From contig JBHLLU010000029.1 in NCBI GenBank assembly GCA_048938895.1, forward strand, positions 1-52,183: a DNA stretch of 52,183 nucleotides, written 5' to 3'. How positions within the stretch are numbered: position 1 is the first letter of the stretch; each line of letters opens with the position of its first letter. The position numbers and the translations under genes were made by a program. The notes below the pieces were generated by a model. That model was not told where the DNA came from and ran no database searches. It saw only the letters and a list, made by a program, of their open reading frames with translations. This document shows, one piece after another, positions 1 to 52,183 of this stretch. This DNA is from Promethearchaeota archaeon (lineage in GTDB: Archaea > Asgardarchaeota > Lokiarchaeia > Sigyniarchaeales > SOKP01).

Positions 1-741
1 CCAGCGCCTTTAATGCGATTAATAGAAGTCATTGCTGGTGAAAAATCTTCTGAGGAATCGATGGAAATTGGAATGAATGTAAGTGAAAGTTTACCATGTC
101 TAAGGGGAGACAGGTATGTAGCAAAAGTCTTAAAAGATCGACCAGGTTTTATTGTAAATAGGTTAAATGCTCCAGGCGGCATCTATATGAACTATCTTCT
201 CGATACTTGCTTAGAAAAAGGAATCCCTTTCGAATCTTTAGATGCTGATCTAGGACAACGTGGTCCTATGTCTTCCTTAGTTCTTTCAGATTATACTGGT
301 ATTGATACTGGATATCATATACGAAATTATTATGCAGAAACTCTTCATGAAGACTTCAAACCTGGTAAAGTTATAACTAAAATGTTTAAAGAGGGTAAAT
401 TTGGTAGAAAAACAGGACAAGGTTTTTACGATTGGACAAAAGGACGACCACAACCTGACTTTTCAAAAATTAAAAAGGCAGGGATTGCAAATCCTCAAGT
501 CTTTTTAGCAATTAGATTGAACGAGGGATCTAGAATACTCGAAGAAGGTATAGCATCGGGATGGAAAATAATAGATGATGCTAATATGGCAGGAATGAAC
601 GCTCCAGGGCCTTTTGAAATCGGTATTCCAATTTGGGAAGATCTTGTTAAATTATTAAATGAGTACTCAGAAAAGATGGGGAAAGAATACCTTAAACCAT
701 GTGATTTGTTTAGAAGTGGAAAATTTGTAGATATGAAATAA
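1..741 (+). CDS. 3-hydroxyacyl-CoA dehydrogenase, 5'-truncated by the window edge
   Basis: Frame open from base 1 (PAPLMRLIEV); KDRPGFIVNRL and GKFGRKTGQGFYDW motifs plus a second C-terminal 3HCDH-type repeat. Confidence 0.9.
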   Translation, partial: PAPLMRLIEVIAGEKSSEESMEIGMNVSESLPCLRGDRYVAKVLKDRPGFIVNRLNAPGGIYMNYLLDTCLEKGIPFESLDADLGQRGPMSSLVLSDYTGIDTGYHIRNYYAETLHEDFKPGKVITKMFKEGKFGRKTGQGFYDWTKGRPQPDFSKIKKAGIANPQVFLAIRLNEGSRILEEGIASGWKIIDDANMAGMNAPGPFEIGIPIWEDLVKLLNEYSEKMGKEYLKPCDLFRSGKFVDMK

Positions 742-765
742 TCTTTTTTATTTTTTTTTTTACTT
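742..765 (+). terminator. Oligo-T archaeal terminator candidate
   Basis: Long T tracts directly after the stop codon. Confidence 0.45.
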
Positions 766-792
766 TGTTAGATTATTAGAGGTTTTACTATT

Positions 793-2010
793 ATGTCTCA
801 AGATATAGAAAATGATAAGGACTTGAAGCCTATTAATGTTCTTGCACCAAATGTAGTCTATAGCAACCCTATTAATGATGTACATACTGTTACAGCACCC
901 TTAGCTAGCTGTGGATGGATAGAAACTACTGAGGGTGTTGTACTTATAGATACTCTTTTATCAAGGACTTGGGCTAAAATGGTTCGTGAACAGATTAAAG
1001 ATAAAATTAAATATATCATCTATACACATGGACACCTTGACCATGTAAGAGGTGCAAATGTTTTTATGGATGATAATCCTGAAATCATCGCAAGCAAATA
1101 CCTTCCTGATCGATTAGATAAATATCAAATGTTAGCTCAATATAAAGCAAGAAAAGATGCTCAACAATTTGGTTTTCCAGAGGAGGTTGGGGATTTTGAT
1201 GCAATATATCCTACCAAAACGTTTCTAGGAGATTTGACTATAAAACTTGGTGATAAGACCTTTGAGCTTCACACGGCAAGGGCAGAAACAGATGATGCTG
1301 TATGGGTATTTGTGCCAGAATTGAACGCAGCATTTATAGGTGATTTAATTATTAGGAGTTTTCCGAATGTAGGAAATCCCTGGAAACCAACTCGTTTTGC
1401 TTTGGATTGGGCAAAGGAATTAGAAAGAATCAGAGAATTAAAACCTGAATATATCTTTTATGGTGGCGGAGGTACTATGTCTAAAGGCAAAGAAGCCATG
1501 AAAATTTTAAAAGATAACATAGAAGTTATTCGTTCACTTCACGACCAAGTAATTGAACATATTAACAAAGGAACCCATATAACAGAAATGATCCATCAAG
1601 TAAAAATACCAGAGCATCTGTTAAAAAGTCCTTATCTTCAAGCCAGTTATTCTCGGCCTGAATTTTTTGTATTTAACGTTTACCGCTGGTATCACGGCTA
1701 TTTTGACGAGAATATAAGCCATCTTCTTCCTAGACCAGAAAAAGAAGTCATGGGGGAATTATATAATCTCATAGGAAGCCCAGGTAAAATCCTAAAGAGA
1801 GCACAGGAACTCTTAGATCAAGACCAAGCGCAACTTGCCTTAGAAATATTAGATGTATTAATTCAAGTTGAATCAGAGAATATTGATGCAAGAAAGATGA
1901 GAATTAAACTCCTAGAAAAAATTGCCAAAAAGGATTATTGCTTGATGTCTAAGAATGCGTGGGTTTATTTTATGAATAAAGATAAAGAGTTTATTAAATC
2001 AAAAGATTAA
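793..2010 (+). CDS. Metallo-beta-lactamase-fold alkyl/aryl sulfatase-like hydrolase with dimerisation domain
   Basis: THGHLDH motif, AETDD, FIGDL, and C-terminal YHGYFD plus helical region typical of SdsA/BDS1-like proteins. Confidence 0.8.
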   Translation: MSQDIENDKDLKPINVLAPNVVYSNPINDVHTVTAPLASCGWIETTEGVVLIDTLLSRTWAKMVREQIKDKIKYIIYTHGHLDHVRGANVFMDDNPEIIASKYLPDRLDKYQMLAQYKARKDAQQFGFPEEVGDFDAIYPTKTFLGDLTIKLGDKTFELHTARAETDDAVWVFVPELNAAFIGDLIIRSFPNVGNPWKPTRFALDWAKELERIRELKPEYIFYGGGGTMSKGKEAMKILKDNIEVIRSLHDQVIEHINKGTHITEMIHQVKIPEHLLKSPYLQASYSRPEFFVFNVYRWYHGYFDENISHLLPRPEKEVMGELYNLIGSPGKILKRAQELLDQDQAQLALEILDVLIQVESENIDARKMRIKLLEKIAKKDYCLMSKNAWVYFMNKDKEFIKSKD

Positions 2011-2096
2011 TGTTTCAATGTGTTAAGTTTTCCCAACAGAAATAAATTAAAATAATTACCTTAAATAAAAATGAAGATGTTGATTAATTATAACTG

Positions 2097-3161
2097 GTGA
2101 TTACTATAAAACCTATAAATAAATTTAAAACTTATAAGTATGATGCCGCACCTTTTTTCTTCTTTATAGATATATTCCCTCCAGAATATTCAAACATCAA
2201 TAAACCTAATTTAGCTAATTTAATTAATACTATTGGAGATAATCCCATAATGCCACTTCCAATGAGAGTGGATCGTGTATTCAATGGTGAAAGATCGGTT
2301 CTGATACGCCCAAGAGAGCCTATTTCGTTTCCTATAACGAATGATCAAACCGCAATTATCGATCCCCTTCCATTTCTTCAGCAAGGGTTTGTAAAATTAT
2401 TATATTTTACTGAAATCAGAGCTCGTGAGCAATTTTTTCTATCTTTACGAATTGAGCGAGTTTTGCAATGGTGGAATTCTACAAAATTCCAATTTGCATT
2501 TCTTTCGATGTTAGAGGATGATTTCTCAGCTTTTTTAAGAGCTTATTTGCATACAATTATTAAAGCAGCAAAACTTAATGAAGATCTTCTTGAAGCTGCA
2601 AAGCAGTATTGTCAATTAATAGCAGATATTTGCAAAAAAAGAATGGAGCAAAATTTCATTATCACTGATATAAAAGGAGAACAAAAAAGTGTGAAAATGT
2701 ATAAAATAAAAGAAATGACCTATTATAGAAAATTTAAACGTTCACAAGAAACTGAATATCATCCTGAATTAATAGATATAGAAATTCATGATCTTACAAA
2801 TATTGGCTTTCCTGCGGCTAAAGAAAATGAATTTAGTTCTTTGAAAGCTATGAAAACTACCATTATAAAATATATCCCATTGCTATTTTATGATGATTTG
2901 CTGGAATGTATGCTCCAAGATTTAAAGAGAATTGAAGAAAATGATACAGACCTTTTAGATCCTTCTTATCTTCTGGATAGAAATATAATAATTACCAAAA
3001 ACTCAAAAGATCTAGAGGAAAGTAATATTGAGGAATATTCTTGGTGGAATAATTTTGATCCTCTCAAATTTGAACCAATTATAAATTCAATTAGTAAAAC
3101 ACATGAAGAATTTGTACGCACTTTAGATCTTGAGAAAAAGTTCACTGTAAATCAACCTTAA
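2097..3161 (+). CDS. Hypothetical protein
   Basis: 354-aa ORF with no motif recognised; the start could be ATA at 2106 behind GGTGA. Confidence 0.75.
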   Translation: MITIKPINKFKTYKYDAAPFFFFIDIFPPEYSNINKPNLANLINTIGDNPIMPLPMRVDRVFNGERSVLIRPREPISFPITNDQTAIIDPLPFLQQGFVKLLYFTEIRAREQFFLSLRIERVLQWWNSTKFQFAFLSMLEDDFSAFLRAYLHTIIKAAKLNEDLLEAAKQYCQLIADICKKRMEQNFIITDIKGEQKSVKMYKIKEMTYYRKFKRSQETEYHPELIDIEIHDLTNIGFPAAKENEFSSLKAMKTTIIKYIPLLFYDDLLECMLQDLKRIEENDTDLLDPSYLLDRNIIITKNSKDLEESNIEEYSWWNNFDPLKFEPIINSISKTHEEFVRTLDLEKKFTVNQP

Positions 3162-3316
3162 ATGAGTTTAATTAATCTTTAAATCAAATGCATTGTGGGA
3201 GTTCAAAATTGAAATAATAGTTATAGTTTATTTAACTCATTAATAATCAATCTTAAATGATATAACTATCTATTTTTGTTTTAAGAATGTATGAGATGCT
3301 TATAACAATTTTGTAA

Positions 3317-4450
3317 ATGTTGTACAAGAAGGAAAGACCAGCAGTCTTAATGTTTAAGAATGGAAAATACTTCGAGGGTATTGGATTCGGAGCCTCAAAA
3401 ATTGTAACTGGAGAATTAGTTTTCAATACAATGACAGGTGCAGGTTATAATGAGACCCTGACAGATCCTTCTTATCAAGGCCAAATTGTGGTAATGACTC
3501 ATCCTCTCGTTGGTAATTATGGTGTGCCTGCATGGAAAAAAGATGATTACGGAATTCTTAAATATTTTGAATCAGATTCCATAAAAGTCACCGGATTTAT
3601 CGTCAATGAATGCTGTAAACAGCCTAGCCATTACCAAAGTGTGAAAACATTAGATGAATTTCTATGTGAGGAAGATGTACCCGGAATCGAATGGATTGAT
3701 ACTCGAGCGATAACAACAATCTTGAGAGAACAAGGCGTTCAAGTAGGGCTCTTAGCTGTTTTTGAATCAGGAGAAATTCCAAACATAAATGAACTGCAAG
3801 AAATTGTTAAAAAAGCTGAAGATCCTAATTTAAGACATTTAGTTAGTGAAGTCTCGACCAAAAGCATTCAAAAATTTTCCCCTTCGAATCCGAAGGGTAG
3901 AATAGTAGTATTAGATTGTGGTGTAAAACTTAATATACTAAGAAATTTCTTAGCAAGAGGACTTGAAATTGTTTTAGTGCCATATAATTATGATTATGAG
4001 AAGATAATGTCGTACAAACCTGATGGGGTTTTTATATCAAATGGTCCTGGAGATCCTGATATGTGTGTAAATGCAATTAATGTCTGTAAACAATTAATTC
4101 AGAATAATATACCAACTTTTGGGATCTGTTTGGGCAATCAAATTCTAGGGATTGCTGCGGGGGGATACAAATATAAATTGAAATATGGACATAGAGGGGG
4201 AAATAAAACCGTAATAGATATCAACACCAATCGATGTTATATAACATCACAGAATCATGGCTTTTGTGTAAAAGATTTTGAGAATAATGGTTTTAAAGAG
4301 TTTCTGAAAAATGTAGACGATGATACTAATGAAGGGTTAGTTCATAAAAGTAAACCTATTATTGCAGTTCAATTTCATCCAGAAGCATGTCCAGGACCTT
4401 TAGATTCTTTATATTTATTTGATAAATTTATCGAACTAATGGAGCTATAA
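3317..4450 (+). CDS. carA: Carbamoyl-phosphate synthase small subunit
   Basis: GELVFNT, TDPSY, SNGPGDP, GICLG, SQNHG, QFHPEA motifs. Confidence 0.97.
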   Translation: MLYKKERPAVLMFKNGKYFEGIGFGASKIVTGELVFNTMTGAGYNETLTDPSYQGQIVVMTHPLVGNYGVPAWKKDDYGILKYFESDSIKVTGFIVNECCKQPSHYQSVKTLDEFLCEEDVPGIEWIDTRAITTILREQGVQVGLLAVFESGEIPNINELQEIVKKAEDPNLRHLVSEVSTKSIQKFSPSNPKGRIVVLDCGVKLNILRNFLARGLEIVLVPYNYDYEKIMSYKPDGVFISNGPGDPDMCVNAINVCKQLIQNNIPTFGICLGNQILGIAAGGYKYKLKYGHRGGNKTVIDINTNRCYITSQNHGFCVKDFENNGFKEFLKNVDDDTNEGLVHKSKPIIAVQFHPEACPGPLDSLYLFDKFIELMEL

Positions 4451-4454
4451 TTAA

Positions 4455-7400
4455 ATGCCCTTAGATAAAACTATAAAAAAAGCATTAGTCTTAGGTTCTG
4501 GAGGGATTCGTATTGGTCAAGCGGGAGAATTTGACTATTCTGGAAGTCAAGTCTTAAAAGCTCTAAAAGAAGAGGGAATTACAACTATTTTAATTAATCC
4601 AAATATTGCCACAATCCAAACTGACCCAGAATTATCTGATCGAGTTTATTTATTGCCTATAAGCCTCAAATATGTAGAAGAAGTTATTAAAAAAGAAAAG
4701 CCTGATGGCATTTTATTATCCTTCGGAGGTCAGACCGCATTAAATATGGGAGTTGAACTAAAAGAAGCGGGAATTTTTGAGAAATATCAACTTAAAGTGC
4801 TAGGTACTCCGATTGAGGCAATAGAAGCAACTGAAGACCGAGATCTATTTGTTAAAGCAATGGAAAAATCAGAAGTTAAAGTATGTAAAAGTCAAGCGGT
4901 AAGTTCTTATATGGATGCTTTAAAGGCGGTAGAGGAGATTGGATTTCCTTGTATGATTCGAGTAGCTTATACTTTGGGTGGTAGAGGCTCTGGTATAGTT
5001 AATAATATGAATGAATTTGAAAGAATGGCAAAGAAAGGTTTAGCTCAATCCAGGATTAACCAGATCTTAATTGAAGAAAGCATCTGGGGATGGAAAGAAA
5101 TTGAATATGAAGTGGTTCGAGATTCTGAAGATAATTGTTTTATCAATTGTAATATGGAAAATTTTGATCCTGTTGGATTACATACAGGAGAATCTTTAGT
5201 AGTGAGTCCTAGTCAAACTCTTACCAATGAAGAGTATCAAATGCTTCGTTCTGCTTCAATAAGAGTTATTCGTAACCTTGGCATTATTGGAGAATGCAAC
5301 ATTCAGTATGGATTAGACCCGTTTTCAAAAGAATTTAGAGCAATTGAAGTGAACGCACGTTTATCGAGGTCCTCAGCATTAGCTTCTAAAGCGACTGGAT
5401 ATCCATTAGCTTATATAGCAGCAAAATTAGCTATAGGGTATACGTTACCAGAATTAAAAAACAAAATAACAGGGGTTACAACAGCCTGTTTCGAACCCGC
5501 ATTAGATTACCTAGTACTCAAAATTCCAAGATGGGATCTTACTAAATTTCAAAAAGTGGATCGTAAACTTGGTTCTCAGATGAAGAGTGTAGGTGAAGTA
5601 ATGGCAATAGGCAGAACATTTGAAGAGGTTTTACAAAAGGCGATAAGAATGCTTGATATTGGTATGAAAGGATTTGTTGCGAATGAATTAGAGCCGATTG
5701 AAGATGTTAATGAGTTAAAATATGCCTTAAGAAATCCTACAGATTTAAGAGTATTTAGATTAGCTGAAGCAATTAAGAGGGGAATTACTCTTGATGAAAT
5801 TTACCGCCTCTCAAGGGTAGATAAATGGTTTCTACACAAATTAAAGAATATTATTAACGTTGAAAAGAACCTGGAAAAATTAGACCTGTTAGAATCCACA
5901 GATACAGAAAAAAGCTATTGGTTTGAAAGGGCAAAAAGATTTGGATTTTCTGATGGTCAGATTGGAACCATAATGGGTGTTGATACAATTTTTATTCGGC
6001 AATTAAGAAAAAAATTAGGAATTCAACCATATGTAAAAAGGATTGATACTCTTGCTGCGGAATGGCCAGCTATAACTAACTACCTATACCTTACATATAG
6101 TGCTTCTGAACATGATATAGATTTTGAACATGAAAATAGTTCAAATATTCAAAAAGTTATTGTGTTAGGTTCTGGTACTTACCGTATTGGTGCTTCAGTA
6201 GAATTTGATTGGGGATCAGTTAACTGTTTATGGGGATTGAAAAAATTAGGAATTGATCAAGCAATTATGATTAATTACAATCCTGAGACTGTTTCAACTG
6301 ATTATGATATATCAGATAAACTATACTTTGAAGAAATTTCTGGTGAGAGAGTACTGGATATTTGTGAACTTGAAAAGGCAAATGGGATTGTAGTTTCTGC
6401 GGGAGGACAAATCGCTAATAATTTGGCTGCTAAAATAACAAAATATTCTGAATTCTTTAGAAAAACTAATTTAAAAATACTTGGTACTCATGGTTCAAGA
6501 ATCGATATGGCAGAAGACAGAAGTAAATTTAGTGGTTTACTAGATCAGCTAAATATTAAACAACCCGAATGGAATGCTTTAATAAATAAGAAGGAAGCGT
6601 TAGAATTTGCAAAGAAAGTGAAATATCCGGTTCTTGTGAGACCTTCATATGTGTTAAGCGGAGCTGCTATGAGGGTTTGCTATGACGAAAAAACTTTACA
6701 AGATACTCTAGATCTTGCAGCTTCCGTATCTAAAGAATATCCAGTAGTAATTACCAAATTTTTTACTGATGCAAGAGAAATTGAATGTGATGGTATCTGC
6801 GATGGTACTAATGTACTAATAGGAGCAATAGTTGAGCATATCGAAAATGCAGGAATTCATAGTGGAGATGCAACAATGTCAATCGGATTTTATACGGTTT
6901 CAAATGAAGTAATCAGAAAAATCGAAGAATATACAAAGAAGATCGCTATAGCATTAAAAATCCAAGGTCCCTTTAATGTACAATACCTAGTAGAGAATGA
7001 GGAAGTTTTTGTAATTGAGTGTAATTTACGTAGTTCAAGATCAATGCCTTATGTCTCAAAAACACGAGGTATAAACCTCATGAGATTAGCAGCAGAAGTA
7101 ATAATCGGAAATTCCATTCCAGAAAGATTACTTAATCTTCCATACGGAAATTATGTAGGAATTAAGGCCCCAATGTTTTCTTTCTTAAGGTTAGATAAAG
7201 CAGATTTTCGACTTGGGGTTGAAATGGCATCCACAGGTGAAATTGGCATCATAGGAGAAGATTTTGAAGATGCTTTAATTAAAGCTTTAGAAGCGACTGA
7301 TATGCGTATTCCTGTGGAAGGAGGAAATGTCTTGATTTCAGTAGGAGGAGAAGAATTAAAAAAACAGATAATCCCATTAGCGAAAAAATTAAAAGAAATG

Positions 7401-7766
7401 GGATTTACAATATTCGCAACAGAAGATACTGCTTTAGCATTAAAAAATAATGGAATCTTTGCTGTAAAACTTTATAAAATTCACGAAGCCGGAATGGAAC
7501 CTAATATTTTGGGCTGCCTTCAAAATGGAGCAATAGATATAGTAATTAACATTCCATTACCCACTACAGTTGAAGAAAAGTTTGCCACTATTATTGAGGA
7601 TGAATATAAAATTCGAAGGATGGCGGTAGATTACAATATTCCTGTTATTATAAATTTACAACTAGCTAGAGCTATAGTAGATGCCATAGAAAAAGTTAGA
7701 AGGAAAGAAATTGATGTTAAATCTCTCAATGAATACCATAAAACCTTAAAAGAAATTTATTGGTAG
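4455..7766 (+). CDS. carB: Carbamoyl-phosphate synthase large subunit
   Basis: IGQAGEFDYSGSQ, two ATP-grasp halves, C-terminal MGS-like domain. Confidence 0.98.
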   Translation: MPLDKTIKKALVLGSGGIRIGQAGEFDYSGSQVLKALKEEGITTILINPNIATIQTDPELSDRVYLLPISLKYVEEVIKKEKPDGILLSFGGQTALNMGVELKEAGIFEKYQLKVLGTPIEAIEATEDRDLFVKAMEKSEVKVCKSQAVSSYMDALKAVEEIGFPCMIRVAYTLGGRGSGIVNNMNEFERMAKKGLAQSRINQILIEESIWGWKEIEYEVVRDSEDNCFINCNMENFDPVGLHTGESLVVSPSQTLTNEEYQMLRSASIRVIRNLGIIGECNIQYGLDPFSKEFRAIEVNARLSRSSALASKATGYPLAYIAAKLAIGYTLPELKNKITGVTTACFEPALDYLVLKIPRWDLTKFQKVDRKLGSQMKSVGEVMAIGRTFEEVLQKAIRMLDIGMKGFVANELEPIEDVNELKYALRNPTDLRVFRLAEAIKRGITLDEIYRLSRVDKWFLHKLKNIINVEKNLEKLDLLESTDTEKSYWFERAKRFGFSDGQIGTIMGVDTIFIRQLRKKLGIQPYVKRIDTLAAEWPAITNYLYLTYSASEHDIDFEHENSSNIQKVIVLGSGTYRIGASVEFDWGSVNCLWGLKKLGIDQAIMINYNPETVSTDYDISDKLYFEEISGERVLDICELEKANGIVVSAGGQIANNLAAKITKYSEFFRKTNLKILGTHGSRIDMAEDRSKFSGLLDQLNIKQPEWNALINKKEALEFAKKVKYPVLVRPSYVLSGAAMRVCYDEKTLQDTLDLAASVSKEYPVVITKFFTDAREIECDGICDGTNVLIGAIVEHIENAGIHSGDATMSIGFYTVSNEVIRKIEEYTKKIAIALKIQGPFNVQYLVENEEVFVIECNLRSSRSMPYVSKTRGINLMRLAAEVIIGNSIPERLLNLPYGNYVGIKAPMFSFLRLDKADFRLGVEMASTGEIGIIGEDFEDALIKALEATDMRIPVEGGNVLISVGGEELKKQIIPLAKKLKEMGFTIFATEDTALALKNNGIFAVKLYKIHEAGMEPNILGCLQNGAIDIVINIPLPTTVEEKFATIIEDEYKIRRMAVDYNIPVIINLQLARAIVDAIEKVRRKEIDVKSLNEYHKTLKEIYW

Positions 7767-7874
7767 TTCAAATTCATTTTTGGTTCACTTTTTTATTAAT
7801 AGAAATCTTGAAAAATCTTGAAAATTTATTCCATTTTATTATTAATCTAACGAATTAATTTGGGTGTCACTTAG

Positions 7875-8159
7875 ATTTATTATCGTGGGTACATTCTAAT
7901 TCGATTAAAAATCATCGGGACTCAATGGAAAGTCACAGAAAAACTTAAAGGATTAAAATCCAAGAATTCAGGAGAAGATTGGGAAGTAACTTATGCTACG
8001 CCTATTTACGGTGGTTGGGATTTAATGGTTGAATGTAAATTCCAGAGCTTAGAAGATTTAGACAAAATAATTACATTTTGTAGAACAGATGATGATTTAA
8101 GCCAGTGGATTGAAGCTACAACAACTCTGATTAGTACTAAGAAGAATTATCCTTTTTAG
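7875..8159 (+). CDS. Stand-alone Lrp/AsnC ligand-binding (RAM) domain protein, probable ATT start (not in ORF track)
   Basis: 94-codon frame IYYRGYILIRL...PIYGGWDLMVE...DLDKIITFCR...IEATTTLIS; in-frame TAG at 7872; GGTG SD-like element about 8 nt before ATT. Confidence 0.75.
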   Translation: MYYRGYILIRLKIIGTQWKVTEKLKGLKSKNSGEDWEVTYATPIYGGWDLMVECKFQSLEDLDKIITFCRTDDDLSQWIEATTTLISTKKNYPF

Positions 8160-8285
8160 ATTAATTTAAACTTTTTGTCTACTATTCAATTTCTCTGAAA
8201 CATATCAAAAAACTCATTAATTATCAAGTATTTCATCAAGAATAGTGTTACTAAATTTCACTACCATAATTGTCGGCATATTTTA

Positions 8286-10133
8286 ATGAGAAATAATATA
8301 GCAAGGAATACTCAGCAGCAACGAATTGTTGAGTTCTCACCCGGAAAAGACCCTTTTGAAAAGGCTCGTCAAAAAGGATCACGAAGTTGGATTTATAAGC
8401 ATCTTTTTTATAAATCAAACAAGTATCTGATATTTATTGTATTATTTACAACAATTTTAACATCAAACCTATGGTCTATTTCATCAATTCTAATCGGAAA
8501 TGCTATTAATGATTTCATTTTAGGTAAAACCTCTTCCTTAATTTACTATACTGTTTTTATTTTTTTGTTGAATATTGGGTCCCCTTTTATAAGGATGTTG
8601 AGCTTCGCTTTAAGAGAAGTTATAGCCCATAGGATGGAAAGAGACTGCAGAAGAGAATTCTATACTAATCTTTTAGGTAAAAGCCAATCTTTTCATGAAC
8701 AAATTCAGATTGGTGAGCTGATGGCTCTTGCAACGAATGATGTTCGTATGCTCAATTTTCTGATAAGCCCGGCAATCTCCTTAATTTTCGAATCATTCAC
8801 CGCGTTAGTAATTCCTCTCTTTTATATAATATTTATTCCATATTATCCCATTCAATTATTACTTGCTCCAATTTTGTTTGCAGTTTTTTTCCTAATTTCT
8901 TTGAGATCATATGTTAAGAAGCTAACTCCAATTTCCTTTCAACTTAGAGGATTTTTTGCTGGAATGAATACTACTTTAAACGAAACTCTTACAGGTATTG
9001 AAGTTGTTAAATCTACAGTTCAAGAAGCTGGTGAATTAGAAAAGTATATATTAAATGCAAGTGGATATCGAGACGCCTTTATTAAACAAGGTCGTGTCCA
9101 AGCAAAATATTTCCCCTTTTTGGTATTGGCTTTAACTATTACACTTGGTTTGACTCATGGGATTATTTTAAATTTTACAATTGGCTTTTATATAGGTTAT
9201 ATTATTGGCTATACTGCTCTTTTAAGGCAACTAGGATTTCCAACACAAATTTCCATCTTTGTCTTTGCAACTGTTAGGGTTGCTATTACCAGTGCTCAAA
9301 GACTTATCACTTTGATGAATCGAGAGACTGAAATTGATGAAAATATTAAGGGAACTGCAAAATCTATAAATGGGGGAATTGAATTCGAGAATGTTTCATT
9401 CACTTATCCCGGAAGTGATAAACCTGTACTTAAGAATATCAATCTTGAAGTAAAACAAGGGCAAACAGTAGCTATTGTAGGTACAACAGGTTCAGGAAAA
9501 ACAACCTTGACTAAATTGCTCTCTCGTTTATATGATGTTGACAAAGGCAGAATATTAGTTGATGATATTGATATTCGTGACTATGCTTTAGAATCTTTGA
9601 GGAGTCAAATATCATATATAGAACAGGATGTTTTCTTGTTTTCAGACTCAGTATTCAATAATATTTCTTTTGGTAGGACTTCTTCTAAAGAAGAAATAAT
9701 TCAAGTAGCAAAAGAAGCACAAGCTCACGATTTTATCTGTGATTTACCTAATCAATATCAATCAGAAGTTGGAGAAAGAGGAGTCCAATTGAGTGGTGGA
9801 GAAAGACAAAGAATAGCAATAGCTAGAGCCTTTCTCTCTGATCCAAAAATTCTTATCTTGGATGATTCAACCTCTTCAATAGATTCGAATACAGAAGATA
9901 AAATACAAAGAGCAATTCAAAATATTCTCAAAGATAGAACTACACTTCTGATTACTCACAGGCTTTCACAGATAAGGTGGGCTGACTTGATAGTAGTTTT
10001 AAAGAAGGGAGAGATAGCAGCTATGGGAACTCATGATGAACTTTTATCTACTTCAGAAGAATACAGAAAAATATTTATCAAAAAATTTGATATCGATGTT
10101 GATAAGTTGATTAAACAGGAGGAGGTTTTTTAA
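8286..10133 (+). CDS. ABC exporter TMD-NBD subunit, degenerate catalytic base (heterodimer partner 1)
   Basis: GTTGSGKT, LSGGERQR, Walker B ILILDD (Asp in place of Glu). Confidence 0.93.
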   Translation: MRNNIARNTQQQRIVEFSPGKDPFEKARQKGSRSWIYKHLFYKSNKYLIFIVLFTTILTSNLWSISSILIGNAINDFILGKTSSLIYYTVFIFLLNIGSPFIRMLSFALREVIAHRMERDCRREFYTNLLGKSQSFHEQIQIGELMALATNDVRMLNFLISPAISLIFESFTALVIPLFYIIFIPYYPIQLLLAPILFAVFFLISLRSYVKKLTPISFQLRGFFAGMNTTLNETLTGIEVVKSTVQEAGELEKYILNASGYRDAFIKQGRVQAKYFPFLVLALTITLGLTHGIILNFTIGFYIGYIIGYTALLRQLGFPTQISIFVFATVRVAITSAQRLITLMNRETEIDENIKGTAKSINGGIEFENVSFTYPGSDKPVLKNINLEVKQGQTVAIVGTTGSGKTTLTKLLSRLYDVDKGRILVDDIDIRDYALESLRSQISYIEQDVFLFSDSVFNNISFGRTSSKEEIIQVAKEAQAHDFICDLPNQYQSEVGERGVQLSGGERQRIAIARAFLSDPKILILDDSTSSIDSNTEDKIQRAIQNILKDRTTLLITHRLSQIRWADLIVVLKKGEIAAMGTHDELLSTSEEYRKIFIKKFDIDVDKLIKQEEVF

Positions 10134-10136
10134 ACA

Positions 10137-11951
10137 ATGTGGTATGGCTTAGAATCCGAAGAGTATGATAGGGTTTACAAAGATAGGGTTTTGGTAAAGC
10201 GAATTATTCAATATTTTAGTCCCTATAAACGTCCTATGTCTTTTGTAATTTTTCTTCTAACTCTCTCCTCTTTGTCTAGTTCACTTACCCCAGTTCTCAC
10301 AACCATTATTTTAAATAACCTAGAAACCAATCGAAATATATTTTATTTAACACTAGTAATATCTTTTACTTTTGCATTAAATATACTTGGATGGGTTTTC
10401 AATTATTTTCTACGTCGTAAAATTTCAAAAGTAATTGGAGAAGTAGTATTAGATTTAAGAAGAGATGCTGGAGAAGCCGTACTTTCGCATGATTTATCAT
10501 TTTTCGATAGGAATCCGATAGGTAAAGTAGTAAGTCGTATAAATACAGATTCCCAAGATCTAGGCCAAGTAGTAGAACTTTCACTCGATCTTGTGTCTTC
10601 ATTTTTTATTGTTGCTTTTCTATTAATTGTAATGGCATATATGAACATGATGCTATTTTTAGCTACATTAATTACTTTTCCATTGTTCTTTATCATAGCA
10701 CTTTCTTATCGTAAAGTTGCTAGAAAAAGAGCTTTGTTGGGTCAACGAGCTCTCGCTTCTGTAAATGCTTATGTTAAAGAGAGTTTTTCCGGTATACAAA
10801 TTGCAAAAACATTTCGAAAGGAAGCAAAATTATATGAAACATTTAATGAAGTAAATGATATTTCTTATAAAGTTAATTTACGTAGAGGACTTATCTTCAG
10901 TATAGTTTGGCCTGCTTTAAGCATGATTCAAGGATTGGTATTAACTTTAATCGTATATATTGGGGGAGCAAGTGTATTAAATGGATCCCTAAGTATAGGT
11001 GATTTAAACTTATTTTTATCAGGATTGAACTTTCTATTTTTCCCGCTGATCACTATTGCTTCTTTTTGGCCAGTATTTCAGACAGGTATGGCGGCATCAG
11101 AGCGTATTTTTGCCTTAATTGATACAATACCTTTAGTAATTCAAAATGATGATATAAAGCCTTTAAAACTAAATGGCGAAATTGAATTCAAAAATGTTAC
11201 TTTTCGATATGAAGAATCAAAGGAAGTATTTCAAAACTTTAATTTAAAAATCCATCCTGGAGAATCCTTAGCAATTGTTGGGCATACAGGTGCAGGGAAG
11301 TCAAGTTTGGCGAAATTAATTGCTAGATTCTATGAATTTCAGGAAGGTGATGTTTTAGTAGATGGTCAAAGCATAAGAAACTACAATTTAAATGAATATA
11401 GAAAACAAATAGGAATTATTCCTCAAACTCCCTTCTTATGGGCGGATACACTTGAAAATAATATTAAATATTGTTGTAAAAATGCTACGGATGATGCTGT
11501 TTTTAATGCTCTTGACAGTTCTAGTGGTTCTGATTGGATTGATGATCTACCTTATGGATTAAAAACGTTCACAGGGGAACGAGGTAGTCTCCTTTCAATG
11601 GGACAACGTCAATTAGTAGTTTTTGCCCGTGTCTTACTCGAAAATCCCTCTATTCTTATTCTTGATGAGGCTACTGCTTCAGTTGATCCATTTACTGAAA
11701 CTAAAATTCAAGACGCATTACAGAAAACTATTGAAGGTCGCACCTCTATTATTATAGCACATCGGCTTTGGACCGTGAGACACGTTGATCGTATAATCGT
11801 CATGGATCACGGAAAAATTGTGGAGGAAGGCAACCATGATGAGTTAATGTCTAAAGGGGGAACTTATGCGGAACTATACAATACTTATTTCAGGCACCAA
11901 AGCCTTGACTATATAGAAAAAATGAAAGAAATTGTACAAAATAAAACCTAG
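10137..11951 (+). CDS. ABC exporter TMD-NBD subunit (heterodimer partner 2)
   Basis: GHTGAGKS, degenerate signature LSMGQRQ, ILILDEATASVD; arrangement like TM287/288. Confidence 0.93.
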   Translation: MWYGLESEEYDRVYKDRVLVKRIIQYFSPYKRPMSFVIFLLTLSSLSSSLTPVLTTIILNNLETNRNIFYLTLVISFTFALNILGWVFNYFLRRKISKVIGEVVLDLRRDAGEAVLSHDLSFFDRNPIGKVVSRINTDSQDLGQVVELSLDLVSSFFIVAFLLIVMAYMNMMLFLATLITFPLFFIIALSYRKVARKRALLGQRALASVNAYVKESFSGIQIAKTFRKEAKLYETFNEVNDISYKVNLRRGLIFSIVWPALSMIQGLVLTLIVYIGGASVLNGSLSIGDLNLFLSGLNFLFFPLITIASFWPVFQTGMAASERIFALIDTIPLVIQNDDIKPLKLNGEIEFKNVTFRYEESKEVFQNFNLKIHPGESLAIVGHTGAGKSSLAKLIARFYEFQEGDVLVDGQSIRNYNLNEYRKQIGIIPQTPFLWADTLENNIKYCCKNATDDAVFNALDSSSGSDWIDDLPYGLKTFTGERGSLLSMGQRQLVVFARVLLENPSILILDEATASVDPFTETKIQDALQKTIEGRTSIIIAHRLWTVRHVDRIIVMDHGKIVEEGNHDELMSKGGTYAELYNTYFRHQSLDYIEKMKEIVQNKT

Positions 11952-12062
11952 TACCATATTCTGTTTTTTAAAAATTGGGCTCTATAAATTATTTATAACC
12001 ATATTTATTCCTTATACTTAAGGAGATTTGATTCTCATTTATAGGGTTGAGGTTATAAAATA

Positions 12063-12314
12063 ATGAAAGTTAGTGTCAAATATTATGAAGTTTTGGAAGA
12101 AAGTTTAATAGAAGAATTAGAATGGTTGAAAGAAGAATTTCTAATCTTATTTAAATCCAAGGCGGGGAATTATACTGAACGTGAAAAAATAACTGCAAAT
12201 GAAATTTTAGATTATGTTATGGAAAATATGTATGTCTATGACAATATGATATTCCTTACTTTATTTACCGAAACAATAGAAAATATTGAAAAGATGTATC
12301 CTAACTTATTTTAA
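12063..12314 (+). CDS. Small acidic hypothetical protein
   Basis: 83-aa ORF with GAGGT SD upstream. Confidence 0.7.
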   Translation: MKVSVKYYEVLEESLIEELEWLKEEFLILFKSKAGNYTEREKITANEILDYVMENMYVYDNMIFLTLFTETIENIEKMYPNLF

Positions 12315-14033
12315 ATCTTCATTTAATTCCTTAATTCTGCTAATACTCCCCAATCCTTTTAATCCTAAATGAAACATAAAAAAACTAAATACCATTATCG
12401 AGAGGATTAATCCTGGCCAAAAATAGGCCCAGGGAGCATCATATGGATTTTCTCTAGCCACGTTAATATCACCCCCTAATATTGTTCTTATCTCTTGGAT
12501 AAATCCTAAATATGCAACTGAATTGTAAAGAAGAATTGAAACCGCTATACCCAATGGAATAAATGAAATTAGCGATCTAGCTATTTTATAAATCAATTCT
12601 TTATTAATTTCTTCTGACATAACATTAGCGGTGACATATGTAAATAATGGGATAAGCATAAATCCAATCGATATCATAGCTATAAAATAAGAAAGATCAA
12701 ATATCATTAATAGTAATATGACGAAAAGAATTGAAGGAAACAAATAAAATAACATCATAAACGCCATAATAAGTTTATATCCCCAACATTTAAATCTCCC
12801 TGCAACAAACCCAAAATTCACGCCTCCGATCATTCCGATAATTACTGTTGCTAGTCCAAAAACTAGAGAATCTCCTATTCCATACATAGTTCTCCCTAGT
12901 ACATCACCCCCCATTGCAGTCTGCCCTAATGGATGATCAGGAGTCGGAGGATTCCATGAACCTGAATGTGGTTGTAAGACATAATCTAAAGAATATTGAG
13001 TTATAATTCTGGGAAAAATTGCTAGAATGACCAATGTTAAAACAGAAATTATTCCTATTATAAAAATGGGAGACTTTAATCTGAGCACCAAATAATCTTT
13101 TAACTTTTCTTCATTTCGAGGATTAGATTCTAAGATTTTGGTTTTAGGTGTGTAAAACTTTGAAAACATTTCTCTAAACCTATCACTAGCTAGGTACTGA
13201 TACAAAATGAAATGCATGTTTGATATTATTATGGTAAAGACCAAAACCATCACTAGTATATATAAAGCTGCTAAGATAACGTAATAATCGTTCAATAGAA
13301 GAGCATCTATAAGCAATTTTCCAAAACTGTTAACACCAAAAGTCGTATCTAATAATAGATAGAATGCAAAAATTATACCAAATAACTTAGCCACTATTAA
13401 TGTAAATGGGATAATTGATCTATTGTTTTGCTTCTTAGTCAAATAAGAGCGAGTCTGTAAAGTAATTATTGCGATAATAGCCAAGGTTAGTATAAATCTG
13501 GTCGCAAAAATGATCATCCCAAAGCTGTAACCAAAGTAAAACACAAAATACCAACCACTGAAGAAAACTGGAATGGCTAGAATAAAATAGCAAAAAATCT
13601 GAATTACAATATCCTGCCATTTATTTCTATATCTAGATGAGACCATTCCTAACAAGATTCCAAATAATATGCCAATTATTACCGGGACAAAAATTACTAC
13701 TATTGTAGCTGGAAGTTTACTTTTAATAAGAGTATAAACCAGCATATTTCTTACTATGCTAATGGAACGCCCCCAATTACCACTAAAAAGGCGACCAACA
13801 TAATTTAGAAACTGAGCAAAAAACGGTAAATCTAACCCTAGCTGGTGTTTCATAGCATCAATCAATTCTTGACTTGGGTCATAAATACCCGCGGCAGAGA
13901 GTGCCCTTGGTACTATGTCTCCTGGGAGTAATTTAAAAGTTAAAAAACTTAAAATGAGTCCAATAAAAAAGATTGCTTGGACTAATATGACTGTAAAAAT
14001 GAGATTTATATGGATGCTCTTAAGTTTTCCCAT
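12306..14033 (-). CDS. Fused DppB-DppC type peptide ABC permease
   Basis: N half LLPGD...LGLDLP...GNWGRS (DppB); C half PPTPDHPLGQT..GGDVLGR...APWAYFWPG (DppC). Confidence 0.85.
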   Translation of the reverse strand: MGKLKSIHINLIFTVILVQAIFFIGLILSFLTFKLLPGDIVPRALSAAGIYDPSQELIDAMKHQLGLDLPFFAQFLNYVGRLFSGNWGRSISIVRNMLVYTLIKSKLPATIVVIFVPVIIGILFGILLGMVSSRYRNKWQDIVIQIFCYFILAIPVFFSGWYFVFYFGYSFGMIIFATRFILTLAIIAIITLQTRSYLTKKQNNRSIIPFTLIVAKLFGIIFAFYLLLDTTFGVNSFGKLLIDALLLNDYYVILAALYILVMVLVFTIIISNMHFILYQYLASDRFREMFSKFYTPKTKILESNPRNEEKLKDYLVLRLKSPIFIIGIISVLTLVILAIFPRIITQYSLDYVLQPHSGSWNPPTPDHPLGQTAMGGDVLGRTMYGIGDSLVFGLATVIIGMIGGVNFGFVAGRFKCWGYKLIMAFMMLFYLFPSILFVILLLMIFDLSYFIAMISIGFMLIPLFTYVTANVMSEEINKELIYKIARSLISFIPLGIAVSILLYNSVAYLGFIQEIRTILGGDINVARENPYDAPWAYFWPGLILSIMVFSFFMFHLGLKGLGSISRIKELNEDLK

Positions 14034-14225
14034 AAACTTCTGCCCTTTAGAATTAATAGTTTTTTATGAATAATAATGTCAATATATTATTTAAAATTTA
14101 ATTTCTCTAAAAGGATTTGATTATGCTCAAAACAATTATGGTTTTTAAAGATTTTTATGACTTATAACTTCTAGAGAATAATAAAATAAAGTTAAATGAA
14201 TTATTAGTTATAATTAAAGTTTAAA

Positions 14226-15476
14226 ATGAGAAAAATGGTTGCTATAAAACTTACAGATGATATTTTCTGGGTGGGTGCTAATGTACACACAGAGGATTTA
14301 TTTGAAGGGATATGGCCTATCCCTAATGGTGTTGCTCTAAATTCTTATATCGTTATGGGTGATAAGATCGCGATAATTGAATTAGTTCGAGAATGGGGAG
14401 GTGCAGCTCAAACTCTACTTAAAAACCTCGAATCAATTTCTGTTAAATTGGAGGATATTGATTATATTATATTAAATCATCTCGAACCAGATCATACAGG
14501 GATGACTTTTTTGATAAAGTCTTTATCTCCTAAAGCAGAAATCATATCTACACAGAAAGGTATCGATTTGGTAAATGCTTTTTACCATATTGATGATAGA
14601 GTTAAGATCATTAAAACTGGTGATGAAATAGATTTAGGAAAGGATAAAAAATTAAAATTCTTTGAAATACCAAATGTTCATTGGCCAGAAACGATGGTAA
14701 CTTATGAAGAAAGTTCAGGAATTTTGTTTTCAGGAGATGCATTTGGGGCATTTGGTGTCCATAAAGGATCGATTTTTGAAGACGAAACTCCAGAAGAAAC
14801 CAAACCCTATTGGGAGGAAGAAATTCTGCGTTATTATTCAAATATTATCCCAATGTTTTCAGGAAATGTATTACGTGCAATTGATAAGCTAGCAGATTTA
14901 AAAATTAATATGGTTGCCCCCTCTCATGGCTTAATTTGGCGTAAATCTCCCGAAATAATTATAAAAAAGTATAAACGATTAGCAAATTATAATCAAGATT
15001 ATGCGGAACCAGAGATATGTGTAATATGGGGAAGTATGTATGGTAATACCGAAGTGATGTTAAATTCGATTTTAAAAGGTCTTGGAAAAGCAGGAATACC
15101 CGTAAATATACATCGGGTACCTAATGAGGATCCTTCGTTTATTCTTTCTGATGCATATAAATCTGCAGGGTTAATAATTGGTGCTCCTACTTATGAATAT
15201 GGAATGTTTCCTCCAATGAGATATATCATGGATTTATTAAAAAAAAAATTTATGAATCACAAGAAGGTTCTTTATTTTGGATCATATGGTTGGAGTGGAG
15301 GTGCTAAAAAAGATTTCGATACACTCTCAGAAAAAATGAAGTGGGATATACAAGAGCCAATTGTTTATCGTGGATACCCTTCTGATGAAGAATTAGAAAA
15401 AGGAGAAGAAATAGCTTATAATTTAGCTAAGGAAATCGAGAAAATACCTTCTAAAATCAAAGATGAGAATTACTAA
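14226..15476 (+). CDS. fprA: Flavodiiron protein (A-type flavoprotein)
   Basis: NHLEPDH, HWPETM, SGDAFG, PSHG, flavodoxin SMYGNT and GSYGWSGG. Confidence 0.93.
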   Translation: MRKMVAIKLTDDIFWVGANVHTEDLFEGIWPIPNGVALNSYIVMGDKIAIIELVREWGGAAQTLLKNLESISVKLEDIDYIILNHLEPDHTGMTFLIKSLSPKAEIISTQKGIDLVNAFYHIDDRVKIIKTGDEIDLGKDKKLKFFEIPNVHWPETMVTYEESSGILFSGDAFGAFGVHKGSIFEDETPEETKPYWEEEILRYYSNIIPMFSGNVLRAIDKLADLKINMVAPSHGLIWRKSPEIIIKKYKRLANYNQDYAEPEICVIWGSMYGNTEVMLNSILKGLGKAGIPVNIHRVPNEDPSFILSDAYKSAGLIIGAPTYEYGMFPPMRYIMDLLKKKFMNHKKVLYFGSYGWSGGAKKDFDTLSEKMKWDIQEPIVYRGYPSDEELEKGEEIAYNLAKEIEKIPSKIKDENY

Positions 15477-15823
15477 AACCATATTTTTAAAAAATTTGGA
15501 GAAGAAATACTCACTGAAAGACAAATCATTTCACTTTTCTTTTATGATTCTATAAATTAATTATTTTTAGTACTGGAAAAGTCTTCCCATGTGCCTCTGT
15601 CCTTTTGGATTATTAGTATTTCAATTTAACAGTTAACTTCCTCTTTCAGAAATGGGTTAAAAATCCATTCTATTCCTCCTTTATGTAGTAAGAATTTATG
15701 GAGCTTAAAAAAAAATTCAACCATCAAGAACATGATAACAAAAAGAAATGAAATAAAAAATAGATATTTGGAAAATAATATATAATATATATAATAAATA
15801 TATAAGTATTTTGAAGCTATTTT

Positions 15824-17473
15824 CTAAAATTTGATTTTTTTTAGTACAGGATATCTCCTACCAATCCCAAAAGCACTTTCACTTACCTTAATTGTCTGAA
15901 CAAGTTGTCTTCGTTTATACTCTGAGTTTAAATATAAATTCCTTACTTTTCTGATTGTCTCGATATCAAATCCTCTGTTTATTAAATCTTTTAGTTCAGA
16001 ACCGATTCCATTCTCAATAATTACTTCTAATATTACATCTAAAATTTCATAAGGTGGTAATGAATCACTATCTTTCTGATTTTCTCTCAATTCAGCAGTA
16101 GGGGGACGTTCTATTATCCCAGTTGGGATAATCTCTTTTTCTTTATTTATCCAATCACAAATATCATATATCTGAACTTTTAAGAGATCCCCAGGAACAT
16201 TTTTCCCTCCACAGGTATCTCCATATAATGTGCAATATCCTACAGCAATCTCAGATTTATTACCAGTTGAGACCAAAAGCCAATTAAATTTGTTAGAATA
16301 ATACATTAAAAGATTAGCTCTAATCCTTGCCTGAAGATTCTCATCTGCAATGTCAAAGGGTAGCTTTCCAAGGTTTCCCTCTAAGTTTTGCTGGTAAACG
16401 GAAAAAACTTCGTCTATGGGATGAATTATATACTTAATATTCAGATTTTCGCATAAATCACGAGCAAGATCAAGGCTTTCTTTTGATGTAAATCTTGTTG
16501 GCATCATAACAGCTGTAACTTTATCTGAACCAAGAGCCTTTGCACAAATATAAGCAGTAAAGGCAGAATCGATCCCTCCACTTAAACCTAAAACAGTTCC
16601 ATCGAATATACCACTTTTGCAATAATAATCATTCAAATTCAGCTTTAAAGCATTTATTACCTCCTCTCTCCAATCAACTTGATAAACTTTCTCATCGATT
16701 GGTTGAGTGTTTTTTATAGATAACTTAAATTTACATATATCCTCTTCAAATCCTTTTGCCTTAAAAATTACCTGACCAAATTTGTTTGTAATAAAACTTT
16801 GACCATCATATACTATCTCATCAAGCCCTCCAACCATGTTAACATATACAATTGGTACGGATAATTCCTTTGATTTTTCTTTTATTAAATCAGTTCGTAA
16901 TTTAAACTTATTAATATGATAAGGTGAAGCATTTATTACAATTAATAGTTCTGCCCCATTTATTACTAAATTCTTTGCTACTTTTATATCATAATGCTCA
17001 TCCCAAATATCTTCACAGATTAAAATACCGCACTTCACGTCTTTTATATAGATTGGCTTAAACTTATCATCAAAAGAGAAATATCTTCTCTCATCAAAAA
17101 CATCATAATTTGGTAATAAGCGTTTATTCACATATGCCTTTATCTTATTATTTTCAATTATAATCGCGGAATTGTAAAAACGCTGGATTTTTCCTTCTAA
17201 CTCTTCTGGTTCTGTAAAAGTGCCTAAAATAATTGTCGCTTTTGTTTTTGTTTCTTTAATTTTCTCAATGGATTCAAGATTCTTACGTCTAATTAAAGGA
17301 TCATGAATATGGTCCATAATTGGATAACCGACTAATGCCATCTCAGGAAAGATTATAATATCATTCGCTTGGTGGTTTTTTATAGCATCAATTATTTTTG
17401 CAGTATTAAATTCAATATCTCCTACAATTGGGTTTATTTGGGCAATAATTATGTTTAAGATCGTTTCTCCCAT
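15824..17473 (-). CDS. nadE: Glutamine-dependent NAD+ synthetase
   Basis: Nitrilase domain (FPEM, LPNYDVFDE, ICEDIW) fused to LSGGIDSA, NLQARIR, TGNKSE, PPTAEL. Confidence 0.96.
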   Translation of the reverse strand: MGETILNIIIAQINPIVGDIEFNTAKIIDAIKNHQANDIIIFPEMALVGYPIMDHIHDPLIRRKNLESIEKIKETKTKATIILGTFTEPEELEGKIQRFYNSAIIIENNKIKAYVNKRLLPNYDVFDERRYFSFDDKFKPIYIKDVKCGILICEDIWDEHYDIKVAKNLVINGAELLIVINASPYHINKFKLRTDLIKEKSKELSVPIVYVNMVGGLDEIVYDGQSFITNKFGQVIFKAKGFEEDICKFKLSIKNTQPIDEKVYQVDWREEVINALKLNLNDYYCKSGIFDGTVLGLSGGIDSAFTAYICAKALGSDKVTAVMMPTRFTSKESLDLARDLCENLNIKYIIHPIDEVFSVYQQNLEGNLGKLPFDIADENLQARIRANLLMYYSNKFNWLLVSTGNKSEIAVGYCTLYGDTCGGKNVPGDLLKVQIYDICDWINKEKEIIPTGIIERPPTAELRENQKDSDSLPPYEILDVILEVIIENGIGSELKDLINRGFDIETIRKVRNLYLNSEYKRRQLVQTIKVSESAFGIGRRYPVLKKIKF

Positions 17474-18003
17474 CCTACATCATCAATAATAATATTCACA
17501 AGTTATTATTTGTAAGGATTAGAAAAATGAAAAAAAATATAAAAAAAAAATGAAATACAAAAAATATGATATGGTCATGATGAATGAAGGTACTCGATCT
17601 TTTAAAGAAAAATATTATGTTGGAAGGGTAATATATTAATATCAGAATTTTCCATATCAACACTATATTGCATAGCTCCAGATATTCCACAGGCAATATA
17701 TAATTGAGGTTGTACTACTTTTCCAGACATTCCAAAGAACATTTACATACCTTAATTTTATAACTCGTTTATAGTATGAGTCAATAACCTACATATTCAT
17801 ACTTTTTCATAAAATGAGTGATTTTCATAGTATATGTTTCCTAAAAGTTCATAATATTAACCAAAAATTAATAAAGAATATTCCAAATTATCAATAAATA
17901 TTAAATATTCAATATCCCTATTTATATTTAAATTTTAGAATTTAGGATCTAAAAAATTTGATATATAATTAATTAAACTAAAATTTAAAAGAAGTGGATA
18001 AAT

Positions 18004-19203
18004 TTGGCAGGTGCAGACATATCTTTTATCTTATTATGTACCGGATTAGTTTTTATAATGACTCCAGGTCTAGCCTTCTTCTATGGAGGATTGCTTCGTA
18101 GGAAGAACATCCTAAATATGATGGCAATGTGCTTTGTCTCAATTTCTATTGTGACTATTGGGTGGTTCATTTTAGGTTATAGCTTAGCATTTGCTCCTGA
18201 TATCGGAGGAGGAATTATTGGAAACTTTAACTTTTTTGCCCTTTTTGGAGTAGGAATGGATTCTTATCCTGTATATTCTGATGCAATTCCCCATTTGTTA
18301 TATATGGTATTTCAATTAATGTTTGCAATAATTACAGTAGCAATTATAGCAAGTCCTTTCGCAGAAAGGGTAAATTTTAAAGCGTTCATGGTATTTATCG
18401 CAATATGGTTAATCGTTGTATATACTCCCATAGCTCATTGGGTTTGGGGAGATGGAGGGTGGTTGGGCGCATTAGGTGCATTAGATTTTGCTGGGGGCAC
18501 AGTTGTACATATTAATGTTGGATTTGCTTCTTTAGCAGTTGCTTTAGTAATTAAGCCTAGGAAGGGATACCCAAAAGAACCAATGGATCCTTCTAACATC
18601 CCTTATGTTTTACTTGGCACAGGATTACTCTGGCTAGGCTGGTTTGGATTTAATGGAGGCAGTGCTTTAGCTGCGAATAGCACGGCAGTATTAGCCATGT
18701 TTAATACTCATTTAGCAGCTAGCACGTCGGCTTTAACATGGATGATAATTGAATATTATAAAAAAGAAAAATTTAGCACGTTAGGGTTAGCGACAGGTGC
18801 TTTAGCTGGACTGGTTGCGATTACTCCTGCAGCAGGTTTCGTTCAGCCCTGGGCAGCTTTGATAATTGGAGTGATATCTGCTGTAATATGTTATGGTATT
18901 CTTACTTGGCGTTCACGCTCTAAAATTGACGAATCGTTAGATGCTTGGGCTGTCCATGGATGGGGTGGTATCTGGGGAGCAATCGCTACAGGAATCTTTG
19001 CAAGTGTAGGTGTTTCTGGATTAATCAAAGGAAACGTTGGACAAGTCTGGATTCAAAGTATTGGAGTTATTGCAACGATATTTTATTCGTTTTTACTAAC
19101 ATGGGTAATTGCTAAAGTAATTAATAAATTAATGAATTTACGTACAACTGAAGAAGTAGAATATTTGGGAATTGATATCGCAATCCATGGAGAAAAAGTA
19201 TAA
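18004..19203 (+). CDS. amtB: Ammonium transporter
   Basis: MTPGLAFFYGG, FQLMFA, AHWVW, DFAGGTVVH, GWFGFNGGS; TTG start. Confidence 0.97.
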   Translation: MAGADISFILLCTGLVFIMTPGLAFFYGGLLRRKNILNMMAMCFVSISIVTIGWFILGYSLAFAPDIGGGIIGNFNFFALFGVGMDSYPVYSDAIPHLLYMVFQLMFAIITVAIIASPFAERVNFKAFMVFIAIWLIVVYTPIAHWVWGDGGWLGALGALDFAGGTVVHINVGFASLAVALVIKPRKGYPKEPMDPSNIPYVLLGTGLLWLGWFGFNGGSALAANSTAVLAMFNTHLAASTSALTWMIIEYYKKEKFSTLGLATGALAGLVAITPAAGFVQPWAALIIGVISAVICYGILTWRSRSKIDESLDAWAVHGWGGIWGAIATGIFASVGVSGLIKGNVGQVWIQSIGVIATIFYSFLLTWVIAKVINKLMNLRTTEEVEYLGIDIAIHGEKV

Positions 19204-19219
19204 AGGTGGTCTAAGTTAA

Positions 19220-19561
19220 ATGAAAAAAATAGAATGTTTTATACGACCTGAGAAATTAGAGGCTATAAAAGAAGGATTATTTGAAAAAGGAATTAAGGGT
19301 ATGAGTGTCTATGAAGTGAGAGGTCACGGTAACCAACGTGGAATCAAACTTGTAGGACGTACTGGTGAATATTGCGTTGAATGGATTGATAAATTAAAAC
19401 TTGAGATTATTGTTAGTAATAAAGTTAATATTGATGAAATTCTTGACATTATTATAGAAAAAGCCCAAACAGGAAAAATTGGCGACGGAAAAATATTTCT
19501 TATACCTGTAGAAACTGCAATTCGGATCAGGACAAATGAGAAAGGAGAAGATACATTATAA
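19220..19561 (+). CDS. glnK: P-II nitrogen regulatory protein
   Basis: IRPEKL, GHGNQRG, TGKIGDGKIF, IRIRT; directly downstream of amtB. Confidence 0.93.
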   Translation: MKKIECFIRPEKLEAIKEGLFEKGIKGMSVYEVRGHGNQRGIKLVGRTGEYCVEWIDKLKLEIIVSNKVNIDEILDIIIEKAQTGKIGDGKIFLIPVETAIRIRTNEKGEDTL

Positions 19562-19632
19562 ATTAAAAACTGACTACATGGTCTATCATAAGATCTTTCA
19601 TTCTTCTCGGAATCCTATGGATACCGCCACTC

Positions 19633-20226
19633 TTAAAAAACCCCATTATTTAGGATAATTTTAAGTTTTGAAAACCCTTCTTTGATAGTAGTTTTAAATC
19701 CCATTCCATGTAGTACTTCCTCAAGAAATGTTTTGATAAAATTTCTCTGAATATCAGATCCTAAGAGTAATGTAAAACTATTTGATGAATCTTTAACCAT
19801 TTTGAAGAAATTACATGCTTCAAGGCGTTCGATAACTTTTTGAACAGTAATTATCTCAAGATCTTCAGAAAATTCTTCAGCATGTGCTTTACCAATCGAT
19901 TTATTTATTTTTGAAAATTCTTCTTTTTCGGGAGAATGTTCAATGAATTTTAGAAATAACAAATAATGATCCACATCTAATATAATATGCTCTCCTTGGG
20001 CCAATAAATCGATATATATATTTACTCGTTCTGCCATTCCATTTCCTCTATTATTAAAAACTTTTTTAAACTTGTGATAAAACCTAATTGCTTTCCTTAT
20101 TATTTCTGATTGTGATGTAGGTGAATTTTCTTTTAATTTCCCTAAAACCTCATTTGTTTCGTGGTCTAACGCAATTGTTATTCGATTACTTATTTTATTA
20201 TTCTCTTTTCTTTCCATTCTTATCAT
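19633..20226 (-). CDS. Ribbon-helix-helix (CopG-like) regulator with C-terminal putative ligand-binding domain
   Basis: RITIALD...SQSEIIRKAI RHH pattern; lies between glnK and glnA. Confidence 0.75.
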   Translation of the reverse strand: MIRMERKENNKISNRITIALDHETNEVLGKLKENSPTSQSEIIRKAIRFYHKFKKVFNNRGNGMAERVNIYIDLLAQGEHIILDVDHYLLFLKFIEHSPEKEEFSKINKSIGKAHAEEFSEDLEIITVQKVIERLEACNFFKMVKDSSNSFTLLLGSDIQRNFIKTFLEEVLHGMGFKTTIKEGFSKLKIILNNGVF

Positions 20227-20346
20227 TTATAGAATAGATAATATATATCAACTTCAAAAACTCTTATTGATACAATCTCTAGATGAACACTATGTAGAAA
20301 AATCGATTGTTTGTCGCTAGAATTTTAAAAAAATAAAATAAAATTA

Positions 20347-21720
20347 TTATAACCTAATATAACGGTTTCTCTCCCATTCACTTACGATGATACGTGCTGC
20401 ATCATATTCCTCAAGCTTGGCATAATAGTAATTCTTAAATGCAGTCTCTCCAAATACTTCTTTCATTAATTCGGAATCTTTAAACTCTAATAATGCTTCA
20501 TGTAGGCTTCCTGGTAAGGATATAATTCCCTCCTTCTCCATCTCTTTTGAAGTGAGATGGTATACGTTCCTATCTTCTGGTGCTGAAATCTCTATGTCGT
20601 CTGATAATACACCCTCCAAGCCCGTAGTCAAAAGAACGGCAAACTGAAGATATGGGTTTCCAGCCGGATCTGGACATCGAATTTCGCATCTAGCAGCATT
20701 ATGTCTACCATGGAAATCAGGTACTCTTATCAGTGGAGATCTATTACGAAAACCCCACCCTAGGTAGATTGGTGCTTCATAACCTGGAACTAGCCGTTTA
20801 TAGGAATTTGGCCAGCTACTTAAGACAGCACACATAGCTCTTGAATATTTTAATTGTCCTGCAATCCATTTCTTCATGGTCATTGAAATATTATCTTTAT
20901 CATTCTCATCATAAAACACATTGGTTCCATTTTTCCACAATGATTGATGTACATGCATCCCAGAACCATTTATACCATGAAAGGGTTTTGCCATAAACGT
21001 TCCAATAAGGTCATGATTCGCAGCAACAGTTTTTACTATTGCTTTAATAGTAATGGTATTATCAGCGGTATTCACAGCCTCATCATAACGAAAATCTATT
21101 TCATGTTGACCATAAGCTACTTCATGGTGGATACATTCAACATTAATTCCCATGGCATCGCTATAATCAGCAATCGTAAACCGTATCATCTCGTTAATAT
21201 CATATGGATCATAATCGAAATATCCCCTCATATCTGAAGGTTTGAATTCCGCTTTTGTATCCGGAGTTAGAACAAAAAATTCCATTTCTGGGGCGCAAAA
21301 ATATTTATACCCATGTTCTTTTGCCTTTCTTGAGGCTCTCTGCAAAATATATCGAGGATCTCCCTCATAACGTCCACCATCAGGTTTATATATATCACAA
21401 ATTACTCTAGCAACTTTATTTTCTTTCCTCCATGGCAGTAAATAAAACGTACTAGGATCAGGAAGCGCAACCTTATCAGACTCTTCAATAGCGCCATATC
21501 CTGTGATAGAACTCCCATCAAAATTCTCCCCAACCTCAAAGATATCTTCGATTCTTTTTGAATTTACTTCAAAAGACTTGATAATTCCATGGATATCTGT
21601 AAACTGAAGATATATAAGTTTAACATCTTCTTCCTTAATTTTCTCAATTACAGCATCACAAAGCTCTTTCCTTTTCGGATCATCTTTTTCAATCATAATA
21701 ACATTCCTTATTTTATTCAA
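20347..21720 (-). CDS. glnA: Glutamine synthetase type I
   Basis: FDGSSI, APEMEFF, HHEVAYGQHEI, NGSGMHVH, YKRLVPGYEAP, EIRCPDP. Confidence 0.97.
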   Translation of the reverse strand: MNKIRNVIMIEKDDPKRKELCDAVIEKIKEEDVKLIYLQFTDIHGIIKSFEVNSKRIEDIFEVGENFDGSSITGYGAIEESDKVALPDPSTFYLLPWRKENKVARVICDIYKPDGGRYEGDPRYILQRASRKAKEHGYKYFCAPEMEFFVLTPDTKAEFKPSDMRGYFDYDPYDINEMIRFTIADYSDAMGINVECIHHEVAYGQHEIDFRYDEAVNTADNTITIKAIVKTVAANHDLIGTFMAKPFHGINGSGMHVHQSLWKNGTNVFYDENDKDNISMTMKKWIAGQLKYSRAMCAVLSSWPNSYKRLVPGYEAPIYLGWGFRNRSPLIRVPDFHGRHNAARCEIRCPDPAGNPYLQFAVLLTTGLEGVLSDDIEISAPEDRNVYHLTSKEMEKEGIISLPGSLHEALLEFKDSELMKEVFGETAFKNYYYAKLEEYDAARIIVSEWERNRYIRL

Positions 21721-22084
21721 AAAATAGATGAGAATCAGTTTTATTCTTTATTAATGCAAAATAGTCTCCCAATATTAGCGGTTTGAAAGATGCTTTTCTA
21801 TTTCTATGGATTTGATAATTTGAATCACAATTCCAATTATGTGTCTCTCTCTCTTGAATTGCCAAATTATTGGGTTCAGGAGATAGTTCTTTCATCAATT
21901 CACGCACTTTATTTGTTTTAAAAGCTGATGATGTAATTGTTAAAAATGCAGAACAATTCCATCTATGGTGCGCTTTATTATCAATCTCACACACACCACT
22001 ATAAATTGAATAGTCTTCACATTCTTGGCATATCAATCTGTCATAAGAATACTTTTTTCCGCATATTGGGCATCTAATTTCCAT
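21713..22084 (-). CDS. Novel Zn-ribbon protein overlapping the glnA start
   Basis: CPIC...CQEC plus HHRWNC/HNWNC repeats; paralogous to 23560..24078. Confidence 0.75.
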   Translation of the reverse strand: MEIRCPICGKKYSYDRLICQECEDYSIYSGVCEIDNKAHHRWNCSAFLTITSSAFKTNKVRELMKELSPEPNNLAIQERETHNWNCDSNYQIHRNRKASFKPLILGDYFALIKNKTDSHLFFE

Positions 22085-22350
22085 TTTTTCTTTTTCTCAT
22101 TTATTTAATTTATAATTAATTCTTTAATAATAGATATGATCGTATATATAAAAATTTTGACCTTCTCTAGTTCATATGTTTACAAAAATGGATAGAAATA
22201 CTTATAAATGATTAATTATATTTATTCAGAGTGATCAAATGATTCAATAAAGAATTTTTGTCGATAGAGAAAGTGATCACTTGGATATTATTTTAATTAA
22301 CTTATGGACAATTGCATAATTTTATAATAATTGAATAACACTCCAAGATA

Positions 22351-22854
22351 ATGACTGAAAATAATAGTATAGCAAATAAGGTCGATTTAGATACAGAGAT
22401 CCTAAAAAAATTATGTTTAGATGGAAGAGTCTCGTTTCGTCAACTTGCAAAAGATTTGGGTAATAAATCTCCTGTTACTATTAAAAAGCATATTGAAGAT
22501 TTAGAACAGAAGGAAATAATTAAAAGTTATGGGGTTCAGATTGATTATGAGAAATTAGGTTATGATATCATTGCCCTTATTGAAATAACAGTCTCTAAGG
22601 GAAAAATGCTTGAAGTTGAAAGAAAAATTGCTCAAAATCCAAACGTATTTGCAGTTTATGACATAACTGGCACTTATGACGCCCTTATTCTTGCCAGATT
22701 TAAAACCAGAGCAGAACTAAGTGAGATGATCAAAGATGAGATAAATACTTCCCCCTTTGTTGAGCGTACTAATACTCACATTGTATTAAACATAATCAAA
22801 GACGAAAGTTCATTTACAAAATTGATCAAAAAAGAAGAAAGCAAAACTAAATAG
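22351..22854 (+). CDS. Lrp/AsnC family transcriptional regulator
   Basis: HTH (DGRVSFRQLAKDLG) plus AsnC C-domain (YDITGTYD, RTNTHIVL). Confidence 0.93.
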   Translation: MTENNSIANKVDLDTEILKKLCLDGRVSFRQLAKDLGNKSPVTIKKHIEDLEQKEIIKSYGVQIDYEKLGYDIIALIEITVSKGKMLEVERKIAQNPNVFAVYDITGTYDALILARFKTRAELSEMIKDEINTSPFVERTNTHIVLNIIKDESSFTKLIKKEESKTK

Positions 22855-23237
22855 ACTGTTTTTACATTTTTAATGTAATTAAAAAATGTTCACTGAATAA
22901 AATATAAAAACCTATTTATGTTCATAATTAATCACAATCTTTTAGTAGAACTCTGAACTTAATTCAATATAAAATTATTATAATCAAAAAAGTCTTCAAT
23001 TTCCACTAAAAAAAAAATAAATTTTGTCGAAAAGAAAATGATTTTACTAAAAATTGTTCAAAAATTGACGGTAAATTTTAAATAGAAGTTCATTTGAACT
23101 AAAAGATTTTCAGTTATTATTTAATGAATGCCAGAATTGTTCACTAATACCTCTTAAATCTAATCTTTTTTTTAGAAAAATCAAAAAAAGCTAGAAGAAA
23201 GTTTAAATAATTAATATTACTACTTTTATTTAAAAAA

Positions 23238-23251
23238 GGGAATTAATTCCC
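23238..23251. promoter_or_regulatory. Palindromic operator candidate GGGAATTAATTCCC
   Basis: Perfect 14-bp palindrome 36 nt after a TATA-like TTTAAATA at 23202; similar sites at 29400 and 34690. Confidence 0.55.
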
Positions 23252-23319
23252 ACAAATAAAAAGCAAACTAAAATAAGAGGTAAAAAAAAACAAAATTTTT
23301 TCAAAAGGAGGTTATAAAA

Positions 23320-23547
23320 ATAACAGTTCAAGAGTATTTTCGAACATGGGAAGAAATATGCTTAGAAAAATTAAAAGAAATAGGACGATGCTCAGCAGCA
23401 CAATGGGCTAGGGCAATGGGATATGGAGATAATCGCAATGGAGTCACAACAGTAATTAAGCGAATTAAAAAAACCATGCCTGAAAAGTTAATAATTTATT
23501 ATAACACACGGCCCCGTTTATATGAAGCTGTAATAGAAGAATATTAA
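23320..23547 (+). CDS. Small winged-helix-like protein, probable ATA start (not in ORF track)
   Basis: 75 aa ITVQEYFRTWEEICLEKLKEIGRCSAAQWARAMGY..RNGVTTVIKRI...NTRPRLYE; GGAGGT 7 nt upstream of ATA; no ATG/GTG/TTG between the upstream stop and this point. Confidence 0.7.
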   Translation: MTVQEYFRTWEEICLEKLKEIGRCSAAQWARAMGYGDNRNGVTTVIKRIKKTMPEKLIIYYNTRPRLYEAVIEEY

Positions 23548-23559
23548 AAAAGGGTGTGA

Positions 23560-24078
23560 ATGAAAATGTTATTAAAGTGTAGATTATGCGGAGCGGAATA
23601 TAACTATGATAGCGAAATATGCCATGCGTGTGAAGAAAAAGCTATCGATAGTAATTTACGCTCTCAAGATGGAGATCACCATAAATGGAGATGTGATACT
23701 TTCTTAGAGTCAAATAGACTGACATTTGGATGTAATTTAGACAAGGGTAAATTAATTGGGCTAAAATTGATTGAATGTCCGGACTGTGGTGAAAAATATT
23801 CCTACGGTAGGCATATACACCATAATTGTAAGGATAACTCAATATCATTTGGTAAGATCTTTGAAGCATCACAAAATACATATCGGTGGAATTGTAATAC
23901 TGCAATGGCTTGTTTAGATACATTAACATCTGAAATAGAATCAGTTGAAACAATTGTAGAAAGAAACCCCCATAGAGAAAAACTCGGGAGAACTGATTAT
24001 AAATGGAATGAAATCTCAACAGTTCAATATAAAAATATTGAAATAGAGAGGAAGAATGGTCCATTGATCTATGAATAA
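23560..24078 (+). CDS. Novel duplicated Zn-ribbon protein
   Basis: Two units of CxxCGxxY[NS]Y...W[RN]C; paralogous to 21713..22084. Confidence 0.75.
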   Translation: MKMLLKCRLCGAEYNYDSEICHACEEKAIDSNLRSQDGDHHKWRCDTFLESNRLTFGCNLDKGKLIGLKLIECPDCGEKYSYGRHIHHNCKDNSISFGKIFEASQNTYRWNCNTAMACLDTLTSEIESVETIVERNPHREKLGRTDYKWNEISTVQYKNIEIERKNGPLIYE

Positions 24079-24224
24079 AATTTATTTTTTAATTTTAAAT
24101 AAGTAAAAAAGAGACAAATATTATGACTAAAACTCAATGCGAGTATGTAGTAGTAAAGAAAGCTTAATAAAATGATTAAAATTAAGTTATCTTTAAGCTT
24201 TTTTGCTTAATTTTTTCATTATAT

Positions 24225-25604
24225 ATGATTAGACACAAAATAATTTTGAAAAGAGGTAAGAAGATTCGGCAGGAGATTGTTTTATTTCCGGGATGTGTAA
24301 TTTCATATCGTTTACCTTTTATTGAAGTATCAATAAGGAAGATTTTGGAATTTCTTGGAATTCCATTTAAAGAAGAGCCGAAATTCTCCTGTTGTCCTGA
24401 TCCAAATGGTATAAAAAATTCCAATGAGTTTTTATTCTCTATTACTGCTGCTCGTAATCTAGCTATTGCTGAAAAAGATGAATGTGATTTATTCACTCCG
24501 TGTAATGGTTGTTTTACATCCCTTAAAAAAGTAAAGTGTGAAATTGAGGAAAATCACCATTTCTTAAGTAAAGTTAACAATTATTTGGATAAGATTGATC
24601 TGAAAGTCCAAGGAGATTCTCAAGTCTTTCATATGGTTGAATTTTTTTATAAATTCAAGAGAGATGCAATCAGAGAGAATTTAAAATATCCCCTGACAGG
24701 ACTGAGAGTCGCTTTACATTATGGATGTCATTTTCTTAGACCGAGTAATAAAATACAACTAGATAATCCATTAGAGCCTAAAATGTTTGATAGTCTTATT
24801 GAAGATTTGGGTGCTCAAAGTGTCAGCTACGATCTAAAGATGGAATGCTGTGGAGGGAGCCTTGAAAGAGCAGGAAAACCTGACTTGTCACTTGAAATAG
24901 TCTGTGCCAAATTATCAAGCATGAAAGAAAAAAACGTAGATTGTATTGTGGTCTGCTGTCCTCAATGTTATATCCAATTTGATTTTTTACAACAGGAATT
25001 AAAGAAGTTGGACTATAAATTTGATATTCCTGTTTTATACTACTCAGAATTATTATGTATTGCTTTAGGGACTGACATTCAAGATCTGATGAGAAAACAT
25101 CATAAAACTGCTGCTGATCCATTATTTGAAAAAATTAAAATCATCCAAAAGAAAAATGAGAAAATTCGAAAATATTTTGATCTTAATTTCTTACTTAAAT
25201 GTCATTCGTGTGGAGCGTGTGACAATGACTGTATTATTGCTAAAATGACTGATTTTAGTCCAAACAAAATTATAGGGAATCTTCTTAATGGCAATATAGA
25301 AGAAGTTATTTCAGATCCAACAATTTGGATGTGTCTTGACTGTTATCTATGTTATGAGCTTTGCCCAATGAGAGTTGGATTAGTTGAAATTTTTACGATT
25401 TTAAGAAATCTTGCAGTCCAGAAGGGGTATATAACTAAAGGGTATGAAACAGAATTTAAAAATTTCTACCAAAAAGGAATTATAGGAATGTTATCAAAAA
25501 CAGCTCGTAAAAAAGTTGGTTTAGAATATAGGAATCCTGATGTTGGGGATTTAAAAGAATTGTTTAACATAATAGAAAGAGAAAATGTCAAACGAGATTC
25601 TTAA
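24225..25604 (+). CDS. HdrB-HdrC fusion (two CCG domains plus 2x[4Fe-4S])
   Basis: FPGC, SCCPDP, TPCNGC, HYGCH, ECCGG, CCPQC; C-terminal CHSCGACDNDC and CLDCYLCYELCP. Confidence 0.88.
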   Translation: MIRHKIILKRGKKIRQEIVLFPGCVISYRLPFIEVSIRKILEFLGIPFKEEPKFSCCPDPNGIKNSNEFLFSITAARNLAIAEKDECDLFTPCNGCFTSLKKVKCEIEENHHFLSKVNNYLDKIDLKVQGDSQVFHMVEFFYKFKRDAIRENLKYPLTGLRVALHYGCHFLRPSNKIQLDNPLEPKMFDSLIEDLGAQSVSYDLKMECCGGSLERAGKPDLSLEIVCAKLSSMKEKNVDCIVVCCPQCYIQFDFLQQELKKLDYKFDIPVLYYSELLCIALGTDIQDLMRKHHKTAADPLFEKIKIIQKKNEKIRKYFDLNFLLKCHSCGACDNDCIIAKMTDFSPNKIIGNLLNGNIEEVISDPTIWMCLDCYLCYELCPMRVGLVEIFTILRNLAVQKGYITKGYETEFKNFYQKGIIGMLSKTARKKVGLEYRNPDVGDLKELFNIIERENVKRDS

Positions 25605-25625
25605 ATTAAGGTAGGTGAGTATGAT

Positions 25626-26819
25626 ATGAGATGGGAAAACTATACTTCATTACCAGAGAGATTTAGGAATCAAAGGGTGTTTGATGGATGTGGCATAACT
25701 GGATTCATTAACATTGATGGAACCAGAGTTTCAGGGGAAAAAGTTATTGATATGCTATGTATATTAAAAGAACGGGAAAACGGGCTTGGAGCTGGGTATG
25801 CTGCATATGGAATTTACCCAGATTATAAAGATTATTATGCTTTTCATTTTCTTCTTGACGATGAAAACGCAAAAACAAGAGTTTTAGATTATCTCAAAAA
25901 AAGTGGTAATCTTATTCATTCAGAACCAATTCCTACTAATACACCTAGTAATGTTGATAATCCTCCTCTTATTTGGAGAGCATTTTTTGATCCTGAAAGA
26001 AAAAATAATCAAAATCCAGATGAAAGTGTCGTTCAAATTGTAATGGATATTAATGCGAATATAGAAAATGCTTTTGTTATGTCTTCAGGAAAAAACATGG
26101 GTGTGTTCAAGGGTAATGGATGGTCTCACGAAATTGCAGATTTTTATAAAATATCAGAATATAAAGCTTATATGTGGTTAGCACACTCAAGATTTCCAAC
26201 AAATACTCCCGGATGGTGGGGAGGAGCACACCCATTTAATCTATTAAACTGTTCTGTTATTCATAATGGGGAAATAACTTCATATGGCACTAATAAGAGA
26301 TACTTAGAATCATTTGGATATAAATGTACATTACACACTGATACAGAAGTTATTGCATATTTAATTGATCTTTTGTGTCGTAAACATAAAATTCCGTTAT
26401 CTGTAGCCACCATAGCTTTAGCACCCCCCTTATTTGAAGAAATTGAGAAATTAAACACAAAACTTCAAGTAATATATAAAAGTATTCGAGCAACTTATAG
26501 AAGTGCTATGTTAAACGGTCCCTTTTCAATAGTTGTTGGATATTCAAACCCAATACCGACTATAATTGGATTATCTGATCGAAAGAAATTACGACCATTG
26601 GTTGTTGGAATCTCTGAAGATGAGAAAACTGTCTACATGAGTAGTGAAGAAGCATCTTTTAGAAGATTAATGCTTTCTAATAGTGATTTTTATTTAAAAG
26701 AGATTTGGCATCCTAAAAGTGGTACTGCTGTTATCGTTAAATTAGGGAAAGGGTTAATTAGAAATGGACTTGAAATCCCTACAATAAAGAAAAGTATATC
26801 ACAAATGGAGGTGTGCTAA
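25626..26819 (+). CDS. Glutamate synthase domain 1 (class II glutamine amidotransferase, GltB1)
   Basis: CGITG nucleophile, RENGLGAG, AHSRFPTNT, HPF, HNGEI, TDTEV. Confidence 0.92.
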   Translation: MRWENYTSLPERFRNQRVFDGCGITGFINIDGTRVSGEKVIDMLCILKERENGLGAGYAAYGIYPDYKDYYAFHFLLDDENAKTRVLDYLKKSGNLIHSEPIPTNTPSNVDNPPLIWRAFFDPERKNNQNPDESVVQIVMDINANIENAFVMSSGKNMGVFKGNGWSHEIADFYKISEYKAYMWLAHSRFPTNTPGWWGGAHPFNLLNCSVIHNGEITSYGTNKRYLESFGYKCTLHTDTEVIAYLIDLLCRKHKIPLSVATIALAPPLFEEIEKLNTKLQVIYKSIRATYRSAMLNGPFSIVVGYSNPIPTIIGLSDRKKLRPLVVGISEDEKTVYMSSEEASFRRLMLSNSDFYLKEIWHPKSGTAVIVKLGKGLIRNGLEIPTIKKSISQMEVC

Positions 26820-28340
26820 ATGGCAATAACACACGAAATTATCTCACATTTTAAAGTTAACATCAATAGAGAAGATTGCAAACAATGTAAACGGTGCATT
26901 AACAATTGTTCTTTCGGTGTTTTTTCTTATAACGGTGAAAGAATCGTTACTGACCATTCTAAATGTGTTGCTTGCCAGAGATGTGTTGTAATGTGCTCAG
27001 GTAAGGCAATCTATATTTCTCAGAGTAAATCTTATTTACCTCCTCATGGTAATTACACAAAGAGAATCCGTAATATTATTTGGGCTCAATCTGGAAGTGG
27101 TGGGGTCCTGCTCTCTGCTACTGGAAATGATAGACCTATTAGATCGATATTTGATGATTTACTTCTTGACGCTTGTCAGGTTACTAATCCCAGCATCGAC
27201 CCCCTTCGTGAGTCTATTGAAACGAAAATATTTTTTGGGCGAAAACCTGAAAAGCTTGAATTTATTGCTGAATCTGAAGACTTGAATGATATATCTCTTA
27301 AAACAATTATTCCCCCTAATTTTGAAATTGATATGCCAATTATGGTTGGGCATATGAGTTTGGGCTCAATTAGTTATAATGCTTGTCAAGCAATTTTTCA
27401 AGCCGTAAGGGAACTCAAAATTATAGCGGGTTCAGGAGAAGGTGGGCTACATCCTGATTTCTACGAATATGCTCCAAACATTATTACTGAAGTGGCTTCA
27501 GGACGTTTTGGGGTAGATATTAATTATTTAACTAATGCAGCAGGGATAGAGATAAAAATTGGCCAAGGAGCTAAACCTGGCCATGGTGGTCACTTACCAG
27601 GAGAAAAAGTTACCAATTTAATATCTCAAACAAGAGGGATACCTAAAGGAAGTGATGCTTTATCACCATATCCTCATCATGATATTTATTCAATTGAAGA
27701 TCTAGCTCAATTAATTGCTGCATTAAAAGAAGCAACAAGATATAAAGTCCCCATTGGAGTAAAAATAGCGGCAGTTCATAATTCTGCGCCAATTGCAGTA
27801 GGTATAGTAAGAGGTGGAGCAGATTTTCTAACTCTTGATGGATTCAGAGGTGGAACAGGCGCTGCACCGAGAATTATACGAGATCATGCGGGGATTCCTA
27901 TTGAGTTAGCGATCGCTGCTGTGGATAAAAGACTTCAAGAAGAAAATCTAAGAGAACAGGTGACGTTAATTGCTGGGGGTTCAATTCGATACTCAGCAGA
28001 TTTAATAAAAGTTATAGCTCTGGGAGCTGATGTAGCAATGTGTTGCCTACCAGTATTGATTGCAATGGGATGTCGAGTCTGTCAACAATGTTTTAGGGGG
28101 CTTTGTTCATGGGGAATTGCTACTCAAAAAGAGCATTTAGTTAGAAGATTAGATATTGATATTGCTAAAAATAGGATAATAAATCTATTTCATTCATGGA
28201 ATGAAGAATTAAGAGAAGTTTTAGGTGCGATGGGAATTGATTCTGTGGAATCTCTTCGCTCAAATAGGGACCGCTTAAGATATATCGGTCCAAATCCGCA
28301 CATTGCGGAAATTTTAGGAGTAAAACATGCAGGTGAATAA
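26820..28340 (+). CDS. Glutamate synthase domain 2 (ferredoxin plus FMN domain, GltB2)
   Basis: Two CxxCxxC at the N terminus, SGEGG, SGRFGV, KIGQGAKPGHGGHLPG, HHDIYSIEDL, CRVCQQC...C. Confidence 0.94.
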   Translation: MAITHEIISHFKVNINREDCKQCKRCINNCSFGVFSYNGERIVTDHSKCVACQRCVVMCSGKAIYISQSKSYLPPHGNYTKRIRNIIWAQSGSGGVLLSATGNDRPIRSIFDDLLLDACQVTNPSIDPLRESIETKIFFGRKPEKLEFIAESEDLNDISLKTIIPPNFEIDMPIMVGHMSLGSISYNACQAIFQAVRELKIIAGSGEGGLHPDFYEYAPNIITEVASGRFGVDINYLTNAAGIEIKIGQGAKPGHGGHLPGEKVTNLISQTRGIPKGSDALSPYPHHDIYSIEDLAQLIAALKEATRYKVPIGVKIAAVHNSAPIAVGIVRGGADFLTLDGFRGGTGAAPRIIRDHAGIPIELAIAAVDKRLQEENLREQVTLIAGGSIRYSADLIKVIALGADVAMCCLPVLIAMGCRVCQQCFRGLCSWGIATQKEHLVRRLDIDIAKNRIINLFHSWNEELREVLGAMGIDSVESLRSNRDRLRYIGPNPHIAEILGVKHAGE

Positions 28341-29178
28341 TGAAATGATTGTAAATGAATCAAAAACCAGACTTTATGAATTTGGATTAGATGAAATATT
28401 AGAAATTAACGCTGCTCCATCTGGAGAGCCACTTGATTATAAAGAGCTTAATACTCAGATAAATGACGCGATTAGTGCAAATTATAGAAATATAGTTTTA
28501 AATAATGTTTGTGGTCAAAGATTTATCGGTGCAGCTTTGCAAGGAAATATTAAGATAATAATTAATGGTATCCCTGGTAATGATCTCGGGATTTTTATGG
28601 ATGGTCCAAAAATTATAGTTAATGGAAACTGTGAGGATCAATCAGGCAATACTATGAACAAGGGCACTATAATTATAGATGGGGATGGGGGAGATGTAAT
28701 AGGATTATCTTCAAGGGGGGGGAACCTCTACATTAAAGGAGATGTAGGTTATAGAGTCGGCATCCATATGAAAGAAAATAGAGATCAATTTCCAGTCTTA
28801 ATAATTGGTGGAACAGCTAAAGACTTTTTAGGTGAATATATGGCTGGGGGCAAAATTGTTATACTTGGTTTGAAAGTTCTTCAGGATGGAACTGTTATTG
28901 AGAATCCACAATCAATTTGTGGTGCTGAATTAGGAACAGGTATTCATGGAGGGGCTATTTATCTTCGCACAGATGAGGATTTAGAAAAAAAATTGGGTAT
29001 AGGTGCAAAAATTTCACTACTCTCAGAGGAAGAGGAAAGAGAAATTACTCAAAATATCACCAAATTTTGTAGAATCTTCAATATTCCATTGGATATTGTA
29101 TGGAACAAAAGCTTTAAAGTGATACGACCAATTTCAAAAAGACCATTTGGTGGAAATTACTGTAAGCAACTAATTTAA
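28327..29178 (+). CDS. Glutamate synthase domain 3 (GXGXG beta-helix, GltB3)
   Basis: GQRFIG, GNDLG, FLGEYMAGG repeats. Confidence 0.9.
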   Translation: MQVNNEMIVNESKTRLYEFGLDEILEINAAPSGEPLDYKELNTQINDAISANYRNIVLNNVCGQRFIGAALQGNIKIIINGIPGNDLGIFMDGPKIIVNGNCEDQSGNTMNKGTIIIDGDGGDVIGLSSRGGNLYIKGDVGYRVGIHMKENRDQFPVLIIGGTAKDFLGEYMAGGKIVILGLKVLQDGTVIENPQSICGAELGTGIHGGAIYLRTDEDLEKKLGIGAKISLLSEEEEREITQNITKFCRIFNIPLDIVWNKSFKVIRPISKRPFGGNYCKQLI

Positions 29179-29294
29179 TTAATCTTACTTCTTCATAAAA
29201 TTGTTCAATTTAAAACACTAAGTTTTAATATTGGAATAGTATAAATGAAACATTGTTCAATAATTATCAATTTTTTAATAATTTTGTATATAAA

Positions 29295-29311
29295 TGAACA
29301 TTTAATGTTCA
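29295..29311. promoter_or_regulatory. Palindromic site TGAACAT-TTA-ATGTTCA
   Basis: Perfect 7-bp inverted repeat upstream of a TATA-like element at 29362; TGTTCA half sites recur nearby and at 22.9-23.1 kb. Confidence 0.5.
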
Positions 29312-29399
29312 AGAGAATTGGAACTTTTTTATCTTAATTTTAATAAATTGTTTAACTAAAGTTTATAAAGATCAAAACCCAATAAGTTATAGAATCAGT

Positions 29400-29413
29400 G
29401 GGTATTCTTTCCC
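29400..29413. promoter_or_regulatory. Operator candidate GGGTATTCTTTCCC
   Basis: One mismatch to GGGAA-N4-TTCCC, 38 nt after TTTATAAA at 29362. Confidence 0.5.
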
Positions 29414-29447
29414 ACCACATATAACAATTAATTTAAGGTTAATTTAA

Positions 29448-31094
29448 ATGACTAAATTTTCAATGGATACCCATCAAATGAGTATGATTGGGTCCAGAAC
29501 AAGGGTTGAGGATTCTTGTGAATCTGGTTTATGCCCAATTTGTGTTGCAGATTGTCCTGTTTTTTGTGAAGTCTCAAAATCAGCCCTTAGAGGCCGTGAG
29601 GTTTTATATCCAAGAAGAGAGTTTTTTGGAAATTCTACAGCGGGAACTCCTAAAGATTTTGGATTCTCATACAGCGATTTTCAAATTCAATTTGAATGTC
29701 GTGGTGCTCAAGGAATCGAAGCTCATGAGGACAAGGTAATCTTCCCAAATGTTAATATCGAGACAAAATGGGGAAATATTAATCAAAAATATCCAATAGT
29801 AATTGCAGGTTTAGGGAGTACATATGTTGCAAAGCGAAATTGGGATGGTTTAGCAATGGGGGCTGCCTTAGCAGGGATCAGTATAACTGTTGGTGAAAAT
29901 GTAGTTGGAATGGATCCTCATTCAAAATTTGCCAATCACGCTCTATATCCAAAAGTTATTGATACTGAAGATATGAAATATAGAGTTAATACATATAGGG
30001 AGTTTTGGGACGGCCAACATGGAGATATTATAGTTCAAAAGAATGTAGAAGATACAAGATTAGGTGTTTTTGATTATGTCATGTCCAGCCTAGAAGTGAG
30101 TTCACTTGAAATAAAATTTGGGCAAGGAGCAAAAGCTATAGGAGGTGAAGTTCGATTAGAATCTTTAGAGCGAGCTCAATTGCTACAAGAACGGGGTTAT
30201 CTAGTTTTCCCTGATCCATCGGATCCCGTGATTATTGAACAGTGGAAAGCAGGTTTTATTCCAGACTTTGAAAGACACAGTAGAGTTGGTTTATCTTCAA
30301 CTGAAGATGTATTAGAAGAGATTGATCAAATTCGAGCAAAAGGAGCAAAAAATGTATTTATTAAAACAGGAGCATATCGCCCAGCTGCGACTGCTTGGAT
30401 TCTTAGATTAGGTATTGAAGGAAAAATAGATGGAATGACTTTTGATGGTGCAGGAGGAGGAACTGGTATGAGTCCTGTTAGCATGATGAATGAAGGTTCA
30501 ATTCCTACAGCATATTTAGAAGCTCTTGTTGTTGGATGTCTTGACATGATTAAGAAGAAAAGCCCAAACGCAACAATACCATCAATTGCAATTGCAGGTG
30601 GTATTGCAAATGAAACTCAGATCTTTAAAGCCCTTTCTATGGGTGCTCCTTATATTAACTGTATCGCGATGGCGAGAGCTCCAATCACTGCTGCTATGAA
30701 AGGGAAATATATTAGTGAAGTTATTGAGAAAAAGGAAGCGACTCCTGCGATTTTAAGAAATCTAGGATTTCCTAAAGATAAAGATCCAAAAAGCTTAACT
30801 TTAAACGAAGCCTTTGTCGAGTACGACAATTTACACAGAATTTATAACGGAAATAGAATTCCACCTTCTGCAATTGGAGTTTATACATATTTTGCTAGTA
30901 AACTTGGGATTGGATTGAAACAGTTATTGGCAGGAGTAAGAAAATTTAGATTAAATTTAATTAATCGTGAGGATATAGCTTATATTTCTCAAAGAGCCAA
31001 GGATGTCTGTGAACAATGGGATCTAGGAATTAAATCTCAAGAATCTCTAGATTTTGAGTTAGTTAAAAAGGAAATTTATTCTGGAAATTACTGA
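29448..31094 (+). CDS. FMN-binding glutamate synthase family protein (second, divergent GltB2-like)
   Basis: CPICVADCPVFC, EIKFGQGAKAIGGE, KTGAY, DGAGGGTGMSP. Confidence 0.88.
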   Translation: MTKFSMDTHQMSMIGSRTRVEDSCESGLCPICVADCPVFCEVSKSALRGREVLYPRREFFGNSTAGTPKDFGFSYSDFQIQFECRGAQGIEAHEDKVIFPNVNIETKWGNINQKYPIVIAGLGSTYVAKRNWDGLAMGAALAGISITVGENVVGMDPHSKFANHALYPKVIDTEDMKYRVNTYREFWDGQHGDIIVQKNVEDTRLGVFDYVMSSLEVSSLEIKFGQGAKAIGGEVRLESLERAQLLQERGYLVFPDPSDPVIIEQWKAGFIPDFERHSRVGLSSTEDVLEEIDQIRAKGAKNVFIKTGAYRPAATAWILRLGIEGKIDGMTFDGAGGGTGMSPVSMMNEGSIPTAYLEALVVGCLDMIKKKSPNATIPSIAIAGGIANETQIFKALSMGAPYINCIAMARAPITAAMKGKYISEVIEKKEATPAILRNLGFPKDKDPKSLTLNEAFVEYDNLHRIYNGNRIPPSAIGVYTYFASKLGIGLKQLLAGVRKFRLNLINREDIAYISQRAKDVCEQWDLGIKSQESLDFELVKKEIYSGNY

Positions 31095-31129
31095 AAACAA
31101 GAAAAGTTAAAGATATTTTTGTAAACAGC

Positions 31130-32920
31130 TTAATTCATAAGTGATTCTAGCTGGTTCACAAAATCTTCATATTGTTTTATTCCCAAATCCCAAAAATCTT
31201 GTTTTGTAATATCTAATCCCACGATATTTCCAAGCTCTTCAGGAGAAACACTACCTCCCGCAGCAAGAAGTTTCTTAAATTTTCGTACAAATTCTTTTCC
31301 TTCTTTTTTATAAGTTTGATAAAGAGCATACACAAATAGTTGAGCATAGACATAAGGATAATTATAGAAACGAAAATTCGGAATGTAATAATGAGGTTTC
31401 ATAGTCCATTCCCAATCCATTTCTTCAAACCATTCTACTGAATCTCCATAGATTCTGTCTCTACCGGCACACCAATATTTTGAAATAGTGTTTCCATCTA
31501 GATTTTCACTATTTTCAATAGCTTTATAGAGATCTTGTTCAAACCAAACTCTTGCACTAACTTGGAAAGCCGCTTGTCCTGCATCATCTAGAACATGTGC
31601 TAAAATCGACATTTTTTCTTCTTTTGATTCTGATGTTTCAAGTAGTAGATCTGTTGCTAGTAATTCCCCAAATGTGGAAGCAACTTCAGCTACTGTATAC
31701 CCTGGATGGAAATTTGAGTAAGTTTGTGCCTCAATAGCCAAATAATCATGAATTGCATGGCCTAATTCATGGATAAGGGTGAATATCTCGTTTAATTCCC
31801 CTGTGTAAGTCATAAGAATATATGCAGATTTTCCTTTATACCATCCTGCACAGTTTGCCCCATTTCTTTTACCTTTTCTAGGACTTGCGTCGATGTGATT
31901 ACGAGTAAACATATCTTTCACGATATTACTAAATTCTATGTCAAATCTATCATATGATTGAATCGCAATTTCTTTAGCCTGATCCCAAGAGTAGTTCTTA
32001 TGTGGGGCTATAGGTAAAGGTGCCCGAACATCAGCACAACTCAATTTTGGAAGGTCTAGAATTCTTGCTTTAAGATTTAAATATTTACGATATACTCCTA
32101 CTCCATTTTCAATTGATTTCATTAAATTATCAATAATTTCTTGAGTTGTATCATTTACCAGCAAACTGTCATGCATTGGACTGTCATAATTTCGTCTTTT
32201 AGAATTATTAACCCAATCCCCACATACACTTCTTAATGCTGAAGAAAATACAATTTCTTCCCTCCCGAGTAAGCCATAAATAGATTTATTAGCAGAAATT
32301 CTTGTGTTTCTATCTGGATGGGTAAGTAAAGCATTTGCTTCACCATAAGATAATTCTTTTTCTTCACCTTCCACAATTACTCTGATCTTTCTCGTATTTA
32401 ACCATTTTGATTGTAGATTACTCCATGCTCTAACTCCATATTGATCTTTTTCTAGAGTTATTTGTTCTTCAATTTCAGATAAATAATGCGGATATGCTCT
32501 TAAAATTTTCTCTAAATTATGTTTATAGTTAGAAAGTTTTATATTATTTGCAATGTCTTTATTCTCACTCACAAATTTTGCAATATCTAGTTCTAAAAAT
32601 GCCAGATCTTTTGATAATTTGGTAGTAAAATCTTCAATGCGATTCTTTAAAGCTTCATGATCAGGAATGGTCATATTTGCACTATATAATCTATTCTTAT
32701 AGAGATCTAATTCACCCACATCTGCCTGAAATTTTTCTTGTTTTATAAATAACTCTAAAAGTTTATCAGGGGTAAATTCTGTCGAATTTATTTTCCCTTT
32801 GTATTTCTCAATAAATTCTTTAGCGTTCTTAGCAAGATTATCCATACTTTCATTTATTTTAGGATCATCATGACCAGAGAACATTTCTGTTAAATCCCAT
32901 GCAATTTCTTTTTCAGTCAT
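31130..32920 (-). CDS. M3B oligoendopeptidase F
   Basis: N-terminal WDL, HELGHAIH, AEVASTFGE, HYY..FYNYPY. Confidence 0.93.
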   Translation of the reverse strand: MTEKEIAWDLTEMFSGHDDPKINESMDNLAKNAKEFIEKYKGKINSTEFTPDKLLELFIKQEKFQADVGELDLYKNRLYSANMTIPDHEALKNRIEDFTTKLSKDLAFLELDIAKFVSENKDIANNIKLSNYKHNLEKILRAYPHYLSEIEEQITLEKDQYGVRAWSNLQSKWLNTRKIRVIVEGEEKELSYGEANALLTHPDRNTRISANKSIYGLLGREEIVFSSALRSVCGDWVNNSKRRNYDSPMHDSLLVNDTTQEIIDNLMKSIENGVGVYRKYLNLKARILDLPKLSCADVRAPLPIAPHKNYSWDQAKEIAIQSYDRFDIEFSNIVKDMFTRNHIDASPRKGKRNGANCAGWYKGKSAYILMTYTGELNEIFTLIHELGHAIHDYLAIEAQTYSNFHPGYTVAEVASTFGELLATDLLLETSESKEEKMSILAHVLDDAGQAAFQVSARVWFEQDLYKAIENSENLDGNTISKYWCAGRDRIYGDSVEWFEEMDWEWTMKPHYYIPNFRFYNYPYVYAQLFVYALYQTYKKEGKEFVRKFKKLLAAGGSVSPEELGNIVGLDITKQDFWDLGIKQYEDFVNQLESLMN

Positions 32921-32995
32921 TATAATCAATGTGTTTAAAATTAGAAAAAATAAAAACCTTTACCTCTGCATTTTAATCTGTTATAGCTAAGTTTT

Positions 32996-34555
32996 TTATT
33001 CATATTCTATGGTTCCCGGTGGTTTATTTGTAACATCATAAACTACTCGATTTATTCCCTTAACTTCATTAATTATTCGAGAGCTTATTCTTTCTAACAG
33101 ATCCCATTCTAACTTAGCAAAATTTGCTGTCATAAAATCGATTGATTCGACAGCTCTAATTGCACAAATATATTCATAAGTACGAAAATCTCCCATCACA
33201 CCAACAGTCTTTAGGGGTAAGAATACACAAAAAACTTGTGATAAATCGTTATAAATACCTGCTTTCCTAATCTCATCAATTAAAATCTCATCTGCCCCCC
33301 TTAAAATATCAAGCTTCGCTTTATTTACAGGACCAACAATTCTTACTGCTAATCCCGGTCCTGGGAATGGGTGTCTTAAGATGATTTCATTTGGTATGCC
33401 AAGTTTAATACCAATTCTTCTAACTTCATCTTTATATAAATCCTTGAGAGGTTCAATAACTTCTAACTTCATTTTTTCAGGTAAAGTCACATTATGATGT
33501 GATTTGATTCTTGCAGAAGCTTTACTTGTGGCGCTGGTTTCAACACGATCAGGATAAATTGTCCCTTGAGCAAAAAATCTTATATTAGGCTCTGTCTTTT
33601 CAAGTTCAATCATTTTTCTTTCAAATACATCAATAAAAGTATGACCAATGATTCTACGTTTCTCTTCAGGGTCCTCAACATTTTCAAGTTTGCTCAAAAA
33701 TAATTCTTCAGCGTCTACATAGTGAAAATTCTTGAACTTTAATTGATTTTTAAAAGTCTCTTGTACTTCTATCTCTTCATTTTTTCTTAGCAATCCATTA
33801 TTAACGAAAACACAATGAAGTCGATCACCAATAGCCTTATGAAGTAGCATAGCTACTACTGAAGAATCCACTCCCCCACTAAGACCTAATATAACTTTGT
33901 CATTTTCTCCTACTTTTTCTATAATTTCATAAATAAGTTTATCAATTAATCCTTCAACTTTCCATTGTTTTTTACATTGAGCTATTTTAAAAATAAAATT
34001 TTCCAAAATTTTATTTCCATTAGGAGTATTTACCACTTCAGGATGAAACTGAACACCATATAATGATTCACGTTCATTTGCATAAGCCGCAATGGGACAA
34101 GTTTCTGTTTTAGCTAATACTTCAAATCCTTCTGGTAAGGTGGTCACTTGATCCCCATGAGACATCCACACAATTTCTTCTTTGTCCAATGAGTCAAAAA
34201 TAAGGTCTTTTTTAAGAATCGAAATGATAGTTTTACCATATTCCTTTTTTTCCTTAAATTGTACTTTTCCTCCAAGAGCATCAATTATCAAGTGATGTCC
34301 ATAACAAATTCCTAATACAGGGATTGTTTTTCCTTTTATAAATTTAAAAAATTTATTATTTAACCTAGGGTCATCTTTTTCATATATGCTTCCAGGTCCA
34401 CCAGATAATATAAAAGCTTTGGGATCCTTAGTTCTAAGCTTTTCTATATCCACGTCATAGGGCAAAATTTCAGAATAGACACCAAAATCTCTTATACGCC
34501 TAGTTATTAGGTGTGCATACTGTCCACCAAAATCTAAAACAATAACAGTATCCAT
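32996..34555 (-). CDS. guaA: GMP synthase (glutamine-hydrolysing), fused
   Basis: LDFGGQY, GICYG, QFHPEV, LSGGVDSSV, HPFPGPGL, KPPGTIEYE. Confidence 0.97.
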   Translation of the reverse strand: MDTVIVLDFGGQYAHLITRRIRDFGVYSEILPYDVDIEKLRTKDPKAFILSGGPGSIYEKDDPRLNNKFFKFIKGKTIPVLGICYGHHLIIDALGGKVQFKEKKEYGKTIISILKKDLIFDSLDKEEIVWMSHGDQVTTLPEGFEVLAKTETCPIAAYANERESLYGVQFHPEVVNTPNGNKILENFIFKIAQCKKQWKVEGLIDKLIYEIIEKVGENDKVILGLSGGVDSSVVAMLLHKAIGDRLHCVFVNNGLLRKNEEIEVQETFKNQLKFKNFHYVDAEELFLSKLENVEDPEEKRRIIGHTFIDVFERKMIELEKTEPNIRFFAQGTIYPDRVETSATSKASARIKSHHNVTLPEKMKLEVIEPLKDLYKDEVRRIGIKLGIPNEIILRHPFPGPGLAVRIVGPVNKAKLDILRGADEILIDEIRKAGIYNDLSQVFCVFLPLKTVGVMGDFRTYEYICAIRAVESIDFMTANFAKLEWDLLERISSRIINEVKGINRVVYDVTNKPPGTIEYE

Positions 34556-34689
34556 GATTCGAAAATATTAAAATTACATTAAAATTTATTTAATATTTAA
34601 TAAGTTCATTAATCAAATTAATTTTTCTGAATAATAGCAGATTTTTTTTGTCTAAAATCATTAAATATATAGAATAATAGAAAGCTTTA

Positions 34690-34703
34690 GGGAAAGATTT
34701 CCC
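34690..34703. promoter_or_regulatory. Operator candidate GGGAAAGATTTCCC
   Basis: GGGAAA/TTTCCC inverted repeat in the guaA-nfnA divergent region. Confidence 0.5.
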
Positions 34704-34801
34704 ATATTCTGAGTATTTTAGGATATATTTTTTTTAGACGGAAATATTCTCCAATTAAACGAAAAAAATAATATATATGATTAAGTAAATAGTGTGTAAA
34801 A

Positions 34802-35677
34802 GTGCCATATAAAATATTAAACATGAACTCTCTTGGAACTAGTGATACATTATTCGAAATGGAAATTCAAGCTCCTCTTATCGCTAAAAAAGCCAGAGCA
34901 GGTAATTTTGTTTTAATAAGAATTAACGAAAAAGGAGAAAGAATCCCTCTTACTATAGCGGATTATGATAAACTAAAAGGTACTATTACACTAGTAGTTC
35001 AAAAAGTTGGTAAATCAACATTACTTCTCTCTCACCAGAAAAAAGATGATTATATACTAGATGTCGTAGGCCCACTAGGAAATGAAATTCATGTTCAAAA
35101 GTATGAACATCCTATTATAATCATAGGTGGGGGTGTTGGAATTGCACCATGTTACCCACAAGCCAAAGAACTCAAAGAAGTTGGTAATTCTATTATCACG
35201 ATACTAGGTGCAAGGAATAAAGATCTAATATTTTGGCGTGAGAAGATAGCGACCATAAGTGATAGATTAATTATTACTACTAACGATGGTTCAGATGGAA
35301 TTAAGGGATTTGTCACAGAACCACTTCGAGAAATCATTCAAAATGAACTGATAAGTTTAGTAATAGCAATTGGGCCATTAATTATGATGAAAAATGTTGC
35401 TTTACTCACTAGTGGTATTGAAGAACTCCCAAGGATTAAAACATCTGTATCTTTGAATACTATCATGATAGATGGTACAGGTATGTGCGGGGGATGCCGA
35501 TTTCCCTCAAAAGATGGGCAAATAAGGTTTGCATGTGTAGAAGGTCCAGATGTTGATGCTCACCTAGTAGATTTTGATGTGCTTCTAAACCGAGAAAAAA
35601 GATTTACTGAATTTGAAAAGACATCTCTTGAATTATATAAAAAAGAATGTAGACATTTAGAAGAAAAACAGATTTAA
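34802..35677 (+). CDS. nfnA: NfnA/SudB-type FAD/NAD-binding [2Fe-2S] subunit
   Basis: ERIPLTIAD, GPLG, GGGVGIAP, DGTGMCGGCR...CVEGP. Confidence 0.85.
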   Translation: MPYKILNMNSLGTSDTLFEMEIQAPLIAKKARAGNFVLIRINEKGERIPLTIADYDKLKGTITLVVQKVGKSTLLLSHQKKDDYILDVVGPLGNEIHVQKYEHPIIIIGGGVGIAPCYPQAKELKEVGNSIITILGARNKDLIFWREKIATISDRLIITTNDGSDGIKGFVTEPLREIIQNELISLVIAIGPLIMMKNVALLTSGIEELPRIKTSVSLNTIMIDGTGMCGGCRFPSKDGQIRFACVEGPDVDAHLVDFDVLLNREKRFTEFEKTSLELYKKECRHLEEKQI

Positions 35678-35685
35678 ATAAAATC

Positions 35686-37080
35686 ATGAGTAAAATTCCA
35701 CCAAGACACAAGATGAGGGAGCAAGAAGCTTCATCTAGAGTTAAAAATTTTGAGGAAGTGGCATTTGGTTTCACAACAGAAATGGCTCTTAAAGAAGCTG
35801 AGAGATGTCTGCAATGTGCTGATCCTAAATGTATTGAAGGATGCCCTGTAAACATAGATATTCCTGAATTTATTAAACTAATAAAAGAACATGATTTTTC
35901 TGGTGCCATTCGTAGTGTTAAAGAATACAATATATTACCAGCAATCTGTGGAAGAGTATGTCCCCAAGAAATCCAATGTGAACAAGCCTGTATTTTAAGT
36001 AAAAAATCTGATCCTATAGCCATTGGGACGCTTGAAAGATTTGTAGCTGACTGGGAAAGAAAGAATCAATTGAAAGAATGCCCAGAGTGTCAAGCCCCAA
36101 ATTCCATAAAAGTTGCTATAATAGGTTCAGGTCCATCAGGTCTTACATGTGCTGCGGATCTTGCAAGGTTTGGATATGAGGTTACTATATTTGAAGCGCT
36201 TCACGCAGGTGGGGGTGTTTTAATCTATGGGATTCCCGAATTTAGACTTCCAAAAGAAATTGTCAAAGATGAAATTGACACTTTGAATATGTTGGGAGTG
36301 AAAATAGAGTATAATAAAATTATTGGAAAAACCTTAACTATTGATGATTTAAAGGATATGGGATTTAAAGCTTTTTTCATTGGTGTTGGTGCTGGATTAC
36401 CTTCAATGAGAATGATTCCTGGAATAAATTTAAATGGAGTACTTACTGCAAATGAATTTCTTACTAGAACTAATTTAATGAAAGCTTATAAATTTCCAGA
36501 ATATGATACACCTATTAAAATTGGGAAGGTTATTGTTGTTGTTGGCGGTGGAAATACAGCTTTAGATTCAGCAAGGGTTGCTTTAAGACTAGGTGCAAAA
36601 AAAGTTATCATTGTCTATAGACGAGGTGAAACAGAAATGCCAGCAAGACAAGAGGAGTATCATCATGCGATTGAGGAGGGAGTAGAATTTGAATTCTTGA
36701 GTAACCCTGTAAGAATTTTAGGAGATGAAGCGGGGAATGTTGAAAGAATTGAAGTAATTCGTATGCAACTTGGAGAACCTGATGAATCCGGAAGAAGAAG
36801 ACCAATTCCACTCGAAAATTCAGAGTTCTTGATTGAGTGTGACACAGTTATTTTAGCAATAGGGACAAACGCAAATAGAATTTTAACACATTCTATTCCA
36901 GAACTAATGACAGATAATTGGGGATATATAGTTACAGATGATAATGGCAAAACTAATCTTAAAGGAATTTATGCTGGTGGGGATATTGTATTAGGTTCTG
37001 CTACAGTAATTAGTGCGATGGGCGCTGGTAGGAAAGCTGCTAATGCTATAAATGAATATTTAAAATCTAAATTTCAATAA
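35686..37080 (+). CDS. nfnB: NfnB/SudA (GltD-like) flavoprotein
   Basis: RCLQC..PKC..GCP, CGRVCPQEIQC, GSGPSG, YGIPEFRLP, GGGNTALD, AGGD. Confidence 0.85.
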   Translation: MSKIPPRHKMREQEASSRVKNFEEVAFGFTTEMALKEAERCLQCADPKCIEGCPVNIDIPEFIKLIKEHDFSGAIRSVKEYNILPAICGRVCPQEIQCEQACILSKKSDPIAIGTLERFVADWERKNQLKECPECQAPNSIKVAIIGSGPSGLTCAADLARFGYEVTIFEALHAGGGVLIYGIPEFRLPKEIVKDEIDTLNMLGVKIEYNKIIGKTLTIDDLKDMGFKAFFIGVGAGLPSMRMIPGINLNGVLTANEFLTRTNLMKAYKFPEYDTPIKIGKVIVVVGGGNTALDSARVALRLGAKKVIIVYRRGETEMPARQEEYHHAIEEGVEFEFLSNPVRILGDEAGNVERIEVIRMQLGEPDESGRRRPIPLENSEFLIECDTVILAIGTNANRILTHSIPELMTDNWGYIVTDDNGKTNLKGIYAGGDIVLGSATVISAMGAGRKAANAINEYLKSKFQ

Positions 37081-37274
37081 CCACTCAATTTTTTTCCCTA
37101 AACATTCCCACAGCAAACACAGCAAACTTTTATTGCTAGGCTTATATTATTAAATTAATATTCAAATAAAATAAAAAAAAATACAAGTTCATTCAGAATA
37201 CTTCTTTTTCCAAACTATAAAATTGAAAAAAATTCATTCTGAGTATAGTAAAACTTACAATAAAATTGATTGAA

Positions 37275-38525
37275 ATGAGTGAGAACTTAGATCCTTTTAC
37301 AATTGCTCAACAGCAACTATATGATGCTTGTAAAATAGTAGGATATGATCAAGAATTATATGATGCTCTTTCAGAACCAGAAAGATTCGTTCAAATTAAA
37401 ATAACAATGAAGATGGATGATGGTTCTCTTAAAACTTTCCGAGGTTTCAGAAGTCAATATAATTCTGCAAGAGGTCCAATGAAAGGTGGGATTAGGTGGC
37501 ATCCAGATGAATCAGCATCTTTAGTAAAAGCTTTATCTGCATGGATGACTTGGAAGACTGCTTGCGTTGATATTCCATTAGGAGGTGCGAAAGGAGGAAT
37601 TATCTGCAACCCAAAGGAAATGAGTAACAGAGAAATAGAAACTTTGGCAAGAAACTATATCAGAACTCTAGCAGATTTTATTGGACCTAATATTGATGTT
37701 CCTGCCCCAGATGTATATACAAATCCCCAAATAATGGCTTATATGCAAGATGAGTATGAAAAGATAGTACGTCACCATGCACCATCAGTTATTACTGGAA
37801 AACCTCTGCCTTTGGGAGGTAGTGCAGGAAGGTCTATCGCAACCGCTAAAGGAGGAGTATATACTATAAGAGAAGCGGCAAAAGATCTTAATTTAAACTT
37901 AAATGGTGCAAAAGTGGTTGTTCAAGGATACGGTAATGCGGGATCTTGGGCTGCAAAAATATTAAACGACGATTTTGGGTGCAAAATAATTGCTGTATCA
38001 GATTCTAAAGGAGGTATTTATAACAAAGATGGAATTGATCCTTACATCGCTGGTGAGCACAAAGAAAAAACTATGTCTGTTGTAGGGACTAAAAACACAA
38101 AGGAAATTTCCAATGAAGAATTACTCGAATTAGAATGTGACGTTTTAATACCCGCAGCATTAGAAAATGTTATAACAAGCAAGAATGCAGATAACATTAA
38201 CACGAAAATCATAGCAGAACTTGCGAATGGTCCTACTACCCCAGATGCAGATGTTACACTGTTTGAAAAAGGAGTGCTTGTTATTCCTGATTTCCTATGT
38301 AATGCTGGAGGAGTGACAGTTTCATATTTTGAAATGGTCCAAGGATATTATCGATACTTCTGGACTGAAAGTGAAGTTTTTGAAGCATTAGATAGAGTTA
38401 TGACTAGAGCCTACAATTCTACAAAAAAACAATCAGAAATATTCAATACCCATAATAGAATGGGAGCATATATTATTTCAATCGAACGTGTAATATCCGC
38501 AATGAAACTTCGAGGATGGATTTAA
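37275..38525 (+). CDS. gdhA: Glutamate dehydrogenase
   Basis: KGGIRWHP, GGAKGG, DVPAPD, QGYGNAG, ELANGP, NAGGVTVSYFE. Confidence 0.95.
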   Translation: MSENLDPFTIAQQQLYDACKIVGYDQELYDALSEPERFVQIKITMKMDDGSLKTFRGFRSQYNSARGPMKGGIRWHPDESASLVKALSAWMTWKTACVDIPLGGAKGGIICNPKEMSNREIETLARNYIRTLADFIGPNIDVPAPDVYTNPQIMAYMQDEYEKIVRHHAPSVITGKPLPLGGSAGRSIATAKGGVYTIREAAKDLNLNLNGAKVVVQGYGNAGSWAAKILNDDFGCKIIAVSDSKGGIYNKDGIDPYIAGEHKEKTMSVVGTKNTKEISNEELLELECDVLIPAALENVITSKNADNINTKIIAELANGPTTPDADVTLFEKGVLVIPDFLCNAGGVTVSYFEMVQGYYRYFWTESEVFEALDRVMTRAYNSTKKQSEIFNTHNRMGAYIISIERVISAMKLRGWI

Positions 38526-38554
38526 TTTAAGAATATCTTTCTTTTTTATTCCTT

Positions 38555-39859
38555 TTATCCAAATATGGGTATAATTATCAATAATGAAATCATCGCAATT
38601 CCAATATGAATAAAAGCGAATAATGCTCCCATTTTTAACAAACGTTTATAATTTAGATTATCAACACCTGAATCTCTAGCTATTTTTAAAGTCATCATAT
38701 CCGCCGCTGCACCTTGAGGAATGAAATTTCCCCCAAGATTTATACCTATTATAAATGCAAAAAGAATTGGAACAGGGGAAAACCCATGTATATTAGGATC
38801 TATTAATGTCTCAACAATAGGTATAAAAATTAGAGCTGTTGGTGTATTTGCGACAATTCCAGATATAAAACTTACTATAATAAGGAGTAGAAACGATAGT
38901 AAGAATGGATTTATTTTTTCAAATGGTATTATACTAAAAATCTCAGCAAACCCTGCTTCAATTAAACATCCGACTACAACATACAAAGAAATGAAAAAAA
39001 ATATGATCTCCCATTCAATATCTCTTAAAAGATCACTCATAGATTTTTTTGTGTAATTTTTATTAACTAAAACTAAAACTAGTGCAGAAATAGCAGCAGT
39101 TAAGTACAGTATTGGGAGGACACCAAATAGTATTATGGTTATTATAATTGCAATACTATTAAAATAGAACATTTTTTTATTTTTTACCATTATGTCTGTA
39201 TCTATCAAATCTATTACAAATTTTTTCTGTAAGTCTTCTATTTTGGGCTCTTTCCTTAACCAATAGCGATCAAGTAAGAAAATGGTCGCAAAGACTAATA
39301 GAAACGAGAAGATCCAATAATTTTGAATGAAATACAAGGTGTCTAGATTAAACGCTGTGCTAATAATAATATTTTCTCCACTTGAAAATGGTGTAATAAT
39401 TGAACCAATGTTAATACAGATCGTCATCCCTAATAGATAAGTTCCTGATCTTATCTTTAGAAAATGGCAGAGTCGTACTACTATGGGTGCTAGAATTAAA
39501 ACCACTACCATATCACTTATTATGGCAGCTAAGAAAATTGTAATTAAACAGAGTAACCAAAAAAAAATACGTTGGTTTCCTCGAGAGAATTTAAATAACT
39601 TAACTGCGACAAATTCTAAGATATTCGAATCCTGAGCTATTTTTGTAATAAGGCTCATGCTTAAAATAATAATAATTGCAGGCCATTCGATAAAAGATAT
39701 AAAATCACTAATATCTGTACCTCTTACTACAAATGTTACACTTGCAGCAATAAAGCAGCATAAAAGAGAAATTGCCACAAAATCTAGATTAGATTTAGAA
39801 TAACTAAAAATAATTAAAAAAAAAAAGACAAAAAGAATTATAAGAAGTACGAGATCCAT
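38555..39859 (-). CDS. ArsB/NhaD-family (ion transporter superfamily) permease
   Basis: About 12 hydrophobic segments; NIGSIITP, ANTP and NLGGN motifs. Confidence 0.82.
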   Translation of the reverse strand: MDLVLLIILFVFFFLIIFSYSKSNLDFVAISLLCCFIAASVTFVVRGTDISDFISFIEWPAIIIILSMSLITKIAQDSNILEFVAVKLFKFSRGNQRIFFWLLCLITIFLAAIISDMVVVLILAPIVVRLCHFLKIRSGTYLLGMTICINIGSIITPFSSGENIIISTAFNLDTLYFIQNYWIFSFLLVFATIFLLDRYWLRKEPKIEDLQKKFVIDLIDTDIMVKNKKMFYFNSIAIIITIILFGVLPILYLTAAISALVLVLVNKNYTKKSMSDLLRDIEWEIIFFFISLYVVVGCLIEAGFAEIFSIIPFEKINPFLLSFLLLIIVSFISGIVANTPTALIFIPIVETLIDPNIHGFSPVPILFAFIIGINLGGNFIPQGAAADMMTLKIARDSGVDNLNYKRLLKMGALFAFIHIGIAMISLLIIIPIFG

Positions 39860-40041
39860 TGTTTTATGACATTGTTTTCTACATATCTAATAATACATTT
39901 AATAAATTGCTTTTAATAAATCTATTTAATATAAAAACTATGTAACTTGGACAAGAAAAAGTGAAAAACCCTAAAGATTTATAGATTAACTCCTTTCTTA
40001 ATAATGAATAAAATGACATGGATTAATAAATAGAAGATAAA

Positions 40042-40905
40042 TTACTTCATAAGAAAAAGTTTGATTAAAAAAATGAATAAATTTAAATCATTCAGAAGGG
40101 AAAAGTTGGAAATGAGATAATCAAAAATATTTTCATCAATGAATAGTTTCAAAGATTCGAAGTAACCTTCCTCAAGTTTAAGAATTTCAACCATCCTTTG
40201 AATTAAATTTATGAGTTGTTTTTCAGCAACTAGCATATCACAATTCATAGGATTTATATTGATGATATTAATTCCCGTTTTTCTCTGAAAATTAATTTTA
40301 CTTAGTTCAGGATTTTTTTCTACAATCTCTAGTTCTGTATAATTTTTGAACATTTGTTCGATCTTTTTATAGATTCTTTTTTTCTTTTTTTCAGAATAAT
40401 GTCCTTCGATAACATTGATAATCAAATTTAAAATTTGTTGGAAAATTCCAAGCATATCAAAAAATTCAGCAACTGTTGATATACGTTCGGCTTGTTTCCA
40501 TTGGGTATAAAATTCATCAATAACATTTTCAAAAGGTTTATAAATCTCAACATTTCCTGCCCATTTACTCCCCCATCGGTTTTCATTATTTGCATATTGT
40601 TGTATAAAAGTTTGTCGTATTACATCTAATCTTGATCTTAATGTATCACCACTTACTTCTTTTGAGTCTGCAGCAATAAACAGAAGATTTGTTTCTTTAT
40701 CTTGGATATAGACCCATCTTAATCCTCCCATTTCAATTGAATCTATTCCTTGTTTAAATTCTACTATAGTAAACTGATTTAAAGCAGTTAAAAGTCCAGA
40801 AACAAGATCTTCATTTACGGGAAAATCCATATATGGTTTATATACCAAAGTAATTCCTGAGTCAGATTCCATAACCCATATATTAATCCTAAAACACCTA
40901 AACAA
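40042..40905 (-). CDS. Longin-like domain protein
   Basis: N terminus WVMESDSGITL...DLVSGLLTALNQF...IDSIEMG..RWVY...LLFIAA. Confidence 0.65.
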   Translation of the reverse strand: MFRCFRINIWVMESDSGITLVYKPYMDFPVNEDLVSGLLTALNQFTIVEFKQGIDSIEMGGLRWVYIQDKETNLLFIAADSKEVSGDTLRSRLDVIRQTFIQQYANNENRWGSKWAGNVEIYKPFENVIDEFYTQWKQAERISTVAEFFDMLGIFQQILNLIINVIEGHYSEKKKKRIYKKIEQMFKNYTELEIVEKNPELSKINFQRKTGINIININPMNCDMLVAEKQLINLIQRMVEILKLEEGYFESLKLFIDENIFDYLISNFSLLNDLNLFIFLIKLFLMK

Positions 40906-41018
40906 ATGCTAAATTTTCTTGTATCCGATGAAATTTTTGAAAAATAACTTATGTCTTAAATAAAGTATGGATTTAAACCTTATAAATTCACTATTAACGA
41001 TAGAATTTAGAGAAGAAG

Positions 41019-41519
41019 TTATAAAAGCTCATTCAAGGAATTATCCCTTAACCAACGTTCTAGTTTTCTTAGCATTTCGGTAATTTTATTTCTTAATGTG
41101 AACTCCGCAACATTTCCAAATAAACTCAGGAAATCACTCCCTAATTTAAAGCTCTTAATAAATACACCTAATTTTGTTTTATTAGGTGATAAGGCTTTAA
41201 TCCTTAGCCTTCCCTCTAATTCTCTAACATCTTTATTATTCCGAACATTAAGCTCGATTAAGCGTCCCTTTCCCTCTACTTGCTCTCCCTCGTCTTGTAA
41301 TACCAATTCCCCCTCCATTTCTATAGGAATCTTTATGATTTCATCAGTTATTTTAGTATACAAAACATTAGCTGCGATAAATTTTGCTTCCATGCTTTTG
41401 GCAGGATTCACAGTCTCCCAAAACTTTTCTGTGTATAGTGCTTTTATGAGTAAATCTCTATTGCAATTTTCCAATTCTACTACTCTTGAAATTATGTTTG
41501 AAGTCAAATTTTTTCCCAA
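41019..41519 (-). CDS. Hypothetical protein, possibly SRPBCC/START-like fold
   Basis: 166-aa ORF with beta-rich core and long C-terminal helix. Confidence 0.6.
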   Translation of the reverse strand: MGKNLTSNIISRVVELENCNRDLLIKALYTEKFWETVNPAKSMEAKFIAANVLYTKITDEIIKIPIEMEGELVLQDEGEQVEGKGRLIELNVRNNKDVRELEGRLRIKALSPNKTKLGVFIKSFKLGSDFLSLFGNVAEFTLRNKITEMLRKLERWLRDNSLNELL

Positions 41520-41624
41520 TTAAATTTAATCACTTAATTAAATTCAGAAAGCTTTAATATTTTATATATTCAATTATAGAAAATTTTTTTATACCTTTAT
41601 GTCTTTTAAAGTTAAGCAGATGTC

Positions 41625-41693
41625 GCCTCAGACTTCCTCTGATTTAATCATATTTTCTGAGAAAATCATGATATAATTATCTTCATCATAGGC
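41625..41693 (-). ncRNA. Box C/D small guide RNA
   Basis: Minus strand GCCT-ATGATGA-13nt-ATGA-(TTTTCT/AGAAAA hairpin)-ATGATTA-13nt-CTGA-GGC. Confidence 0.75.
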
Positions 41694-41726
41694 TTTAATC
41701 TTACTTATAAAAATTGGAGACTATTA

Positions 41727-41930
41727 CTACGTAGATCTGAATAACTTACTTTCTTCTAAGTTGTTTTCTTCTTTACAGTGAGGACAAATCCAAGTTTCAT
41801 CATTTTTTTTAACGGAATTAATGCAATCATGACAAATGGCAACATCACATATACAATAGTAACTATTTTCTATTGAACTTTCACAGCTTTTACCACAAAT
41901 ATAACATTTTGGTGGATGAATGTCTGACAT
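41727..41930 (-). CDS. Small C4C4 RING-like zinc finger protein
   Basis: CYIC-x13-CIC-x4-CHDC-x12-CPHC. Confidence 0.7.
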   Translation of the reverse strand: MSDIHPPKCYICGKSCESSIENSYYCICDVAICHDCINSVKKNDETWICPHCKEENNLEESKLFRST

Positions 41931-42030
41931 TTTTTTACGGCTAATAAATTAATTAACTTTAAGCTATATTATACTTTTAATTCTAAGTAATATATTACTT
42001 TAATCATTAGATATTAGGATACAATGAATC

Positions 42031-42216
42031 ATGGATAAAATACAGTCAACAATCAGGTTATTAGCATTATTTAGTTTCTTTTTTATCTATAAAACAATTA
42101 TGGGAATAATTGAAGATAAATCAAATGAGATTATTTTTTGGACATTAATTACAATGGTTTATGTGATATCCCTTGTCATCGCATATTTTATAGCAACGAG
42201 ATGGAAAAAAGAATAA
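42031..42216 (+). CDS. Small two-TM membrane protein
   Basis: 61 aa with two hydrophobic segments, fills an intergenic gap. Confidence 0.6.
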   Translation: MDKIQSTIRLLALFSFFFIYKTIMGIIEDKSNEIIFWTLITMVYVISLVIAYFIATRWKKE

Positions 42217-42228
42217 ACAAGAGGTCAA

Positions 42229-42495
42229 TCACTTCTTTTTCTTTAAGAAATCTGGTATCATCCCATCAATCCCCAAACTTTTTAAAATTGTGTCTCTAAT
42301 GTTCATTTGAATGGTTAAATCTGATAATGTTTTAATTGTTTCGTCTAATGATTTACTCATCTCCCGAACAGTTTCAGATGTTAATTTTAGAGATTCTCTA
42401 ATAGTTACATTGGTGTCATGTAATTCTTCTGTTAACTTATTCATACTGTTTCTCAATTCAGTAAGTTCCTTTCTTATCTCTTTAATTCCAGCCAT
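42229..42495 (-). CDS. Small coiled-coil protein
   Basis: Heptad pattern over most of 88 aa. Confidence 0.7.
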   Translation of the reverse strand: MAGIKEIRKELTELRNSMNKLTEELHDTNVTIRESLKLTSETVREMSKSLDETIKTLSDLTIQMNIRDTILKSLGIDGMIPDFLKKKK

Positions 42496-42605
42496 TTTTT
42501 TCCATTATTTTCGTTCTTATGCTAAAATAATGATTCGCAATTATTTAAATTGATATAATAGTATAAAAAATAAAATAGATTTAGTATTTTCTAAAAAAAT
42601 ATGAA

Positions 42606-43292
42606 TTATAAGATATTTAAACCAAAGATGCTTATACCCCAAATCCATAGCGCAAATCCTTGAACTAAACAAAAAATCATAACTACAAATGCGATAGGGG
42701 GCCATGAAAGGAATTTTGATACAGTTTTCAATATTCCGACATAGAATTTCACAGTAAGAGCAACTACTATTGTTACAATTATAAAGATTATAACAAGTAA
42801 CCACTTTGGATTAATAACTCCAGCAATCAATTCAACCGCTCCATCTGGTACAAGCAATGCAATTATGATAACTGTCCCTGTCCCTGCTAAAAGACCAATG
42901 ATACTAGAGAGTGGAAGATCACTGATTGGTTTCATAAACATCACGATGCCGATCACTATCAAGAAGATGCAAGTGAAATGGTTAGCAGCATCTTCAGTAA
43001 CATCTCGGTATTCAAAACTAGGTGGTATATCACGAATTAACCCAATAGCACCTGACCATACAACAAAAATTCCAAGAACTAAACCAAGATAAGATAATCC
43101 CCGTAAAAATTTTGTTACATCAAATTCTGCATCTACTTTTCTTTTTATAAATGATCCCCTTCGCTTTCTTTCATAACCTAGCCATGTAATTGCCATTAAG
43201 CCGCTTAAAACCATCATAATGGCCGCAGATTCACCAACCCAACTGAAAAAACCTCGAATCACATCCCAATAATCAAACAACACATAAATCAC
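42606..43292 (-). CDS. Hypothetical multi-pass membrane protein
   Basis: 228 aa with about 6 TM segments. Confidence 0.75.
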   Translation of the reverse strand: MIYVLFDYWDVIRGFFSWVGESAAIMMVLSGLMAITWLGYERKRRGSFIKRKVDAEFDVTKFLRGLSYLGLVLGIFVVWSGAIGLIRDIPPSFEYRDVTEDAANHFTCIFLIVIGIVMFMKPISDLPLSSIIGLLAGTGTVIIIALLVPDGAVELIAGVINPKWLLVIIFIIVTIVVALTVKFYVGILKTVSKFLSWPPIAFVVMIFCLVQGFALWIWGISIFGLNIL

Positions 43293-43460
43293 TTTTTTTA
43301 TTTCTAAATTTTAAATATATGTTAGATTTTGTTTTTAAAAATTTATTCTATAAAATCTTCTTTACTGGAATGTTTACACTTATACTTATTTACCATAAAA
43401 ATAATATATTTATTCTTTTATCTATTGCATAACTAAAAAACACACTATTAAATGATTCAA

Positions 43461-43622
43461 ATGTCTGAATGGAAAAATAGAATTCAAACATCCTTCTGTA
43501 ATGATGCCTATAAATCGGGTTGAGTTACAGTTGACCAAATAATAAACAGTATAAAAAAAATGCGTCTTAAAAGGCAGCTGAAAAAAAAAGAAAAACTAAA
43601 GCAAAAAAATCTCAAAGAATAG
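43461..43622 (+). CDS. Candidate small UGA-recoded protein (selenopeptide) 1
   Basis: MSEWKNRIQTSFCNDAYKSG-[TGA 43521]-VTVDQIINSIKKMRLKRQLKKKEKLKQKNLKE; alternative ATG at 43452. Confidence 0.55.
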
Positions 43623-43674
43623 CTTAATAAATGTTAGGAGCTCTTCTTAGAAATTCTGCAATGAATTGGAGATT
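43608..43674 (+). other. Conserved three-way-junction RNA element, copy 1
   Basis: AATCTC/GAGATT outer stem; 11-position hairpin with loop AATAAATGTTAG; AATTC-TGCAAT-GAATT hairpin. Confidence 0.7.
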
Positions 43675-43826
43675 AAACACATTTCTTATTTTATTACTTA
43701 TTCGAAATTTTATATTCATTTTTATAAAATATTTTATTCCTCTCCTAATTTTTTATCTTTTATAATCCTCATCCTTTAATCTCTCATTAGTTTAAAGTTA
43801 ATTAAATAATAATATGGTTTATTATA

Positions 43827-43961
43827 ATGGCTGAAGAAGAAGACTATCTCGATTTAGAATATGATGATGGTTGTTATGCAACAACTTGATCAATGGTAAA
43901 TATGTGGTACCAAAGAGCCCGTAAATTACACAAGTTAAAAGAAGAACTAGCTGAAAAATAA
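43827..43961 (+). CDS. Candidate small UGA-recoded protein (selenopeptide) 2
   Basis: MAEEEDYLDLEYDDGCYATT-[TGA 43887]-SMVNMWYQRARKLHKLKEELAEK; TATA-like element about 25 nt upstream. Confidence 0.6.
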
Positions 43962-43965
43962 AAAA

Positions 43966-44032
43966 TTATCTCAAGAAGCTAAATCATTAAATATTAGGAT
44001 TTAGTTTTAAGTTCTGCAAGAACAAGAGATAA
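43966..44032 (+). other. Conserved three-way-junction RNA element, copy 2
   Basis: TTATCTC/GAGATAA outer stem; 11-bp hairpin with loop ATTAAATATTAG; GTTC-TGCAA-GAAC hairpin. Confidence 0.7.
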
Positions 44033-44060
44033 AAAAGGTAGGTATTTTATTCAATTTTAA

Positions 44061-45422
44061 TTATTTTCTTGATCCTTCTCCTATTTTCCGATAAATAAAT
44101 CCTTTACTTTTAACAGTATTTTTATTAAAAATATTACGACCATCTATTATAATCGGTTTAGATCTCATTTTTTTCTTTAGATCATCAAGGTCAATTGAAT
44201 AATATTGTTTATGATTAGTAACAAATAAAAGAACATCAGAATTTTTCACAGCATAATCTAAATCTTCCGTTAATTCCGTTTTTTTATAATCCTTTTCTTT
44301 AACCCATGGATCATGAGCAATATATTCAATATTATGAGAATGGTATCTTTTTTTTAAGAAATTTACAATTCTTTCAGTTGGGGTATTTCTTGTATCATCG
44401 CAATCTGCCTTGTAAGCAACACCCATTAAAGAGATTTTCAAATTATCATGTTTATCTGCTTCTTTTAAGGTATCTTCCATCAATCCTACCATATGTTCTG
44501 GCATATAATCATTTAACTCTCTACCATACGGTAATAGTTTTACACGGTCGAGAAATCTCTTTGGTGTATAAGTTTCAAGACCATACATTAGCAACCATGG
44601 ATCTTTTGTTAAACAATGACCACCAACTCCACTACCGGGATAATGCATCATTCTATCATGTCTATAATTTATTAACTTGATGATCTCAAATACATTTCGA
44701 TCAAAATCTTCGGCTACCAATGCCATTTCGTTTGCAAAGGCAATGTTTACATCCCTATATGTATTCTCTATACATTTTGTCAATTCAGCAGTTAATGTAT
44801 CTGTAACCTGAAGCTGTTCTTTTACTACTTTCCCATAAAGAAATTTCGCATTTTCATTGGCCTTATCACATCCTCCCCCTATTACTCTTGGGAAATCCGT
44901 AATATATTCTAAAAGTTTACCGGGCATCACTCGCTCAAATGAAAATACAAGATAAAAATCTTCACCTCTTTTCATTCCACTTCCTTCTTCCAAAATTGGC
45001 TGTACAATGTTATCTGTAGTTCCTGGTGCTACTGTTGACTCAATAATTACCGTCACTCCTTTTTTCATTTTTGGTGCGATCAGATTTGAGACATCCTTTA
45101 ATGAATCATAAAGAGGAATTTTTCTAATTGGGTCAACAGGGGTCTGTACTCCAATCAAAATATAATCTGCTTCATTAATTTGCTCATAGCTATCAGTTAC
45201 TCTGAATTTTCCCTGCCCTACTATTCTTTCTATTAAATCATCTAGACCGGGCTCATCTCCCTCGAAAGGATTCTTTCCTTTATTAAGCCAATCGATTTTC
45301 CAGCCGGATCTTTTCGATCTTCGTTGGATTCCCGTAACATAAAAATCTGGAACATTTGCAAGCAGAGCACTCATTGGGATTCCAACATACCCCATCCCAA
45401 TATAAGTAATTTTAGTTGCCAT
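44061..45422 (-). CDS. Nucleotide-sugar dehydrogenase (UDP-ManNAc/GlcNAc dehydrogenase family)
   Basis: GMGYVG, ESTVAPGTT, KCIENTYRDVNIAFANE, GVGGHCL, DGRN. Confidence 0.92.
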   Translation of the reverse strand: MATKITYIGMGYVGIPMSALLANVPDFYVTGIQRRSKRSGWKIDWLNKGKNPFEGDEPGLDDLIERIVGQGKFRVTDSYEQINEADYILIGVQTPVDPIRKIPLYDSLKDVSNLIAPKMKKGVTVIIESTVAPGTTDNIVQPILEEGSGMKRGEDFYLVFSFERVMPGKLLEYITDFPRVIGGGCDKANENAKFLYGKVVKEQLQVTDTLTAELTKCIENTYRDVNIAFANEMALVAEDFDRNVFEIIKLINYRHDRMMHYPGSGVGGHCLTKDPWLLMYGLETYTPKRFLDRVKLLPYGRELNDYMPEHMVGLMEDTLKEADKHDNLKISLMGVAYKADCDDTRNTPTERIVNFLKKRYHSHNIEYIAHDPWVKEKDYKKTELTEDLDYAVKNSDVLLFVTNHKQYYSIDLDDLKKKMRSKPIIIDGRNIFNKNTVKSKGFIYRKIGEGSRK

Positions 45423-45516
45423 TTTTTCTACTATTCTTTAATTTAGAATTAAATAATATCTTTTAAAATAATTCATTATAGAAAAAATTTTATAATTCCG
45501 ACAATTGTAAAATAGC

Positions 45517-46632
45517 ATGAATAATATAGAAAAAGATATATATCGAAAACTTCAAGAACATCTGGATACAATGCCAGTAGGATTTCCAGCTACTCAATCT
45601 GGGGTGGAAATCAAAATATTAAAACATTTATTTACTCCCGAAGACGCTGAAGTAGCATTAAATTTGAAGTTCCAACCAGAACCTTTGAAAAAAATATATA
45701 GAAGGTTTAAGAAGACTGGTATGCAATTAAAGGAACTTGAAAAGCAATTAGATGATATGTATTTCAAAGGATTGATTCATAGAGGTACTCAAGATATTGA
45801 TGATTCTATAGAGAAATATTATGCTGTAGCTCCATTAGCTATTGGGATATATGAGTTTCAATTGGGCAAATTGACCAAAAACTTTTATACTGATCACGAG
45901 CAATATGTTGATGAGGCTTTTATTAAAGAATATAATTCTTCAGGAATTCCTCAACTACGAGTTATCCCGATAGAAGAAACATTAGATTATGAACAGAATA
46001 TCGCATCTTATGATGATATGAGAGAGCTTATTGAGAACATTGGAGAACCTATAGCTGTAGCTGAATGCATTTGTAGGCAGGCTAAAGATATGATGGGAGA
46101 ACCTTGCTCAAAAACGAGTCTAATCGAGTCGTGTTTTTCATTTCGAACAGCAGCCAAGTCCTTTATAGAAAAAGGGCTCGCAAGAGAAATAAGTAAAGAA
46201 GAAGCACTTGGTATATTAAGAAAAGCTGAGGATGATGGGCTAGTTTTACAACCCAGTAATTCTCTTAGACCAATGAATATATGTACTTGCTGCGGGTGCT
46301 GTTGCGGAATCTTGACACATCAAAAGAAGCTTCCTGAACCTGCTAAATTCTTTGCGACAAATTATTATTCTGAAGTAGATGAAGATTTATGTATAGGGTG
46401 TGAAACATGTGTAGAACGATGCAATATGGATGCTATTGAAGTGGAAGATGCTATTGCTAAAGTGAATTTGACCAGATGCATTGGTTGTGGCATTTGTGTA
46501 TCCACATGTACGTCTGAAGCTATTAAATTACGTAAAAAAGAAGAAGAAACCCTTCCTCCTAGAAACACTCTTGCTACATACATGGCAATTATGGATAAGA
46601 AAGCCGAAATTGCCAGAGAAAGTAAAAACTAA
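45517..46632 (+). CDS. 4Fe-4S ferredoxin-domain protein
   Basis: CICR, CTCCGCCC, two CIGCxxCxxxC motifs. Confidence 0.85.
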   Translation: MNNIEKDIYRKLQEHLDTMPVGFPATQSGVEIKILKHLFTPEDAEVALNLKFQPEPLKKIYRRFKKTGMQLKELEKQLDDMYFKGLIHRGTQDIDDSIEKYYAVAPLAIGIYEFQLGKLTKNFYTDHEQYVDEAFIKEYNSSGIPQLRVIPIEETLDYEQNIASYDDMRELIENIGEPIAVAECICRQAKDMMGEPCSKTSLIESCFSFRTAAKSFIEKGLAREISKEEALGILRKAEDDGLVLQPSNSLRPMNICTCCGCCCGILTHQKKLPEPAKFFATNYYSEVDEDLCIGCETCVERCNMDAIEVEDAIAKVNLTRCIGCGICVSTCTSEAIKLRKKEEETLPPRNTLATYMAIMDKKAEIARESKN

Positions 46633-46638
46633 TTTAAA

Positions 46639-47163
46639 TCAAGATTTCAAATGTCTTTTTTTGTTTATAAAATATCCGACTATTATCAAACCTGCTCCTA
46701 TAAACATTCCTACAACTCCAAAAATCGGGATATATCGATTCCACATACTTAGGTTATAGATTTCAAATTCAGCAATTTCCATTACTATCATCCAGCTACT
46801 CATACTTATAATGATTAAAATGGCAGGAATTAAAGATGTTGTAGGTTTGGTTAATACATTTTTTATATCGGTTCTCTGTCTATAAATTGGAACTGATGCC
46901 ATTATAATACAAATAATAATTATTACAGAAGAAATAATTGAAATAAGTAGTTGAAATGGATTATCATAAAATCCAATTTCAATTGTAACACTTTCGTCAT
47001 AAATAGATATTAACTCATCATAATATAAACCCCAAATCCAGCGAACTATTGTATGATTCCACTGTGGATTTTCAAAAACAGCTGCGGGGGTGAGAAAAGC
47101 AATAGTACATATGATGATCCCAAAAATAGGAATTGTCCAAAAATACTCTTTGAGGTCTCTCAT
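46639..47163 (-). CDS. Four-TM hypothetical membrane protein
   Basis: TP..W.WGL pattern and four hydrophobic segments. Confidence 0.7.
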   Translation of the reverse strand: MRDLKEYFWTIPIFGIIICTIAFLTPAAVFENPQWNHTIVRWIWGLYYDELISIYDESVTIEIGFYDNPFQLLISIISSVIIIICIIMASVPIYRQRTDIKNVLTKPTTSLIPAILIIISMSSWMIVMEIAEFEIYNLSMWNRYIPIFGVVGMFIGAGLIIVGYFINKKRHLKS

Positions 47164-47243
47164 TTTAATTAGAAATTATTTTAATAATATATTTAGTCAT
47201 CTGGACAATAAAAATGGTGATAAAAAAAAATTAGGATTAAATC

Positions 47244-47924
47244 TTACTTCGGTTTCTTCTTGTAAGATTCTCCTTTAATGCCCCTAAAAATTCCTGCAAT
47301 TATAGCTCCAACTATAAAACCTCCAATATGTGCAAAGTGCGCTGTCTGCCCCAAACTAAATGGATCTATTAAGGAGACAAGCGCATACGTTAATTCTGCT
47401 ATAAAATAGGTTAGTATAAAATAACCCGCACTTACTTTTCTTGTTGTCAAACCAGTTGAGGAGGGAAGATAAAATTTGTTCTCAGGATATAGAATTAAAT
47501 AGACGGCCATAAGCCCAAAGATTGCCCCCGAAGCGCCTAAAGAGGGAATCTCATCAAAACCCGATATTGGAAGAATTAAAGTGCTTAAGGCATGAAGTAT
47601 GCTCCCAAAAATACCAGAAGCGAAATATGTAAAAAGATATAAAAGGTGTCCCATAGCATGTTCACAATTGTCAGTCACCACAAAAAAAAACCACATGTTC
47701 ATGAGTATATGGATGATGTCTCCATGCATAAACATACTTGTTATTAAAGTGTACAAATTCTTACCTGCAAAGAAGTCTGCGGGAACAAATGCAGCCTCAA
47801 TATGCATATTACCTGCTGGATCCATTATTTGCCATATAAATACGATAATATTAGCTGCTAAAATAATTACTGAAAAATACTGTTTAAAGAAGGGAATTCT
47901 ATCTCTTTCTGCTTCCATTACCAT
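47244..47924 (-). CDS. Rhomboid intramembrane serine protease
   Basis: TSMFMHG..HILMNM, GASGAIFG, AHIGG. Confidence 0.93.
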   Translation of the reverse strand: MVMEAERDRIPFFKQYFSVIILAANIIVFIWQIMDPAGNMHIEAAFVPADFFAGKNLYTLITSMFMHGDIIHILMNMWFFFVVTDNCEHAMGHLLYLFTYFASGIFGSILHALSTLILPISGFDEIPSLGASGAIFGLMAVYLILYPENKFYLPSSTGLTTRKVSAGYFILTYFIAELTYALVSLIDPFSLGQTAHFAHIGGFIVGAIIAGIFRGIKGESYKKKPK

Positions 47925-48077
47925 TTTGTTTAACTCCTTATCTATTTTTCAAAATAAATTAGGTATTAAAGAGATCTTTTTCAAATTGCTTAAAAATATT
48001 TCTAATTGCATTTCCTTAGAAGTAAGATTGTTTTTTATGAAATACAAAAGGATACCAAAATAAAAGAAGAAGAATTC

Positions 48078-48461
48078 TTAGTTTCTATCTAAAATGTCTT
48101 TAATTCTTTTTAGAAGATCTTTACCAGAAAAAGGTTTAATAATATAGTCATCTGCCCCTAAATTTTTTCCTTTTTGTACATCCTCGCTAAAGCTTTTTAC
48201 AGTAAATAATACCACGAGAATATCTCTATACTTTTCGTTGTTTTTGATTTCTTCCAAAACGCTATAGCCACTTCGTCCGGGCATCATGATGTCCAGCAAT
48301 ATTAGCGCGATTTTATCATAATTTTCTTCAACCATCCTCATAGCTTCTTTTGCATTATTACTTGTGATGGTATCAAACTCACCCAATTTCAAAAATTTTT
48401 CTGTAAGATTGACAATATCTGGCTCATCGTCCACAATAAGAATTGTATTTTTCTGTGACAT
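48078..48461 (-). CDS. Single-domain response regulator receiver
   Basis: VDDE, LLDIMMP, GADDYIIKPF. Confidence 0.93.
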   Translation of the reverse strand: MSQKNTILIVDDEPDIVNLTEKFLKLGEFDTITSNNAKEAMRMVEENYDKIALILLDIMMPGRSGYSVLEEIKNNEKYRDILVVLFTVKSFSEDVQKGKNLGADDYIIKPFSGKDLLKRIKDILDRN

Positions 48462-48609
48462 AAGTAATTCCTAACTACAAATTAATGTCTTTATTAAGTA
48501 TAATATAATTTTTCTATATATAATTGAATTTAGTCATTTATATAAATGAGCTTATTTTTTACATTTGTGATCATCACTTTCACAACCAAAATCATATATT
48601 CTTGTTAAA

Positions 48610-49269
48610 ATGGTAAGAAAAAATCAATTACCCCAATTTCCAAATGATTATTTAAATGAAAAGGCTGAAGAATATGATAGTTCAAAATGGATGGAACGAA
48701 ATCAAAAAAGATCTACTTTATTAAGTATTCAATATCTCTTCGATGAAAAATTGGATGAAAAAAATGATATCGGAATGGAAATTGAGGAGACGTATTTAAT
48801 TCTAGATTTAGGGTGTGGAACAGGATTTTCTTCAGAAATATTAATTGAAAATGGATTTAAGGTGATTGGTATTGATATTTTACCTGATATGATAGAAAGA
48901 GCTAAACAAAAGAAAGCCTTCTTGAAAGCACCAAATTATTTTGAATTAATTCTGGGAGATATTAATAATCTGCCTATTAGGTTAAACACTATAAATCATA
49001 TTATTTCAATTTCTGCCTACAATTTTATTATCTACCAAAAAGAGAATTACGGTGAAAAAGTTAAACAAGTGGTAGATACTGCGAAGTATCTCGCCGAAAT
49101 ATTAAAGAATTCAGGAAGGATTATAATCGAATTTTATCCTAAAGATGAACAAGAGTTGAATATATTTAAAGATTCATTTATAAATAATGGATTTGAAGGA
49201 TTTCTGGTAAAGAAAAACCCAAAACAAAAGTCAGGGCAGACTTTTTTACTTTTAAGAAAGAGAGTATAA
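48610..49269 (+). CDS. Class I SAM methyltransferase, Bud23/WBSCR22-like
   Basis: LDLGCGTG.S.EIL, ISISA, EFYPKD, GFEG.LV...P. Confidence 0.8.
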   Translation: MVRKNQLPQFPNDYLNEKAEEYDSSKWMERNQKRSTLLSIQYLFDEKLDEKNDIGMEIEETYLILDLGCGTGFSSEILIENGFKVIGIDILPDMIERAKQKKAFLKAPNYFELILGDINNLPIRLNTINHIISISAYNFIIYQKENYGEKVKQVVDTAKYLAEILKNSGRIIIEFYPKDEQELNIFKDSFINNGFEGFLVKKNPKQKSGQTFLLLRKRV

Positions 49270-49271
49270 TT

Positions 49272-50414
49272 ATGGGAACTTGCAAGTTTTGTGGGGAAAA
49301 AGATAAAACAATCTCTGAAGTTCTTCAAGTATGTCAGAAATGCATCTTAGAAGGAGATTGGAGTGTAATTAAATCTCACGTCTTATCAGTTCACGAAAAG
49401 GTTCGACAACTTGTAGATTTACCCGGAACTCCCCCAAAAGCAGAAAAACCATTTATAAAACTAAAATGTAACTATTGTTTAAATGAATGCTCTCTAGCAG
49501 AAGGTGATGTGAGTTATTGCGGTTTAAGGAATATTAAGAAGAATGAAAATAGTGAGTTACCTTTTCCTACAAGATCTAAAGGATATATTCATGGTTATAT
49601 AGATCCAAACCCAACAAACTGTTGCAATGCATGGTTTTGTCCCGCTGGAACTTCAAATGGTTATCCGAAATATTCCAATTTTAAACAAGCTGAGTTTGGA
49701 ACTTATAGTTATGCGGCTTTTTTATATGGTTGTACTTTCAATTGTTTATTTTGCCAAAATGCTTCACATAAATATTTTTCAAAGAAATTTCTTTTTGATG
49801 CTGAAGAACTAGCAAATCAAATCGTAAAAAATGAGGATATTACCTGCATATGTTATTTTGGTGGAACCCCCGATGCTCAATTACCATTTTCTATTAACTT
49901 ATCAAATAAAATTCTTGAGAAAATTAAACAGAACAATGGTAAAAGAAAATTTAGAATTTGTTGGGAAACAAATGGAACAGCAAACAAAAACATAATTGAT
50001 CAATGTATACAAATTGCCATCAAATCAGGGGGAAATATTAAATTTGATCTAAAAACATTTAATGAAAAACTCAATCTTGCCTTATGTGGAATAAGTAATA
50101 AAAGAACCCTAGAAAATTTCAAATTTTTAGCAGACAATTATTTTGGAATTAGAGGGGAAGACATGCCAGAAATGAGTGCCTGCACTTTGATGGTACCGGG
50201 ATATACAACTCCAGAAGAGGTGGAGTTAATCGCAAAGTATATCAGTTCAATTAACGATAAGATCCCTTATAGTTTATTGATATTTCATGGGGAGTATCAG
50301 ATGAAAGATTTAGGGATAACTCCAAAAAAACAGGTTTTAAAAAGTTTTGAAATTGCAAAAAAATATTTAAAGAGAGTAAATTTAGGAAACAAATTCTTGT
50401 TAGGATTGGGGTAA
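49272..50414 (+). CDS. Radical SAM protein (PFL-activase-like archaeal family) with N-terminal Zn ribbons
   Basis: CTFNCLFCQN, FGGTP, WETNG, KFDLK. Confidence 0.88.
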   Translation: MGTCKFCGEKDKTISEVLQVCQKCILEGDWSVIKSHVLSVHEKVRQLVDLPGTPPKAEKPFIKLKCNYCLNECSLAEGDVSYCGLRNIKKNENSELPFPTRSKGYIHGYIDPNPTNCCNAWFCPAGTSNGYPKYSNFKQAEFGTYSYAAFLYGCTFNCLFCQNASHKYFSKKFLFDAEELANQIVKNEDITCICYFGGTPDAQLPFSINLSNKILEKIKQNNGKRKFRICWETNGTANKNIIDQCIQIAIKSGGNIKFDLKTFNEKLNLALCGISNKRTLENFKFLADNYFGIRGEDMPEMSACTLMVPGYTTPEEVELIAKYISSINDKIPYSLLIFHGEYQMKDLGITPKKQVLKSFEIAKKYLKRVNLGNKFLLGLG

Positions 50415-50519
50415 TTTATATACACCTATAAAAATTAGATAATAAAATTTATTTAATAGGAATAATTATACGAGTGTAGAATAAATGAAGTAATATAAGT
50501 TTTTAGTGGTGAGTAAAAC

Positions 50520-50825
50520 ATACAAAAAGCTCGCATACGGTTATCATCTACTCAATTAGATGCATTACAATCTGTATGTGAATCCGTCTCCCAGGTTTGC
50601 GAAAGTCAAGGAATTCGTAAAAATGGACCGATCCCGCTCCCCACAAAAAGACTACGAGTACCTATAATGAAAGCCCCAAGTGGACAAGGCACATCAACTT
50701 GGGCAAAATTTGAGATGCGTATTCATAAACGACTTTTTGAAATAATAGCAAATGAGAGGAGTATGCACCTCATTATGAAGATTCAAATTCCGGAAACAGT
50801 GTTAGTAGAAATTGAATTAATGTAA
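50520..50825 (+). CDS. rpsJ: 30S ribosomal protein S10 (uS10), ATA start (not in ORF track)
   Basis: IQKARIRL...GPIPLPTKRL...KAPSGQGTSTWAKFEMRIHKRL...VEIEL; in-frame TAA at 50514; GGTGAG SD. Confidence 0.95.
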   Translation: MQKARIRLSSTQLDALQSVCESVSQVCESQGIRKNGPIPLPTKRLRVPIMKAPSGQGTSTWAKFEMRIHKRLFEIIANERSMHLIMKIQIPETVLVEIELM

Positions 50826-50839
50826 TCTTGTTTGTTAAG

Positions 50840-51610
50840 TTATAACTCATCTGATTTGATTTGAACAGATTCATGTGCTAGTTTTGTTTTTTTATCGATT
50901 TCGATTTTATCAACATAGTATACTGTACCATATATTTCTGATCCTCTGCCAATGGTTACTTCTTTACCTTTTACATCTCCCCCTACTAGCGCTTTTTTGA
51001 CATCTACAGTATTTTTAGCTAGAAGACCTCCATAAATTTTATAATGCTGTTTCTTTTTAGTACCTTCAGAAGGACCAAGAAGTATATTTTCAGCTACAAT
51101 GTTGCCTTCTATTTTAGTTGTTCCATCAATCTTAATTGTTTTCTGAGCCGAAAGATTTCCATTAATATCTGAAGACCCAGACAATTCAATTCCTTCATCA
51201 ACTGTCACAAAATGTCCTGCTTTAAATGAGCCTGAAGCAACTAAAGCTTCTTGAACTCTAATGAGGTTACCTACTTGAGCTGAACCTGAAAAATCAACAC
51301 TCCCATCTACATAAAGAAATCCAGCAATGTCAATTGATCCAGAGCTACTAGCGTCCCCATGGACGGTTAAGTTGCCAGAACCTCTTAAAGTACCTGACGA
51401 TGTAAGTTCATTGCATTCTAGATCTCCATTAATTCTACCTGAGCCTGATATTCTTAGTGATTTATTTAATTTACCTCCAGATATTTTTGCAGATCCAGAA
51501 ACACTGATATGTTCCTCATATTCAACAAAATCTCCAGTACTAGTTACGATAGCTCTTTTATCTTCTTCCTCTATAGATTCGTTATTTTTTTTTTCCATAA
51601 TACTTTTCAT
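50840..51610 (-). CDS. Bactofilin-like (polymer-forming) beta-helical repeat protein
   Basis: Repeated xSGSxxIxG units, C-terminal IGRGSEIYGTVYY. Confidence 0.75.
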   Translation of the reverse strand: MKSIMEKKNNESIEEEDKRAIVTSTGDFVEYEEHISVSGSAKISGGKLNKSLRISGSGRINGDLECNELTSSGTLRGSGNLTVHGDASSSGSIDIAGFLYVDGSVDFSGSAQVGNLIRVQEALVASGSFKAGHFVTVDEGIELSGSSDINGNLSAQKTIKIDGTTKIEGNIVAENILLGPSEGTKKKQHYKIYGGLLAKNTVDVKKALVGGDVKGKEVTIGRGSEIYGTVYYVDKIEIDKKTKLAHESVQIKSDEL

Positions 51611-51777
51611 TGGTAAGAATTACTTAGAGATATATAAAATCTGCTTTAATAAAACTTTTTCTTATTTATTCAATGGAAAAGAATCTGAATTTATAAGTAA
51701 TCAGATTTATATCAGTAATTTTTTATGTTTTTATTAAATAACTGGATTATTGTAAAAAAAATCAAAAGTGCTTTTTC

Positions 51778-52183
51778 TTGGCAGATTTTCATACTAAAAC
51801 TTTTTATGGTCAAAAAACAAGCTTAATAATTTCTAGCCCTGCAAAAACAGTACCCTATATCTTCCTTAGCTGTATCAATAGGAAGGATGATGGCACATGG
51901 GAAAATACTGGTAAAGGAGAAGGAAAAACAGTTAAGCTATCAATTGAAGAAATTATTTGCATATTAGAAGTGCTTTATCGAAGACTTGCAAATTGGAGAG
52001 GATTTCATGTATTCGAGGAACGTAAAACAGAGATTTATGTTGGTTGGGAAGATGAAAGTCGTCAAGTTTTAGCCATTAAAATTGGTGAATATGAGAAGAA
52101 AATCCAATTTCCGAATTTAAATTTGTTAAATTTAATGCTTAAACATATTTTAGATGAGAAAATAGAGTTTGCTACAAGTGGGA
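51778..52183 (+). CDS. Hypothetical protein, Whirly-like ssDNA-binding candidate, 3'-truncated (not in ORF track)
   Basis: TTG start MADFHTKTFYGQKTSL...IFLSCI.RKDDGTWE...KTVKLSIEEI...WRGFH; frame open to the window end. Confidence 0.65.
   Translation, partial: MADFHTKTFYGQKTSLIISSPAKTVPYIFLSCINRKDDGTWENTGKGEGKTVKLSIEEIICILEVLYRRLANWRGFHVFEERKTEIYVGWEDESRQVLAIKIGEYEKKIQFPNLNLLNLMLKHILDEKIEFATSG

What the first reader, a model, noticed from the sequence alone, without database searches (positions are those of the whole stretch)
43452..44032. Tandem small ORFs with in-frame TGA at codon 21: candidate new selenopeptide family
Seen: the apparently empty 43.3-44.0 kb gap holds two consecutive + strand ORFs, MSEWKNRIQTSFCNDAYKSG-TGA-VTVDQIINSIKKMRLK... 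(43461-43622) and MAEEEDYLDLEYDDGCYATT-TGA-SMVNMWYQRARKLHKL... (43827-43961). In both, TGA is codon 21, Tyr is at -4, Val is at +3, one Cys lies just upstream, and the frame continues 32 or 23 codons as a Lys/Arg-rich helix to a TAG/TAA stop. Each is followed by the same structured RNA element. Established: Lokiarchaeota encode selenocysteine machinery and use SECIS elements outside the recoded codon. Inference: these are UGA-recoded (Sec) mini-proteins that I cannot place in any known archaeal selenoprotein family (they do not resemble VhuU, VhuD, HdrA or SPS).
Basis: partly seen in the sequence, partly recalled or inferred. Interest (0 to 1): 0.92.

Follow-up and report, generated by a model that had tools for sequence, protein, structure and literature searches.

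The report
Small selenoprotein pair with variant SECIS
Two tiny neighbouring genes each carry a conserved in-frame UGA that is almost certainly read as selenocysteine, helped by an unusual RNA signal just after each gene, which adds two unlisted selenoprotein families and a new form of the insertion signal to Asgard-type archaea.

Summary
Two + strand ORFs (43461-43622 and 43827-43961) each have TGA as codon 21, and each is followed by a homologous ~70-nt structured RNA.

Evidence that UGA is read as Sec:
- ORF A homologues keep the TGA in 102 of 102 genomes.
- ORF B homologues keep it in 62 of 66 genes. The other 4 have TGT (Cys) at that exact codon.
- Purifying selection continues in frame past the TGA (pN/pS 0.38-0.50, against 0.75-1.2 in shifted frames).
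- The genome has tRNA-Sec, SepSecS, a PSTK-like gene, an EFSec candidate and two Sec-containing SelD genes.

Evidence that the RNA element is the SECIS:
- It follows 62 of 62 TGA-bearing ORF B genes.
- It is missing after 3 of the 4 Cys forms and is weakest after the fourth.
- One copy is shared where the ORFs are bicistronic.
- It predicted TGA ORFs in a genus that the protein profiles had missed.

The element is a three-way junction. Its main hairpin has the apical-loop signature of lokiSECIS, and its layout matches this genus's SelD SECIS. It lacks the AUGA_GA core, and a canonical lokiSECIS model does not detect it.

There are no expression or proteomic data, and the peptides' function is unknown. 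I read this as a new variant of a known kind.

The parts
43395..43415 (+). A/T-rich block conserved upstream of ORF A, about 45-65 nt before the ATG. Candidate archaeal TATA/promoter (inferred).
   Evidence: Conserved block in the MAFFT alignment of 19 loci. No transcript data.
43461..43622 (+). ORF A: 53 codons plus stop. The N-terminus is M-S-E-W-K, Sec is codon 21, followed by a hydrophobic then Lys/Arg-rich helix.
   Evidence: 102 of 102 strong matches keep one TGA; pN/pS 0.48 upstream, 0.50 downstream; AF2: helices 3-11 and 17-52, pLDDT 74.7.
43521..43523 (+). In-frame TGA of ORF A, read as Sec.
   Evidence: TGA in 58 of 58 distinct homologous sequences. Public gene calls carry W there in 15 of 16 and L in 1.
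43605..43677 (+). Element A, a three-way-junction RNA. Lower stem 43608-43613 / 43669-43674. H1 43615-43625 / 43638-43648, with a 12-nt loop at 43626-43637. H2 43651-43656 / 43663-43668, with a loop at 43657-43662. The TAG stop of ORF A lies in the H1 5' strand.
   Evidence: Model R1 scores 84.8 bits. Pair counts. The MFE fold of 43590-43700 gives the same junction.
43750..43768 (+). Conserved T/A-rich block about 60-85 nt before the ORF B ATG. A second conserved block lies at about 43717-43738. Candidate promoter for a separate ORF B transcript (inferred).
   Evidence: Conserved columns in the intergenic alignment of 19 loci.
43827..43961 (+). ORF B: 44 codons plus stop. It has an acidic N-terminus, Cys16, Sec21 and then an amphipathic basic helix.
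   Evidence: 62 TGA and 4 Cys among 66 strong matches; pN/pS 0.32 upstream, 0.38 downstream; AF2: single helix 14-43, pLDDT 77.8.
43887..43889 (+). In-frame TGA of ORF B, read as Sec.
   Evidence: Among 57 distinct sequences, 53 have TGA and 4 have TGT. Public gene calls: 24 W and 1 C among 25 full-length entries.
43964..44034 (+). Element B, a paralogous three-way junction. Lower stem 43968-43972 / 44026-44030. H1 43975-43985 / 43998-44008, with a loop at 43986-43997. H2 44011-44014 / 44020-44023, with a loop at 44015-44019.
   Evidence: Model R1 scores 53 bits. Fold z-score -4.99. Pair counts.

Best explanation
The gap holds two paralogous mini-genes. In this genus each is probably its own transcript: a conserved A/T-rich promoter-like block, a short ORF, a structured 3' element, then a T-rich stretch.

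The UGA at codon 21 of each ORF is decoded as selenocysteine by the genome's Sec-tRNA/EFSec system. The recoding signal is the ~70-nt element that starts 78-84 nt after the UGA. This element is a three-way junction with three parts:
- a sequence-conserved lower stem (AUCUC/GAGAU);
- a 10-11-bp hairpin H1, whose 12-nt loop keeps the invariant A-A-A, three variable nucleotides and U-A-G of bona fide lokiSECIS apical loops;
- a short hairpin H2 with a C-G-C-A-A loop that abuts the lower stem.

The layout is the same as that of the SelD SECIS of this genus, but without the AUGA_GA kink-turn core.

The products are 44-57-residue, largely single-helix peptides. A Cys...Sec pair sits at the N-terminal end of the long helix: C-x-x-U in most ORF A, C-x7-U in this window's ORF A, and C-x4-U in ORF B. 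A basic tail follows. My inference is that they are thiol/selenol redox or metal/selenium-handling mini-proteins.

What is shown: the anatomy, the conservation, the Sec/Cys alternation, the RNA structure, and its linkage to the TGA. What is inferred: actual Sec insertion, SECIS activity of the element, and the biochemical role.
For: (1) TGA retention.
- ORF A: 102 of 102 strong profile matches in 102 genomes of one family carry one in-frame TGA.
- ORF B: 62 of 66 strong matches carry TGA. The other 4 have no stop and read TGT = Cys at that codon.
- No TAA or TAG replacement was seen.

(2) Coding continues past the TGA.
- pN/pS in frame for the first 16 downstream codons is 0.50 (A) and 0.38 (B). 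Upstream it is 0.48 and 0.32. Shifted frames give 0.75-1.2.
- Invariant residues lie downstream of the TGA: D25 in A; W27 and R30 in B.

(3) Sec machinery in the genome.
- tRNA-Sec.
- SepSecS, 393 bits and 499.7 bits with TIGR03531.
- A PSTK-like gene, 151 bits.
- A SelB/EFSec candidate, 243.3 bits.
- Two SelD genes with one TGA each.
- Four VhuD-type genes with two TGA each.
- SepSecS, SelB and 10 of 14 FlpD matches have no in-frame TGA, so TGA is not a general sense codon.

(4) The RNA structure is real.
- Model-independent MAFFT alignments give 93.9% and 93.0% of cells paired, against 22-58% when partners are slid. Compensatory changes occur in 5 and 8 pairs.
- Over 121 copies, 94.6% of cells are paired and 23 of 23 pairs show double changes.

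(5) The element is linked to the TGA.
- It is present after 62 of 62 TGA-bearing ORF B genes, at 35.6-59.9 bits.
- It is absent at E <= 1 with filters off after 3 of 4 Cys-ORF B genes. After the fourth it has the lowest score of all, 32.5 bits.
- It is present after ORF A in 20 of 20 further loci from eight genera.
- In 4 loci of genus g27 and 1 of g19, ORF A and ORF B lie about 20 nt apart and share one element after ORF B.
- A whole-genome model search of 151 genomes finds it only in this family, at 1-2 copies per genome.
- In 4 of 4 g18 genomes that the protein profiles missed, a TGA ORF with C-T-G-U lies just upstream of the element.

(6) Kinship with bona fide SECIS.
- The only invariant loop columns of 9 canonical lokiSECIS from this genome are A-A-A, and an A-G that abuts the 3' stem, with 4 nt between. 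This is the same as in H1.
- The SelD SECIS of this genus is also a lower stem, a SECIS hairpin and a second hairpin with a G-C-R-A type loop abutting the lower stem. There 96.7% of cells are paired, and H2 has compensatory changes in 4 of 5 pairs.

(7) ORF A and ORF B are distant paralogues with Sec aligned to Sec (hhalign probability 85%, E 5.8e-6).
Against: - No AUGA_GA core. The two base pairs at the foot of H1 covary as Watson-Crick pairs.
- A covariance model of 9 canonical lokiSECIS, run over the whole window with filters off at E <= 10, does not hit either element.
- Rfam has no match.
- No Cys form of ORF A was found: 0 of 102 genomic matches and 0 of 16 database proteins. One database protein (P0037) carries Leu at the Sec position.
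- The four Cys forms of ORF B probably represent only two independent events: three near-identical sequences plus one. The element-loss correlation therefore rests on two events, and one of them still keeps a weakened element.
- The genomes are kin, so the counts are not independent.
- Alignment A8 was fitted to the model.
- No transcript, ribosome or proteome evidence exists.
- The peptides' function has no support beyond motif and fold prediction. The AF2 models are moderate (pLDDT 75-78), and a lone helix says little.
Confidence: 0.75

Rival explanations
1. The UGA is read as Sec, but the conserved three-way junction is not the SECIS. It would serve another purpose, such as mRNA stability, termination, processing or regulation. 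Recoding would then depend on some other signal.
For: The element lacks the AUGA_GA core that defines every described Asgard SECIS (PMC4989117 passages; PMC11227280 section 14). It is invisible to a canonical model. One Cys form keeps a recognisable copy.
Against: No other conserved structure exists on these ~230-nt units; the intergenic alignment shows only A/T-rich blocks. The element is lost in 3 of 4 Cys forms, shared in bicistronic loci, and found nowhere else in 151 genomes. Its H1 loop has the lokiSECIS invariants.
Confidence: 0.12
2. The TGA is a true stop. The genes would encode 20-residue peptides, or nothing, and the conserved sequence downstream would be part of a non-coding RNA.
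For: Standard gene calling stops at the TGA. The region downstream does overlap a structured RNA at its 3' end.
Against: The in-frame pN/pS downstream of the TGA equals that upstream and is lower than in shifted frames. TGA is replaced by TGT with the frame kept open in 4 genes. Length differences keep the frame: every homologue reads through to a TAA or TAG in the same frame.
Confidence: 0.05
3. The UGA is read through by a mechanism other than Sec, such as near-cognate Trp or Cys insertion, or local reassignment.
For: Public gene calls show W at the position. One variant has Leu.
Against: The W calls are what table-4 style calling gives on short contigs (inference). Conserved genes of this genome have no in-frame TGA. 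The natural substitute is Cys, the classic Sec partner. Complete Sec machinery and other selenoprotein genes are present.
Confidence: 0.05

Closest known systems
lokiSECIS / type I eSECIS-like element of Asgard selenoprotein genes (Mariotti et al. 2016, PMC4989117 passages; Huang et al. 2024, PMC11227280 section 14)
   Same: It sits in the 3' UTR right after, or overlapping, the stop codon. It is a hairpin with an A-rich apical loop that ends in A-G. Nine own-genome examples share the invariant A-A-A ... A-G spacing with H1. One element can serve two adjacent genes, as in hdrA-vhuD.
   Different: It has no AUGA before the stem and no GA/AA after it. The stem is 10-11 bp rather than 9, and the loop is 12 nt rather than 11. 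The hairpin is embedded in a three-way junction. A canonical model does not detect it.
SelD (SPS) type II SECIS of the same genus
   Same: It has the same three-way plan: a conserved lower stem, then the SECIS hairpin, then a second short hairpin with a G-C-R-A type loop that abuts the 3' strand of the lower stem.
   Different: SelD keeps the AUGA...GA core and has an apical ministem. Its lower-stem sequence is GAUG/CAUC rather than AUCUC/GAGAU. Model R1 gave no match at E <= 1 on the SelD loci L004 and L005.
Euryarchaeal SECIS (GAA_A bulge, G-C upper stem; as described in PMC4989117 and PMC11227280)
   Same: It is located in the 3' UTR in an archaeon.
   Different: It has no asymmetric GAA/A bulge and no run of G-C pairs. 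H1 is a continuous A/U-rich helix.
C-x-x-U redox selenoproteins of the thioredoxin-like Rdx group (SelW/T/H), recalled from general knowledge and not tested
   Same: Most ORF A carry a C-x-x-U motif at the start of a helix.
   Different: The peptides are 44-57 residues with no beta-strands predicted, and show no sequence match to any Pfam or NCBIfam family. ORF B has C-x4-U, and this window's ORF A has C-x7-U.
VhuU, the very small selenopeptide subunit of the F420-non-reducing hydrogenase
   Same: It is a very short archaeal Sec-containing polypeptide.
   Different: VhuU is the split C-terminal piece of a NiFeSe hydrogenase large subunit. These peptides match no hydrogenase family and lie next to no hydrogenase gene.

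Membership tests
Selenoprotein gene (UGA = Sec) | In-frame UGA conserved among homologues | tested here: met
   A: 102 of 102. B: 62 of 66. Among distinct sequences, 58 of 58 for A and 53 of 57 for B.
Selenoprotein gene (UGA = Sec) | Homologues with Cys at the Sec position | tested here: met
   ORF B: TGT in 4 genomes and one database protein with C. ORF A: none found, so this is met for B only.
Selenoprotein gene (UGA = Sec) | Protein-level conservation on both sides of the UGA | tested here: met
   pN/pS and invariant residues.
Selenoprotein gene (UGA = Sec) | Sec machinery in the genome | tested here: met
   tRNA-Sec, SepSecS, a SelB candidate and SelD are present. The PSTK-like match is below the curated cut-off, at 151 against 290 bits.
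Selenoprotein gene (UGA = Sec) | Selenium actually incorporated; full-length product made | not testable with these tools
   No RNA holder was listed. No proteome data were available.
lokiSECIS / eSECIS-like | AUGA immediately 5' of the stem and GA (or AA) immediately 3' | tested here: not met
   The positions flanking H1 are C-A-A-G type and C-U type. The two lowest H1 pairs covary as standard pairs.
lokiSECIS / eSECIS-like | 9-bp stem and 11-nt apical loop | tested here: not met
   The stem is 10-11 bp and the loop is 12 nt.
lokiSECIS / eSECIS-like | Adenines at the start of the apical loop, and G preceded by A at its last position | tested here: met
   A-A-A and U-A-G are invariant or nearly so in 121 copies. 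This is the same as in the canonical set A11.
lokiSECIS / eSECIS-like | Detected by a covariance model of canonical members | tested here: not met
   Model R2 over the whole window, filters off, E <= 10, gave no hit at 43605-43677 or 43964-44034.
Euryarchaeal SECIS | GAA_A asymmetric bulge and G-C upper stem | tested here: not met
   The supported structure has no such bulge, and H1 is A/U-rich.
Any Rfam family | Score above the gathering threshold | tested here: not met
   There were 0 matches in the window.
Any Pfam / NCBIfam protein family | Score above the curated cut-off | tested here: not met
   Only sub-threshold noise appeared: E 0.05-0.09, 12-15 bits.

The most novel reading that the evidence does not exclude
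The element is a fully functional SECIS that works without any kink-turn. In that case the conserved apical loop, together with a three-way junction, would be sufficient to recruit the Sec insertion machinery in Asgard archaea. The AUGA_GA core, taken as the hallmark shared with eukaryotes, would not be an absolute requirement. ORF A and ORF B would be the first lineage-specific archaeal selenoproteins found without homology to any known family. They would also be the visible part of a larger hidden set of small Asgard selenopeptides: four more unannotated TGA ORFs with canonical lokiSECIS were seen in this genome.
Probability: 0.55. Interest if true: 0.88.

Novelty: new variant of a known kind. 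Interest (0 to 1): 0.8.

Why it matters
Archaeal selenoproteomes are described as a handful of large, homology-defined enzyme families. Huang et al. 2024 list seven in Asgard archaea, and a 2026 review lists eleven in all archaea. Both surveys, as far as I read them, searched by homology to known families or with canonical SECIS models.

These two families would be missed by both routes. They are short, match nothing known, and carry a SECIS without the canonical core. If confirmed, three things follow:
- De novo searches should combine a conserved TGA with a structured 3' element.
- Nature has provided a 'mutant' SECIS that keeps the apical loop but lacks the kink-turn. This bears directly on the open question of what recognises the SECIS in archaea, where no SBP2 has been found.

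Tried and rejected
- Rfam search of the whole window at gathering thresholds gave no match.
- A single-sequence fold of 43620-43700 for element A was not better than shuffles (z 0.67). That stretch cut off the lower stem and the H1 5' strand. The fold of 43590-43700 gives the junction.
- A strict motif regex in the own genome found only the two copies plus four chance matches inside unrelated sequence.
- The canonical lokiSECIS model R2 did not hit the elements. Its two best window hits (10062-10116, 24.3 bits; 5005-5061, 17.5 bits) lie inside ordinary coding sequence and were dismissed as noise.
- I looked for a kink-turn by hand at the foot of H1, around H2 and across the junction. No conserved tandem G.A arrangement appeared. 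An AUGA before H2 occurs only in part of genus g1.
- Pfam and NCBIfam gave nothing above cut-off. The 12-bit hit to a CobW-related selenoprotein family (E 0.088) is not significant.
- I tried a phyletic test of ORF presence against Sec machinery. It was uninformative, because SepSecS is in 130 of 135 genomes of the family.
- The bacterial-type promoter/terminator scan was uninformative for an archaeon.
- Flanking genes give no functional lead: a UDP-glucose/GDP-mannose dehydrogenase family gene, a 4Fe-4S protein, and a membrane protein with no family.
- Sequencing runs: no RNA holder was listed, only DNA metagenome contigs.
- I did not run fold searches with the AF2 models, because a lone helix gives meaningless matches.
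- Literature searches found no report of small Asgard selenopeptides or of a three-way-junction SECIS. Supplementary tables of PMC11227280 and PMC4989117 could not be seen and might list candidates.
Full report
**Observation**

The 43.3-44.06 kb gap lies between a membrane-protein gene (42606-43292, - strand) and a UDP-glucose/GDP-mannose dehydrogenase family gene (44061-45422, - strand). It holds two + strand ORFs, each interrupted by a single TGA.
- ORF A: 43461-43622, with TGA at 43521-43523.
- ORF B: 43827-43961, with TGA at 43887-43889.

In both, TGA is codon 21. Each ORF is followed by a similar ~70-nt stretch.

**Conservation of the locus**

A DNA search of 60 relatives found the locus in 30 of 36 same-genus genomes at E <= 1e-11. 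The other genera gave only short A/T-rich matches.

I read 20 loci, including the window's own.
- ORF B keeps the in-frame TGA in 20 of 20.
- ORF A keeps it in 19 of 19 readable loci. One locus uses a TTG start. In one further locus ORF A is masked by N.

Profiles of the two peptides were then run over 161 genomes of the class.
- ORF B gave 66 strong matches in 64 genomes, all in one family (genera g1, g19, g27, g28). Of these, 62 have one TGA and 4 have none.
- ORF A gave 102 strong matches in 102 genomes of the same family, across nine genera. Every one has one TGA.
- Neither profile gave a credible match in the 27 genomes of other families.

**What replaces the TGA**

The four ORF B genes without a stop read TGT, Cys, at exactly the Sec column. 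Three of them are near-identical and the fourth is different. I therefore count two independent Sec-to-Cys events (inference).

TAA or TAG never stands at that position.

Public protein collections hold both families only as unnamed or 'hypothetical' short proteins.
- ORF B: 24 of 25 full-length entries have W at the position and 1 has C.
- ORF A: 15 of 16 entries have W and 1 has L.

I take the W calls to be TGA read by a table-4 style gene caller on short contigs (inference). The single Leu variant is unexplained.

**Coding past the TGA**

I used 58 distinct ORF A and 57 distinct ORF B sequences.

| ORF | pN/pS upstream of TGA | pN/pS, first 16 codons downstream | pN/pS in shifted frames |
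|---|---|---|---|
| A | 0.48 | 0.50 | 0.75-1.2 |
| B | 0.32 | 0.38 | 0.75-1.2 |

- Codon-position diversity shows the usual 3 > 1 > 2 order on both sides of the TGA.
- Invariant residues lie after the TGA: D25 in A; W27 and R30 in B.
- A profile-profile comparison aligns A with B over 46 columns, Sec on Sec (probability 85%, E 5.8e-6). The two are distant paralogues.

**Sec machinery**

The genome has the following:
- tRNA-Sec next to SepSecS on contig C51;
- a SelB/EFSec candidate on the same contig, at 243.3 bits against a cut-off of 242.25;
- a PSTK-like gene, at 151 bits, below the curated cut-off;
- two tandem SelD genes with one TGA each;
- four VhuD-type genes with two TGA each.

Conserved genes such as SepSecS and SelB have no in-frame TGA, so TGA is not a general sense codon here.

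**The RNA element**

Both copies fold as a three-way junction:
- a lower stem (AUCUC/GAGAU);
- H1, 10-11 bp with a 12-nt loop;
- H2, 4-6 bp with a C-G-C-A-A(-A) loop that directly abuts the 3' strand of the lower stem.

Model-independent alignments of 20 A-type and 20 B-type copies support this structure.
- 93.9% and 93.0% of cells form standard pairs, against 22-58% when partners are slid.
- 5 and 8 pairs show compensatory changes.

Across 121 copies aligned to a covariance model (R1), 94.6% of cells pair and all 23 pairs show double changes. That alignment leans towards the model.

The invariant unpaired nucleotides are A-A-A and U-A-G in the H1 loop.

**Linkage of the element to the TGA**

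- R1 finds only the two copies in the own genome; the next hit scores 20 bits.
- The element follows 62 of 62 TGA-bearing ORF B genes.
- After the four Cys forms it is absent in three (no hit at E <= 1, filters off). There the sequence runs straight into the end of the convergent gene.
- In the fourth Cys form it scores 32.5 bits, lower than every copy after a TGA-bearing ORF B (35.6 bits and up). That copy has a changed H2 loop and a lower-stem mismatch.
- It follows ORF A in 20 of 20 further loci from eight genera, including genomes without ORF B.
- In four g27 loci and one g19 locus, ORF A and ORF B are about 20 nt apart. A single element follows ORF B, as described for hdrA-vhuD (PMC4989117 passages).
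- A whole-genome search of 151 genomes finds the element only in this family: 91 of 126 genomes plus the own, and 0 of 24 elsewhere. There are one or two copies per genome, at the ORF loci wherever I compared places.
- In genus g18 the protein profiles found nothing, yet 4 of 5 genomes had an element hit. A TGA ORF with C-T-G-U then x-I-x-D lies just upstream of all four.

**Relation to known SECIS**

As described in Mariotti et al. 2016 (passages read), lokiSECIS has five features:
- AUGA before the stem;
- a 9-bp stem;
- an 11-nt loop;
- about five adenines at the start of the loop, and an ultraconserved final G preceded by A;
- GA after the stem.

A descriptor scan found nine such elements in this genome. 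Eight of the nine loops end in U-A-G, although only the final G was required. Their invariant loop columns are A-A-A and A-G, with four nucleotides between. That is the pattern of H1, whose loop is one nucleotide longer at the 5' end.

The SelD 3' UTR element of this genus was examined in 49 distinct copies from 29 genomes. It is also a three-way junction:
- an invariant lower stem GAUG/CAUC;
- a type II SECIS hairpin with AUGA...GA;
- a second hairpin with a G-C-R-A type loop that abuts the lower stem.

In that element 96.7% of cells pair, and 4 of 5 H2 pairs are compensatory.

So the small-ORF element shares its scaffold with one bona fide SECIS class and its apical loop with the other.

It lacks the core. 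No AUGA/GA flanks H1, and the lowest H1 pairs covary as standard pairs. A model of the nine canonical elements does not detect it, and Rfam has no match. It is therefore not a member of the described SECIS families, although I think it works like one.

**The peptides**

AF2 with 52-54-row alignments predicts one long helix: residues 17-52 in A, with a short helix at 3-11, and residues 14-43 in B. Confidence is moderate (pLDDT 74.7 and 77.8). Sec sits near the helix N-terminus.
- Most ORF A have C-T-G-U. The window's clade has moved the Cys to -8.
- ORF B has C-x4-U after an acidic run.
- Both end in Lys/Arg-rich tails.

There is no family match. I infer a redox or metal/selenium-handling role, with low confidence.

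**Transcription units**

Conserved A/T-rich blocks lie upstream of each ORF, and T-rich stretches lie after each element. This suggests two separate short transcripts in this genus. That is an inference; no RNA run was available.

**Literature**

Huang et al. 2024 (sections 6, 13 and 14 read) searched by homology and report seven families in Asgard archaea. A 2026 review (passages read) counts eleven archaeal families. Neither mentions small peptides of this kind. Four full-text searches found no such report.

**Verdict**

These are two paralogous, family-restricted candidate selenoprotein genes with a SECIS variant that lacks the kink-turn core. Still missing are direct evidence of expression, of Sec insertion and of function.

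Noticed in passing
own genome, contig C51 about 52051-52330 (+); SECIS AUGA at C51:52325: An unannotated small ORF with an N-terminal transmembrane helix, an acidic run, then C-K-I-TGA (C-x-x-U). A canonical lokiSECIS follows it.
   Followed up: no
own genome, contig C102 about 8480-8680 (+); SECIS AUGA at C102:8674: An unannotated small ORF with a transmembrane helix and a Gly-rich stretch, then T-TGA-G-C, ending 7 codons later. A canonical lokiSECIS follows it.
   Followed up: no
own genome, contig C144 (- strand), SECIS at C144:55453-55499; and contig C99 about 40300-40960 (+): Two more TGA-containing ORFs sit upstream of canonical lokiSECIS hits. One is a membrane protein with a single TGA. 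The other has two adjacent TGA codons.
   Followed up: no
own genome C140:32995-33075 and C140:34387-34465; loci L132-L161: The SelD SECIS of this genus is embedded in a conserved three-way junction. Its second hairpin carries a G-C-R-A type loop, and 4 of 5 of that hairpin's pairs covary. I did not find this hairpin mentioned in the sections of the two SECIS papers that I read.
   Followed up: partly
L023 (G006:C1:188494-191950) and L049 (G006:C1:2130389-2133520): One genome carries three ORF B copies and two ORF A copies, each with its own element, for 5 element hits in all.
   Followed up: partly
loci L072-L074 (G097, G032, G029): In the three genomes with Cys-ORF B and no downstream element, the element after ORF A has B-type sequence in H1 and H2. 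This suggests gene conversion or rearrangement between the two cassettes.
   Followed up: no
protein P0037: One public ORF A relative has Leu instead of Sec or W at the recoded position. It could be a real loss of Sec, a pseudogene or a sequencing error.
   Followed up: no
window 41727-41930 (-): A 67-residue protein with a sub-threshold RING/U-box-like zinc-finger match (23.3 bits against a cut-off of 27) lies 1.5 kb upstream of the finding.
   Followed up: no

What the first reader, a model, noticed from the sequence alone, without database searches (positions are those of the whole stretch)
43608..44032. Duplicated three-way-junction RNA element, possible non-canonical SECIS
Seen: copies at 43608-43674 and 43966-44032, starting about 85 and 77 nt after each TGA. 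Shared architecture: outer stem ATCTC/GAGAT; an 11-position hairpin whose stem sequences differ but still pair (AAGAAtAGCTT/GAGCTcTTCTT versus GAAGCTAAATC/GATTTAGTTTT); a near-identical 12-nt loop AWTAAATRTTAG; and a second hairpin TTC-TGCAA(T)-GAA with compensatory flanks (AATTC/GAATT versus GTTC/GAAC). Conserved loops with covarying stems are the signature of a functional RNA. It lacks the AUGA/GA core of eukaryote-type SECIS. Inference: a new recoding element or a new 3' regulatory RNA.
Basis: partly seen in the sequence, partly recalled or inferred. Interest (0 to 1): 0.88.

Follow-up and report, generated by a model that had tools for sequence, protein, structure and literature searches.

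The report
Three-way-junction SECIS behind two tiny selenoprotein genes
Two neighbouring mini-genes of an Asgard (Loki-type) archaeon each carry a conserved in-frame UGA followed by a conserved three-armed RNA fold that looks like a new, kink-turn-less form of the signal that tells ribosomes to insert selenocysteine.

Summary
Both copies (cores 43609-43673 and 43968-44030, + strand) fold as an outer stem enclosing two hairpins, and no Rfam family matches.

A covariance model finds 111 copies in the 69 related Asgard genomes I examined: 1-2 per genome, always at this locus. Pairing is 93.9%, and all 11 pairs of hairpin 1 show compensatory changes.

- 108 of the 111 copies lie 70-112 nt downstream of a conserved in-frame TGA in one of two paralogous ORFs of 44-57 aa. 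I call these family A (C-x2-7-U) and family B (C-x4-U).
- Purifying selection continues through the TGA.
- All 62 TGA-bearing family B genes keep the element. The 4 homologues with Cys (TGT) at that codon have lost it (3) or hold a decayed copy (1).
- The hairpin-1 loop has the same consensus as the canonical lokiSECIS loops of this genome (AAA-U-NN-UAG). The AUGA/GA kink-turn core is absent, and no canonical SECIS lies nearby.

The genome holds the Sec machinery, and its known selenoprotein genes carry canonical lokiSECIS.

Best reading (about 0.72): a non-canonical SECIS serving two undescribed small selenoprotein families. The function is inferred; I found no RNA or protein evidence.

The parts
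43461..43622 (+). Family A small ORF: 53 aa plus TAG, MSEWK...FCNDAYKSG-U-VTVDQ..., Sec candidate at residue 21. Its last five codons and the TAG overlap the element's outer stem and hairpin 1.
   Evidence: Translation. Homologues with a conserved TGA occur in 101 of 134 genomes of the same taxonomic family. pN/pS downstream of the TGA is 0.48 in frame against 0.95 and 0.71 off frame.
43521..43523 (+). In-frame TGA of family A (candidate Sec codon)
   Evidence: Every credible family A match carries one TGA at this aligned position.
43609..43673 (+). Three-way-junction element, copy 1. Outer stem 43609-13 / 43669-73; hairpin 1 43615-43648 with loop 43626-37; hairpin 2 43652-43667.
   Evidence: Fold. 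CM hit of 72.1 bits. Covariation.
43827..43961 (+). Family B small ORF: 44 aa plus TAA, MAEEEDYLDLEYDDGCYATT-U-SMVNMWYQRARKL..., Sec candidate at residue 21.
   Evidence: Translation. 62 TGA-bearing and 4 Cys-bearing homologues. pN/pS downstream of the TGA is 0.26 in frame against 1.18 and 1.27 off frame.
43887..43889 (+). In-frame TGA of family B (candidate Sec codon). It aligns with TGT (Cys) in four related genomes.
43968..44030 (+). Three-way-junction element, copy 2. Outer stem 43968-72 / 44026-30; hairpin 1 43975-44008 with loop 43986-97; hairpin 2 44011-44023.
   Evidence: Fold with z = -5.27. CM hit of 76.6 bits. Covariation.

Best explanation
The two elements are 3'-UTR selenocysteine insertion signals of a new architecture. 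They serve two tandem, paralogous small selenoprotein genes.

Family A is about 50-57 aa with C-x2-7-U. Family B is about 44-51 aa with C-x4-U. In the AlphaFold models the Sec sits at or within the first two turns of a long helix that ends in a basic tail.

Proposed mechanism:
1. The ribosome reaches the UGA, 70-112 nt upstream of the element. At that moment the element lies outside the ribosome and is folded.
2. Hairpin 1 has a 10-11 bp stem and an 11-12 nt loop, N(2-3)-AAA-U-NN-UAG. It presents the same apical loop as the canonical lokiSECIS of this organism. Through that loop it recruits the Sec-specific elongation factor with Sec-tRNASec, directly or through an unknown adaptor.
3. The AUGA/GA kink-turn that sets the bend in canonical Asgard and eukaryotic SECIS is replaced by a three-way junction. 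The nearly invariant outer stem AUCUC/GAGAU probably stacks on hairpin 2, because the linker between them is 0-1 nt in most copies, and hairpin 1 projects sideways. The usually-AA junction strand and the conserved NGCAA loop of hairpin 2 are candidate contact sites.

Shown here: the structure, its covariation, its exclusive link to conserved in-frame TGA, coding constraint across the TGA, loss of the element in Cys forms, and the presence of the Sec machinery. Inferred: Sec insertion itself, the binding partners, and the junction geometry.
For: 1. Structure. 111 copies in 69 genomes. For 107 of 111 the MFE is an outer stem enclosing two hairpins. 93.9% of cells are paired, 15 of 20 pairs show double changes, all 11 hairpin-1 pairs covary, and 0 of 500 shuffles reach the observed score. 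There are 87 distinct hairpin-1 stems. A structure-blind MAFFT alignment folded with RNAalifold recovers hairpin 1, with 7 of 10 pairs compensatory.

2. Link to TGA. 108 of 111 copies follow a homologous ORF with a conserved in-frame TGA. All 18 metagenome loci do as well.

3. Translation through the TGA. In-frame pN/pS downstream of the TGA is 0.26 for family B and 0.48 for family A. Off-frame values are 0.71-1.27. The two families align profile-to-profile with the Sec positions matched (93.8% probability).

4. Sec/Cys test. All 62 TGA forms of family B have a CM hit just downstream (and comparing positions). The 4 Cys (TGT) forms have no hit at E <= 1 with filters off (3 genomes), or a 51.7-bit copy with a broken outer stem and an altered hairpin-2 loop whose MFE is not the junction. 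Where the family B gene is gone (G104), only a 44.9-bit relic remains.

5. SECIS likeness. Counted from the 3' end, the loop is AAA at -9 to -7 in 111 of 111, U at -6 in 90, U at -3 in 107, A at -2 in 106 and G at -1 in 111. The 9 canonical lokiSECIS loops of this genome give 9/9, 7/9, 8/9, 9/9 and 9/9 at the same positions. This fits the published lokiSECIS hallmarks (PMC4989117, section 11).

6. No canonical lokiSECIS in the 69 loci, 130 kb in all. The single hit is spurious and on the opposite strand.

7. Sec machinery. The genome has tRNA-Sec, SepSecS, a SelB-like factor, two Sec-SelD genes and four FlpD/VhuD genes with 2 TGA each, three of them followed by a canonical lokiSECIS. TGA is otherwise an ordinary stop, ending 233 of 1956 long open frames.

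8. Specificity. A pattern scan of 185,579 species genomes gave 72 loci. All 35 that the CM confirmed are Asgard or 'uncultured archaeon' records, and none of the 37 bacterial or other loci was confirmed.
Against: - There is no experimental, transcript or peptide evidence.
- The AUGA/GA core that defines every described Asgard and eukaryotic SECIS is absent.
- The Cys forms represent only two evolutionary events: three close relatives and one other genome. Family A has no Cys form in 400 Asgard genomes.
- The loop likeness is a resemblance and has not been shown statistically. A descriptor of a 9-bp stem plus this loop gives 38 genome hits against 59 in the reversed-sequence control. My lokiSECIS list was also chosen by a regex that already demanded an A-rich start and a final G.
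- SepSecS is present in 130 of 135 genomes of the family, so its phyletic distribution does not discriminate.
- The 111-row alignment was fitted to the model's structure. The structure-blind alignment recovered hairpin 1 only.
- Copy 1's fold energy alone is unremarkable, z = -1.34.
Confidence: 0.72

Rival explanations
1. The UGA is read as Sec, but the three-way junction does another 3'-UTR job, such as transcript 3'-end formation, stability, or selenium-responsive regulation. Sec insertion would be directed by something else, or would need no dedicated element.
For: - The element sits directly before T-rich tracts at the end of each tiny transcription unit.
- It lacks the kink-turn core of all described Asgard SECIS.
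- The loop likeness is not statistically specific on its own.
Against: - No other conserved structure or canonical lokiSECIS lies near the ORFs.
- A general stability or terminator element should survive a Sec-to-Cys change. Instead it is lost or decayed in all 4 Cys forms while kept in all 62 TGA forms.
- The loop carries the published lokiSECIS hallmarks.
Confidence: 0.13
2. TGA terminates translation. The 20-residue peptide, or nothing at all, is the product, and the junction is an independent cis-regulatory or small non-coding RNA. Conservation downstream of the TGA would then reflect RNA constraints and not coding.
For: - TGA is a normal stop in this genome.
- There is no expression or peptide evidence.
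- Gene callers would end these ORFs at the TGA.
Against: - Substitutions downstream of the TGA are biased to synonymous sites only in the frame that continues through the TGA.
- Natural homologues read straight through with Cys at that codon.
- C-x(n)-U redox-type motifs occur in both families.
- Re-initiation at the Met two codons after the TGA is excluded, because that position is Leu or Phe in other genera and in the Cys forms.
Confidence: 0.07
3. The element is a mobile repeat (a MITE or similar) or a recent tandem duplication with no function.
For: The window has two copies about 360 nt apart within a duplicated gene-plus-element unit.
Against: - There are only 1-2 copies per genome (at most 5), always at the same locus and on the same strand as the ORFs, across 10 of the 13 genera searched.
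- The stems covary while the loops stay fixed.
- No other copies occur in the 4.65-Mb genome.
Confidence: 0.01

Closest known systems
lokiSECIS / Asgard eSECIS-like element (Mariotti et al. 2016, PMC4989117; Huang et al. 2024, PMC11227280)
   Same: - Lies in the 3' UTR, close to the end of a selenoprotein CDS.
- A single long hairpin bears an 11-12 nt apical loop that is A-rich on its 5' side and ends in (U)AG. The consensus is the same as in this genome's own canonical elements.
- From junction to loop there are 10-11 stacked pairs. The canonical form has 9 Watson-Crick pairs plus the two sheared G.A pairs; this comparison is my inference.
   Different: - No AUGA...GA/AA kink-turn core and no simple lower helix.
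- Instead there is a three-way junction with a nearly invariant outer stem AUCUC/GAGAU, a usually-AA junction strand, and a second hairpin with an NGCAA loop.
- It serves only two small gene families.
Euryarchaeal (Methanococcus-type) SECIS with the GAA_A kink-turn-like motif (Peiter et al. 2025, PMC11881835, passages seen)
   Same: - A 3'-UTR element of an archaeon.
- Two adenines on the 5' side, between the lower and upper helix, are highly conserved here (AA in 80 of 111). In the methanogen element two adenines are invariant.
   Different: - No G before the AA: the preceding C is paired.
- No conserved single A on the 3' side.
- No apical G-C clamp. The upper helix is long and A/U-rich, and a whole hairpin is inserted on the 3' side.
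Eukaryotic type II SECIS / Loki SPS SECIS
   Same: It has more than one helix beyond the main stem, and conserved unpaired adenines.
   Different: In type II the extra mini-stem is apical, inside the loop. Here the extra hairpin branches at the base, where the kink-turn would be.
Small CxxU selenoproteins of eukaryotes and bacteria (Rdx / SelW-like and others; recalled from my own knowledge, not tested)
   Same: A redox-type Cys...Sec motif at the start of a helix.
   Different: At 44-57 aa these proteins are far too short for a thioredoxin fold. There is no Pfam match. They were found only in one family of Asgard archaea among the 400 genomes searched.

Membership tests
Asgard/eukaryote-type SECIS (eSECIS-like, lokiSECIS) | AUGA on the 5' side and GA/AA on the 3' side of the main stem (kink-turn core) | tested here: not met
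   No such motif flanks hairpin 1 in the 111-copy alignment. A relaxed lokiSECIS pattern finds one unrelated hit in the 69 loci. The AUGA inside hairpin 2 of window copy 1 is not conserved.
Asgard/eukaryote-type SECIS (eSECIS-like, lokiSECIS) | Apical loop of about 11 nt with adenines at its 5' side and a final, ultraconserved G usually preceded by A | tested here: met
   Loops are 11 nt in 34 copies and 12 nt in 75. AAA is present in 111 of 111, the penultimate A in 106 of 111 and the final G in 111 of 111. The definition comes from PMC4989117, section 11.
Asgard/eukaryote-type SECIS (eSECIS-like, lokiSECIS) | Lies in the 3' UTR close to the end of a gene with an in-frame UGA | tested here: met
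   The stop codon lies between 33 nt inside the element and 23 nt before its start, mostly between 12 nt inside and 20 nt before. The TGA lies 70-112 nt upstream.
Asgard/eukaryote-type SECIS (eSECIS-like, lokiSECIS) | Directs Sec insertion at UGA | not testable with these tools
   No RNA run holds the locus, and no proteomic data were available.
Euryarchaeal SECIS (eaSECIS) | GAA_A kink-turn-like internal loop with two invariant adenines | tested here: inconclusive
   AA follows the outer stem in 80 of 111 copies. There is no G and no conserved 3' A, and a hairpin sits on the 3' side. The definition comes from passages of PMC11881835.
Euryarchaeal SECIS (eaSECIS) | Short apical stem with consecutive G-C pairs | tested here: not met
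   Hairpin 1 has 10-11 mostly A-U pairs.
Bacterial SECIS | Hairpin within the coding region immediately 3' of the UGA | tested here: not met
   The element starts 70-112 nt after the TGA and lies mostly beyond the stop codon.
Any Rfam 15 family | Match at the gathering score | tested here: not met
   There are 0 matches in the window at gathering score. Only E > 2 noise appears in 43300-44200.
Selenoprotein gene (the two ORFs) | Conserved in-frame TGA with coding constraint on both sides | tested here: met
Selenoprotein gene (the two ORFs) | Homologues with Cys aligned to the TGA | tested here: met
   Family B has TGT at that codon in 4 genomes. Family A has none in 400 Asgard genomes.
Selenoprotein gene (the two ORFs) | Sec machinery present in the genome | tested here: met
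   tRNA-Sec, SepSecS, a SelB-like factor and Sec-SelD.
MITE / dispersed repeat | Many dispersed copies, unrelated to gene context | tested here: not met
   Two copies in this genome. Relatives hold 1-5 copies, all at the small-ORF loci.

The most novel reading that the evidence does not exclude
This is a fourth structural class of SECIS, one that works without a kink-turn.

If so, the Asgard Sec machinery reads mainly the apical AAA...UAG loop held at a fixed distance from a bend. The bend can be made by a K-turn or by a three-way junction. [quoted passage not shown]

The same locus would add two archaea-specific mini-selenoproteins (44-57 aa) that all homology-based selenoproteome surveys have missed.
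Probability: 0.4. Interest if true: 0.9.

Novelty: new variant of a known kind. Interest (0 to 1): 0.82.

Why it matters
Asgard SECIS elements are the proposed link between archaeal and eukaryotic selenocysteine decoding. Every form described so far is defined by the AUGA_GA kink-turn core (PMC4989117; PMC11227280).

A natural, strongly covarying variant that keeps the apical loop but swaps the kink-turn for a three-way junction would show which parts of the signal are truly required. It would also give a direct handle for identifying the still unknown archaeal SECIS-binding factor.

Current selenoprotein surveys are homology- and core-motif-based. This locus suggests that they miss small, lineage-specific selenoproteins. 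These two families occur in about 100 of the 135 genomes searched in one Asgard family, and no gene caller would call them in full.

Tried and rejected
- **Rfam.** The window at gathering score and the region at E <= 10 gave nothing meaningful.
- **Simple motif scans of the genome.** They found only the two window copies.
- **PF21131 (EFSec domain 4).** It matched nothing anywhere, including the control genomes, so it is uninformative. TIGR00475 was used instead.
- **Kink-turn or k-junction reading of the junction.** I inspected the alignment. The bases that would have to form tandem G.A pairs are Watson-Crick or G-U paired, and no GA is conserved after hairpin 1. Rejected.
- **Re-initiation at the Met after the TGA in family B.** Rejected, because that position is Leu or Phe elsewhere.
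- **Specificity of the hairpin-plus-loop descriptor.** Not specific: 38 hits against 59 in the reversed control. I therefore do not claim statistical significance for the loop likeness.
- **Phyletic test against the Sec machinery.** SepSecS is in 130 of 135 genomes of the family, so the test has no discriminating power.
- **Search for more Cys forms in metagenome contigs.** All 18 loci carry TGA and none carries Cys.
- **Function of the peptides.** There is no Pfam family at E < 0.05. The AlphaFold models are helical with moderate confidence, pLDDT 75.7 and 71.0. The flanking genes give no hint.
- **Expression.** No RNA holder is listed for the locus.
- **Literature.**
  - One search returned 22 papers. 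I read section 11 of PMC4989117 and sections 13 and 14 of PMC11227280.
  - ('SECIS' plus 'three-way junction') returned 5 papers. Judging by the listing only, none concerns an archaeal SECIS.
  - I also ran, and saw passages of PMC13188914 and of PMC11881835.
  - None of these describes a junction-type SECIS or small C-x(n)-U selenoproteins in Asgard archaea.
Tables S3-S5 of PMC11227280 and S4 of PMC4989117 may list further SECIS forms or candidate genes.
Full report
**What is in the window.** Positions 43293-44060 form an intergenic gap between two minus-strand genes: a 228-aa membrane protein with no Pfam family, and a UDP-glucose/GDP-mannose dehydrogenase-family protein.

On the plus strand the gap holds two tiny ORFs. 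Read with TGA as U they are:
- MSEWKNRIQTSFCNDAYKSG-U-VTVDQIINSIKKMRLKRQLKKKEKLKQKNLKE (43461-43622)
- MAEEEDYLDLEYDDGCYATT-U-SMVNMWYQRARKLHKLKEELAEK (43827-43961)

Both copies fold on the + strand into an outer stem enclosing two hairpins, as MFE and as centroid. Copy 2 has z = -5.27. Copy 1 has z = -1.34, which is unremarkable by itself. Rfam has no match.

**The organism.**
- The window is contig C4 of a 4.65-Mb genome with 31% G+C and 174 contigs.
- The genome has a tRNA-Sec, SepSecS, a SelB-like factor and two SelD genes with one TGA each.
- It has four FlpD/VhuD genes with two TGA each. Three of them are followed within about 30-80 nt by a canonical lokiSECIS: AUGA, a 9-bp stem, an 11-nt loop AAAAAUNNUAG, the stem, then GA/AA.
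- TGA otherwise ends 233 of 1956 long open frames.
- Records holding the same element are titled Promethearchaeota, Promethearchaeia and other Asgard names.

So this is a Sec-using Asgard archaeon of the Loki type. It uses the published SECIS form for its known selenoproteins.

**The element is a real, conserved RNA structure.**
- A DNA search of 40 relatives found the locus across the genus.
- I built a covariance model from 26 copies. In this genome it finds only the two window copies, at 76.6 and 72.1 bits. The next best site scores 22.2 bits, E = 1.6.
- It finds hits in 107 of 135 genomes of the taxonomic family, in 10 of 13 genera, with 1-2 copies per genome and at most 5.
- In the 69 genomes whose loci I fetched there are 111 copies at E <= 1e-6.
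- On their alignment 93.9% of cells pair. 15 of 20 pairs show changes on both sides, and all 11 pairs of hairpin 1 do. None of 500 shuffles reaches the observed covariation score, and sliding the partners by one column drops pairing to 50-56%.
- That alignment is fitted to the model. However, a MAFFT alignment folded blind by RNAalifold also recovers hairpin 1, with 7 of 10 pairs compensatory. It did not recover the outer stem or hairpin 2.
- 107 of 111 copies give the three-way junction as their own MFE. There are 87 distinct hairpin-1 stems and 64 distinct hairpin-2 variants. Hairpin 2 covaries in its outer pairs, for example GAGUUC/GAACUC, GAAUUC/GAAUUC and AGGUUC/GAACCU.

The following stay fixed in sequence:
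- the outer stem: UCUC/GAGA in 101 of 111;
- the junction strand: AA in 80 of 111;
- the hairpin-1 loop;
- the core of hairpin 2: UUC-NGCAA-GAA, with GCAA in 77 of 111.

**The element is tied to in-frame TGA.** Of the 111 copies:
- 108 are preceded by a homologous small ORF with a conserved in-frame TGA 70-112 nt upstream, mostly 81-93 nt;
- one upstream region is masked by N;
- one follows a Cys form;
- one is an orphan.

My script missed eight ORFs, which I resolved by eye. The causes were GTG or TTG starts, a TGA used as the real stop, a wrong frame chosen, or a longer tail.

The ORFs fall into two families:
- Family A: MSEWK..., with C-x2-U in most, and C-x3, C-x4 or C-x7 in some.
- Family B...DYLDLEFDDDCYSTS-U-GMLNMWYRRA..., with C-x4-U.

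The two families align profile-to-profile with the Sec positions matched (probability 93.8%, E = 1.7e-7). They are therefore probably tandem paralogues that were duplicated together with their element.

Substitution patterns show coding constraint in the frame that runs through the TGA. Downstream of the TGA, pN/pS is 0.26 (B) and 0.48 (A) in frame, against 0.71-1.27 in the other two frames.

**The Sec/Cys test.**
- A profile of family B found 66 credible genes among 161 genomes of the class, all of them in one family. 62 carry one TGA and 4 carry none. Those four read TGT (Cys) at the aligned codon.
- All 62 TGA forms have a model hit starting within about 15 nt of the stop. 46 were seen in fetched loci. 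The other 16 were checked by comparing the positions listed.
- Of the 4 Cys forms, 3 have no hit downstream even at E <= 1 with filters off. In those same loci the family A gene keeps both its TGA and its element.
- The fourth Cys form has a 51.7-bit copy with a mismatched outer stem and a changed hairpin-2 loop. Its MFE is not the junction.
- In one genome that has lost the family B gene, a 44.9-bit relic remains, with a broken outer stem and the loop changed from UAG to UUG.
- The three clean losses are in close relatives, so these data represent about two independent events, not four.
- Family A has no Cys form in 400 Asgard genomes, and nothing credible outside the one family.
- 18 further metagenome loci all have TGA plus the element. 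One element is cut off by a contig end.

**Likeness to known SECIS.** Published lokiSECIS hallmarks are AUGA before a 9-bp stem, an 11-nt loop whose first five bases favour A, an ultraconserved final G usually preceded by A, and GA/AA after the stem (PMC4989117, section 11; see also PMC11227280, section 14).

Hairpin 1 here has a 10-11 bp stem and an 11-nt (34 copies) or 12-nt (75 copies) loop. Counted from the 3' end of the loop:

| Loop position | These elements (of 111) | Canonical lokiSECIS of this genome (of 9) |
|---|---|---|
| -9 to -7, AAA | 111 | 9 |
| -6, U | 90 | 7 |
| -3, U | 107 | 8 |
| -2, A | 106 | 9 |
| -1, G | 111 | 9 |

Two cautions apply. My regex for the canonical set already required an A-rich start and a final G. 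Also, a stem-plus-loop descriptor is not specific genome-wide: 38 hits against 59 in a reversed-sequence control. The likeness is therefore supporting evidence and not proof.

The AUGA/GA core is absent, and no canonical lokiSECIS lies in the 130 kb of fetched loci. The two conserved adenines at the junction recall the two invariant adenines of the methanogen GAA_A motif (PMC11881835, passages). The rest of that motif is not present.

**How it most likely works.** The steps below are inference.
1. While the ribosome decodes the UGA, the element about 85 nt downstream is outside the ribosome and folded.
2. Its hairpin-1 loop is read by the same factor that reads the canonical lokiSECIS loop, and this brings in SelB/EFSec with Sec-tRNASec.
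3. The three-way junction replaces the kink-turn as the device that sets the bend. The linker between hairpin 2 and the outer stem is 0-1 nt in most copies, so these two helices probably stack and hairpin 1 projects.
4. The 10-11 pairs of hairpin 1 equal the 9 pairs plus two sheared G.A pairs of the canonical form. This would keep the distance from bend to loop.

In the AlphaFold models the products place the Sec at or within the first two turns of a long helix, followed by a basic tail. Confidence is moderate, pLDDT 75.7 and 71.0. They have no Pfam family. Their function is unknown; a thiol/selenol redox role is a guess from the motif.

**Novelty.** The papers I could search and read list seven Asgard selenoprotein families (SelD, FrhA/VhuU, HdrA, FrhD/VhuD, Prx-like, AhpF-N-like and DsbA-like) and only core-bearing SECIS types. 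A search for 'SECIS' with 'three-way junction' returned nothing relevant.

A pattern scan of 185,579 species genomes, followed by the covariance model, confirmed the element only in Asgard or uncultured-archaeon records: 35 of 72 loci. None of the 37 other loci was confirmed.

I rate this as a new variant of a known kind (a SECIS), together with two new small selenoprotein families.

**Limits.** There is no transcript, structure-probing, peptide or reporter evidence. The Sec/Cys contrast rests on few independent events. The related genomes are not independent samples.

Noticed in passing
G000 contig C51, about 99.6-107.2 kb (outside the window): The Sec machinery is clustered. A SelB-like gene lies at 99651-100760 and SepSecS at 105886-107184. 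A tRNA-Sec was reported at 105615-105707; aragorn did not print the contig, and the coordinates fit C51.
   Followed up: partly
G000 C140:31987-34167; C43:3192-3560; C33:51915-52283; C33:122850-123215; C115:14715-15083: There are two tandem SelD genes with one TGA each, and four FlpD/VhuD genes with two TGA each. Three of the VhuD genes are followed by a canonical lokiSECIS that my regex found. The one on C115 was not picked up by that strict pattern.
   Followed up: partly
L010:1553-1629 (family A locus of G005): Here the family A ORF ends on a TGA inside hairpin 1, where other genomes have TAG. One mRNA would thus hold a recoded TGA and, 30-odd codons later, a terminating TGA within its own putative SECIS.
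   Followed up: no
Family A alignment (A7) and loci L054, L062, L071, L075, L077: The spacing between the Cys and the Sec varies within one family: C-x2-U, C-x3-U, C-x4-U and C-x7-U. This is unusual for a redox motif. The window's own copy is the C-x7-U type.
   Followed up: no
G006 (L014): This genome has five element copies and three family B genes. Two are tandem, about 1 kb apart, and one lies at a second locus near 2.13 Mb. This indicates recent duplication of the gene-plus-element unit.
   Followed up: partly
L222:1001-1224 (metagenome contig): A family B variant has lost the conserved Cys and Trp (..DDDYYGTT-U-TIIKRRNQ..), yet it keeps the TGA and a high-scoring element (80.9 bits).
   Followed up: no
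L055 and L057, downstream of the Cys-form family B ORF: A short stretch there resembles hairpin 2 (..AAGTTCTATAAGATA..). It may be a remnant of the deleted element. Judged by eye only.
   Followed up: no
window 41727-41930 (-): A 67-aa Cys-rich ORF shows a sub-threshold match to a RING/U-box-like zinc-binding domain (zf-RING_4, 23.3 bits against a cut-off of 27).
   Followed up: no
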